From Felis catus (lineage: Eukaryota): DNA of 64,000 nt. Position numbers and translations under genes: made by a program. Positions 1 to 64,000 of the stretch are shown piece by piece. The notes beneath the pieces were generated by a model. The model made no database searches. It was not told the origin of the DNA and saw only the letters and a program-made list of their open reading frames with translations. Position 1 is the stretch's first letter; each line of letters starts with the position of its first letter. The stretch covers positions 63,862,001-63,926,000 of the forward strand of contig NC_058368.1 of assembly GCF_018350175.1 (NCBI RefSeq), in the 5' to 3' direction.

Positions 1-117
1 TCTCTCCTGTTTAATAAGCCGTTAGGGAAACAAAATTTAATTTACAATAGGGTATTTTCATTTTATAATTATTCTGGGGATTAAGACAATACTTAATTTA
101 ATAAAGCATTAACAGAG

Positions 118-370
118 AGCCAGCAAAGTGTAGATATTAAAAGCGCTGGCTCTACTGTCAGACTGGATTTCACAGGTGCTCTGCCACTTACTGGCTATGA
201 GTTTGGGCATTTGATTATTTAATCTCTCCTTTCCTTAGTCTCCTCTGTGGTGAAATGGGGCAATAATACCTACATCATAGAGTTCTCACCATAAAATGAG
301 CTTTCACACTTCGATTAGTGTCTTATACATGTTAAATGTTTAAATCCTACTAATTCTTATCACTACTATA
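118..370 (+). mobile_element. MIR SINE (ancient)
   Basis: ctctgccacttactggcta...tttccttagtctcctctgtggtgaaatggggcaataatacctacatcatag resembles the MIR core. Confidence 0.75.
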
Positions 371-911
371 ATCACTACTAATTATTTATCACAATAAATA
401 ATTATTATTTATGAATGCTTTGTTGATTTCTGTGGTGTTTTAAATGCTCCTAAAGCAAACATACCTTTCCTAATGTGGAATAGAGTTGAAAAAATATTAT
501 AAATTGTCGTTTAATGTAAGCAAATAATTGTAAAGATTTTCCTTGAATGAGGAAAAAAACTGGAATTTTCATAAAACTTTATACAACACTATAATGTGCT
601 TTTAATATTAATTAATTGATATTAATTCATAATATATAAAAATCATTTCATAATCATTCCTAATGTTCAGAAATCATTTAATGATCAAATGATTTCTTGT
701 GAGGAAATCATTTATTTTATAAAATAACACTTTATTTTTTGCTATTAATTACACATAGCATATTATTTATTAATATAATTTAATATTTTAACTTATTAAA
801 AGAACCCAGAACCTGTGTTAATTTCAGTGGTTCAACATCTTCTAAATGGAGCAAATATTACTAAGAAACTCAACTGCACATTGATTCTATACAATTTTAG
901 AAACGAAATGG

Positions 912-1810
912 TTTTTTTTTAACTTTATTGACATATAAATGACAAAATCACATTTTTATTTAAACATTTGATAGAATTCATCAGTGAAAACATTTAGTCC
1001 TGGGCTTTTTGTTTTTCTTTCTTAATTTTTAAATTACCGACTCAGTCTCCTTACTTAATACTGGTCTGTTCAGATTTTCTATTTTTTTCATAATTTAGTT
1101 TTGATAGGTTCTATGTTTCTAGGAATTTACCTGTTTATTTTAGGTTATCCTGTCTGTTTGCATATAATTGTTCATAGCCGTCTCTATGACCCTTAGCATT
1201 TCTATGGTGTCAGTTGTAATGTCTCCTCTTTGACTTACAATTTTATTTGAGTCTATATTTTTTTCTTAGTCTAGCTAAAGATTTGTACATTTTTTTTTCT
1301 TTTCAAAAGTCAGCTCTTAACATCATTGATATTTTCTATTGTTTGTTTGGTTTCCATTTCATTTATTTCTGCTTTGATCTTTGTTATTTCTTCTGGTAAC
1401 TTTGGGCTTAGTTTATTCTCTTTTCCCTCTAGTTTCTTGAGGTGTAAAATGAGGTTGTTTATTTATGACTCCCCCTCCCACCCCACTGCCCTTAATATAG
1501 GTACTTATCACTATAAACTTACTAGCTAGCACTGCTTTTGCTGGATCTCATAAATTTTGGTATGCTTTGTTTTCACAGTTGGGAGTTGGGGTTTCTCTCT
1601 GGATTGTATGGCGCTTTGCCGAAGGTGGGATTTATGATAAGTGTGTGTCTCAGCCTTTCCTGTCGGTTTCAGTATAGGTATTTTCTCATTCACCCAATGT
1701 GCTCAGCTAGTTTCTGGATTTCTTTCAGAGGAAATTTCTCTGGGTAGTTGTACATTTGGTGCATCTGCAGGAGAAGGGGATTCAAGAGTCTCCTACGTTG
1801 CCATCTTAGG
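912..1810 (-). mobile_element. Old L1 (L1M-type) pieces: 3' terminus, ORF2 segment and 5' terminus
   Basis: T-run plus aactttattgacatata (3' end), antisense ORF2 text ~965-1577, and ...ctcctacgttgccatctt (reverse of the AAGATGGC L1 start). Confidence 0.7.
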
Positions 1811-4540
1811 AATTACTACCACAAAAAACTTTTTTTTTTAAAGTCTGTAAGGGTTTAGAAACATAATTTCCAACAGTAAAAGTCCTAATTTGTATTTTTA
1901 AATAGATAATCAGTTTTTCACATCTCTTACCTATGCACTATTAGTAGAGATTCAGCTGGTTGCATTCAAATTACTTTAGAATAGCTATTCAATTCAATTT
2001 TAATACCTATCAAAATTGAGTTTAAGGTGAATTGTACACACTAGTGCACTCTAATTAAAGTATGTTATTGAGATAACTAATACCTCATCACTTCCTCTAT
2101 ACACTTTCACATTTATCTGCATCTGTAGAATTAAAGCATAATAAATTAATCATATGTTTTTAGGTACCTCAATGATATTCTTTCACATGAATTGAAAGGC
2201 AAATTAAAATAGTAGCCTGCATTATTTCTGGTAAGGCACTAATTTTGTTCTTTTTTATACAGTTTCCTAAAAATCACTGTTATATGATTTTGTATAATAG
2301 AGATTGTAAGGCAAGTAGGGTTGAGGCAACACATTACTCTCTCAAGGCTGCATCCTTGATATGGTTCCTACTGTGGGGATAATGGAGAAAATGTACATTC
2401 CAAGGACAGGGGAGAGGGTTAGGATGCTCCAAATGTCTGGGTCCAGCTCACATGTCAGCCTACAGTCATGTCCTCTCAATGACCACCTCCAACGTTCCCC
2501 AAGATGGTGTTATCTCTGAGGCAAACTTTTTTTTTTTTTTATGAGCTTTCATTCATGTGTATTTTTGCATTTGACTGCCACAGAATAAAAGGCTATGACT
2601 CAAGGTTATAAATCAACCACCTATGGACACATTTTATGGGTAGTCATTGAAAGTACATCCATAATATATTTAAAGATACCATTTTAACCTTTGCCTAATT
2701 TTTATTTAACTTATGTAGAGAGATAGTGTTTAACTTGGGATTAGTATGTTATTCAAATGGACTCATTCTTCTGAGAAGTAAAACCGAAGTTCCACATGAG
2801 AAAATGGAAAGGCGTAAGAATTAAATTAGTAATAATTGAAGGGGAAAGATACAAGTTTCCAGGGTAAAAGACATCTCAGAAAAAGTCCAATCATAGTGGG
2901 CCAACCAGAAGTAGAAAAACCTATAAGCTAATAAAGAAGGAAAGGAAGATTTCATGAGATCACGAGAGGCCATCCAATCCAAGTCATCATCGTATGCAAA
3001 GATCACGTCAGAACGTTTTACCTGCTTAACTCTGCACGCTAGGTAGTGATAGGGAGGTTGCTGTGACAGAATGGTGGCAGTAGTATGTAGCCGTAATTAG
3101 TGGGTTCTCCTCCCAGTACGAGGCCCATTGAGTTCTTTTCAGATGTGGAAAGAGGCAAACGTTTTTTGGCCAGAGAGGTAAGCCAAAGGTTCTATTGTCC
3201 AGTGATTTTCTCCTCAAATACATGCTATAGTATATAGAGATAGTTCTATAACATGGTTGGCCTCTGCTGGTAAGAATTTTCTTCACATGCTTGATTAGAT
3301 CTGAATCCTTTATCTTTTGGAGATTTGCCCCCTGCACTTGTGGATCATGGGGGCAGGGGAGGTCCAGTTTGGCCCTTTGATAATGTCTCTGGAGCTTGAA
3401 ATGATTTCCAGTGGTGAGGGTCAGTCATGACCCAGGTACCTCATATGAGGTAAGCCTAAATATTTTTAAGAAACACATTAGACAACAAGCTTGTATAATT
3501 TAAAGATCAATATTTCCTAAGGCTTTGGTATTGCATCCAGTGTTGCATGATTAATTTGTGCTTTTATCTATGTGAGAAAGATTATAGTCTGATTTTCTTG
3601 TGAATAAGTACTGTTAACCATGATGGTTTATTTCTACCTAATTTCCTAAGAGAGGAATAATTATTAAATGTCTTGTGAAGATCTGAAGGCCTATAAAGGG
3701 AAATCTGGACAAAGATCTCCTGGAACAGTGGTGCATCATGCTTGTGGATAGTTCTAGGTGTTTGAAAATTCACGGTACCATAGATTGTAATGTTCTGAAG
3801 ATAGGGACTAAGTCTTGGACATCTTAAATTTCAGATATTTGAAGGCTATTATTATTATTATTTTTTGCCTGTTTTCCTGACATCTTCTTTCCAGACTATT
3901 CATTCCTGTTTTATTCAATTCTTTATGGGCTTTCCTGTTAGGATCACTGTTTTAATTACACAACTCTGTCTGGCTCTTCTGGAGAACTTGCTGACTCAAG
4001 ATGGAGTTAGCCAGACAGGAGGAAGCTTGGGGGTATTGGTGATGGATACTGGGCATGGATCTTTTCATTTTCTCACCGTCCCAGTCACATGCTCCTCCTT
4101 CTTCAGGGATCTGGCATCTGGAAGATTCCTGCCTGTGGCCTCAGGCCTCTGCCAAACGCACTTTTTCTGGAAAACAAATAATGGAAGGGCAGGTTTCCAA
4201 ACCTTTAATTTCTTCCTCATTCAGTTTTTGTGTCATGTGTGCATTTGCTTTGTTAAGTTATTGATGTTTCTCTGAGCGAACAGAGCTTTTATATCAATAA
4301 CATGAGCTTTTGTCTCCTGGGAATACGAGGGTTTTAATAATACCCAGTGATTTTTAAAAAAATGTTCTGAAGCATTTTTGATTGAATTTTGAAGTGTGTA
4401 ACTGTTCATATGCATCACTGATATTTTTGGGTGGTTTGGAATAATTCTCCATCTCAAATGGAATAAATTCTCTCTAAATTGGACACTGTATAAAACCATA
4501 TTTCCTTTTATTGATTAAGTTCAAGAAGTATATGATATTT

Positions 4541-4750
4541 TTTAAAATTTTTAATGTTTTTATTTATTCTTGAGAGAGAGAGAGAGAGAGCGAGAGAGCA
4601 CAAGCAGGGGAGGGGCAGAGAGAGAGGGAGACACAGAATTCCAAGCAGGCTCCAGGCTCTGAGCGGTCAGCGGGGCTCGAACTCACGAGCCATGAGATCG
4701 TGATCTGAGCTGACTCGGACGCTCAACCAACTGAGCCACCCAGGTGCCCC
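4541..4750 (-). mobile_element. Can-SINE (SINEC_Fc-like) inserted in the retrocopy
   Basis: Ends ccacccaggtgcccc, (GA)n and T-tail; TSD atgatattt at 4532-4540 and 4752-4760. Confidence 0.95.
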
Positions 4751-5658
4751 AATGATATTTCTGCAGGAATTGTTGCCTCTCCCTTTCTGAGTGTTTTCTG
4801 AATATAGCAAAGCTTTCTTGATTGGAAATTTTTCAAATGGTTTTTAAGTGCATGGATTATCTTAGCCTCTGCAGTTAATTTTGTGTATGCTTGTGTTCCT
4901 CGAGAGTTTGTAAACCGGTACTAAACTCAGTCCCCGTAAATCAACAATCTTTTGGCTTCACCAATTAAAAAGTCTCCATTTTCTGATGTGTCCATTATAT
5001 CCAATTTCATGATTGCACAATCCATGCTGTCTTCCTCAAGAACAGCAGCCCAATTGCTCATCTCTAGCCAACTGTTCACCTAGAGGCTTGATCTGACTCT
5101 CTTTATTATTAAGGACTCACTCCATGGGCAGACTTTTATATTATTTTTTTCTCTTTAGTAAATTTCCCCACTCTCTGCTTCTGTTTTTGAGATTCGCATG
5201 AAAGCAATTTTACGCTTTTCCGAAGACTAGAATTTACCTCTAAAGGTTTTGTTAGTGCTGTCTGAAGCTTTTCTCCATTCTTTGGCTGGATTGTGAAGGC
5301 TGTTTTGGTTGCCACTTTGCTGAGTTAGCTTTGATGCTCCTTCGAAGGAGTTAGTCTTGCTTATAATGTCAACCATCATCTGAACTTGTAACCATTTATA
5401 TTTTTCTCTTTTCCAATGCTTCCTAGAAGTACCTGGTTTAAGTTCAAGTAAAGAATGGTAGCTTCCTAGCTCTTTATTCGTGGTCTTCATGTTTACTATG
5501 TCCTATAGAAAGTTTTAAAGTTTGCTTCCAAAATAGTTGATTTAAGGTCTCCAAACTCTTTTACAAAGTGACAAATATTCTCAACTTGATATTTTTTCTC
5601 CAGAGGGACAGACATTCCAGTGGCCATTACTTTGTTTCACCTTGCATAAAAACAAAAG

Positions 5659-5856
5659 GTTTTTTTTTAAGTTTATTTATTTTTGAGACAGAGAGCACAA
5701 GCAGGGGAGGGGCAGAGAGAGAGGAGGGCAGAGGATCTGAAGTGGGCTCCACGCTGACAGCAGCGAGCCCGATGCCGGGGCTTGAACTCACAAACCATGA
5801 GATCACGACCTGAGCCAAAGTCGGTCGCTTAACCAACTGAGCCACGCAGGCACCCC
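5659..5856 (-). mobile_element. Can-SINE inserted in the retrocopy
   Basis: Typical tRNA-derived head (aggcacccc) and tttatttattttgaga tail; degenerate TSD cataa.aacaa. Confidence 0.95.
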
Positions 5857-7794
5857 ATAACAACAAGTTTTAACCACGAACACCCCCATCCTGACTGTAA
5901 CAACCACCACGTGTCACAGTGTTCCCTGGGCTGCTGCACCTGGTACAACCCCCACTGCTGGGCCTGGAGCCTCCAAGATCAACATTGCACCGAGCACTGT
6001 GGCCGTCAGTGGAACTTCTGTGGACCCAAAGGCCATTAATGGCACACCTCAGGTTGCCATGACTCTGTGGCCACAACATAGCACACAGCTCTGAATTGAC
6101 AGTTCTGCCCAGAATGTCTTGAGTGCCTAAAGCCCAGGGCAGACCTCAATGGAGGTGGTGGAAGGGACAAACAAGTGTCTACCACACTTTGCCACATCTT
6201 AACCCACAAAGACAATGGTCATATCACATGGCCCTGGTGGTATAGACTATGGTCTGTAGGCTGGGGCAATTGCTTAGCAGCTCTGGGCATCTGAGACCTT
6301 CCCTGGCTGCCCCAAGAACTACGCAGGGAAATGTCTCTCCATATCTGTAATTATTCTTATTTGGGAGGCTGCACAGTGGAGGGTTGCATGTCTCCATGGC
6401 CACTTCTATAAACTTTTCATTTTGTGTCTTTGAAGACCTAATCCAGCTGATGATCAGAAAAGAGTCTCTCAGGGCTCCCCTTGGAATGTTTCTAGGTGGC
6501 CTTGAATGTGTGTGGGCAAGCATGTGAGATGTATTAGGAGAGGCTCTGGGTAGGGTCTCTTCCATTTTCACATTTAACAACTAAGGAAAAAATAAGAGGA
6601 CTTTTCAAAGTCTTCCATCTCAGGAATGTTCAATCTAACCATGGGATGTTTTGCTCGTCTCCCATTTTTCTCCTGGGACTGTGCCCTTAGGGCCTGCATG
6701 GACAAGGATGGCTGGAGGCTGACGTCTGACTCTTCAACAGCTGTCATTTGAGAAAGGTAGAATCTCCCACTTTAAAAACTGAAGCTTCTGGCTTCCTTCT
6801 TCTATTTTCAGGCACTCTGTGTGTTCATTTGGAGACTAGAATAAGCAGATGAGACACTGTTGCAATTACTACTGCAACTATTGTAAAACCACCAAGGCAA
6901 ATGAAAACAGGGATAGAAATAGAAAGCCCCATCCAGTGCATGGTGGATAGAAGAGGGTCAGTGTTAACCTATGTCCTAAATTCTTCAATGACCTTTGAGC
7001 TGTCTCTGTCTGTATGATATGGACAGTCTGATTTGAAGAAGATCTCACCTTACTCCATCAATCAGCAGTCGATGTGATACTGGGTACCACACCGGGCAAG
7101 GCCCTGTGATTGTCAAGGTGACCTCCAGGTTTGATCTAGGGGTAGGAAACCTTTACAATCCAAGTGGATAGAGAAGGATTGTAACTGGATTCTCCCATAT
7201 TGCCAAACGCTATGTAGTTATAATCCCCCTCAATAAAGTAGTATGTCTAAAAAATATATCCAAAAAATTAAAAGAAGGCAAAACATTACCCTGTACTGTT
7301 TTGATAGTTTAATAGGACAAACCACCTGAGTCATCACTAGGTATAAGTAAGTTTTTCTTTTTTACTTACTGTTTTTCTCACTATAAAGGCCATACTATTC
7401 TCTGTAAAGTTAGATATCAATTTGCAGAAGATTAATACATTGTAAATAATTTTTGCCCTATTGAATTACAAGTTATTTTTTTTCTGATTGAGAAAAACCC
7501 CAAAAAGCCATTATTTTATTTACCTGAAAAGTATTAACCTTATCTTTTATTATTATAACATTAGAATAATATTCTACTGTTCTTTTTTTCAGTGACCATA
7601 ATGCTAATCTCTTTCCAGCAGCTTTATTGCTGTGTTTATTCCCTCATTAAGGAATTGAACAAGCCTTTCGCAATAGCTCTTTATATATTAGCTTTAGAGG
7701 CATATTTTTTATCTTTTTGAAAATTATACTTTAATGCATCGAGAAAAAAAGACACTGAAAACATTATTGCTTATAATGGGCAATTTTTTTTTTT

Positions 7795-8290
7795 TTTTGG
7801 TGGGAAGTGACAGAACCTCAAATTCATTGAAAACTTCCTAAGGGAAGGAGTGGATGTTAGACCATATAACTAAAAGGTCAAATGGTACAGATAACTGAAG
7901 TTCTGATTTGATCTAGTTCCTCGTGAATGTTATCAGGGTTCTTGCCTACTTGTCAGTGAAGCTTTCGTCCACCTTAGTTTGGTCCTCAGTCAGGCTGTCC
8001 CCAGGTGGTAACAACGTAGGCCACAAAACGTCTAAGGTCATCACCTTCTAGTTTAACTGGCAAGAAGAAATAGTACTTATTTCTCATTGATCAAAATCCC
8101 TATCCTCTTGCTCATCACTATGATTTTGGGCCTTTTCTTCTTCTGGAGGCATCTATTGGCCCCCTGACTAGCCACCTTTGGGTCATTTTCCCACCCTGGA
8201 GCCATAAATGGGATGAGCTCACCTAAACATGTCAAGAAAGAGTTGGAGAGAGTATTTCCAGAGGATGAGTACAGGACAGCAATAAAAGCA
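7795..8290 (-). mobile_element. MaLR LTR (MLT1J/K/L-like), old
   Basis: tggtgggaagtgacagaacctcaaattc...cataTAACTaaaaggtc and later gggtcattttcccaccctggagcc resemble reverse-complement MLT1 LTR text. Confidence 0.55.
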
Positions 8291-8423
8291 GGAAGAAAAA
8301 AAAGAAACGAAACGAAGAGGTATACCTTATATTAATAAAAGTTGTCATATATGTTAGGAATGTGCTAAGGAGCATCAACATACATGTAAATAAATTAAGA
8401 TCTGAGCAAAATAGAAAAAAATA

Positions 8424-8642
8424 GGGGCGCCTGGGTGGCGCAGTCGGTTAAGCATCCGACTTCAGCCAGGTCACAATCTGGAGGTCCGTGAGTTCGAGCC
8501 CCGCGTCAGGCTCTGGGCTGATGGCTCAGAGCCTGGAGCCTGTTTCCGATTCTGTGTCTCCCTCTCTCTCTGCCCCTCCCCCGTTCATGCTCTGTCTCTC
8601 TCTGTCCCAAAAATAAATAAACGTTGAAAAAAAAATTAAAAA
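8424..8642 (+). mobile_element. Young SINEC_Fc
   Basis: ggggcgcctgggtggcgcagtcggttaag head with CpGs intact; perfect 16-bp TSD aaaatagaaaaaaata at 8408-8423 and 8643-8658. Confidence 0.97.
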
Positions 8643-8829
8643 AAAATAGAAAAAAATATACAAATTAAAGATAAAACAGAGATAGAAAAAATGTTAGAAC
8701 TATTACATAATTCCAAAATTACGATGGAGTTACTAGAAGTATTTGCTTTAAATTCACAAATAGACATCTCTATCATGTGTTACACCTTCCGAGGTAATGT
8801 TTACATAAAGGCACTAATTGATACAATTA

Positions 8830-9722
8830 GGCAACACATCAATAAAAAATAACCTAATAAAAATAGGCAGAGAGTTCAGGCATTCTCCAAAGAAGGTATG
8901 GCTAACAGAACATATCACAAGATGTTCTACATACTTAGTAATTAGGGACATGTAAATCAAACCACAGTGAGACAATGAGATAGCACTTCACATACCTCTA
9001 CGATGGTTATGGTATAAACAGTCAACAGTAACAGTGTGGTGAGGCCATGGAGAAATTTGGACACTCATGCATTGCTAGAGGGACTGTAAAATGGTGCAGC
9101 CACTTGAGACAAGTTAGGCAATTCTGTATAGAGTTAAACATAGATTACTGCATGACCTAGCCATTCCAGGCTAAGGTGTATACCTAAAAGCACTCAATAC
9201 ATATATTTATAAAAAACATACATAGATATTCATGGCAGCTTTATTTATAGTAGCCAAAAAGTGGAAATGACCTGAATGTTCATCAGTTGCTGAATGGATA
9301 AATAAAATGTCATATAGCCATACAATGGGATATTTTTTATAATAAAATAGGAATGAAGTATTATTACATGCTACAGTATGATTGAACCTTGAAAACATTA
9401 TGCTATGTGAAAGAAGTCACAAAAGACCACATTTCATAAGACGCTGATCATGTTAAATGTCCAGAATAGCAAATCCATTGACCCAGAAAGTAAATTAGTG
9501 GTTATCAGGGGTTGGGGGTGGGGAGCAGAGGGAATGAAGAATTACTGCTAATGTGTACAGGATTGTTCTTGCAGGGAAAAGTGATAAAAATATTGTAAAA
9601 TTACATAATGATGATGGCTGCGCATCTCTGTCAACATGGTGAAATTCACCGAACTGCACATTTCAAAAGGGTGAATTTTATGGAACATCGATTGTATAAC
9701 AATAAAGCTGTTATAAAAAAGT
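8830..9722 (+). mobile_element. L1MB-like 3' end
   Basis: ORF2 C-terminal and 3'UTR text (aaatggtgcagccactt, catggcagctttattt, attgaaccttgaaaacattatgct) ending caataaagctgttataaaaaa. Confidence 0.85.
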
Positions 9723-10189
9723 TATAATGTATCATTTTGAAAATTGACTCCTACAAAAGGAAACCCAGCATATTCCAGGGAATAATTTTCATTTATAGAT
9801 TTGTCCTTTTTGTTGGCATATGCTTCTTGAGGCTTTGGGAACTTGTAGGGACAATGTGTCTTTTCATTTGTCATGTACATGACCCACTAAGAGTTTTTTG
9901 GAGATATTTTATCATTAATGCTTCAAGGTCCTTCACAGAAAAAAAAATCCCCACATTAAAGGTGTTGTTTTCTCCACAGATAGTAATCTTTATGACCTTG
10001 AAAGACTGCCTTTCTCATTGGAGAAATTTTGAGGTCAGATAAAAATGAAAAGATAGCTAATCTCATTCATTTATCCAGACCTCCACCAAAAACACTTTGT
10101 GAGAGTTTTCAGTGCACGAGGGCACTGCTAGACATTGGGTGTAGGCATCCAGCTACATGGTTGGAACTGACAGTAGACTGACTTTTCCA

Positions 10190-10518
10190 AACCATCATAG
10201 TGTCTATTCTCCAAACAGAAGTCAGAATAATCTTAACAAAGCATAAAATAGATTATGCTTGAAATCCTTCATTGGCTTCCTGTTGACCTTAGAATAAAAT
10301 CTAAAGCCTTTATACTGATCTTTAGTGCTTTGCACATCTGCCCTTTGGTGTCACTATACTCTCATCTCACACCACTCTTAAAAATTCTTTGCTCTAGGGG
10401 CACCTGGGTGCTCAGTCGGTTGAGCATCTGACTCTTGATTTCAGCTCAGGTCATGATCCCAAGGTCTTGAGATCAAGCCCTGTATTGGGCTCCACACTGG
10501 GTATGTAGCCTGCTTAAG

Positions 10519-10569
<51 letters not shown>

Positions 10570-11020
10570 CCTCTTCCCTCCTTGTGCTCTCTATCTCAAA
10601 TTCTTTGCTCTAGTCATTCTAGAGTTCTCTTGTTTCCTTTAGCATACAATCCTCTTTCTTGACTCTTGTCAGTTAGATTTTTCTGAAAGTAGACTCTTTT
10701 CTAACCATGCCTCCCAACACCTGCATCTAGTGAACGCTGATGCTGCTTCTCATTTGGTCTTATATTGGATGCCACTAACCCTGGGAAGCTTCCCCTAGCC
10801 TCTGTAGAAAAGGTTGGGTAACTTTGTAGTATATACTAGTACACTAAAATTTTTCCTTTATAGCATTTTGTGGATATTCTGTTATTTGAATATTCATTTA
10901 TATTTTATATCGATTTTATGTGCCAAGAGGACAGAGACTGTCGGTTGTGTTCATCACGGTATCTCTAGAGTCTAAGTCTCGATGGGCATGTGTTCCCTGA
11001 TGAATACCTGTTAATCAACA
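10190..11020 (+). mobile_element. L2 3' fragments (split by a SINE)
   Basis: cagaataatctt...aatccttcattggcttcc...agaataaaatctaaa and ...gaggacagagactgtc...gttcatc L2-like motifs. Confidence 0.6.
10397..10597 (+). mobile_element. Can-SINE lacking an A-tail
   Basis: ggggcacctgggtg head and long (CT)n; 15-bp TSD aaattctttgctcta at 10382-10396 and 10598-10612. Confidence 0.93.
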
Positions 11021-13639
11021 GTGAGTCTTTCTCCTGCATTGCCTGGACTATTCGAATTGTTTCCATATCGATCTCTCTGCTCCACCTTTGCTTTCCCTGT
11101 GTCTCTCTGAAAAAAAATGCAAGCTTCTCAGCATGATGTAGAAGGCCCGCTGTGTAGTGATACCTCCCCCTCCCACTCACCAGTCTTGTTTCCCTTCTCC
11201 TCACCTGCCCTCCCTTGCATTAACGTTCCAGATTGAAGAATGGCACCCATTCCCCTCAACCCTATGGGACCTTGAATATTCTACTATTTTCATGTAATCA
11301 ACAAACCCAGAAACTTAACCAGAGAATTCCCTGGGTCTTTTTCATCTCTTTATCCCTTATGCCTTTTAAACCGTCTGGCAATATTTGTTGAACTGAAATG
11401 ACCTCCGCGCTCCACAGTAGAAACTTCTTGATTAATGCACTGAATTACATTTAATTTCAGGCATTTACAATTTTTCATTGAATCTTAAATTACTAGCATT
11501 TCATATCTCCCATGAGAGCACAGCAAGACAATTGTAATAATCTATGATTCTTTTAATGAATGCGCAAAACGCTTCCATTTAAATTTTTATGTAGATAAAT
11601 ACACTGGCATTATTAATATTATATCTGCATTTATCTTAAGCCCAGTCAAAAATCCCATTTATCAAATTAGATTACTGGAAATAAGGACAAAGCAAAAATG
11701 ATAAACATTCAAGACAAATCTTTATAGAAGTGTATATAATCTACTCGACATAATTCTGGGAGTGGCCCTATGCCATGCCGTCCACCTTCCGTTCTCATTC
11801 AGGAAGGCAAACCTCAGGTGTTTGGGCTTCCTGTTTTGCATACTATTTGGTACCAGGGCAGCCTGAACTGCTTGGGGGTTGGGGTAGGACTGAGGCCGAC
11901 CGCCCACCCAGACGCCCTGTAGATTCCACACACCAATCTCTAGTTTACAAAATCCTCATGATTCATCTAAGAAGTTTTAAAAACTGCTTTCTGCTCTTCA
12001 CTAGTATTCTTTTTAGATGTTCGCAGTAGGCCTTTTTTGTTTTGTTTTGTTTTGTTTTTTGATAAAATGTTTCATGATCCTAAGTTTGGGGGAAAACTAC
12101 ACATAATATTCATCTCCTAGAGAGTATTGCAGGTTATGTCTATGCAGATTAGTGTGTCAAAGGCTCTGATAAATCCTGCTACTTAAAAATATCTGTCAAC
12201 TACTTTAAGAAAAGCATTTTCAATATATATTTAACCAAGACCCCATATTTGCCTGAATATGTTATGGATTTCTGCTAAAAACACTTTGGAAAATGCTGCT
12301 CAGAGGTATGTTTCATGATTTATTGGTGGCTTCAGCCACAAGGAAATTACTTTTGGGGAAAGTTGAAGGCAACGTAGGCTGGTATCTGGCCAGGCAGCTT
12401 CAAGTTTAGAGCTGGACTTTTGGCAGCCACGATCCTCGGATGGATCACCTCACATCAGGAAAGGGTCAGTCACCCTAAAATTTACCATGGGCTCTGAGAA
12501 CACAACCCAGGAACTGAATTCCTTTGAAACTCCATGTGAACTTGATGGAATTGTATTTTCCCAGGTTTAGCAATGTGGAAAAAGAAGACTAAACATTCTG
12601 TTGACCTTCTGAAAGTGGTCTCTGTCCATAGAGAGATCAGAATAAGCATATCTAAGATAAATATCTTTGCCTTATGTTATTCTTCTAACTTCACACTGAC
12701 CATTTTTATTCAATTTCTTAGCGATATAAACTGGGAATTATAATATTCACAAGGACCGGACCATTAGGATGAATTCTCTAGATTGGATCACACAGCAAAA
12801 GCAATGTAAAACTACCAGTTTAACACTATGTATTGTTTGGACAGGTGGTGTTCCCCCACTAACTTGGATGAAGATATAAATGCTTCGTAAATGTATTACA
12901 AATTCATAATATGTAATACTGATTAGAATGTGATATTTTCATCACTTCTTGATCAAAACATAATATAATTTATTAAAATGCACATCACAATTATCAGTGC
13001 CCTTGATAGAGGGTCCCTATTTCCATACTGGGATATTAGAAAGTCCAACTATGGTGTCCCAGCCCAGAAGATAATACATAGAATCTTTTCACCTTACTTT
13101 GCTGTTGGTTTTTCCTCATGCTGTCCATCAGCCAATGGGTTTTAGAAAAAAAGAATAGCAGGTATTTCCTAATGTATTTTATACAGAACAAGTCTTTCCT
13201 TGTTCAGAGATAGCAAGGGACATACCTACTTTCAATTTTACTAAACTGCCATGTTGGGAATATTAAGATTGATGAAAAGAAGAGACTGAATTAAGATTCA
13301 GAGCTAGAAAAATGCAAGTAAATGAAACACATACATTTAGTTTAATCTACAAGCAAAAGGGATATTTTGAAATAAAACAACTATAAGTAGTTTTACCTCT
13401 ATGAAACTTGAAATAAGGAAGGAAACATTCTGTTCTTTAATGTCTTGGTAACCAGAAGTGGTCCGATGATGGTAATACCTGTAACTTCTTCTCAGCTTTC
13501 CCTCTTTTCATATTTCTCACAGTTCCTAGCATAAAAATGAGTGGGGGTAACAGCAATGTCTTTTCTTCTTTCCTTTAATCACACCTTCTCTACCAATGAG
13601 TTCAGATTTCTGGGAAAATAAAAAGTGCTTTCCTAGAGT

Positions 13640-14290
13640 TACTTTCAAGGACACTTGTCACATCAGCATGCTAGAAATTGATTTTTTAGATTAAATTACC
13701 GCCTTATTTATATATATCCAAGACAATGTCTGAGCACCAGACCTATATATACAGTTTATTACTTTCACGTTTGCTCAGAATGTCTCAAAGACTCTTCAAA
13801 ACCCACAAATCCAGAACTGATCTTAACCATCTTGTCTCCCAAACCCAATTACTCTTTGGTTTCTTCTGGCTCAGTACATCTACCTAGAGACCTAGAAACT
13901 ACCCTTGACATCTTTGCCTTCACAATTTTTTCAGTCCTGATTCCTATTGATTGCACATCCTAATTGTATTTCAAATATGTCCTAGTGTCTTGTTTATAGC
14001 ACCAGCCATTATCTGGCTTGAGTGATTACATGCAGGTGTGTCCTTGTTAGACTAATTTTACTCAGTTTCCCCCCACTGCCCATCCCATCTTTTGGCTCAC
14101 CAGAATAGCATTTGAAAAACTCAGTTGTAACCTCATTTTTTTCAGGATTTAAAGCCTTTCATTGGTAGACTTGGTGAATCTCTTTAATATGACGATCAAG
14201 GACTCTGTATCTCTGACTGCCAAACATCTCTTAATTCTATTCCTCCACCAGCAATTTCCTTCCATCCTCAGCAATCCTGGAGTTCTTTTA
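13640..14290 (+). mobile_element. L2 fragment
   Basis: tgagcaccagacctatata...tgtctcaaagactcttcaaaacccacaaatccagaactga resembles the L2 consensus. Confidence 0.6.
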
Positions 14291-14639
14291 CAGATGTTGA
14301 TAGTCCAATTCCTTGAGATTCTATTGTACTGAAATAAAACCAGTAGTAGTATTCAAAGACACTGTACCAATACGTTTACATGTGTAGTACTGTTGTAACC
14401 ATAGCACTGTAAACAAATATCCAACAGTAGGGGGAATGCTGAACAAATTAGAACGCAAATGCACCAAGGACGAGTGTACAAGCATCATAGATCATGAATT
14501 TAAGCTACATCAGCTGATGTGAAAGGATTTTCATGTGATATTATGGAATTGAGAAAGTGAATGACTAGAAGCTTATAAAATATGATCCTACTTTTATAAA
14601 GCGTGTGGTTTTTATGGGGGCTATTTTTATTTTTTAGAA

Positions 14640-14858
14640 TTTTTACTTTTTATTTTTTTTTTAATATTTATTTTTGAGAGGGAGTGTGTGTGTGTTGGGG
14701 GGAAGGGTCAGAGAGAGGGAGACACAGAATCTGAAGCAGGCTCCGGGCTCCAAGCACTGTCAGCACAAAGCCTGACGTGGGGCTCAAACTGACGAACCAT
14801 GAAATCATGACCTGAGCTGAAATCTGACACTTAACCAACCGAGTACCACAGGAGCCCC
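14640..14858 (-). mobile_element. Can-SINE
   Basis: gacacagaatctgaagcaggctcc...caggagcccc. Confidence 0.93.
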
Positions 14859-14884
14859 TATTATATTTTTAAATTTTATTCTAG

Positions 14885-15101
14885 CTTTTTAAAAAAAATA
14901 TTTATTCGTTTTGGGAGAGAGCAAATGCATACACACGAATGGAGGGGCAGAGAGAGAGAGAGAGAGTGAGTCTGAGTCCCAAGCAGGCTCCACGCTGTCA
15001 GCAGAGTCCAATGTTGGGCTGGAACTCAGGAACCATGAGATCATGATCTGAGCCAAGATCAAGAGTCAGATGCTTAACCAGCTGAGCCACCCAGGTGACC
15101 C
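14885..15101 (-). mobile_element. Can-SINE
   Basis: cccaagcaggctccacgctgtcagc...ccacccaggtgaccc. Confidence 0.93.
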
Positions 15102-15699
15102 TGGGGGCTTTCTTTATTTTTATAAAAACATATGTATATGTGTATATATGTGTATGAGTTTATGTGCAAAGAGCATGAGCACGTAAACATGGGGAAACAA
15201 TGGAAATGGATGCATAATGATTTGCTGCACTTAATTATCTAGGAAGGAAAAGATGCGAGTGGCCATGGTAGGGAGAGTTGGACTTAGAGAAACAAGAAAA
15301 ATAATAGAAAAATATCAATGGCCTTAAAAAAATAGAATCCAGCATTATGATATGATTGCATTTGTGGCATATGTTGTAAATGTGTGTGTGTGTGTGTGTG
15401 TGTATCTCTATGTACACATACATAAGTTAGAAACATAAAACTGACATTTGTATATATCTAGTGACTTCTGGCTATGTTCCTGAAATAGGTCACATTTTAG
15501 TGTCAAAACGTTTTGCAGAGTTGTGTAGAATATAATTACAATTTAATATAATCAGATGATCTATTTAGTAAAATCAGACGTATATCTGCTTATACAGGTT
15601 AGTAAAACTGAGAAGAATGCTGTAGAAGGTTAGGCCTCAGCCAATTTGCCTGTGGGAGGTACCCACAATTAGGAATTGGTATGTGTTCTTCCAGACCTT

Positions 15700-16244
15700 T
15701 AAAATTCATTTATATGCATAAATAAATGTGATAATAGAAATATGTGATATTTTAATTTGAATACCATAAATGATATTTTACTCTCATTTTTCATTTTTTT
15801 ACTCATAGTATGTCTAGATATTTTCCTCATAACTCTTACATAGTATTTCAAATTATAATATACTATGACTATGCAGTCGTTAAAAAATGATGGACTTTCA
15901 TTTCTAATTTTTCATTATTCAAAATAAATGATTTATTGAGCATCTTTGTACATGCCTCCTTGTTCTGCACTGTAGTTGTGTCTTTAGCTAAGATACCGTT
16001 AAGTAGAATTGCTGGCTGGTAGAGAGAATATACTTTAAAAATTGATAAAAAAACAGCCAGACCGCCCCCTGCCAAGAGCAGATATACCCATTTAGACTTA
16101 GGCTAACAATGGAAGAGGTCATGTCCTTTTCAGCACCTTTGCCAATATTTGATACTGTCAACCTTTGAAATGTCTTCTAGTAGGGTGGATGAAAATTGTT
16201 TATAATTTCACAGGTACATATTGAGTCTGATTGGTTTTCATATG
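15700..16244 (-). mobile_element. Old L1ME-like fragment that hosts the younger L1 and resumes at ~23220-23400
   Basis: aagtagaattgctggctggt, cagcacctttgccaatatttgatactgtc and ggttttcatatgttt; continues gccatttgtg...tttgtccat after the young L1. Confidence 0.55.
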
Positions 16245-16670
16245 TTTTTTTCTTTCTTTTTGTTGTTGTTAATTCTCAAGTTAGCTAACATACAGTGTAT
16301 TCTTGGCTTCAGGAGTAAATTCCCATGACTCATCATTTACATACAACACCCAGTGCTCCTCCCATCAAGTACCCTCCTCAATGTCCATCACCCATTCCCC
16401 TCCCCTGACCCCACCCTCATCAACCCTCAGTTTGTTCTGTGTAGTTAAGAGTCTCTTATGGTTTCCTTCCCTCTCTGTTTTTATATTATTTTTCCTTCCC
16501 TTCCTCTATGGTCATCTGTTAAGTTTCTCAAATTCCACATATGAATGAAATCATATGATATCTGTCTTTATCTGGCTGACTTATTTCGCTTAGCATAATA
16601 CCCTCCAGTTCCATCCACATTGTTGCAAATGGCAAGATTTCATTCTTTTTCATTGCTGAGTAGTATTCCA

Positions 16671-16720
<50 letters not shown>

Positions 16721-19700
16721 TCTTCTTTATCCATTCATCAGCTGATGGACATTTGGACTCTTTTCCATAATTTGGCTATTGTCAATAGTGCTACTATAAA
16801 CACTGGTGTACTTGTGCCCCTTTGTATCAGCGCTCCCGTGTCCTTTGGATAAATTCCTAGTAGTGCAACTGGTGGGTGGTAGGGTATTTTTAAATTTTTA
16901 TTAAATTCTATTTTTAATTTTTTGAGGGAACTCCACACTAGTTTCCAGATTGGCTGCACCAGTTTGCATTCCCACCAAAGGTGCAAGAGGGTTCCCCTTT
17001 CTCCACACCCTCGCCAACATCTGTTGTTGCCTGGGTTAATTTTAACCACTCTGACCGGTGTGACATGGTATCTCAATGTGGATTTGATTTCTATTTCCCT
17101 GATGTTGAGCGATGTTGGGTATCTTTTCATGTGTCTGTTGGCCATCTGGATGTCTTTGTTGGAAAAGTGTCTATGTATGTCTTCTGCCCATTTCATCACT
17201 GGATTATTTATTTTTTGGGTGTTGAATTTGATAAGTTCGTTAGATTTTGAAACTAACCCTTTACCTGATATGTCATTTGTAAATATCTTCTCCCATTCCA
17301 TTGGTTTCCTTTTAGTTTTGTTGATCACTTCCTTTGTTCTGCGTAAGCTTTTTATCTTGATGAGTTCCCAATAATTCATCCTTGCTTTTATTTCCCTTGC
17401 CTTCAGAGACATGTCAAGTAAGAAGTTGCTTTGGCTGAGGTCAAAGAGGTTTCTGCCTGCTTTCTTTTGTAGGATTTTGATGGTTTCCTGTCTCAAATTT
17501 AGGTTTTTCATCATTTTGAATTTATTTCTGTGTATGGTATAAGGAAGTGGTCCAGTTTTATTCTTCTGCATGTTGCTGTCCAGTTCTCCCAGGACCATTT
17601 GCTAAAGAGACTGTCTTTTTTTCCATTGGATACTCTTTCCTGCATTGTTGAAGATTGGTTGGCCATATATTTGTGAGTCCATGAGTCCATTTCTGGGTTC
17701 TCTATTCTGTCCCATCGATCTATGTGTCTGTTTTTGTGCCAATACCACACTGTCTTAATGACTATAGCTTTGTAATACAGGCTAAAGTCTGGGACTGTGA
17801 TGCCTCCTGCTTTGGTTTTCTTTCTCAACATTATTTTGGTTGCTCGGGGTCTTTGGTGGATCCATACAAATTTTAGGATTGTTTGTTCTAGATCTGTGAA
17901 GAATGCTGGTGCTATTTTGATTGGGATTCCACTGAATGTGTAGATCGCTTTGGGTAGTATCAACATTTTAACAATATTTGTTCTCCCAATCCATGAGCAT
18001 GGAATGTTTTTCCATTTCTTTGTGTCTTCTTCAATTTCTTTCATAAGCTTTCTATATTCTTTTACCACTTTGGTTAGATTTATTCCTAGGTATTTTATGG
18101 AGTTCGATGCAATTGTAAATGGGATCAATTCCTTGATATCTCCTTCTGTTGCTTCATTATTGGTAGATACAAATGCAACCAATTTCTGTACATTGATTTT
18201 ATATCCTGCGACTTTGCGGAATTTATGTATCAGCTCTAGCAGTTTTTTGGTGGAGTCTTTGAGTTTTCGATGTAGATGATCATCTGTGAAAAGTGAAGTT
18301 TGACTTCTTCTTTGCTTTTTATTTTGTTTTGTTGTTGATTGCTGAGGCTAGGACTTCCAACACTGTTAAACAACAGTGGTGAGAGTGGACATCCGTGTTG
18401 TGTTCCTGATTTCAGGGAGAAAGCTCTCAGTTTTTTTCCATTGAGGATGATATTAGCTGTGGGCATTTAATATATGGCTTTTATGATATTAAGGTATGTA
18501 CCTTCTATCCTGACTTTCTTGAGGGTTATGCTGTATATTGTCAAATGATTGTTCTGCATCTGTTGACAGGACCATGTGGTACTTATCCTTTCTTCTTTTA
18601 ATGTGATCTATCATGTTGATTGATTTGCAAATACTGAACCAGCCATGCAGCCCAGGAATGAATCCCACTTGATCATGGTGAATAATTCTTTTAATATACT
18701 GTTGAATTTAATTTGCTGGTATCTTTTTGAGAATTTTTATATCCATGTTCATCAGGGATATTGGCCTGTAATTCTCCTTTTCAGTGGGGTCTTTGGTTTT
18801 GGAATCAAGGTAATACCGGCTTCATAGAATGAGTTTGGAAGTTCTCCTTCCATTTCTATTTTTTGGAACAGCTTGAGAAGAATAGGTATTAACTCTGCTT
18901 TAAATGTCTGGTAGAATTGCCTTGGGAAGCCATCTGGCCCAAGACTCTTATTTGTTGTGAGATTTTTGATAACTGATTCAATTTCTTCACTGGTTATGGG
19001 TCTAATCAAATTTTCTATTTCTTCCCCTTTGAGTTTTGGTAGTGTGTGAGTGTCTATGAATTTGTCCATTTTTTCCAGACTGTCCAATTTGTTGGCATAT
19101 AATTTTTCATAGTGTTCTTTGATAACTGTATTTCTGTGGTGTTGGTTGTGATCTCTCCTCTTTCATTTGTGATTTTATCGATTTTGGTCCTCTTTCAAAA
19201 AACCAGTTCTTAGATTCTTTGAGCTGTTGTAGTGTTTTGTTTTGTTTTGTTTTTGGATTATGTATTGTTTATTTCTGCTCTAATCGTTTTTATTATTTCT
19301 CTTCTTCTGCTGGCTTTGGGCTTTCTTTGCTGCTGCCTTTCTAGTTTCTTTAGGTGTGAGGTTAACTTATATATTTGAGGGCTTTCTTGCTTTTTGAGAT
19401 GGGGCCTAGATTGCAATGTATTTTCCTCTTAGGACTGCCTTTGCTGCATCTTAATGGGTTTGGACTGTTGTGTTTTCATTTCATTTGCTTCCATATATTT
19501 TTTAATTTCTTCTTTAATTTCCTGGTTGACTCATTCATTCTTTAACCTGGGACATTCTTTAACCTCCATGTATTTGGGGGCTTTTCAAATATTTTCTTGT
19601 GGTTGATTTCAAGTTTCATAGGATTGTGATCTGAAAATATGCATGGTATGATCTCAATCTTTTTATGATTATTAAGGGCTGTTTTGTGACCCAGTATGTG

Positions 19701-21966
19701 ATCTATTTTGGAGAATGTTCCATATGAACTCAAGAAGAATGTTTATGTATTTTTCTGCTTTTGGTTGAAAAGTCTGAATATATCTGTTAAGTCCATCTGG
19801 TCTAATGTGTCATTCAGAGCCCTTATCTCCTTATTGATTTTCTGCCTAGATGACCTGTCCATTGTTGTAAGTGGAATATTAAACTTCCCTACAATCACAG
19901 CATATTATCTATACATTTCTTTATGTTTGTAATTAATTTATTTATACATTTGGGTGTCTTCACATTGGGTACATAAACATTTATAATTGTTAGCTCTTCT
20001 TGACGGATAGACCCCTTAATTATGACATAATGCCCTTCTTCATCTCTTATTACAGTCTGTTTTCAAATCTAGTTTGTGATATAAGTATGGCTACTCTGGC
20101 TTTCTTTTGACATCCAGTCGCATGATAGATGGTTCTCCATCCCCTCACTTTCAATCTCCAAGTGTCCTCAGGTCTAAAATGAGTTTCTTGTAGGCAGCAT
20201 ATAAATGGATCTTGTTTTATATCCATTCTGATACCCTATATCTTTTTATTGGGGCAGTCAGTCCATTTATATTCAGAATAATTATTGAAAGATATGATTT
20301 AGTGTCATTGTTTTATCTGTTGATTTCATGTCTGTGGTGATGTCTGTGGTCCTTTGTAGTCTTTGCTGCTTTCCACTCACGGAGTTCCCCTTAGGATCTC
20401 CTGCAGGGCTGGTTTAGTGGTCATGAATGCCTTTAGTTTTTGTTTGTCTGGGAAAGCTTTTATCTCTCCTTCTATTCTGAATGACAGCCTTGCTGGATAA
20501 AGGATACTTGGCTGCATATTTTCCTATTCAGCACATTGAATATTTCCTGCCACTCCTTTCTGGCCTGCCAAGTTTCAGTAGATAGGTCTGCTACTACCCT
20601 TATGTGTCTGCCCTTGTAGGTTAAGGCCCATTTGTCCCTAGCTGCTTTCAGAATTCTCTCTTTATCTTTGTATTTTGCCAGTTTCACTATGATCGGCCAC
20701 GGTGTTGACCTGTTTTTGTTAATTTTGAAGGGAGTTCTCTGTGCCTCTTGGACTTGGATGCCTGTTTCCTTCCCCAGATTAGGGAAGCTATAATGTGTTC
20801 AAATAAACCTTCTTCCCCTTTCTCTCTCTTCTTCCTCTTCTTCTGGAACTCCTATGATATGGATATTATTTTGTTTCATTGAATCACTTAGGTCTCTAAT
20901 TCTCCCCTTGTGGTCTAGTAATTTCCTTTCACTCTTTTATTCAGCTTCAGTTAACATAATTTTATCTTCTATTACCTATTCTCTCCTCTGCTTCTTTCAT
21001 CCTTGCTGTCACTGTATCTAGTTTATTTTGCATCTCCTTTATAGCATTTCTTTCTTCTTTTGTGTTTATTTATTTTTAAGAGAGAGACAGAGCACAAGCA
21101 GGGGATGGGAAGTGAAAGAGGGAGACACAGAATCTGAAGCAGGCTCCAGGCTCTGAGCCATCAGCACAGAGCCCGATGCGGGCCTTGAACTCACAGACCA
21201 CGAGATCATGACCTGAGCCGAAGTCAGATGCTTAACCGACTGAGCCACCCAGGTGCCCCTCATTATAGCATTTCTTCATTCATTGTGACTATTTCTTAGG
21301 TCTTTTATCTCTATAGCAATAGATTCTCTGCTGTCTTTTATGCTTTTTTTTCAAGCCCAGCTATTAGTCTTACGATTTTTATTCTAGATTCTTGTTCAGA
21401 TATACTGTTTATATCTCTTTTGAGCAATTCTCTGGCTGTAATTTCTTCTAGATTTTCTTTTGAGGAGATTTCATCCATTTCATCATTTTGGCTAGGTTTC
21501 TGTCTTTTGCATGATTTAATAGCTTGTGTTATGTCCTATACCTGTGGGTACTACTATATTAAAAAGAGGTCATATGCTGTCCAAGGCCTGGCACTTCAGT
21601 AAGTGATTTTGGAGTGTGTTATGTACACTCTGTTGTTGCATATTTGGCTGCTCTATCCCACGGGTCAATTCTCTACAAAGCTTCTTCTTGCTCCTAATGG
21701 AGGATTGTTTGGACCTTCCACCAGATGTGCTTTGATTTGTTTGTTGAAATAACCCTGGAAAAAAGGAAAGGGCAGGGAGCATGATCCTATACAAAGAGAA
21801 AAATGAAAGGGATGGAAAAAAAAAAGACCAAGTAGAGAATGAAAGAAACTATAAGGCTTAACTCAGAGAGAGAATAAGTAAAATAAAGAAAAAGGAGATA
21901 TAGAGAAGGTATAAAAAGAATAGAGCAAAAATGGGGCAAGCATTAAACAAACAAAACAGAGAAAGG

Positions 21967-22004
<38 letters not shown>

Positions 22005-23186
22005 GTATATATGTATATATACATATACATATATATATACATATATATAATGAGAATTGACCCAAAATCAAATCAGAAGCTATGAGCCTGTTTCCAAAGG
22101 AAAAAAAAAAGAAGAAGAAGAAGGTAGAAAGAAAAAGAAGAGAAAAGAGAGGAGAAGAAAAGAAAAGAGAGAAACAGACTAACATACCAAACCACAGGAC
22201 AGTTGTCTGCTGGTACCCAGGACCGGTGGCTGTGCCAGAGGAGAGGCCTCTGGTTTGGTCAATGTCAATCTCACTGGGGTAGATAAGCAGTTACCAGGCA
22301 TGGAGGCACAGGGTTAGGTATAAGCAGGTCCTGCCTCCACTGGGGGGCCACTGTGCTCCTCCCTGAAGCCCCACCCTGTTGGTGATGGGGAGAAAAATGG
22401 CAACACCCCAGTCTGTCCTCCGTGGACCGGATGTCTCAAACCAGGCTGCTCAGGCAGCCTCACAGAGCAGTGCCGGGGTGGTCTGCTTGCCCTGCTCCAC
22501 AGTCTCAGGAGCCTTCTAGCTGCTGGGCTGGGATTCAAAACCCGATGTCTTAAAGGGGCCTGCACTGCGCAGATTCTGTTCCAGTGTAGTGCCACTCAGC
22601 CCTGTGGACAAAGGGCCTCTGGCTAGCACCTGCAGAGTCTTTTGTCCTTGGGGAGGCAATAAATCCTTTTCTTTCAGCAGTCAACGGAGGGGACAGTTGT
22701 CTCCCAGTGCACCTCCGAGGTTTCTACTGCATCCTGGGACGAGCTCCCTCTCCACCTGGCACGTGCACATGGTCTGCTCTGTCTGGAGAAAGGCTCGCAT
22801 TTTCGAAAACTCCGATCTTCGGGTCTGAGGCTGTTTGCAAAGTAGAAACTGGTACTTTCCGAATTTTTTATTCCTCAGACCATGATCCAGAGAGGTTTTT
22901 CTCTTGTGCTAACACAACGCTGCAATTCTACAGCCTCTCTGTCTTTCTCTCCCTTTGGTCTGTCCACATAAGTGGTGCCCTCCCCTCTGTGCCTACACTG
23001 TTTTATCTCCCCCAATTCCCATACATGCACCCCTGTCCCACCAAGATGTCTCCCTCCACCTGTGGAGATCTGTCCCTCCACAGATCGGTTTCCTGGGTGT
23101 TCCAGGTGTTCTGACCTTAATACAGCTGTGTTTGAGGGATGAGGAAAATCCTGGTCCCCCTACTCTCCTCCATCTTAACTCCTCCC
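16245..23186 (-). mobile_element. Full-length carnivore/felid L1 (~6.9 kb), ORF1 and ORF2 disrupted
   Basis: 5' end GGAGGAGTTAAGATGG at 23186. ORF1 remnants ~21486-20400 (KDKERILKAARDK..ADLSTETWQARKEW). ORF2 fragments ~20308-16738 (FSKIDHILGHK, PGPDGF-like [39 protein letters not shown]). T-rich tail at 16245. Many frameshifts and stops. Confidence 0.97.
21053..21259 (-). mobile_element. Can-SINE nested in L1 ORF1
   Basis: TSD ttatagcatttctt at 21039-21052 and 21263-21276. Confidence 0.95.
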
Positions 23187-23869
23187 TGTGTTTGTTTGTT
23201 TGCTTGTTTGTTTGTTTTTTGCCATTTGTGTCTGGTGTGGGTGCGTGTGTGTATGACTTATGTGACCTTAGCCTTTGTCCATCCACTTTTTTCATTTGGG
23301 TTGTTTATGGTTTTCAACTATTCTGAATAATACAAATTTGTCTATTAAATGTGTTTAAATTATTTTCCCAGGTAACAGTGCCTCTTTTTAAGTACTTTTC
23401 TAACAATTTCCTGACAATGAAATTTTCTGATGCATGAATGTTACATGGAATGTTCATTATAGGTCAGTGGTTATGAAAAATAAGAAAGGCAAAAAATCTT
23501 CACAACTTCTCAGTAAACAGGAAGGCACAATTGTAGACTTTGAGTACTCTATGGAAGGGAGTAAATTGTCCCCGGGATTGTCATTTGACTATTTCCAACA
23601 AATCAGAGAGTTGAGAAGAAATATATGAATTCATTTGAATAACTGTATTTTAGCTTTACCCTGGGGGGGCAGAAGGAGGCATTGACAGCTATTAGGAACA
23701 AAAAAAACAAAACAACAACAACAAAAAAAACAAACAAGAAATCAAAATACTTCCTCTGCTGTACTCTAAACTGCTTCAGGACAAATCTTATTGAGATGTA
23801 CAAACCAAATGTTTGCTAGGTTGGCAAATAACCTCAAATTGAGAGATCAAGGGTGATTAAATTTCACAG

Positions 23870-24350
23870 GTGATATTTTCAGTGACCCTTGAAAGATGGT
23901 AACATTTAGACAAGCTGAAATAAGGAAAGTACAGACTGAAAAGTACAGGGTAACGGGGGACAGTGAGTAATACCGTTCAGCTGAAGCACATAGTGTTTAA
24001 AGAGAGGTGCTCAGAAAATTTGAGGTTCACACTGTAAATTCACATGATATACTTTAGTTTCTACTCAGTAGGAAATGGGAGGAAGCACAGAAGGTTTGGG
24101 ATCAGAGAAGGAGTCTGACTGGAACTGTGCTTTAGGAAGATTAATCTGGAAGCATGGAGGGTAGGATCAAATCTGGGAGGATGCTCAAAAGAAAGGCAGC
24201 AAGGATGTCCTGCATCTATCCAAGGAAAAGCTAATGAAAGCCCATTGTGGGGTGATGGAAATCCCAGTGCCAAGGGAGAAGCAAAACGTAGGAGACCTGA
24301 TGAAAGCAGAATAGCCTTTGTTTGAACATTTTAAGCCTCTAGCTGATGCC
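23870..24350 (-). mobile_element. L2 fragment
   Basis: gtaggaaatgggaggaagcacagaagg...tgtgctttaggaagattaatctgg is typical antisense L2. Confidence 0.55.
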
Positions 24351-25574
24351 ATTTCTAAAGCAGCTTCAAACATTTTCAGCTTTGGAAAAGTGGAAGAATA
24401 TATGGTCATACTGCTTTATTCTTCTTTCTTATTTTCATCTAATTATTACATCTAGAATATGCATTTGGATGGCTTAGGATTCTTATTACTCCCTTTGATA
24501 AAGGCAATGGTTAAGTTTTGATTTTATGGCTCTAGAGATATTTCCATGCCTTAAACTTGATGTCAAGGTGTTTTTCTGTCCTTCCCTGTGGTTTCTTACT
24601 GCCCCAATATGGAGGTTGCACTGGCTGTCTGGCACTCTTCTCTTTGTTGGGAGAGCTTAGTAGTTGGTACGCTATCAGACTGTCTAACTCAAAAGGTTTA
24701 AAATGTCATACAGCCCAATGCTCATAGAAGGCAAAAAAAAAAAAAAAAAAAAAATCCCCCTTAGATTGTATTGCAAAAGGTAATTGAATCAAGCTTTACT
24801 TAGGATAACCAAGTTAGTATCCCATGTAGAATTCTATCCCATTCCTATCCTCTCAGGGTAGGATTGCTCTCATTTTTTTTCTCTCCACCAATGCTTCAAG
24901 GTCTGTGTACAAGGTTCCCTGCTGCCCCTGCTTCCTGGTGATTTTCTCTGGGCTCCTGTACATCTTACTGCTTCTCGTATTCTTTTGAAACATTACTTAT
25001 AGTCTATTGAGACATTGTTTGTATTGTATTGAAGTTAACTTCATATATTTATCAATTTGTTTCATCATTGGAAATTCTACCTCCCTAACTAGATTATAAA
25101 CTCCTAAAAGGCAAGACTTTAGAGGATTGGCAAACTATGTTCTAGTTCTAGTTTTTATTGCCCTTAATGATCCTTCAGTCTTAAAAGAGAAAGATAGCCC
25201 ACATTTGGAGACCTTTACAAAATCCCCTTAGTTGAATTAAGTGTGTCCATTTGGCCGATGTCACAATATGGACAGAGCTTAAAGTGATTTGCTTAAAGTC
25301 AGATTATACATTTTCTCCTAAAACTTGAAACTGGCAATTGCTCTAGTAAATCAGCATTCTTCTAACTGCCACCAGTGATGTGGCCAGCCTCTGCAGATGC
25401 TCTCAGATTCCACAACACTCCACACACTCCTATGTTGTTAAATATGTGTTCTGATTGCCTAGATCAATCTCATTATGCTTTGTTCCCCCATTGACATCAG
25501 TGACCATCAGGAATCCCAAACTCCAGTTATCCAAGATCATTATACCAACCTGTATATCTGATAATATGATTCTA

Positions 25575-25600
25575 ATTTTTTAAGTTTGTTTATTTATTTT

Positions 25601-25634
<34 letters not shown>

Positions 25635-25810
25635 ACATGTGCAAGTGGGGGAGGGAGGGAGAGAGAGAGAGGGAGGGAGAGAATTCCAAGCAGGCTGCAC
25701 ACCGTCAGCACAGAGCCCAATGCAGGGCTTGAACTCACAAATCATGAAATCATGACCTGAGAGGAAATCAGGAGTCAGATGCTTAACCAACTGAGCCACC
25801 CAGGAGCCCC
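25575..25810 (-). mobile_element. Can-SINE
   Basis: Head ccacccaggagcccc; TSD tgattcta on both sides. Confidence 0.95.
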
Positions 25811-25829
25811 TGATTCTACTTCTAATCAT

Positions 25830-27920
25830 TCTGTCCTCCCATACTCATCACCAATGTTTGTACCATCTCTGAAATCTGCAATTCACTTACATCACATGGT
25901 CTTCATTTTCTGCCATTCCAGCTCCCTTACTCTTGTATTTCTAATCCAAAAAATTATTTTATGTTATGGAAATATTCGTAATATTTACTCTCCCCATCCA
26001 TTTCTTTTGCCCTTATTTCTCTCCTTACCCAATCCACAGTCTATCATCCAGCATCTCCAATGCATCAGCCGTGGATATGTGCAGAAGTAAAGGCTCTCTG
26101 ACTTCAGATTGTAGGTTTAAACTACGTGTCTCCCTGGTAGTCAGACACTTTGAGAAATGTCTCACTTGTTTTGCAATTGAAGTATTTTGGAATCAAATGA
26201 TCTGAAACAGAGTCTGTACTATTAAATATGCAATCAAATTGTAATAGCTACTGTCCTAAAACAGAACAGAGCAGAACAAAACAAAACAAAACAGAAACTG
26301 ACTTGACTCTGTGTCCTTTTGAGGCTCTGTCTCCTAAATCTGTGCTCCTTGACTATAAAACTCCATGAAAGGTTTGTGTATTTTCACAGTCAACGTTTAT
26401 TTATTTATTTTTATTGAGGAATAACTGACATATAACATGGTATTAGTTTCAGGTGTACAATGTAATAATTTGATATATATATTGTGAATATATAATTCTA
26501 ATTAACATCCATCACTGCACATAATTACAAGTTTTTTTTCTTGGGATAAGAACCTTTTAAGATCTACTCTCTCGGTAACTTTCAAATATGCAATACGGTA
26601 TTTTAACTGTAGTCCCAGGCTGTACATTATATCTCCATGACTTACTTATAACTGGAAATTTGTACCTTTTGACAGTCTTGCTTTCTGATTTCCTTTTATC
26701 TCTTGTACCCTAGTTACTGTGCTTTCTGCCACATTTCTCCACAGAAACTACATTTTTCACAAGTGACCAGTGGTCTTTTTCTCATAAGATATATGGTCCA
26801 TTTTCATCCTCATTTTATGTGAGCGGTCAGTCACTTTGCACACATTTGATCATTTCCTCTTAAAAAAGAAAAAAAAAAAAACCCTTCTTCATATGTATTT
26901 TGCGATGGCCCAGACTCCACTCTCAATGGATTCCTTTTACTTCTGTGAAAATTTCTTTCCGGAATCTTTTTTAACTTTTCTTTGTCTCCACCTGTAAATG
27001 TTGGAATGCCCCAGGTATTGGTCTTCTGTGCTCTCCTCCATCTGTACTCATCCCAAGGACAATGCAGTCAACAACCACATTCATGTACTTTGCCTGGCCT
27101 TACCCTTGAGCTTTCATTTCAGCTCACATAACTAACAGCTTATTGGATAGTTCCTCTTGGATGAATAATAGTCACAGAAACAAGAATAGTCACAGAAACA
27201 CACAGATCTGTCCAAAAGAGAATTTTATTTTTCTCCCCAAATTCATTCTTCTCTAGCTTATGTGACACTTCCATTTGCCTAGTTGCTTTGGCCAAAAAAC
27301 ATCAGAAGTCATTCTTGAATCTGCTGGTTCCTTCACTTGTAGCATTTAATCCACCCTCAAGCCTTCCTATTCCCACCTTCAAAATATACGTGTCCTCAAG
27401 CGAGATCTCAGTCCTTGAAGACCGTCCTTGGCAAAGCCATCATCCCCTTTTCCTTGAACCGCACAGACTGCTTCGTATCTGGATTCGTGGTTTCCATCTT
27501 GTCTATCACTCTGTTGTGACTTGCCCAGACTTCTCTCCAAACAATAGACAGATAGACAGTGTGATATTTTTAAAACATAAAACAGATAATGTTATTGCTC
27601 TGCTCAGAATTCTGCAGTGACTTCAGACAAACTCATTCTTTGGCAGAACATACGTGAAATCATGTAATCCGGCCAATTTACCTCTGATCCCCAACCCCCA
27701 CCCCATACTCTGTGGTGTTTTTCCATTGTAGCAGCCTTTTTTTTCTCCTTCCCAGGACTATTTTAATTCCTGTTCTCTCTGTATATAAGCACCTCCCTGT
27801 GATCTTCCCATGGCTGCTTCTGTATTCATTCAGAACATAACTCAAATACCACTTTAAAGAAGTTCTTCTTGGCCAACTAGTTGAAGCGGTCCATTGTCCC
27901 CTAACTCATCAGTCTATGAC
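25830..27920 (+). mobile_element. Long L2 remnant (interrupted)
   Basis: ctccacagaaact...caagtgaccagtgg, taaatgttggaatgccccagg, ctcttggatgaataatag...tccaaaagagaa and tttttaaaacataaaacagat are L2-like motifs. Confidence 0.65.
26395..26670 (-). mobile_element. L1MA-like 3' terminus
   Basis: tttattgaggaataactgacatataaca...ttaagatctactctctc..aactttcaaatatgcaatac...aactggaaatttgtaccttttgac. Confidence 0.85.
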
Positions 27921-27931
27921 TTACTCATTTA

Positions 27932-28380
27932 ATTTTTTTTTTTGCTTTTTAGTTTAACTTCCAACTAGTTAACATACAGTATAGTATTAGTTTCAGGTGC
28001 ACAACATAGTGATTCAATAGTTCCATACAACACCCGATCCTTATCACAGCAAGTACTCTTTTTATCCCTATCACCTATTTAATCCATTCCCCACCCCTAC
28101 CCACCTCCCCTCTGGTAACCATCAGTTTGTTCTCTATAATTGAGTTTGTTTCCTGGTTTGCCTCTCTCTGTCTCTCTCTTTTTTTTCCCTTTTGCATGTG
28201 TTTGGTTTCTTAAATTCCATTATGAATGAAATCATATGGTATTTGTCTTTGACTGACTTATTTGGCTTAGCGTAATACTCTCTAGCTCCATCTGTGTCAT
28301 TACAAATGGCAAGATTTCATTTTTTTGATGGCTGACCAATATTCCATTGCCTATTTATACCACTTCTACTTTCTCCATTC
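27932..28380 (-). mobile_element. L1_Carn 3' end
   Basis: ctagttaacatacagt...tctggtaaccatcagtttgttctct...acaaatggcaagatttc. Confidence 0.9.
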
Positions 28381-28719
28381 AGGAGTCCATCCTCTGTCCA
28401 ACCCATTAGTCTATCTCTTACCCATTTTTGACTGAATGGCATTCACTAAGGCATAAAGGTAATATATTTAATGTTCTATTTTCAGTTTCCTCTGCTAGAA
28501 TGTAAGCATTTTTAAAAAGTTTCATCATCTCTCAGAATGTATTCCCATCTTTTAGAATAACACCCTACAAATAATAGGTGCTCCACATACTGAGCGATAC
28601 TGCTATCTGTAGCTAAACAAGGACTAAAATGCATAAATTTGACTTCCAGTCCTGGGAGCTTGCAAAAATAATGTGCTCATATAATTGTAAGGGAGGAAGA
28701 AAGATAGGTATGAATGAAA

Positions 28720-28840
28720 AGGAAAGAGATTGGAATGAAGGAAGGAAAGTAAAAGGGAAGAAGGGAAGGAACGAGGAAAAGAAGGAAAGACAGAAGAAAG
28801 GGAAGGAGGAAAGAAAGGCAAGAGGGCTCAAGAGGGGAAA
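28720..28840. repeat. Purine-rich (GGAA-like) low-complexity tract
   Basis: gaaggaaggaaagtaaaagggaagaagggaaggaacgagg... Confidence 0.8.
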
Positions 28841-29085
28841 ATAATTGGTTGTCTTAGTTTTCAGTCTCTCCCCATTTCTGACAACAACATAGCTCAGTTT
28901 GGAGGAATTAGTCCTCAATTCTGGGTTGGTTTTCCTTTTCTCATTTGATTACATTGGCACTCAGCCCCATTCTTCCATTTTACATGGAAGACCGGCTTTT
29001 TATGCAGATTTCATGTATCTAAATATTTGTCAGTTTGGCCTACAAGTTGCATTTTTTTTCTAAGAGTCCTGAGTTAAGTGATTTT

Positions 29086-29287
29086 TTTTAACATTTTATT
29101 TATTTTTGGCGGACAGAGAGAGAGAGAGAAAGAGAGCAGGGAGGGGCAGAGAGAGAAGGAGACACAGAATCTGAAGCAGGCTCCTGGCTCTGAGCTGTCA
29201 GCACAGAGCCCGATGCGGGCCTCAAACTCACGAACCTCAAGGTAATGATCAGAGACGAAGTCAGATACTGAGCCACCCAGGAGCCCC
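29086..29287 (-). mobile_element. Can-SINE
   Basis: TSD tgagttaagtgattt / tgagttaaatgattt at 29070 and 29289. Confidence 0.95.
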
Positions 29288-30098
29288 ATGAGTTAAATGA
29301 TTTTAAATGGCCACATGCAGTAAATTTAATTAGTGATTAGGCATCAGATTGAAATGCAGAAGCTCCCTCTGGTGGTTTAATTTGCAGGTGCTCAAAACTA
29401 GCAATGCAGAATTAGGATCCCACTTAGAATATCTAGAAATGTTATTCTGCTTCACAGTGTCCTGCCCCTCCTCCCCTTCCTCTTCTTTCTTCTCGTTTAA
29501 TTTGAATTATAAAATGAGTTCAGTGTGGCAACCTTTATGATGATAGCTACTGAAATCTATGCAGGGAGGCAACTTCTGGAAAATTAAAAGGAAAGACAAG
29601 GAAAAGCCAGCCATCCAAGGACAAACATTCTTTGGTTCCAAGTAGACACTTGTAAAAGGGCCTTATTTACTCTTTGCAGGCTCTAGAGTTAACATATCTC
29701 TACCCTTGCGAACTGGAGACAATAGGTGTTTTCTTCCTTATTCAGCGTTAACACTGTTTTATTTGCTTTTTCCCAGGAACTGGGCACCTTGTACAAACTT
29801 AGAATTCTCCTTATGGATAACTTATATTTAAAAGTACTGCTTTTTAGGGTCTTAATAATTTATAACTTACTATAAATATTCCTTGTTGCAATACCAGAAT
29901 GTACTAGTGTTTTAAAAGTGGTATTATAGCTATAACTTTATATTTTTTCCACAGCTGACTTCTGGAATTATTTATACCTTGAACTTCAAAGTAGCATGCA
30001 TATTATATAGATGGTGATTGCTCCATAGTTACAGGGTATGATATTCTGTAATCACTTATTTTTTCATTTCCATTAATACAAACTTAGCAAAATCTTTT

Positions 30099-30314
30099 TT
30101 TTTTTCAACGTTTTTTATTTTATTTTTGGGACAGAGAGAGACAGAGCATGAACGGGGGAGGGACAGAGAGAGAGAGGGAGACACAGAATCAGAAACAGGC
30201 TCCAGGCTCTGAGCCATCAGCCCAGAGCCCGACGCGGGGCTTGAACTCACGGACCGCGAGATCGTGACCTGGCTGAAGTCGGACGCTTAACCGACTGCGC
30301 CACCCAGGCGCCCC
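30099..30314 (-). mobile_element. Young SINEC_Fc
   Basis: CpG-rich (gaccgcgagatcgtgacc...actgcgccacccaggcgcccc); TSD ttagcaaaatctttt on both sides. Confidence 0.97.
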
Positions 30315-30597
30315 TTAGCAAAATCTTTTGTAATAACGTACTATTACCGTACCATAATACTAGTCCTCATGAAGTTAATATTTCTCACCAAAAGTAACTT
30401 TGGCTGGGAAGACATCTAGTATACTAATGGAAATTGTCAGAAAAATAGACTATATTTTACAAATGGCTCCATTAAGTTCAATTTTGCTGAAATTCATCTA
30501 TGATCATATGATTTTACTATGTTATCACTCTTGCATAATTAATATTGTTTATTTATTGTTTGCTTAATTAAATTCATCTAAAAGTTTATCAACATTC

Positions 30598-30840
30598 GGG
30601 CACCTAGGTGGCTCAGTCCGTTAAGTATCTGACTTCAGCTTAGGTCATGATCTAACATCTGTGAGTTCAAGCCCCACACCAGGCTCTGTGGTGACAGCTC
30701 AGAGCCTAGAGCCTCCTTTGGATTCTCTTTGGATTCTATTTTTGCCCCTCCCCCAACTCGTGCTTGCTCTCTCTCTCTCTCTCTCAAAAAATAAATAAAT
30801 ATTAAAAAATTTTTAAATAAACATAAATTTGAAGTTTAAA
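30598..30840 (+). mobile_element. Can-SINE
   Basis: gggcacctaggtggctcag head; TSD aaaagtttatcaaca. Confidence 0.95.
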
Positions 30841-31027
30841 AAAAGTTTATCAACACTAATTCAGTGTATTTTTATGCTTTCATTGAAGTATATGTTGCAT
30901 TATATTGAAAAATAAACTAGGAAGATATTTTGGAATCTACCTGATTCAAAGATTGAGTTAATAAACTATATTTTGATGTATGGGGACACTATCATATGTA
31001 TCAATGCGATGAAATGATATATACTTC

Positions 31028-31241
31028 TTTTTAATTTTTTCATGTTTATTTATTTTTGATAGAAAGAGATAGAGCACAAGCAGGGGAGGGGCAGAGAGAG
31101 AGGGAGACACAAAATCTGAAACAGGCTTCAGGCTCTGAGCTGTCAGTGCAGAGCTTAGAGTGGGGCTTGAACTGACAAACCTCGAGATCGTGACCTGAGC
31201 CGAAGTCAGACGCTTAACCGACTGAGCTACCCAGGCACCCC
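31028..31241 (-). mobile_element. Can-SINE
   Basis: Tail tttatttatttttga; head acccaggcacccc. Confidence 0.95.
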
Positions 31242-31494
31242 TCTGACTACTTCTGTCAAAATATAATGACACATGAGGGAAATGAACTGATAATTTAAGG
31301 AAAATTAAGCAAGATTTTTGTGTTTTAAGAGTTTTATGTATCCACATGCTCCTTTTATTAATTGCATGTAATTATCATCATTTCATTATGTGTTCAAAGC
31401 AGATGTAAGCTACAATAAAGACTAGGATGTTCAAAACAATTTATTTGTGTAGTTGTAAAAAGATATGTTACTTCATCAAACCTGAATTTGGCAT

Positions 31495-31958
31495 TATATT
31501 ATTTACAGTTCTCCAGAGAAATATATATGTGGAGAGATTTATTTTGAGGAATTGGCACATGTGATTATGGACGTGGAGAAATTCCATGACTTGCTGTTTG
31601 CAGGTGGAGACCCAGGAAAGCCAGTGGCATATGATTTAGTCTGAGTCTAAAGGCCGGAGAGCCGGGGAAGCTGATGGTGTGAATCCCAGTCTGAAGGCAG
31701 GAGAAGATGAGATGACAGTTTACTCTATGAGGCAGGGAAAAAGAGAGAAATTCCTTCTTCATCTGTTTTTTGTTCTCTGCGGGCCCTCAGTAAATTGTAT
31801 GATGCCCACTCACATTGGGGAAGGCAATCTACTTTACAGAGTCCGCTGACTCAAATGCTAATTTCATCTGGAAATAGTGTCACAGACATGCCCAGAAATA
31901 ATGTGTAACCTTGTCACCCTATGGCCAGTCAAGGTGACACACACAATTCACCATCATA
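31495..31958 (-). mobile_element. ERVL solo LTR (MLT2-like)
   Basis: ttctccagagaaa...gagagatttattttgaggaattggcacatgtgattatgga...cagtcaaggtgacacacacaattcaccatca. Confidence 0.85.
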
Positions 31959-32495
31959 GGCATTCAATGCGCAGTAATATCATGATTAAAACCAATATTG
32001 GTCAGTTGCATCCAACATGGAAAACACAGGTGGTATCAACATTTTGATAACTTTTAAAAGTTATTTGCAATACCAAAATAACACTTATTTACTAAAATAT
32101 TTTAATGTGCAATTAAAAAAGAAATGTGGATTAGAGAGTTTTTTATTTCCACCATGATTTTAAGAGCAACTACAGATCACTAGCAATATGAAAATCTTTT
32201 TTATATTGAAAAAAATGATTTTTTAGAGAAAATGTTGAGTATTCATAAATCCAAGAACATTTAATATATGTCAATTATGACATCTTTAATGAAATATGAC
32301 AGAACTTTGCTTTTCCAATTCTGTTAATCAGGTATTTGATCAAACCAAAATAATTTTGCTGTGGTAGTTTGTAGATCAGGAAGTTACTGACTATTCTTTG
32401 CAATGTTATCTGAACTTTCGTGGAAGAGAGGAAAATCTTATGTTACTATCTCACTAAGTTGGAACTTGGGGAACTCAAGAGAGAGTGCCTTCTTT

Positions 32496-32710
32496 GGGGC
32501 ACTTGGATGACTCAGTTGGTTGAGCATCTGACTTCGGCTCAGGTCATGATCTCACAGTTTGTGGCTTTGAGCCCCGTGTCGGGCTCTGTGCTGACAGCTC
32601 AGAGCCAGGAGCCTGCTTCAGATTCTGGGTCTCCCTCTCTCTCTGCCCCTTCCCTGCTCATGCTCTGTCTCTCTCTCTCAGAAATGAATAAACATTAAGA
32701 AAAAGAAAAA
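32496..32710 (+). mobile_element. Can-SINE
   Basis: ggggcacttggatgactcagttgg head, (CT)n and A-tail. Confidence 0.95.
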
Positions 32711-33159
32711 GAGGACTTCTTTTTCATAAATTCAGTTATTCTAGTTTGCCTCCTAAAATCCGTCAGAAATCAAATTGTCTAATATCCTTACATTTCTCCC
32801 CACCTCCATTAGTTTCTGGGAATCTTAAAGGAAATAACTGCCATGTTTCCCCTCATCTATTTCCACATACAAAGGAAAAATGGGCTTCTCTGGTTTATTC
32901 ATATATCTAGATCATTTTCAACCCAAATTATTTCATTCATGCAGGACACTTAGGACCCAGGTCTTATATGATGCTGGGAGTCCCTCCCAATGGATAAGAA
33001 TATGTGACTAACAAGACCACTAATAAGTATAAAGAAGAGACTGTTGATTGGATAGTAGTAGATAGACTCATCCAATAGCTAGATACAGACTTAGCAAAGT
33101 TATATTCCTGCCTTGGGCTTCCGTCTTCTCACCTATAGATTAAGGTTGGATACCTTCTG

Positions 33160-33375
33160 TTTTTCTTTTTTAAGTTTATTTATTTTGAGAGACAGAGAGC
33201 ATGAGTAGGGTAGGGTAGAGTAGTGGCAGAGGGAGAGGAGAGAGAGAATCCCAAGCAGGCTCCGCCCTGTCCCCTGCAGAGCCCGATGCGGGGCTTGAAC
33301 TCATAAGCTGCAAGATCATGGCCTGAGCCGACACCAAGTGTTGGATGCTTAACTGACTGAGCCACCCAGGAGCCT
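33160..33375 (-). mobile_element. Can-SINE
   Basis: Head ccacccaggagcctc; flanking aaggttgga repeats. Confidence 0.93.
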
Positions 33376-34143
33376 CAAGGTTGGAGACCATCTAAAAGAC
33401 TGCCAGCTCTGTTAGTCTGGAGTCCTCCCTCCCGCCCACCCTCTCCTCCTCTCTTCTTTCCTTCCCTCCTTCCTCTTAATCCTTTTATCTCTTTCTCTTT
33501 TCCAGTCCCTCTTCCTTCTCCTCTTCCCCTCCCCGCCCAACACCTTATTTTCAGAGTTGTTTTTCTCCTGCCAGAAGATTTTCTCTCCGACCTTCTTGGC
33601 ATTCTATATACATTTTGTCATTTCATCCATTTTCATGGTTTTAACTATTGACTCTATGTAGGTGATTCTATTCATTAACTTTCCTTTTATCTCCAATGCA
33701 TCATTTAGAGCTACCTTTTAGAATTACCTCCAAATCAGAGTTTTAAATGAGAATTTATCTCCTGCTCTAAGGAACAGAGAAGCCAAAACGATATACTTGC
33801 TCTACCTTCTAACTTGTACACGTGGGTTATTGGATCTTTGTTCACCCTGATTAACAGATTCAAAACTGCTAATAGCTTTGATTTTCCTTCTATCTTTTTG
33901 CCTCTGATAGTGGTGGAGCATCCATCCACCTCTGTTTCATCCTATGAACAGATCGCTTAGTAAATACTCACAGTACCTCCACATTCATTGCTTTTCAACT
34001 AGTGATGATCTATACAGTTTTCTCTTCAATTGTTATAATTATTATTAAACATTTTAAAAGACCATTGCAAAAGAAATAGAGGCTCTGCTTATGGGAGTCA
34101 ACTGAAAATGAACCATGTAAATTGTTCTTTAAAAAGATTTCTG

Positions 34144-34360
34144 AGGAGCGCCTGGGTGGCTCAGTCGCTTGATCATCTGACTCTTGATTTTGGATCAGGT
34201 CATGATCCCAGGGTTATGGGATCGAGCCCCACATAAGGCTTCGCACTGAGCATGGAGCCTGCTTAAGATCCTCTCTCTCTCTCCCCACCCTACCCCTCTT
34301 CCTCACTCACATACTCACTCTCTCTAAAATAAATAAATAGATATAAAAATAAACAAATAG
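34144..34360 (+). mobile_element. Can-SINE
   Basis: gaggagcgcctgggtggctcagtcg head and aataaa tail. Confidence 0.93.
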
Positions 34361-35615
34361 CTTTTCTAGATTATTAACTAAAAGTTTTGGCAATTTGATG
34401 ACTTGAGTAAGACTGAAAACAAAAAGGGAGGCTCTAGGAGAAGTTGTCCTTCTGCAAGAACATAGTGAGAATGGGAAGGTTTGCATGGTGATAAGTACTA
34501 AAACAAGTACTCGCTCAGGATGGGAGAAGTGATCTGGGTTAGGGGCAACTAAAAGGGGACCTTCAAGGTGAGATGGGAACTTGAAGATCAGTGGGAAGCC
34601 AGAGAATGAACTTAAAGCAAGAGTAGGTAAGGCTTAAGAATGGAAACAATTCTTTCAGAGACACTTCAGACTGATTGCAGGGGAGAACAGTACAGAGCAA
34701 GGAGGGGGATAAGGAGGAAATGGCAGTGTAAGTCAAAGATGAAAAATAGTCCAAGTAAGTGTGAAGGACTTTTCTATAGCAAGAAGGTATTGAAATGGGC
34801 CACCCAAATTGGCTCACCCCAGCGGGGCCAAGGTGACAGGCTAATGTGCTAGTAACAGATGGCTTTCCATTCCCTTTCAATAAGGTGTGAAGTAGAGCTC
34901 CCCGGGTAGCGGGTAGCAAGTCAACAAATAGAAGGGCTTTGAAATTTATTTGTATTTGTTGGAATCTGGTATATATGCCTGGACCTTTGGATACAATCAA
35001 AGATAACATAAGTCTATGGCTTGTACATTTTCTTTTGTGTTTGTAGCAAAATACAAAAAAGAATTGTAAAGATGATGAGAATAAAGATCTTGTGAGGCTA
35101 GTGTTTTCAGCTTTCTATCTACCTGTCTAGGAAATATGTTCAGTAGCCAATATGGTTTTAAGTCCAACATGGGAAGGGCAGGGTGAAATAAGATTTCCCT
35201 TAACTTATAACTACAAAGTGTTTTTATTTTCTCAAGTTTTAAGGACAGGATGAGAGCCGAGATTCCTAGAAGTTTCCTAGAGCTCTATCGCTAGTCACAA
35301 TGGATCATGATAGCAGTCTATTTCTTTTTTACTGTGTTCCTTTATTTCAAATATTCTGCAGTTTCATTAAACAATCTCACTCAATATTTCCACCATCAAC
35401 TTATATTGTCTTCCCTTGGTTCTTGTGACTAAGAGTTGTTGACAATGAAGATACTTTTTTTTCCATTAAGAAAATATTTTCACACTTAAATATATTTACA
35501 CTGCACTATCACTATTTTTCAGCTTCTTGGAAATTCACTTTGAGCCTTTTAACACCTTGGCCTTACACTTCCCTAACTTCTCACTTTTGGTCATTTGCCA
35601 AGCCCTGTTGATTTT

Positions 35616-36426
35616 TTAAAAAATAGATTGCATTTTTTAGAGCAGTTTTAAGTTCACATCAAAACTGAGCAAGAAGGTACAGATTCCCCATATATCTATC
35701 CCCTGTCCCCACTCACGCATAGCCTACCCTGTTGTCAACATCCTTGTCAGAGTCAGACATTTTTTGGAATTGAGAACCTCAACTGACACATCATTATCAC
35801 CCAGTCTATAGGTTATATTAGGATTCACTCATGGTGTTGTATATTCATTCCATTTGTTTGGACAAATTTATAATTACATGTATCCACCCTAGCATCATAC
35901 ACAGTAGTTGTACCATCCCAAACATCCTCTGTTCTCAACCTGCTTATCCCTATATTCTCTTTGATCTCTGACAACCACTAAGAATTTTAGTGCTCACAGT
36001 TTTACCTTTTCTAGAATATCATATAGTTGGAATCATACAGTTTATAGCCTTGTCAGATGGCTTATTTTACTTGGTAGTATGCATTTGAGTTTCTTCCATG
36101 TCTTTTCTATTAGCTCATTTGTTTTTAGTGTTGAGTAATATTGCGCTATCTGGATGCACCACAGTTTTACCCAGTCACCTACTGAAGGACATCTCAGCTG
36201 CTTCCAAGTTTTGGCAATTATGAATAAAGCTTCTGTAAACATCCATGTGCAGGTCTTTGTATGGACATCAGTTTTCAATTCCTACGGATAATTTTCATTT
36301 TGTAAGAAACCACGAAACTGTATTCCAAACTGTCTATACCATTCTTCGTTCCCACCAGCAATGGATAACAGTTCTTCCTGCTCTCCATCTTCCATAACTT
36401 TTGGTGTTGTCTGTGTTCTGGATTTG
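35616..36426 (-). mobile_element. L1MB/L1MC-like 3' fragment
   Basis: ttttagagcagttttaagttcaca...ctgacacatcattatcaccca...ctgaaggacatct; candidate TSD gccctgttgatttt / gccttgttgatttt. Confidence 0.88.
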
Positions 36427-36558
36427 GCCTTGTTGATTTTACTTCTCTCTATAATTCATGAATCTTTCTCTTCATGAACATAGCCACTACTACAGTTCAA
36501 AATAACTTTTTTCCCCCTCAGGACTACTTTAGGAGTCTGTTCACAATTTACCTGCTCT

Positions 36559-36710
36559 GAGGCACTTGGGTGACTCAGTTGAGCGTTTGACTCTTGGTTT
36601 CAGCTCAGGTCATGATCTTATGGTTCGTGGGTTTGAGCCCTGTGTTGCGCTCTGTGGTGACAATGAGGAGCCTGCATGGGATGCTGCCGAGAGCTCAGAG
36701 CCTGCTCAGT
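36559..36710 (+). mobile_element. Partial Can-SINE
   Basis: gaggcacttgggtgactcagttgagcg...; no (CT)n or A-tail. Confidence 0.85.
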
Positions 36711-37346
36711 TTTCTCTTTTAGGAGAAAATTCAGTTTTTTGCCTTTTTTCTCTTCTAACCTCTAATACATTTTCTTTGCAAATATAAGAAACAAGATAAA
36801 TATGGGTTAAATAAACAAATTAGTGCATAATTCCTTTAATGCTCATTGCATGGAAAATTAAAGAAATTGATAAATTTAATGGAACTTGGGAATAATTTAC
36901 TCTAATTTCTTCATCTTACATATAAGAGAATCAAATTCAAAGAAGTTCCGCTACTGTTTTCAAGATTTCAGTGCTTAAGATGGAAAAATTAGGACAACAA
37001 CCAAAGTCTCCTGAATCCTAGGCAATGTTTTTATGTATTTGCAATTATACTACTCTACTTCTTTAAGTACTCCACCTCTTTAAGGTATTGTGTGAGTCTT
37101 TTTTATGCTCTACATGGTAATATGTCCAATTAATCAGTTACTTTCTCAATGATAATTATGTAAATTATATAAAGATCTTGGGTAGATAAGTTTTTTACTC
37201 TTTCATTTGATTTTAGAAAAACGATTTTAGATTTTAGAAAAACAACTATACTAATACTCTCAAAATACAAGAAGAAGATACAGAACAATTACCAAATGAA
37301 ATGTCTATACAAATGTATTCATTATTATTTTAAGAGAGGATCTTAA

Positions 37347-37546
37347 GGGGCACCTGGGTGGCTCAGTTGATTGAATGATTGACTCTTGATTTTGGCTCAC
37401 ATCATGATCCCAGGGTCATGGGATTGAGCCCCACATTGGGCTCTGCACTGAGAATACAGCCTGCTTAGGATTCTCAATCTCTCTCTCCCTCTCCCCCTCT
37501 CTACCGCTTGCTCTCTCTCTCTCTCTCTCTAATATAAAAAAAAAAG
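37347..37546 (+). mobile_element. Can-SINE
   Basis: ggggcacctgggtggctcag head, (CT)n and A-tail. Confidence 0.95.
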
Positions 37547-38000
37547 ACCTTAAGAAGAAAACTACCTTTAGAACTCATTTAGAAAACAGACTGCATATTT
37601 AATAGCAAATTATTTCATTTAAAATTTCAGTACAATTATGTGATTGTCATAAATTGAATATAAACCATAAAATACCTATTTTGGTTAAGTAGTCTTATTT
37701 ATACAAGCAGGCAAGTTTATTAATATACTTCTCTTATTCTGCATATGTTTACTTCATGTACTTTGCGTATATATACATGCAAAACATATATATGTGCATA
37801 GCATCAATTAATCATGGTTGCCATTTTATGCAGGTAATTTGATTCCCCCTTTGGAAAATTAACAAACATTTTATGTCTTAAAAGTTAATATTGAAGTGTA
37901 AGTAAGAACATTACATTGTTTTGGACTCTAGCAAATATTACATTCTCAGGTAGGATGGAGGAAGGTTTCTAACTGCCTTTTAATATTTTCTCTTTGCAAG

Positions 38001-38134
38001 ATCAATAAGATTTGTGGCCGTCCAATCAGAACACCTACACAAAGCCCCCGTTGTTCTTTTGAGGGAAGCAAAGAGAAGCATGGGATGAAGATCTCTCCAA
38101 GAAATGGTGAAGAGACACTTGCCAACAGAAGAAA
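38001..38134 (+). CDS. GPC5: Glypican-5 internal coding exon (human exon 4 equivalent), 134 bp, phase 0 to phase 2
   Basis: Acceptor ttttctctttgcaag| and donor AA|gtaaga. Translates INKICGRPIRTPTQSPRCSFEGSKEKHGMKISPRNGEETLANRR(K), matching recalled human GPC5 VNRICGRPVRTPTQSPRCSFDQSKEKHGMKTTTRNSEETLANRRK. Confidence 0.97.
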
Positions 38135-38314
38135 GTAAGACATTTGTTTTACAACCAGAAAGAGAAAAGAAAGTAAGCCATTAATTTTCAACAGAATAGA
38201 ATGTATTCAATTAAGTAGAACCAAATACACTATTGAAGAAAAAAAGATCACCATTAATTACTTTTAAAACTCAGCAGTTGCTCCTATTCAGTTAATTAGG
38301 AAGATAAGTACAAC

Positions 38315-38682
38315 CTGTGAGACCAATAAAACTTTCTGTGATAAGGGACATTTGCTATAATACACTATGGCAGGCAATAGGCACGTATGGTCATTGTGCT
38401 CTTAAAATGTGGCTAGCGTACAATATTGTACAGCAGACCTCTAAGACTTACTCATCTAGCTCAACTGAAACTTTATGCCATTAGTTAATACTTCCCCAAT
38501 TCCCTCTCCCTGTAGTCAACAATACTACATTGTACCCTTCAAATTTTGTTACGAAAGTAGATCTTACCATAAAAAAAAAGTTTAAAATATGGCTAGTGTG
38601 ACTGATGATTCCATTTTTAATTTTAATTGATTTTAGCCTAAATTCCACATATAGTTAGTGTCTACTGTATTGGGTGATGCAA
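38315..38682. mobile_element. MER3-like hAT MITE interrupted by a ~160-bp L1 insertion (38420-38581)
   Basis: ccaataaaactttctgtgat...aaatgtggctag[insert]aaatatggctagtgtgactga...ccacatatagttagtgtctactgtattgg. Confidence 0.7.
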
Positions 38683-39097
38683 GAGAGAAAAAGCATTCAC
38701 ATAAATGATGAAATCTGTGTTACTGTCTATTAAGCAAGTATTTAACAAATGGTTAGATAAGAAGTTTCTATACCTTTAATCTGGAATGCTGAAAATGGCT
38801 ATACATTGATTCAAAATGATAAGCATTGAGTGGCTTGCTTCTATAACTCACATTTCTACCACTGCCCCCGTCACTGTTTCACATGTTAAATTAAAGCCTT
38901 CATCTATATCTCTTTGCTTGAAAATTGGCAGTCAAACTGAAAAACTCTTAAAATTAAAGGAAACTATTATTTTATTTCTTTTTGCATTCTGTTGCCCACT
39001 CTATGCCCTGACAAATACTAGCTTCTTGGTGGGTGTTTTTGAAATGAATTGAAACTGAGAATTCTATATTCATTTATTAATCCAAATAATTATTTCT

Positions 39098-39282
39098 TTT
39101 TTTTTTAATGTTTATTTATTTTTGAGGGAGAGAGAGACAGAGGGAGACACAGAATCTGAAGCAGGCTCCAGGCTCTGAGCTGTCAGCACAGAGTCTGACA
39201 AGGGGCTCGAACCCACAGACCATGAGATCATGACCTGAGCTGAAGTCAGATGCTCAACTGACTAAGCCACCCAGGTGCCCCC
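39098..39282 (-). mobile_element. Can-SINE
   Basis: TSD caaataattatttct / caaatagttatttct. Confidence 0.95.
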
Positions 39283-39974
39283 TCAAATAGTTATTTCTAA
39301 TAATATCTTATGGCAGCCTCAGTATTTTACATCGCTTTACTCTTTAGAATGTAAACTCTGTTTCTTTCCTTTTGGGATAGTGCTCTTAATTGCCTCATTC
39401 TCTTCTCAGATGGACTATAATTTGGAATAAAGATCTGGGCTATTGCTCGCTATTTGCTGCAGCTCAAAAGAAGTAGCACTTTGTTTGCATGTAAACTAGC
39501 TGTTCTTTTTTCTTCTAAACATCTATAGTGATCAGCAGTCTTTTCTTGTATTTGAGAAATTAATGTGCTTTAGCTAGTGTATATAGCATGTAGTGGCTAG
39601 GTATAGTGTAGAGTGATTCTTCTAATAAAACCTAGCTAAGGAAGATCTTAAGGTTTTAAAGGTCATGTCTGTTTCACCATCAAAACAACTCAGTTGTTGG
39701 AAAGACAAAACAAAACCCAATACAAGTGAAATATCTCAGGAGTAATGAGGGGCTCATGTGAATGGAAAGTTCTATAAGTATCTATCCAGGCCATTGAATA
39801 GACTTCTTGTCACCAACCTTGCAGATCATGTATTTCTGTATCCCTAAACAACCAGCCACCTTTAGCTATTACCCATGAACCAGAGTAGGTCCATCATAGA
39901 CAAGTATCATGCCACACAAAGTAAACAACCAGAGGTATTGTACATGAGCTCACTTAAGCAATTCATTTTTCAAA

Positions 39975-40122
39975 AAAATGTTTATTTATTTTTTAAAGAG
40001 AGAGCACACACATGTGCAGAGGAGGGGCAGAGAGAGAGAGGGAGAGAGAATCCCAAGCAGGTCCACGCTGTGAGGACAGACTCCAACATGGGGCTCTATC
40101 TCACGAACCATGAGATCATAAC
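39975..40122 (-). mobile_element. 5'-truncated Can-SINE
   Basis: Tail and body up to catgagatcataac; head missing. Confidence 0.88.
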
Positions 40123-42364
40123 TTCCCAGGGTTTCTGTAGAGCATCTTCATTTGCTACTTGTACTCTAAGGCACCTTTGAATGGATGAGCTGGGTCATCT
40201 GGACTGAACCTCAGAACAGTTTGCAAAATTCCAAGCTACAGACTTTTCTTTCTCATACAAAAGCTCCTTGGGGCTACTCTATATTTGGGTTAGAGCAACA
40301 CTCAAGTGTATATTATGTTTTGTCTAATATTCAGAGGGACCCAAAAAGCATCGTGCCTCTTCCTGAGTGCTAGGTTATCATAAGGCAGAAATTTGCCTTT
40401 TATGTTAGAATAACCCATTAAGATCCAGACAACTAGACATTTAGAACCCCTGCTGAATTGTCAAGCGCTTGAAATGTCAGTATTTTTCCCCACCAGAGGC
40501 ATGAACATGTCTACTAAGGCAACTAGGATGATGTGATCAATATTTTATTATCAGCATGGCGTCCTGTAAGATATCCAAATGATCAGGGCTCCTGTCTGTC
40601 ATGGAGTGGGAGAGTTGCCCTGAGTTCTAACAGTGAAGATATTCTTACCAGCTGAAAGTGAAATATTTCTAATTGTCCTTACTAATTGATAAAGGACAAT
40701 CAATTGTTAGCTAGATAGCAGGTAGCAGTACATGTTTGGATTTGCTCTGGCAGATACCACATACAAAGCTGGATGTAATTGGAGTCACCCTCTGACTCAG
40801 GTTATGATAATCCAAACATTCTCCAAGCCCATCTCAGTGTGCATAGAATAGCCAAACAAGTGACGTGAATATCGAATAGACTGATTTGGACAAAGATGTG
40901 TTTAAAATGCTATATGTGGGTACTTTTCTGAACTCCATTCTAATGGTTGATCAGTTGATAGGATTCGATTTTCTATGTGAATGATCACATGGTACACCGG
41001 TACAGCCATTCTAGCAAGAAGCTTGCTGTACCTTATAAAACTCGTATACTCTATGTACTTGTCTACCTTACCTTAGCCTGTATCCCAAGAAACTCTTGCT
41101 TATATTCACAAGGAGAATTCTTGCATATCTGTGGTAGCTGAGAGTTAGAGGCAAGTTATATGTCCATAACAAGAAAAATAAAATATATGAGTTTGGAATA
41201 TTATGAGTCAGAAGGATAGAATGCATTTTCATGCATCAAAAAATATCATTGTGATTAAAGAGAAAAATATATTAAATAGAATGAGAATAACAGTGCAATA
41301 CCATTTTTATAAATTAGTAGCAAATATATAAAAAATTAGTATATATTTTTCAAGGAGAGGATATGGCAAAGTACTTATATTAAATATATTAGAATGGATA
41401 TTTATAGAAAAACAGGAAAGAGGCTGAAGGATGAAAAAATAAATAAATATTCTATTTCAAGTATAAGTTATGACAGTATGCCAGGGACAGAGGAGTATTC
41501 TTTAACTCTCTGTATCTGAGAAAATATGTGTGTGTTTGTGTGTATATACATATAAATAAATATACACATATACATTATTTTAAAGTTTAGGTGAAAAGTG
41601 TTTTTTAATTATATTTTCCTAATAAAAACATAGTTAATACTTTCAGTCAAAATTTTCATGAGAACTAATGGTACTCAATTTTTAAATAACTTTTTTTTGC
41701 TATTTCATATGCTAAGCATAGATAATTTTTCATTATGGTGTATTGTAGATATAGTGATTATCCAGATAGAGATAAAATATAATTTGCTGAAAAGACTTAT
41801 TGACTTGGGACTTTCTGCTATAACTTAGTTATTAATTAGAACAAAATGAAAGTTTATTGTAAAAAAAAAAGTAGATAAGGGAAAAATGAGTTCTCAGTCA
41901 GCCCATCCAGATCATTAACAAACACTGTTTTGTGCGATTCATAAAAAAGTAAAGTTAAAAAAATATTTTCTGAGTTAGTTTTTGTAAGTTAGCATTGTAT
42001 CCATGACAGTATTTTTTAGGTTTTCTTAGTTACCTTGGGTAATTTCCATGAGAATATCTATAACAGTAACTACTATCTATAAATTTAAAGCAATTTAAAA
42101 TTAAAACAAACAAAAAAACACACACAAGAGTTTCTGTAAGTTAATATAATTGCTCTGGTAGCTGAAAAATAGAAAATTGTAAAATGCATCTGTTGTTTTG
42201 TCAATGTAAATGAAGATAAACACTATTCTGTGGTTAACAATTTAAAATACATTTTTACATATAAAGAAGTCATAGTCTTTAAATTATATTGTCACAGTTT
42301 ACTTTAGACTTAGTCTCTTTAGTGGTACATCCTATAAAAAATTGTTGTCCAAAGCTTGCTATTT

Positions 42365-42398
42365 ACTTATTTGTTTGTTTATTTGTTTGTTTGTTTGT

Positions 42399-42430
<32 letters not shown>

Positions 42431-42524
42431 GTATTCTCTATACCCAATGTGGGGCTCGATTCGAACTCACAATACCGAGATCAAGAGTCTCATGCTTTTC
42501 CAACTGAGCCAGCCAGGTGCCCCC
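42365..42524 (-). mobile_element. Short old Can-SINE with a (TTTG)/(TTTA) tail
   Basis: gaactcacaataccgagatcaagagtctcatgc...agccaggtgcccc. Confidence 0.9.
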
Positions 42525-43319
42525 AAATTTGTTGTTAAAATTATGTTAGATTTATGGCATCCTAACAAAAATATTTCCAGGCTTTAAAATAGAGTTTAAT
42601 TTACAGAGATTTCCATTATCCAATCAATTCTTTTCAGGTTGTGTTAATATAACTATTGTTGACTTTTATATAATTTGACCAGTTAGCTTTTTTTTTTAAC
42701 TACCCAACAGTATTTATTAAGTGATCATTAATTACTTTTTTGTTTTTCAGTTGGGATGTGTAGTCAATTTTTTGCAGGGGTATATAGTATCCTGAAGTGG
42801 TTTAAGGCTGCCATCTTGTTCTTTGTTTTCTCTTTACCCCATGTTCTTTATTCTTTATTCCTCCTCTCTTGCCTTCTTTTGGCTTTAACAGGTATTTAAT
42901 TTTTTTGAGATCTTCATGGCTTTTTTTACTTGCATTTTTTATTATTCTTCTAATGGTTACCATAGAGATAACAATATGCATTTTTAATTTTTACTATCTG
43001 CTTTAAAGTAGAACTTTTACTACTTCATTGAACGATATAAGAACTTTAAAATAGTTTCACTCCATTACCCTCTTCCTATCTTCCATTACCCTATTCCTAA
43101 CAAATAACTTCTAACAATGTTTTAACATCTTCCAAGATATTATTGTTATCGTTTTAAAATAGTCAATATTGTAATAACCTATATTTTATTCTTTGTGGTG
43201 CTTTTTTTTTATTCCATGTGTCCATCTAGAATCATTTTGCCTTAGCATTTTGTATATGTTTCATTGCTTATTACTGGTGATGAATTCTCTCAACTTTTGT
43301 TTGAAAACATCTTCATTTT

Positions 43320-43542
43320 GTTTTTTTTTTTGTTTTTTGTTTTTAATTTTTTAAATCTTTATTCTTGAGAGAGAGACAGCATGTGAGCAGGGAAGAGCAG
43401 AGAGAGGGAGACAGAACCCGAAGCAGGCTCCAGACTCTGAGTGGTCAGCACAGAGCCTGATGTGGGGCTCGAACTCACAAACTATGAGATCATGACCTGA
43501 GCCGAAGTCGGACACACAACCAACTGAGCCACTCAGGTGCCC
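43320..43542 (-). mobile_element. Can-SINE within an old L1ME-like fragment (~42740-43600)
   Basis: Degenerate TSD aaaacatcttcatttt / aacacatcgtcatttt. Confidence 0.93.
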
Positions 43543-43707
43543 TATGAACACATCGTCATTTTTGAAGAATATTTTACTAGGTCTAGAATTATAGGTTGTT
43601 GCCAGCTACCATTTTTAAAAATATAAATGTCCATAATTGAGTTCATGACATGACACTGTAAGTCGTATGGGAGGCTTAATGGAAACGTTTCATAGGAGAG
43701 GTAATTA

Positions 43708-44620
43708 CGGTAGTGGATGCTGCTGATGCCCTTTACCTGGCCATTTTATCTGCTTTCTGGCTGCTCTCTCCTGGTTGCTGGTAATGCACAGCTGCCTTAT
43801 TCTCTGGGGAATTGCACTTAACAAATTGGAGCCATCTATATTCATTATCTCTTGCTACTTAACAAGTCATTCCAAAACAAAGTGGCTTAAAGCAACAACA
43901 ACTATTTATTAACCAATTTTCTGTAGGTCAGGAATTTGGAAGCAGCTCAGCTATGGGGTTTTGGCTCAGGGTTTCTTCTGGCTATGGTCTCTTAGGGTGA
44001 TTGCTACCAAGGCCGGGTGAGGCTGCAATCCTATGAAGCCTTGAGTGGAACTGGCTATTATCTTCCAAGATGGCGACTCACAGGGCTGTTGGCAGGAGGC
44101 CTCACTGTCTCGTCACAATGACTTCGTGAGTTTTCTCACTCTGTAGCTGACTTTCCTCAGGGGCAAATAATCCAAGAGAGAGAAAGGCAGAAGCTGCAGT
44201 GTTTTTATGATCTAGCTTTGGAAGTCCCACACTGTCATTTCTGTAGTATCCTACAGGTTACACAGATAGGTTCTAGTCTGTGTGGAGGAGGACTACACAC
44301 CATCTCATCCATCTGAAAGAGGGGGCTAACTTCCCACCTGCCTCACCCCCTTGGCGGAGGCTCGTAAGCAGGGCCTGACACAGGGGGATAAAAGGCTTGC
44401 CCTTACTCAACGTGACGTGGCCAGATATGTGATGCAATCCATGCTTCCACACTCCCTGTACAATCTGGTTGAAGCTGGGACTGCATTCTGACTTACCTTC
44501 TTCCTGCCCACTCTATCCTGTTTCTCTCACTACCTTTCTCTTAAGAGTGCTACCTTGATGAATCCTCTGCATCCAAATTCCTTCCTCTGGTATTGCTTCT
44601 AAGGAATCTGACCTGAAAAA
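43708..44620. mobile_element. Old LTR (LTR16-like) with a nested MLT1-like LTR at ~43818-44300
   Basis: ggtagtggatgctgctgatgcc start and tgcttctaaggaatctgacct end; the insert has ccaaaacaaagtggcttaaagcaaca...ggtcaggaatttgg...ttccaagatggcgactcaca. Confidence 0.6.
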
Positions 44621-46707
44621 GTACCTAAAACAGATGCAGAATAGGTGTAAACTTAGGCAAAATTATAGTATCTTATCCTAAATACAGGTATTTCTCTCTG
44701 AATTCCCAAATCTGTAACCCTTTTGTCTGTTTTCTTTCTCCCCCTTCCTCCTCTGTATTCATTTTAAAAGAGAACCCTTCCGTTTAATACCCTTTTCCTT
44801 GCTCGATTTCGAACATTTGATGAAGGACATCCATGTCTGTCCTTGGCTCTACCAGCTGTGCTAAGCTTGAAGTATAGAGTATGTCAGTCTTTTGGCTTGG
44901 AAGGAAGGAAGCTAAACCATAGCTTTGGATTCCTTTGATTATATTTGGGTGATGTGATTGTACTTGTTCAACCTGCCCTGTTTTGTTTTGTTTTGTTTTC
45001 TGTTTATGTAGAATGCTAATAATGAGCTCATTGGAGACTTGGAGTTATTGATACACACCAGTTACAAAGGTCTCTGAAAGTTGAGAAAGTCAAGGAAGAG
45101 CTACCATTCCTTTGAATGTCTAGAAAAACATTACTATTTAGTCTTGTGGGGCAGAAACCAAATCAGCACAGCTGTAAAGGACACTGCACTTATGTAACTG
45201 TCTAAACCAGCTCAGGCAGAGTGATTTCCCTGTGGCAGTTCCTGCTCTCTGCTTGATTTCTTGAAGTTAGCTGGTAAGAATAAGCTATTAGCAAGCTTAA
45301 ATCGGTGATAATTAGCGGTACATTATTATTTCAAAGTGGTGTGGCTGTGCCAATTAAGCGGGTAATTAGGAAAACCCCAGGACAATAAATTAAGACAGAG
45401 TCTCAACACCAGTGCCCCATCTGTTCTACAGCAAGCATTCCAATTAGCCAAACCTCTCATTTAAGAATGCGCCAATTAAGGGGATTGGCTATATGCATGG
45501 CTGTGCATTGGGGTAATAACGACTGTCCTAGATGCTTAGTAAAAATAAAATATTTTTGATGTAAGAGGAGATTTTGATGTGAAGGTGGGGAAAGGAGAAT
45601 TTTTGGAAATACTGGATGTTTAATGTTTAAGACAAATACAATTTGAATTGTTTTATGAGCTTTGGTTTTTCTCAATTTTCTCTTCAGAACTTAATGGAAT
45701 CTTGTTTTATCGGGCAGCTCCATTTTATTCTAATGTGTTTATGAAATCTTGACTTGCATAGGAATTTTACCACTTGAACATTAACAATTTTTTGTTTTTT
45801 GTTTTTAAATGGAGAATAGGAACTCAAAAGGATGCTTGAAATTGCTTAGTTGAAAGAGGGGAATGAGTCAGGGCACATTCTGTTTCAGGATGTGTCTATC
45901 CATGAAAGCCAATTAATTGTTACCCTGTACATTGCGAAAGAACACAGTGAAGTGACTGAAATAGTTAATTATGCATAGGAACAACTTTTAAACATAATCT
46001 GAATGGAGAACACTTAATATTACTTAGGATTAATGCCAAGATAGGATCAGTACATATCACATAGGATCAGTTATCTTAAAACACATGAATTTATAGCTAC
46101 ATGGTCAAACCTTACTTAGCACAATATTTTATTAGTAAAACCAAAATTAATTAATGTTTAAAATTCTTGATGTGTGTGTCTGGGTGTATGTGTTTATATG
46201 GTTAAATCAGTATTGACATACTGGGCTTGATGATGAATTGTATATATATAAACTCGGTGGATGAAAATATCCATAGGTCAGGAAAAAGTCAACTCTGAGA
46301 AAAAGTTAATATTGTTTATAGGACCGGGGAAAGCAATTTCCAACCTATTTCCTAAAAGGAAGTTAGTGCTTCTTTGGGGTGCCATTATTATTTATTACCT
46401 GTAAGTTTAATTTACTAAAATAAAAGTCATGTTCCCTTCAATGAGAGCATTTCTGGCTAATTTAAAACAGTGCTTAGTGAGTGGTGGGTGTGAGGGTACC
46501 CAGGGCAGGCCAGGCCAAGGCAGGGCTTTGGGGAGGGGGCAAGAGGCCAGGCCAGAGCAGTACTGAGGAAATGTGAGCTCAGAGGCAGGCAGGCCAGCAT
46601 CAAGACCTACATGAATAATGAAAAGCAGGACCCTAGGGGGTCAAAAACCAGGCACACAGGAAGAAGGAATGCCAGAAGGCAGAACAAACATGTGGCAAAA
46701 GTTTAGG

Positions 46708-46842
46708 CTAGTGGTGCTTAACCTTTGCGGGTCACGTATCCCACTGAGAATCTGATAAAAACTTCCCAGAAAAGGAAAGTTCATAAACAAATACATGCAA
46801 AATTTTGTGTATTGAAAAGCCATTTTCTCCAGTTAAGACTAA
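46708..46842. mobile_element. hAT-Charlie-type MITE remnant
   Basis: ctagtggtgcttaacctttgcgggtcac..tgagaatctgataaaa..cccagaaaa...ccagttaagac. Confidence 0.5.
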
Positions 46843-49800
46843 TATTAAAAATAAAGCCTTTAAAAATGAGGTTTGCTCTTACATTTTTAGATGTTCATGG
46901 AAAAATTAGTGACCATTTCCTGATGTATGTGAAACCAAATTCAAACAACTAAACTAACATTAAGCAGTATTTGTACTGAAAGGTATGGACTAGAAGTTGA
47001 AATGGTGGTTTGTCTTAGATGTGGCTATACGGGCATGGTATTCAACAGATACTCTTTTTGTTTTGAAGGCAGAATTTACTGAAAATTCTAGAAAGCAGAT
47101 TTGTATAGTTATCACTGACTGCAATTAGAATTCTTATAACTTGCTTGCTTAGATGAAGGTAGGTTTATATCAGGGAGACTGAGATTTATTCTAAACTCTT
47201 CAAAGTTACATCACTGGTCCATAATGCTTTGGTCCTCAAGTTAATTTGTGACATCTGTCATATTGAGGCTCTCAACTTTAAGTTAATGTGAGTAGAAATA
47301 AATCTCCTCAAATTTCTCATTACACAAAGAATTAAAAAAAATACATGTTTTTTTCCTTAGCCATAGGAAGAAGGATCTTTAAATCGGACAGTTTTCAAAC
47401 TGATTCTCCAAAAGTCTTCTATTTCCCAGTAGCAGCTTTGTTAAATGAGCTAAGAGCTTCTCAGTAGTGTTTATAATTGAGACTGTAGGGTTATCCCATT
47501 TATATGGCTCAAAATATCCCTCAACCAAGAAAATCAAACTGTGAATGAAATTCTCCCTGTCTAATATACCCGAGAATGTTTTCCGTCTTTTCTTTCCCCT
47601 CACAAAAAATGAATCTTCTATCCTCTGGAAGGCCAGTAAACGTATGCAGAGTTGAAAAGAATTGCAAATTCAGCTCCCACTTTTTTCCACTCAATTTTTG
47701 AAGAGGTGAAGAAGATTGAAAGTCATGTCATACTGAAATTGATCATTTTTATAGGAGTGTATTAAAACTATCTCAGAATTTTTAGCAGAATCTATGGGAT
47801 CTAAATCAGGATGATGAGTGAGGCTCATTTCTTTTATTAAACTAGCAAAATTAATTGTATGTAGAAGCATCATATGTAGAAGTGCTCAGTATATAGCAAG
47901 AGTACTAAGCACTTTCTTCCACTTGGTTTTGTGTAGATAGCAAAAAACATTTCCATCAGTTTAAACCTTTCAGTGGCATTGGAAGTGTCTTGATTAGATG
48001 CATATAGCTAATAGGGGAAAATGGGGAACAGGATATTTACATTTTTATCCCTTTGCATATTTAAGGAAATGACAAAGCTGCCAATTCCTCCACAATTATC
48101 CATAAAATAGGAGAAATGTATTTCTAGGGTAGATTATATCCTTTGATGGGCATACTGTTTTTTTGTACTTTTTTGTTTTGTTTTCCATCTTCACTATAAG
48201 GCACACCATTTCCAGGGCCCATCATGATCTCTAGAATCATATGTGGAACCTCTTCCTTGGAAGTACAACTGAAGAAAGTTCAGGGGTAGTTTCAGGATGA
48301 TTCTTTTTATTTAGGCCCATATTTTAGAGTTACAGACTTTCACATCAAGGTTTCTTCTCAAAAATATGCTTCATTCTGTTTAATGACTTTGAAGATCAGC
48401 AGGTCTAAGGTGCTCCTTTTGCTGGGTCGGTTTCAGCCTCCTTCAGCAAGAATCTTGTTAGACATGGGCACTGCGACTTTGGGGTCCCACAAATTGAGTA
48501 AACTCCAAGGATTTCTAATCTTCATTGTATTTGGTTTATCGACATTGTCCAATGTAAGCTAAGCTTTATATAAACAAACCGATGTATGAATAATCATGAT
48601 GGAAGGATGTATTATTATAATTCTCATCACACGGATAATATTTTAGATGTTATACTTAAGCAAAGGTAATTATACATTACCCAGCTCTGACCAGTAATAT
48701 TCTGTGCCACCCAAAATAATACCTGGGTTACATGTAACCTTCAAGAGCCATTTTTTTTCTAAAATGAGAATTACTAGAATAATAAGAATAAAATCAAAGA
48801 TGAAAATATCTCATTTTCTCTGAACCCTTTTAATTATAGATTTTCTGAACCTAAAGCACATACTTATACCAGAGTTCAGGAACACAAGTACTTGCAGTAA
48901 GAGTTATACAGTAACCGAAGATGCCAGCAAGAACAGTTTATACCAGACATATATTGTCCATCGGGTAAGTTGGTGGGTGGCAATGACCAAGAATAGATGA
49001 CAGAAATCACAAATGAAAAAAAAAGACAAAAAGGAATGAGGAAGAAATCCATTTATTGGCAGACTATTAAGGGGAAAGGTTTTTTTTTAATTAGTTTTCT
49101 GCTAATGCTGAGAGAGGAAAATATTATACAAAATATGTTCATATCCTCTCAGTCATGGAATTTATAGTTAAAATGTCAGAAACCACAGAAAATACTTTAC
49201 TGCAAAAGACAGTAATATTCAAGGTTTGACCTAAAATGCTGATTCTCAAAATATAGTTACTCAAATAATGAATCTTAGTATTAATGAAGTTTGCTAGAAT
49301 CATTAGAATTGCAAATATTTGACTGAATGTTCTTGTTGATCTTGTCCCAGTCATGTCCTAGACATTTTTTTCCTGTTGAAAAACTAGTAACATGCTTTCT
49401 GAAACCAGCATAACTGAACAAATAATTGCATATTTTTATTAAAATGAACAAAAACTATGAGGCAGGAAAAGTTATGTCTCTTCTCTTTTGGGCTGGATGG
49501 TCAATTTCCTCAATACTGTCTGATTTGTTTAAATATTGGACATGTGGTCCTGTGTTTACTTTCATAAATGAGTTAAGATCTTTGTTTAAAGTGCTTTTTA
49601 ATGGAGAACAGCCAGTGCTTTCTGAGGTACATTTTTACAACATGGGAAAACGAGATGAGAGTTAGTTTTGAAAACTGAGTTTTGACATCAGGTTTAAATC
49701 ACTCTTTTTAAAGGAGGATGCTTTCAGAAAGGGTGCTTTTTACTGGGACATTAAATGGCAATGTGTTGGGTTTGGAGAGTTACTGAGAAGTGAGGAATAG

Positions 49801-52800
49801 AGGTGTCTGTCCTAATTATAGATGGCTATGAACGTTCAGCTCAGCGCTAGTATAAAATCACCACCATGGAGTGTGAAACATACAGCACAGGTCAAAAAGA
49901 ATCCTCTGCAGAGGATATCTGAGGATATTAGCATGTCTCCAAGGTCCTTTTCTGTTTCTCCTTCCCATTCCTCTCCCCTCACTGACCCCGTGCTCTGCAG
50001 CCTGCTGCCCATCTTAACCCCTTCAGCTTTGTTGAGAAAGCATAGTAAATCTTCTAAGGAAGGGAAATCGTGTCGCGTGAACAAGACTTCCTATGAGGAG
50101 GAAGGAACCTGGAATCATTTAGTCAGAAAAAAACAAAGAAATTCTTCTCTTTTGAGAATGGTGGGGATCGTTTGGTCCCAGCTTCCATAACGACCAGTAG
50201 GTTCAAGTGGGGTTTGGAGAATACACTTTATGAGTTACTCTTTTAGGAAAAATACTTTTTATCTTTTTAATCAAATATGAGTGCAATGTGGTTGTAACAC
50301 ATTTACATTTATGATGATTGGTGCCTCATACTGCATAGCTTTTTAAGGTCTTTTGATCCTCTCCACAATCTCTACATGCATTGCAAAGTCTAAGGAAAGG
50401 GACCAGGTAACTAGATTTCAATTCTCCCTCTAGCTAATTTGACTGTATATATTTAATGACTTTCAAGCATTTGCACAAGAACTGTTACTGCCATAGAATA
50501 GAAATTTAAATATTTTTTTTATTTTGAAGATTTTAAAAATATTTTGTCAAATGGAATGACTTTGTTCAGAATAAGATAAATTTATTAAATATAGATTCAG
50601 AATATGTAAGAAAAAATAGTTCTCATCTGGAAACATGTAATTATATACTTCCTCTGCTGAGCTGGAGACTGACATTTTAAATGTCTACTGTTTGACAACT
50701 GTGGTCAGACATCTCTACAGGGTTGAGCCTGCTCATTAGTGCCACATTAACCTTAACTTTGCCTCAGGCCATTAACCAGCAAACTGCACATTTGACCTTT
50801 GTTCTACAGATATTTTCAAACAGTATGGGAGGCACTGCTTTTAATTTGGGTTCTGTATTATTTGTGGACTGACTTTAGGGGTAAAAAAAATCAATACATG
50901 TCATTAAGTAAAGAAGCGTGTAGTCTGAAACATTCCACAGAGAGAAGTTCCATTTGAAAACAAGATTCTTCTCCAATACCTTTCCAGATAATTAGTTTTG
51001 GTCAAAATTAGAAATAGTCCCTTTTATATTATGTTCAATGGCAAAAAAGGAGAGGAAGTACAATATGTGACAGTTTATAAATGTTCTATAATTGCAACAA
51101 ATTCTTGCTATATGAAGACATAAGACTGAGAGGTAATGGCTTTTGAATATAGCTCTGTGTTCAGCAACATCTAACGAAATGAAATACAAAATTGAATGTA
51201 AAATCAGAGCCATATGCTTAAGTGAAAAAGGCTCCTGAGAGGAAATCAGCAAAGTCTGAAACACGTGGTTGCCACTCTTTAAGCCATACGTATGAGGACG
51301 ATATCAGCCTTATTAATTAAAATGTAAATTAGTTTAGTGGAATATTTTCGTAGATTGTGGTGGAGTTGCTACATTCAGATTATGGAATATTATACAGCTA
51401 TTGAAAAATAGGCAAGATCTAGACTTACTAATCTCATATGGGTTCATTATATGTTGTCAAGTGAGAAAAGCCTATTGCATGCACATGTATATAGCTTGGT
51501 CCCAGTTTTGTAAAACCAGACCATCACTATGTCTCTCTTTCTCTCTGTCTGTCTGTTTTGGGTTGCTAGATATCGTGCACATAGAGGAGCTGAAGAAAGC
51601 ATACCAGGCTGCTAACATTGGCTACCTCAGGAGGGAGGGATAGACACACTATGGAGGGACATACTAACTTGTTCTTCGTGTGCCTTTTGATTACTGTACC
51701 ATTTATGAAAAGATATGTTACTTTTATCGTTAAAAATGACTCAAGTCAACACTGATGACACAGCCAGTCAGAAGTGTTGCTCAATTTTATAGTAGGAACT
51801 GGGCATTCCTGTGTCACCCAAAGTATAAATGACACTTCAGGGTGAGTTGCATTTCCTTTCATAGTTTTTTTCTTTACCACGTGACACATCAGGAGACCTT
51901 TCTGGCACTGCTGGCCTCAAGGGCATGGGAAGCAATGAAGCAATAACTATGCTGGTCCATGTTTCTCCCTCGCCTTTAGTAAGCTTAGGGCAAACAAGGC
52001 TGCAAGCTATGAATGATCAATTGTGCTGCGGCCCTTTCCGTCTTTTCTGTGCTAGCACAGTGGACAGAGCCGCTCATTAGCCAGGAAGCAGAATTTGCCC
52101 CGCTCACTGCGTTCTGCATCAGACCTTTCACACTGGTAGAGATACACAGATAAATCCTGCTTAAACAAATTGCCTTCTAAGTGCAGATTTTGGCTGAAAT
52201 AAGTGTTGTATCTGTGTCTTCTAGTCCAACAATCTACTAATTGTGTTCTATTAGCAGCATGAGGATTTCTGTAAAATTTTTGAAACAGGTGGAAATATTC
52301 TTCTGTATAAAGGTTCATTCAAGTCTGATTTATCAGATATTCAGTATCAGTCCAACATTGCTAAGCAATGGCATTTTAATTAATTAATTAATTAATGAAA
52401 CCAAGATAGCGAGGCCTGCTATAATTAAATTCCTGAGTAAGTTAGTCATTTTCACTTGGTTTTTTTTTCTTCTCTGATTTTCACTTTCCTTAGTTTCCAA
52501 ATGAAAGAATAGGTCTAAATCACAGGTGCTCAACTCTGGCCATACATTTGGATCCTATAGGAACATTTCAGAAACACTCATGTGCCCAGGTCCAACTCCA
52601 GACCAACACATCTGAGTGAGGGAGAAATGTAAGTGTGCAGTTTACACATTTTCTTGGCGATGACAGTGTACAATTAGGACAAAGAGCCATGGGAACAGAT
52701 GATCTATGGCTGTTTCTGGTTTTGTAACACGGTATATCTGTGAGGTGATAATTATGATAGCTATCTTACAGAGCTATATGACTAAATATTATTGTGTCCC

Positions 52801-52898
52801 TACATATTAATGTCAGCAGCACATATATATACAATCTGTCTTGAGCCTGTGTAGTCTGGCGCAGTTTGCAGTCTTCCTCTGTAGATCTCTTCCATTTT

Positions 52899-53113
52899 CT
52901 TTTTTTTTTTTCTAAGTTTATTTTTTATTTTGAGAGGGAGAGAGAATACAAGTGGGGGAGGAACAGAGAGAGAGGGAGAGAGAGAATCCCAAGCAGGCTC
53001 TGCCCTGTCAGTGCAGAGCCCGATGCGGGACTTGAACTCATGAACCATGAGATCATGACCTGAGCCAGAATCAAGAGTTGGACGTGTAACTGACTGAGCC
53101 ACTCAGGCGCCCC
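52899..53113 (-). mobile_element. Can-SINE
   Basis: TSD agatctcttccattttc / agatttcttccattttc. Confidence 0.95.
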
Positions 53114-53319
53114 AGATTTCTTCCATTTTCTAATGCAACACACAAGGAAGGCCTCTCTGATATTTCTCCACAGTCTAGGAATGGGCCCCCTAATTTAGTT
53201 TCCAGGTCAACTGTATCCTTTAAAGACTTTCAATTATTGTTATCATTTTAAAAATGTATTTTTTTTTTTAGAAACTTCTAATTCTGGAAGCTCTTAAAAA
53301 CTAAGACTGCATCTGGGAC

Positions 53320-53660
53320 CAAACCAGCAAGAATTTGCTGAGGGCCTGTTAGATACCAAACTGTGATCCAAACTGTAGGGATGTGAAGAAGACATTACTC
53401 TTGCCTTTATCGAATGTCTCCTCTAATCAGGGAGGCAGACGTGCAAACAAAGGGGTTATAATATCAGATAGCCAGGCCTGAAAAACAGATGCCTGGTGCT
53501 GTGCAAGAAACAAGGATGAACAAATAAAACTGCACAGGCTGCTCAGGCAAGGAGGTGGAGGGGAGATGTGTTTTAAGCTGAATCTTGAAGGACAGGCAGA
53601 AGGTTGGGAGAATGATGGAGGAGAAGGCAATCCAGGGTAGAGGAAACTGCATGTGCTAAC
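53320..53660 (-). mobile_element. L2 fragment
   Basis: atttgctgagggcctg...tcagggaggcagac...ttttaagctgaatcttgaaggac. Confidence 0.6.
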
Positions 53661-53837
53661 CTGGATTCTTATCCCGTAAATATTGAAATATCTTATGCCT
53701 TGTGAGTATATGTGTGCGGTGTTGGCTGGTATGTGTTGGTGGAGGGAAGGGGGGGCTGTCATGGGAAGTTAAGGGGTGGAGAGTGGGTAGATTATGTGCC
53801 ATGGGAAGACATTTTATCTGAATAGTTAGGGTTTTAA

Positions 53838-54033
53838 TATTTATTTATTTTTGACAGAATGAGAGAGCGCAAGCAGGGGAGAGGCAGAGAGAGAGGAAGA
53901 CACAGAATCAGAAGCAGGCTCCAGGCTCTGAGCTGTCAGCACAGAGCCCAACATGGGGCTCAAACCCAGGAGATGTGAGATCATGACCTCAACTGAAGGT
54001 GGAAGCTTAACTGACTGAGCCACCCAGGCGCCA
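53838..54033 (-). mobile_element. Can-SINE
   Basis: TSD tgaatagttagggttttaa / tgaatccttagggttttaa. Confidence 0.95.
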
Positions 54034-55139
54034 ATGAATCCTTAGGGTTTTAAAGCAGTAAAGTGTTGGACTGATTTCTAAAGCCAATTCTGGTTACAAC
54101 ATGGGACATGCATCAAAAAGAAGATGGGAGAGCAAAGCTAGATGGGGATATCATTTGTTAAATGGTTACAGGCCCAAATGAGAAATTATTAATTTGTGTA
54201 TGGCCTTGACATACAGGCTTTGACTAAATATTCTGACAAGCAATGTTTTCCCGTTTTTAAAAAATATTTAAATATTTAAAAAATATTTTCTGTTACTCTT
54301 AAGACTAAGTAAGATGTCTTAAGACTAAGGCAAGCAACCGACATATATAACATAGCCCCTCAATGATAATTAGCTGGAACTTTTACCATCTCCCTGCATT
54401 TATTATGCTCCTGGCTTTAACTGGAAATACTCTCATAACTGTAGAAAAATAATTGTGTGGATATAGTCACCCTTCCAGCAAGTTAATTTTGAATCATCCA
54501 AAGAACAGAATATTTTATTTATTGAGACATTTCATGTAAAACTTGAAAAGGAGGCATGATGGTGTAGAGTAGGCCAAGCATTGACCTGGGAACTGAAATA
54601 TGGATTCTTGTAATAGGACCAACATTAATTGGCTCTGTGGCAGTAGATAAATCTTTTTGTTTTCTTTTTTTTAACCTCATTATAGCTACTGGTGCTTTAT
54701 CGCCTGCAATTCCCAATTCAATTTTTTCTGTATCCGATGTAGCACCCCCCCTCGCCCCCCACCAGCCCTTCTTGCAATCACTTTTTGCCACACCATTCTT
54801 ACTCTCTGTGACCTAAGAACCTCCAAACACAGAATATAAAGTTCTGAAGTAGGAGCTCTCCTCACATTTCTATCCTTATAAACCAAAACTCATCTCAGCA
54901 TTCAGTCTTTCTTCTGTTATTTCAGTCTCAGAGATTTGCTCCAAAGCGAATCACTCAATTTTTGATAATTTTTACTCTCTCTTCTTTTTAGAATGTGAGA
55001 TCTATCAATTTTTAATTTTCTTTTTCTATTTTTTATCAGTTAAGAAAGACTGAATTATGATATGGTAGCAAACAACCCCAACCTATCATTGGTTTAGGAC
55101 AAAAAAAAGTGCTTTTTTTCACAACCTATGCACATCTTA

Positions 55140-55369
55140 TTTTTTTTAATGCTTATTTTTGAGAGAGGGAGGGAGAGAGAGAGAAAGAGAGAGAGAGAGA
55201 TGGAGGGAGCAGGGCAGTGGCAGAGAGAGAAAGAGAGAAAGATCTCAAGCATGCTCCACACTGTCAGTGCAGAGCCTGATATGGGACTCAAACTCACAAA
55301 CTGTGAGATCATAACCTGAGCTGAAATCAAGAGTCAGAGTCTTAACCCACTGAGCCACGCAGGTGACCC
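55140..55369 (-). mobile_element. Can-SINE inside an old MLT1-like LTR (~55050-55670)
   Basis: TSD cacaacctatgcacatctta / cacaacctatgaatatctta. Confidence 0.93.
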
Positions 55370-55856
55370 CACAACCTATGAATATCTTAGACCAGCAGAG
55401 ACACTGCTCAAGTTTACCTGCTTTATGCCTCAGAATGACGAAGCAGCCTCTCTGTGAAACATTGCCAGTCTTTGGGAAGAGGGAAACAGAAGCTGGCCAA
55501 ACCACATTGGTTCTTAAAGCTTAAGCTTAGAAGAAATATACATCACTTCTGCCTACATTTACTAGAACCCAGAGCTAGTCACATACTAAAGTCACATACT
55601 AAAGCTTCAGAGTGACTTTAAGCCTGGAATGTTGAGAATTGGGATATTTGGGAACAAGCTAATGACTACAAACCCTTGTTATCTCCTTCCCTTTCATACA
55701 CAAATATTTTCAACTCTCCTGCATATTCAAACAGACAAACATATGCTCAACCAAAACTCTCTTCATGTTCGTCTTTGGGACTTTTAGTTTCTCACTCTCT
55801 CTTTAATACTCCTCATACTGCAAATCTGAAGTCCATTACTCTGTTTCAGATGCTTT

Positions 55857-56079
55857 TTTTTTTTTAATTTTTTTTTCAACGTTTATTTATTTTTGGGACA
55901 GAAAGAGACAGAGCATGAACGGGGGAGGGGCAGAGAGAGAGGGAGACACAGAATCGGAAACAGGCTCCAGGCTCTGAGCCATCAGCCCAAAGCCTGACAC
56001 GGGGCTCGAACTCACGGACCGCGAGATCGTGACCTGGCTGAAGTCGGACGCTTAACCGACTGCGCCACCCAGGCGCCCC
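55857..56079 (-). mobile_element. Young SINEC_Fc
   Basis: CpG-intact and near-identical to 30099-30314; TSD tgtttcagatgcttt. Confidence 0.97.
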
Positions 56080-56100
56080 TGTTTCAGATGCTTTAATTAC

Positions 56101-56400
56101 TGTATTAGCTTGCTAGGGCTGCCATAACAAAATGCCACAGACCAGGTGGCTTAAACAACGGACATCAGTTCTGGAAGCTAGAAGTCCAAGGGCAAGACAT
56201 TGGCAGGTTTAGGTTCTCCTTAGGTTTTTCTCTCTTGCAGATGGCCACCTTCTCCCTGTGTCCTCACATGGCCTCTCCTTTGCTCATATGCGCCCCTAGC
56301 ATCTCTTCTTGTTATTAGGACACTGGTCATATTGTATTAGAACCTATGTGTACGACCCATTTGAGCCTTTTTGCCTTTTAAAGGCCTTGTCTCAACATAT
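56101..56400 (-). mobile_element. MaLR LTR (MLT1A/B-like)
   Basis: tgtattagcttgctagggctgccataacaaaatgccacagaccaggtggcttaaacaac...cttgcagatggccaccttctccctgtgtcctcacatgg. Confidence 0.85.
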
Positions 56401-56721
56401 GAGTTTTTGAGTGACCACATAGAGAGGACATTTTCATTATTTTAAGTAACCTTTCATAATAGCATTTGACCCTGTGGAGAGTCTCTCTAGGTTCAAATTT
56501 GCTTATTCTTTAAAGTTCAAAGCTCTTATCATTGGCGATTTTCTTCCTTTGCTCTTTCTACTTCTGAGTCCATTTGACTTTTTCTTACTATGTGCTCTTC
56601 ACCCGAGAGATTTCATCCACATTCATGACTTTGGTCACCACCTCTGTAGATAATGACTCTCATGTCACATGTCCAATCCCCTGGTTCCAAGGTTACATAT
56701 CCAACAGCAAACATCCATGGT

Positions 56722-56872
56722 ATTCATGGTTCTTGTACCAGTAGCCTTAGCATCATCTGAGTGCTTCTTTGAAATGTAGATTCTTGGGCTGCACCTCAGA
56801 ACTACTTAACTGAACCTGCATTTTGGCAAGATCCCCAGATGATGTTACACATAGTAAGTCTGAAAGTAGCAT
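56722..56872. mobile_element. MER5A-like MITE within an L2 remnant
   Basis: agcatcatctgagtgcttctttgaaatgtagattcttgggctgcacctcaga...ctgcatttt..caagatccccagatgat. Confidence 0.7.
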
Positions 56873-59101
56873 TCTACTTGATTTCTCTTTCCATATGTTC
56901 CAAAGAAATTGCAAACCAAACATGTTGGGAATAGAATTAATTATTAATTAAGTAGTTTTAACCTGTTCATTAATTTAATTACTCATTGTTGACATTACTA
57001 TATGCCTTCACAATTGTTTTAAGATCTATACTGGTAAACAAAACAAACCAAAAAAAATCCTTGCCTGCCTGAATCTTTTATTCTGGAGTGGGAGACAGAT
57101 GAGAAACAATAAAGCATAGTAAATAAGTACATGACGTGCTAGAATAGAAAGTGATATGCACCATAGAGAGATAAAAATATTGAGCAGGAGAATAGCAATC
57201 CTAAGTATAGTGTGGGACATTGAAAAGAGTTGTATCACCCTTCCTTTACTTCTTATTGCAGTGAATAACACTGAGATAATAATCATCCCCTCAGTCAGTT
57301 GGGGGGAGGTGTTGAAAAAGACAATTAGGAATAATAACTTTTATATTAACTGTCAATTCTAGATTCCTAATGTCTTTCAACTCTATCACTTGCCATGATG
57401 CTCACTGACAGATGTTTTTTCCACACCCTCATATTTTCTCCCCCTGAGTCTTGGTTATAGCCCCCTGAGTGACCTCACTGACTTTCTACCTATTTCCATG
57501 ATCCTGTCATGATGCCATCACTTGCTTGCTGGAAAACTTTTAATGGCTCCCTTTGCCTTCTGAACAAAATGGAAACACTTTTTGATGATCAATAAGGCTG
57601 ATTACAAACTGGCCTCTTCTTACCTTTTTACATAATTCCCATAAGCCCGTTTCCCACGAGCTAAACTGCATATGAGTGTCAGTATTCTCTTTCCTCTTTA
57701 CCTTTCTTATTGTTTTTGTTGTTGTTGTTGTTGTTTGCTTCCTTTTTTTTTTTTTGCATGAAACACTGAGATGAAAGTATTATCTTATTTGTACATTTTT
57801 CCTGATTCCTTCTCTGTCTTCACATGTGCACTATAAACACTGTGTTATTATTGTGCATTTTCACCAGAAAGTGCATTCTTAGCAGGTAGGGACTGTCTTG
57901 TTTAGCTATGGTGCCAACACAGAGCTTGGTACTCAATAGTGTTCAGTAGTTTGTGACAAATAACTGATAGCTGCTGGTTTATAGAATGAGTGGAAATCTA
58001 TGATATGTTGCTTTCAGAGGGAACACATGCAAAGGCATGAAGGTGTGTTTGGGGAACAGCAGGTGTCTCACTTTTGTGGAATCCTAAAGTATGGTTTGAC
58101 CTGCTGCCGAAATAGAGGTGAGAGAGTGCCTTATGTGCCTTTCCAAGATGCTATAGAGAATAGAGAACCATTGATGGCTTTAAGCAAGTGAGTGACATAG
58201 TCTGGGGGTTATCAGATTTGAATTTGAAGAGGTAGCTCTTAGAGGATGAGATGTGATTGTTGAGGAGATTAGAGGTATGCCATTCTAGTGCAGTCATTCC
58301 AGAGAGATGATAGGGGCCTCAGCTAAGGCTGTGAGAGTAGCATTGGGAAAGAGGACTAGAAAAGAAAGATGAAAGCTTTTCCCAGGATGATCTATTGGTT
58401 GTGAAGGCACCATTCACTGAGATTAGGACTAGGTTTGGGGCTGATAAGAAATATCTATTCAGTTTTATACTGTCACTTTGGAGATCTCAACATTCTAGCT
58501 GTTTTGACAGGCCTCTTCATTTCTAGAAGACTCTTTGATTCCAAACAGGTGCTTATTTATAGTGAACAGAATTCAGGACAGGAGTCACACACCTTTCTAT
58601 TTATTAAACCCCATCACTCTAGGAAAGAATCAGTTGGCTTCATCAATTATGTTTTAGTAGCAACATGAGACTTGGTATTTGTTCATGCATTCCAGTTAGT
58701 AGGAATATGGCCCTCATGGGGGAACTTATTTTCTAGGAGAGGAAACCAACTTAAAGCATCAATAAGTATAAATAAGTGGTTACTGTGCTAGTTTGAAAAT
58801 ACAGCATACTTTTTTTTCCTTTGGATTGAGCATAAATTGGAAGTGAGTCAGATTTATGCATCCTACAGTCATTTTGTTATCACTTTCCTGATGAAGCTTT
58901 GCTAAAAATTTGTTTAAATACTCACCAAACACTTGCTGTGGAAACTTCTGATCTCTGTGATAATCAGAATGTTACATATTTGAAAATGACATTTATCCTA
59001 CCTATGGATGAGTAGTTACTCAAAACTCCAGCCACTTCCACAAATAGTTCTTTGAAAACAAGTAAGAAAGAGAATTATAAAATTAATACAGTTGAGCATC
59101 G

Positions 59102-59310
59102 AGGGCACTTGGGTGGCTCAGTCAGTTAACCGTCCAACTCTTGATTTCGCCTCAGGTTATGATCTCACAGTTCCTGAGTTCTCTAGCCCTGTGTTGTGCA
59201 GAGCCTGTTTGGGATTCTTTCTCTACTTCTCTCTTTGCCCCTCCCCAGCTCACACATTCACTCTCTCATGCACATGCTCTCTCTCAAAATAAATACATAA
59301 GCATTAAAGA
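59102..59310 (+). mobile_element. Can-SINE
   Basis: TSD aatacagttgagcatc / aatatagctgagcatc. Confidence 0.93.
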
Positions 59311-60074
59311 AATATAGCTGAGCATCAGTGCTGTCAAAATCAGATTTGATTTTTAAAAATTTGGTCATTTCAGCTGTAATTTAGAGCAACCCCTCCTCTT
59401 TGATCTCATTTTTAAAGAAATTATTTTAAAAATATCAGTGGGGGGTGCAATTTCATAATCACTACGTTTTAATTATTCAACCTGTAGATTTCTGTTTGCT
59501 TTTCTTCTGTCCCTGTCTTCTAGCCCAGGGGACATCTCCTCTTTATTAAGCTAGTGGCTTTTCATTTCGTTGTCACCAAAGCAATGGTTTATGTAAAAAA
59601 GTTCAAAAAGGTAGTTTTTAGGACTTAGTTTTTTGAAATGCTAAAACTCAGGTTCCTGGGACATCAAAGCTTTGATTTTAAAAGTTGGAAATTTTTAAGT
59701 TAAAAAGCAAGCTACTTTTTTGTTGAATTTTCCCTTCCCATAATTGATGGGGAAAGAGATGTACTTCCTGTGAGAGGAAAAAAACTTAATGTATTAAATA
59801 CTATATCTTCCAACAACTTTTATTTTCATGCTTTTGCAATATATTAAATATCTGTTTTTTCATCTTAGTAAAGATATATTATTTTATGTTTTTATACACC
59901 AAAGAGAAGACCCAGATAGGAAAATCACCCAAGTTTAATAAACTTTTAATTAATAAGCAATCAATTAACTTGTTAAGAGCCTCTGACATTTCTATATGGG
60001 TAAGAAAGTAGTTAGTGTCACTGTGGTTCAGATGCCACAGCGAGTAAGAGCTTTTAGGGATACTGTATAAAGTG

Positions 60075-60076
<2 letters not shown>

Positions 60077-60120
<44 letters not shown>
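60077..60120 (+). repeat. (GT)22 microsatellite
   Basis: Read directly from the sequence. Confidence 0.97.
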
Positions 60121-60122
<2 letters not shown>

Positions 60123-60388
60123 TCCTCACAACTCTTGGACTAGAGTTATATAACACTCATCCCCTGTGAAAACTTTGATTCAAAAGAGGAAATTTTAATA
60201 CATCCTCTTTAAAAAAAGTATAGTATTTATCTTGATTGTTAGAAAAGTATTGCGAATATATAACAAATAAGCAGTGAACATTTAAAAAAAATTACATTCT
60301 AAGTTTCACACACAACAAATTATGCCATTTATACTGGCATTTGTTATGGGTTTTTGGTTTTGATTGTTTTTGTTATTTTCCCATTCAG

Positions 60389-60514
60389 GGAATTTATCAA
60401 CAGCCTTAGACTGTACAGGACGTTCTATGGAGGCCTGGCTGATGAGCTCTGCGTTAATGAATTAGCTGCTGCCGATGGACTACCATGCTGGGACGGGGAG
60501 CATATAGTAAAAAG
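60389..60514 (+). CDS. GPC5: Glypican-5 internal coding exon (human exon 5 equivalent), 126 bp, phase 2 to phase 2
   Basis: Acceptor ttttcccattcag| and donor AAG|gtattt. Translates (K)EFINSLRLYRTFYGGLADELCVNELAAADGLPCWDGEHIVK(S), matching recalled human EFINSLRLYRSFYGGLADQLCANELAAADGLPCWNGEDIVKS. The AA from the upstream exon plus G gives Lys in frame. Confidence 0.97.
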
Positions 60515-60950
60515 GTATTTGATATGCAATGGTTGTGAAAGCATAATGGCCTCTTTCATCCTTGCTTTCTTTTCCCAGGTCTTGAATGGACTACTTCAGT
60601 TTTAACGTTGCCACAGAGGTTAGAGTATACGACAGTTTTATCTCTTTAGTTTGTTAGAAATAAATTTGATCCTTTTTGATGTTTAAAATGTGATAGCATT
60701 CTCTGGTGTTTGACCATTCTTTCTTCCTTTCTGCTTTACTTGGGCTTACCAACAATGAAGTATTATTTACCTTCTATCCAATATGTCTTGTTTGTCAAGT
60801 ATCCTATTTTTTTTCATTTAATTTTATTAGTTTTACAAAGTGAAGAAATTCAGTAAAATGTGAATGCCTACACAAAGATTCATTGAAACATGAATTTAAT
60901 GTATTAAATACTATACCTCAGCAACATTAATATGTCCATCCTACAAGTGT

Positions 60951-60953
<3 letters not shown>

Positions 60954-61001
<48 letters not shown>
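60954..61001 (+). repeat. (GT)24 microsatellite
   Basis: Read directly from the sequence. Confidence 0.97.
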
Positions 61002-61005
<4 letters not shown>

Positions 61006-61462
61006 ATGGGGTACTTCCATATGTGTCTGTTGGAGGCACTGTTTATTTGTGTGTTGTCAGGGTGGGGGAAACTCAGGGGGGAAATTTTTTTTGCCTTTTT
61101 TTTCACATTGTCTAGAATTTCTTTGACATTTTATTTTCCTTTGCCTCCTATAAATGACTGTACTCTGAAGTAATCTCCCGGGCTTAAAAAAGAAAAAGAA
61201 AAATCTCCCTTCTTAGTATATAGCAGTAGTCAGTATAACTGGCTGGGAATTGGTCCTTTGATTTTCCAGCCCTGGTGATTGTTTTAGAAACTAGGCTTGG
61301 GTTGCATTTGGAATTGAATGTTTTAGTGTATTTTATTTTCAACAATCTGCAAAAAGAAAGATAGGGTGTTACGCTTTGTGATTTACAAACATGCCTACTC
61401 CACATGAAAATAGGTGGTTTAGTTACCACAAGAGTGGTAAGTTCATTTAAAATATTATTAGC

Positions 61463-61670
61463 GGGGCACCTGGGTGGCTCAGCCAGTTAAGTGTCTGACT
61501 TTGGCTCAGGTCATGATCTCACGATTTGTGAGTCTGAGCCCTGTCGGTCTCTGTGCTGACCCTGCGGAGACTGCTTGGGATTCTGTCTCTCTCCCTCTTT
61601 CTCTGCCCCTCCCCAACTTGCACTGTTTTTCCCGCTCAAAATAAATAAATAACCTTAAAAATTTTTTTAA
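61463..61670 (+). mobile_element. Can-SINE
   Basis: Perfect 17-bp TSD tttaaaatattattagc at 61446-61462 and 61671-61687. Confidence 0.96.
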
Positions 61671-61994
61671 TTTAAAATATTATTAGCAAATTAAGCTTAA
61701 CCATAACACGTACATACTGTAATTAAATAAATTTAAATAATGGAAACTGTTTACATATTTCTGTGTGATCATATTTATTATAACGCTTGTATTCCTTATA
61801 CATTAAATGATTATTTTATAGTTTATATCTGAATATCTCATAGAGATTCTTAGATTGCACAGAAAAAAAATTATTGAAGGGAGGAATGTAATTTAGCCAA
61901 TTGTTTTTGGGGGTATAATTAAATTTGAATAAAGTACTTGACATGGATAGTGTTCTTTCTTTAATTATGTTCTTTGGATGTTAGAATGTATTTT

Positions 61995-62843
61995 TTTTAA
62001 TTTTATATTTTATTTTTTAAAATTTACATCCAAATTAGTTAGCATATAGTGAAACAATGATTTCAGGAGTAGATGCCTTAATTCCCCTTACCCATTTAGC
62101 CCATCCCCCCTCCCACAACCCCTCTAGCAACCCTCAGTTTGTTCTCCATATTTATGAGTCTCTTCTGTTTTGTCTCCCTCCCTGTTTTTATATTATTTTT
62201 ACTTCCCTTCCCTTATGTTCATCTGTTTTGTCTCTTAAAGTCCTCATATGAGGAAGTCATATGATTTTTGTATTTCTCTGACTAATTTCACTTAGCATAA
62301 TACCCTCCAGTTCCATCCACGTAGTTGCATATGGCAAGATTTCATTCTTTTTGATTGCTGAGTAATACTCCATTGTGTATATATATATATGTTTATATAT
62401 ATATGTGTGTGTATGTGTGTATGTGTATATATATATACACACACACACATACACACACCACATCCTCTTTATCCATTCATCCATCGATGGACATTTGGGC
62501 TCCTTCCATACTTTGGCTATTGTTGATAGTGCTGCTATAAACATGGGGGTGCATGTGTCCCTTTGAAACAGCACACCTGTATCCCTTGGATAAATGCCTA
62601 GTAGTGCAATTGCTGGGTCATAGGGTAGTTCTATTTTTAGTTTTTTGAGGAATCTCCGTACTGTTTTCCAGAGTGGCTGCTCCAGGTTGCATTCCCACCA
62701 ACAATGCAAAAGAGCTCCCCTTTCTCTGCATCCTCGCCAACATCTGTTTTTGCCTGAGTTGTAAATGTTAGCCATTCTGACAGGTGTGAGGTGGTATCTC
62801 ATTGTGGTTTTGATTTCTATTTCCCTGATGATGAGTGATGTGG
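61995..62843 (-). mobile_element. 5'-truncated felid L1 (end of ORF2 plus 3'UTR)
   Basis: ORF 62257-62916 contains the L1 ORF2 C-terminus ([24 protein letters not shown]...CWRGC...[16 protein letters not shown]); TSD agaatgtatttttt / agaatatatttttt. Confidence 0.95.
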
Positions 62844-64000
62844 AATTGAGAATATATTTTTTTTTCTTGAGAATATATTTTTTAAAATTTGTATTTCTTG
62901 CCTTTACTGAGAGCACTTACAGTATGTAGAACTTTGAGTTCTTACAGTCTTCATGCCAGTGAAAGTTCTATCACTTAGGTCTAGTAATTAAATTATACTT
63001 TGACTTGTGCTATCTCTTTTTACCTTGTGCAAACTGGAAGGGAGGTTTTTTGTGTGTATTAACAATTTTTCTACAAAGAGTAATGAGAATCCCATGGGGA
63101 TTAATGAAAGATTTAGTATATTATATAAGTATATATAATATATTACATTACATTATATCATGTCATTCTAGAGCCCCAAGAACCTTAGTTTCAGTTTGTT
63201 CCACTCTTCTCCACTATTTGGGCTGGGGTTTGTATAATAAGAAATACTGTTGGGGAAATCAGTGATTTGGAAAAACTTTTTAGAGGGATAGTATTTTCAA
63301 CTCAAAGAATGTATTTTCTTCTATATTGTATATTTCTTAAGACTTCATTCATGGCTTAAGAATTTTTAAAAAAGCTCATATTTAGCAAGAATTCTCTATA
63401 GAAAGTGTCTACATTTCTGATAAAGGAAGTGATTCTCATTACTCTCATTTGTTTCCAGCTCATTCTCCCCTTCCCTGCATCACCCAGCCTCTTGTCTGTC
63501 AGCTACTTCCAAGTGCACTGTTCCACATCACTCTCCTGAGAACAGCTTGCACTTTGCTTTAATCTTTTCTCAAACACCCCTTCTACCTCATGACCATAAC
63601 TGCCATTTTCTTCTCCTTGAGAATATTTCCTCTGGTCCATCCCAATCTCATAGGTCCCCAATCTACTTCCACTCCTCTTGGCTCCCCTGGCATCAGGCAA
63701 GCCTCCCACACTGGCTCTCTACCACCATCTCCAGGCTGCTTCCAAATATTCTTAAGCCCTGATTATTTTCTAGCAGACAAGGTTTTATAAGCATTATCTC
63801 ATTTAATTCTCCTAAAACTTTACTCCTTAGTGCTCCAAAATAAGCTGACTGGGTGGCATCTCTTTTCTGTTTGATTTTGAGAAAACTCTCATGCGTATTT
63901 GAATTTTTTAAAAAAATATATATCATTTAAATTATATTTTTATTTGTGGCTCAGCCAATTCTTGATATAAATATTCAACAGGATTATTTTGTCTTCAATA

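Follow-up and report, generated by a model that had tools for sequence, protein, structure and literature searches.

At the locus under study, a 64-kb stretch of cat DNA here called the window, the host gene is GPC5. Two exons were recognised on the plus strand (Table 1), numbered here as exons 4 and 5. They are short pieces, and their matches to the Pfam Glypican family (E 1.3e-3 for 38001-38135 and 5.3e-5 for 60389-60514) are both below the curated cut-off. The open reading frames of at least 100 amino acids in the window revealed no other glypican exon. Since the recognised exons lie on the plus strand and no other was seen, the minus-strand sequence described below is taken to lie in the intron that precedes exon 4, in antisense orientation. 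It is an old processed copy of the cTAGE5 family, as an earlier note on this DNA had proposed.

Table 1. Features of the host gene and of the cTAGE5-derived copy in the window
Feature	Positions	Strand	Basis
GPC5 exon, edges approximate	38001..38135	+	Pfam Glypican
GPC5 exon, AG/GT flanks seen	60389..60514	+	translated ORF, Pfam Glypican
Decayed cTAGE5-derived coding region, intronless: N-terminus, TM and coiled coils to AFG motif; split by two SINEs	4120..6021	-	frameshift-aware alignment, controls, codon profile
ATG of the earlier note; same frame, 13 codons upstream of parent start, TGA as codon 4	6058..6060	-	placement of parent N-terminus
Parent's Met1 position, now ACA	6019..6021	-	best of 460 ungapped placements, parent aa 1-27
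TM-like remnant; stop at 5916, 11-residue gap as in P0152 and P0004	5857..5928	-	alignment
SINE A with downstream copy of its target duplication, imperfect and ~15 nt long (5871-5857 is the upstream copy)	5646..5856	-	alignment
Parent's post-TM part, first coiled-coil part and start of second coiled coil	4751..5645	-	alignment vs P0152, positions approximate
SINE B with downstream copy of its 9 nt target duplication, which is perfect (4760-4752, 4540-4532)	4531..4750	-	alignment
Remainder of second coiled-coil region up to AFG motif	4120..4530	-	alignment
Possible 3' remainder; not alignable to parent Pro-rich tail	3860..4119	-	P0034 fragment match, tentative

A frameshift-aware alignment, made after excision of the two SINEs, is colinear with the parent and in the same frame: it begins at the Met1 position, crosses the transmembrane (TM) segment and the two coiled-coil regions, and ends at the AFG motif. 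The scores were 296-366 against 10 of 10 named MIA2/cTAGE5 proteins, at 33-37% identity, and 392-550 against four diverged relatives (P0152, P0153, P0051 and P0004). Controls with three queries (P0152, P0051 and a primate CTAGE copy), 15 shuffles each and the opposite strand gave shuffle maxima of 46-52 and opposite-strand scores of 36-38. Threaded on the parental codon profile, the DNA of the copy yields +315 bits in register and -411 to -484 bits when shifted by 1-2 nt (454 codons). About 480 codons occupy about 1440 nt after removal of the SINEs, which means that introns are lacking across a span that is multi-exon in the parent. All peptides quoted in the earlier note are present in minus-strand frames, and its estimate of some 1500 nt from ATG to AFGR without the SINEs compares well with the about 1480 nt calculated from alignment coordinates.

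The ends of the copy had been drawn differently. The parent's residues 1-27 fit best at 6021 (score 16, next best 3), and the ATG formerly taken as the start is not the parental one. At the other end the copy had been drawn to 3450 and up to the start of the Pro-rich tail. The protein alignment, however, stops near 4120-4140, and the Pro-rich tails of all seven proteins tried against 4200-3300 score no better than shuffles, so that a bound at 3450 finds no support. A possible 3' remainder may still be traced: a fragment of a relative, P0034, matches the window down to 3959, and ATTAAA at 3956, AATAAA at 3915 and an A-rich run from 3866 follow; a target-site duplication was not identified at the ends of the copy. 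The body of SINE B starts at 4750, the former bound of 4760 including the target duplication.

As a protein gene the felid copy is dead: no intact frame with a start codon is left. The alignments reveal about 12 frameshifts and 4 stops, i.e., about 16 disablements, in addition to the two SINEs, of which SINE A is probably of feliform type. Between 5645 and 4751 the frame shifts near 5503, 5319, 5141, 5065, 4935, 4894 and 4821 (approximate positions, relative to P0152) and stops at 5639 and 5119; downstream of SINE B there are a stop at 4510 and frameshifts near 4459, 4391, 4335, 4258 and 4163. Removal of SINE A restores a continuous frame. Some of the disablements also occur in relatives that are 70-74% identical. 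The TM remnant has a hydropathy of 1.6, as compared to 2.4-2.6 in the parents and 1.8-1.9 in P0152 and P0004. Most likely, the felid sequence itself is inert today.

The four diverged relatives have long open frames, and no source names them as cTAGE-derived. NCBI lists P0051, from the anteater Tamandua tetradactyla, under the name 'glypican-5 isoform X2'. It has a Glypican N-terminus, which puts a member of the lineage in the same host gene. The four are 29-38% identical to cTAGE5, yet they keep the parental frame; their identity to the window copy is 36-47%. Gaps are shared as well: one of 11 residues after the TM segment by the window copy, P0152 and P0004, one of 3 residues by the window copy and all four, and one of 2 residues near the end by the window copy and the three relatives that reach this point. 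Another 2-residue gap, seemingly derived when compared with primate copies, was dropped: 9 of 10 parents have it, which makes it ancestral. P0152 and P0051 are 49% identical over 426 columns, and no block of 25 columns falls below 32%; P0004 has out-of-register patches with block identities down to 20% and may be decaying. A complete member from Met to stop was not seen among the four: P0152, P0153 and P0004 begin without Met, and P0051 lacks the TM part. The tail of P0051 scores 93 against the cassette-skipped isoform and 64 against the other form. The cassette-skipped join is found in 33 of 117 fetched cTAGE proteins and is weakly resolved in the window copy itself (62 versus 55). The parental tails contain 21% Pro and three PPP runs, those of P0051 and P0152 11-12% Pro and no PPP. 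In the search for relatives, most of the 150 listed matches were SINE only; 15 were fetched, and P0046 was dropped as SINE-related. Two metagenome scans for DNA of the relatives gave 593 and 134 pattern matches, none of which was confirmed.

In the tree, the window copy and the four relatives form one side of a branch supported at 100/100, 1.22 changes per site away from the parents. The parent set, ten boreoeutherian proteins with mutual identities of 86-98%, does not fix the root or the date. The window copy does not fall within the clade that the four open proteins form, and its branch is long; the tree program gives a warning about the meeting of long branches. At 85 diagnostic columns, with the window copy threaded on a parent as a control, it shows the lineage residue 33 times, the parental one 11 times and another one 41 times. 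Judged by such characters, the felid copy bears the marks of a separate lineage and is not the direct copy of cTAGE5 that the earlier note had implied.

How could frames stay open over such distances? Neutral simulation at the distance between P0152 and P0051 produced about 9 stops per branch, and 0 of 400 pairs remained open, even before any frameshift was considered. A search for compensated frameshifts on the lineage stem flagged one block, beside a break of the window copy, and none elsewhere. The lineage has kept its frame for longer than neutral change would permit. The proposal of the earlier note that the copy may have been a fast-evolving retrogene before its death and could be intact in other mammals is supported for the lineage, because the long open frames of four relatives would not survive neutral drift; the functional member may have been this very copy or a sister copy.

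Among known genes, SPZ1 is an intronless testis gene with cTAGE5-like stretches; a link between it and the copy would be hypothetical. The short form of cTAGE5/MIA2 (MEA6), the ER-exit-site partner of TANGO1, differs from the colinear felid copy in that the latter is intronless, has the 11-residue gap at the TM end, lacks a recognisable Pro-rich tail and carries disablements and SINEs. cTAGE5 binds TANGO1 with its second coiled coil and binds Sec12 after the TM segment, according to PMC5572378; alignment finds both regions in the copy. Primate CTAGE retrocopies (CTAGE2, 8, 9 and 15 types), some of them intact according to PMC2394760, are likewise derived from the mRNA of the same parent. Their branches, however, are short (0.14-0.15) and nest with the human parent, whereas the felid/anteater lineage is separate and far more diverged. 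Frame retention over long times has been used as a criterion for functional, old, testis-biased mammalian retrogenes (PMC4772013); the cTAGE5-derived lineage shares this trait.

That the copy is an ordinary processed cTAGE5 pseudogene which never coded, with open frames elsewhere due to chance or annotation artefacts, we consider quite unlikely. Of course, cTAGE5 retrocopies are numerous (945 family proteins at E<=1e-10), a primate-specific retrogene is described in PMC2394760, and predicted gene models can bridge breaks. Yet the shared stem of 1.22 changes per site kept the parental frame throughout, while in the simulation a smaller distance already yields 16 stops per branch, and two kinds of source, an NCBI model and metaclust ORFs, supply the long open frames. 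A function as a non-coding antisense transcript regulating GPC5 or MIA2 is highly improbable. The antisense position in the host intron would suit it, but a protein identity of 33-37% is too distant for pairing with MIA2 mRNA, CpG is depleted at the 5' end (o/e 0.14), and Rfam has no match in the window.

The lineage might also have been functional and the felid copy a secondary duplicate, an inverted local one or a retrocopy of the retrogene, dead from the start, with the working gene elsewhere, e.g., in sense orientation after GPC5 exon 2; this we regard as the less probable course. The Tamandua model, in which an exon-2-like part is spliced to what follows, has the orientation of GPC5, and the felid copy lies antisense before exon 4; this opposite orientation and apparently different intron demand an inversion or a local duplication, if the two are related by place. 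The position of the window copy outside the four open proteins, the out-of-frame stretches in all 12 short relatives tested and the very many retrocopies of xenarthrans (according to PMC13251070) fit a duplicate too. Against it, only one cTAGE5-derived copy is found in the 64 kb, and the frameshift near 4935 is absent from six of seven fragments spanning the site, the seventh being unclear. The terminal branch of the window copy, 0.67 long, has just 3-6 stops, as compared to about 12 in the simulation when a branch of comparable length was wholly neutral; since stops can be sidestepped by the aligner, this is a weak hint that the felid copy's own branch retained its frame beyond neutral expectation.

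We rather favour the view that the window holds the dead felid copy of an old cTAGE5-derived retrogene, probably functional before its death in the line to cats. A spliced cTAGE5 mRNA without the 43-residue cassette would have been reverse-transcribed, presumably by the L1 machinery, and inserted, most likely in the GPC5 locus and before the lines to cat and anteater split. The copy would then have been translated. The lineage changed fast: roughly two thirds of the residues were replaced while the parental frame stayed, three in-frame gaps arose and the Pro-rich tail was lost; selection is suggested by this frame retention. The product was probably an ER-anchored protein with TM segment and coiled coils. 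Made most likely in germ cells, it would have been able to enter TANGO1/cTAGE5 complexes, though lacking the COPII-binding Pro-rich tail. On the way to cats the copy died long ago, and the two SINEs arrived later. Such a history points to an old mammalian gene overlooked by annotation or misfiled as a glypican isoform. Birth, fast change and lineage-specific loss of a retrogene could be dated in this case, and a naturally occurring cTAGE5 variant that lacks the Pro-rich tail would be useful for defining the role of TM segment and coiled coils alone at ER exit sites. More speculatively, and with considerable doubt, one may think of a placental-wide, GPC5-resident retrogene that evolved at about the neutral rate yet kept its frame, works without the Pro-rich COPII-binding tail in xenarthrans, possibly fused to GPC5 exon 2, modulating ER exit sites in germ cells, and disappeared early from the carnivores and probably also from other boreoeutherians.

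In the literature searched, a paper describing a copy of cTAGE5 within GPC5 did not turn up; PMC4772013 might list it in its retrogene tables, and MIA2, CTAGE and GPC5 are absent from the text and two supplements of PMC13251070. Pfam gave nothing at cut-off with 10 single-frame fragments and three read-through frames, a PDB sequence search had 0 hits, and a 91-aa fragment had no usable hit in the ESM Atlas. Part of the stretch occurs in three RNA-labelled runs, as contigs of gut or feline metatranscriptomes, which is not evidence of expression. P0004 retrieved TGO1 and MIA2-like clusters from the ESM Atlas at 0.88-0.92, to be taken as leads only.

The decayed cTAGE5-derived copy is real, and it is dead in the felid genome. 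Two plus-strand exons of the window correspond to residues 330-371 and 379-419 of the Pfam Glypican profile, so the copy lies antisense in the GPC5 intron before both; we take the exons to be numbers 4 and 5. Its track is broken by two SINEs, presumably felid, with a target duplication at each. An earlier note had quoted peptides from the minus-strand frames, all of which are present, and the cTAGE5 alignment it called for was obtained: after removal of the SINEs, frameshift-aware scores were 296-366 against 10/10 named MIA2/cTAGE5 proteins, while shuffled-sequence controls with three queries peaked at 46-52. The 64-kb window contains one copy. The borders had to be revised. Not the ATG at 6060 but position 6021, where the codon is now ACA, corresponds to the parent's Met1, and the 6060-6400 part does not fit the parent's N-terminus; the extension to 3450 is unsupported, as nothing below ~4120 aligns to any parent tail.

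Features of the window, with SINE coordinates including the downstream target duplications
Feature	Strand	Coordinates	Remark
cTAGE5-derived copy	minus	6021 to ~4120	intronless
SINE A		5646..5856	inside the copy
SINE B		4531..4750	inside the copy
Stop-free stretch	minus	3029-3424	132 codons; probably chance
Stop-free stretch	minus	6227-6580	118 codons; probably chance
Presumed LINE-1 ORF1/ORF2-like fragments	minus	16741-21300	several broken frames; ordinary
Presumed LINE-1 ORF1/ORF2-like fragments	minus	62260-62916	several broken frames; ordinary

Against P0152, a diverged protein with a long open frame, the copy shows 12 frameshifts and 4 stops; against other references there are 7-12 shifts and 3-6 stops. 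By simulation, this count corresponds to about 0.1-0.25 neutral changes per site, which at the mammalian rates we assume would put its death tens of millions of years ago. The SINEs arrived later, or at any rate landed where the frame runs on unbroken to either side of each. Twelve short relatives, retrieved with one window frame and hence biased toward common shifts, were checked for common breaks. At the shift near 5319, P0008 (74%) and P0022 (70%) continue in one frame, and P0034 (74%) does so across four shifts between 4391 and 4163. Because these fragments read through, the breaks predate the split from their genomes. The shift near 4935 is absent from six of the seven short relatives covering that point. 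Four fragments (P0006, P0010, P0023 and P0082) match window 4931-4895 in one common off-frame register; the break they read is placed differently in the felid copy, and may be a disablement common to another clade.

One read-through frame was searched against 1.84 billion representatives; once self and SINE matches were set aside, the long matches were P0004 (E 3.5e-16) and P0051 (E 4.6e-7). With P0004 as query, 10 proteins were obtained from 7998 candidates, the near ones being P0152, P0153 and P0051, and six cTAGE-family proteins following at 26-30%; the ESM Atlas likewise indicates MIA2/TANGO1-like clusters. A word-based profile search with these four found no fifth member among 7999 candidates, which does not prove absence. 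The window copy scores 550, 466, 403 and 392 against the four, above every parent score, and has three in-frame gaps in common with them. In a tree without outgroup, for which the tool warns of long branches, all five fall together behind a branch supported at 100/100, which separates them from the parents by 1.22 changes per site. When the pseudo-protein was rebuilt on a parent to take out threading bias, its identities to parents (35-37%) and to lineage proteins (37-47%) nearly overlapped; the 85 diagnostic columns nevertheless still pointed to the lineage, with its residue in 33, the parent residue in 11 and neither in 41. The copy belongs to an old, fast-evolving and apparently unnamed cTAGE5-derived retrogene lineage, whose members elsewhere have frames that are open over long stretches.

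Among boreoeutherian cTAGE5 proteins, pairwise identity is 86-98%, but it drops to 29-38% between them and the lineage proteins. Even so, the DNA of the copy, threaded in the lineage frame, fits the parent codons in register along its length. Between P0152 and P0051, identity is 49% across 426 columns and at least 32% in every block. At this distance, a neutral simulation of 420 codons, with assumed transition, CpG and indel settings, puts ~9 stops on each branch along with 9-18 frameshifts, and leaves 0/400 pairs stop-free. A retained frame counts among the criteria by which retrogenes are judged functional (PMC4772013). The kept frame, the divergence and the simulation together argue that the lineage was long coding while fast-changing, even if none of its four proteins spans Met to stop and P0051 is a predicted model. 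P0004 is open for 454 residues, yet when aligned to its relatives it slips out of register in two or three patches, such as compensated frameshifts or errors of assembly would leave.

P0051, an NCBI model from Tamandua tetradactyla entitled 'glypican-5 isoform X2', has a Glypican piece (profile 43-108) fused to the open cTAGE-like frame; ~500 cTAGE-derived residues follow the glypican exon-2-like part. The model would be either a genuine host-retrogene fusion transcript or a misannotation masking a separate gene. There the frame follows the exon-2-like part and lies on the GPC5 strand, whereas the felid copy sits in antisense orientation immediately upstream of what we number exon 4. Since two independent insertions of a rare lineage into one gene are unlikely, it is simplest to assume that both share a home in GPC5, but this requires either an inversion or a local duplicate in reversed orientation. 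The earlier note had suggested that the copy may have been a fast-evolving retrogene before its death. This stands for the lineage, with its open frames set against the neutral simulation, and perhaps not for the felid copy: if two copies were once present, as the opposite strands and different places in GPC5 could suggest, the felid one may never have been functional. Metagenome scans yielded no confirmed DNA of relatives.

The lineage derives from a spliced mRNA: introns are absent, and the P0051 tail suits the isoform without a 43-residue block (score 93, vs 64 with it). Among 117 fetched proteins, the block-skipping join occurs in 33 and the block in 73. cTAGE5 binds Sec12 directly after its TM and TANGO1 via its second coiled coil (PMC5572378), and the Pro-rich domains of the family engage Sec23/24 (PMC4862334). 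The lineage keeps the coiled-coil span and a weaker, putative TM; its tail lacks PPP. If the lineage was functional, its likeliest product would be an ER-anchored coiled-coil subunit that could join TANGO1/cTAGE5 complexes and bring no COPII-binding sites of its own, perhaps in germ cells, to judge from other single-exon retrogenes (PMC4772013). On that condition, we consider this tentative proposal somewhat more likely wrong than right.

Primate CTAGE retrogenes have been described (PMC2394760); they are placed elsewhere in the tree. A full-text search of mainly open-access literature found no paper on this lineage, and MIA2, CTAGE and GPC5 are absent from the text and two supplements of a xenarthran retrocopy paper (PMC13251070). 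Across the window there are further copies of at least 100 nt, 16 like SINE A and 21 like SINE B, with a median identity of ~74%.
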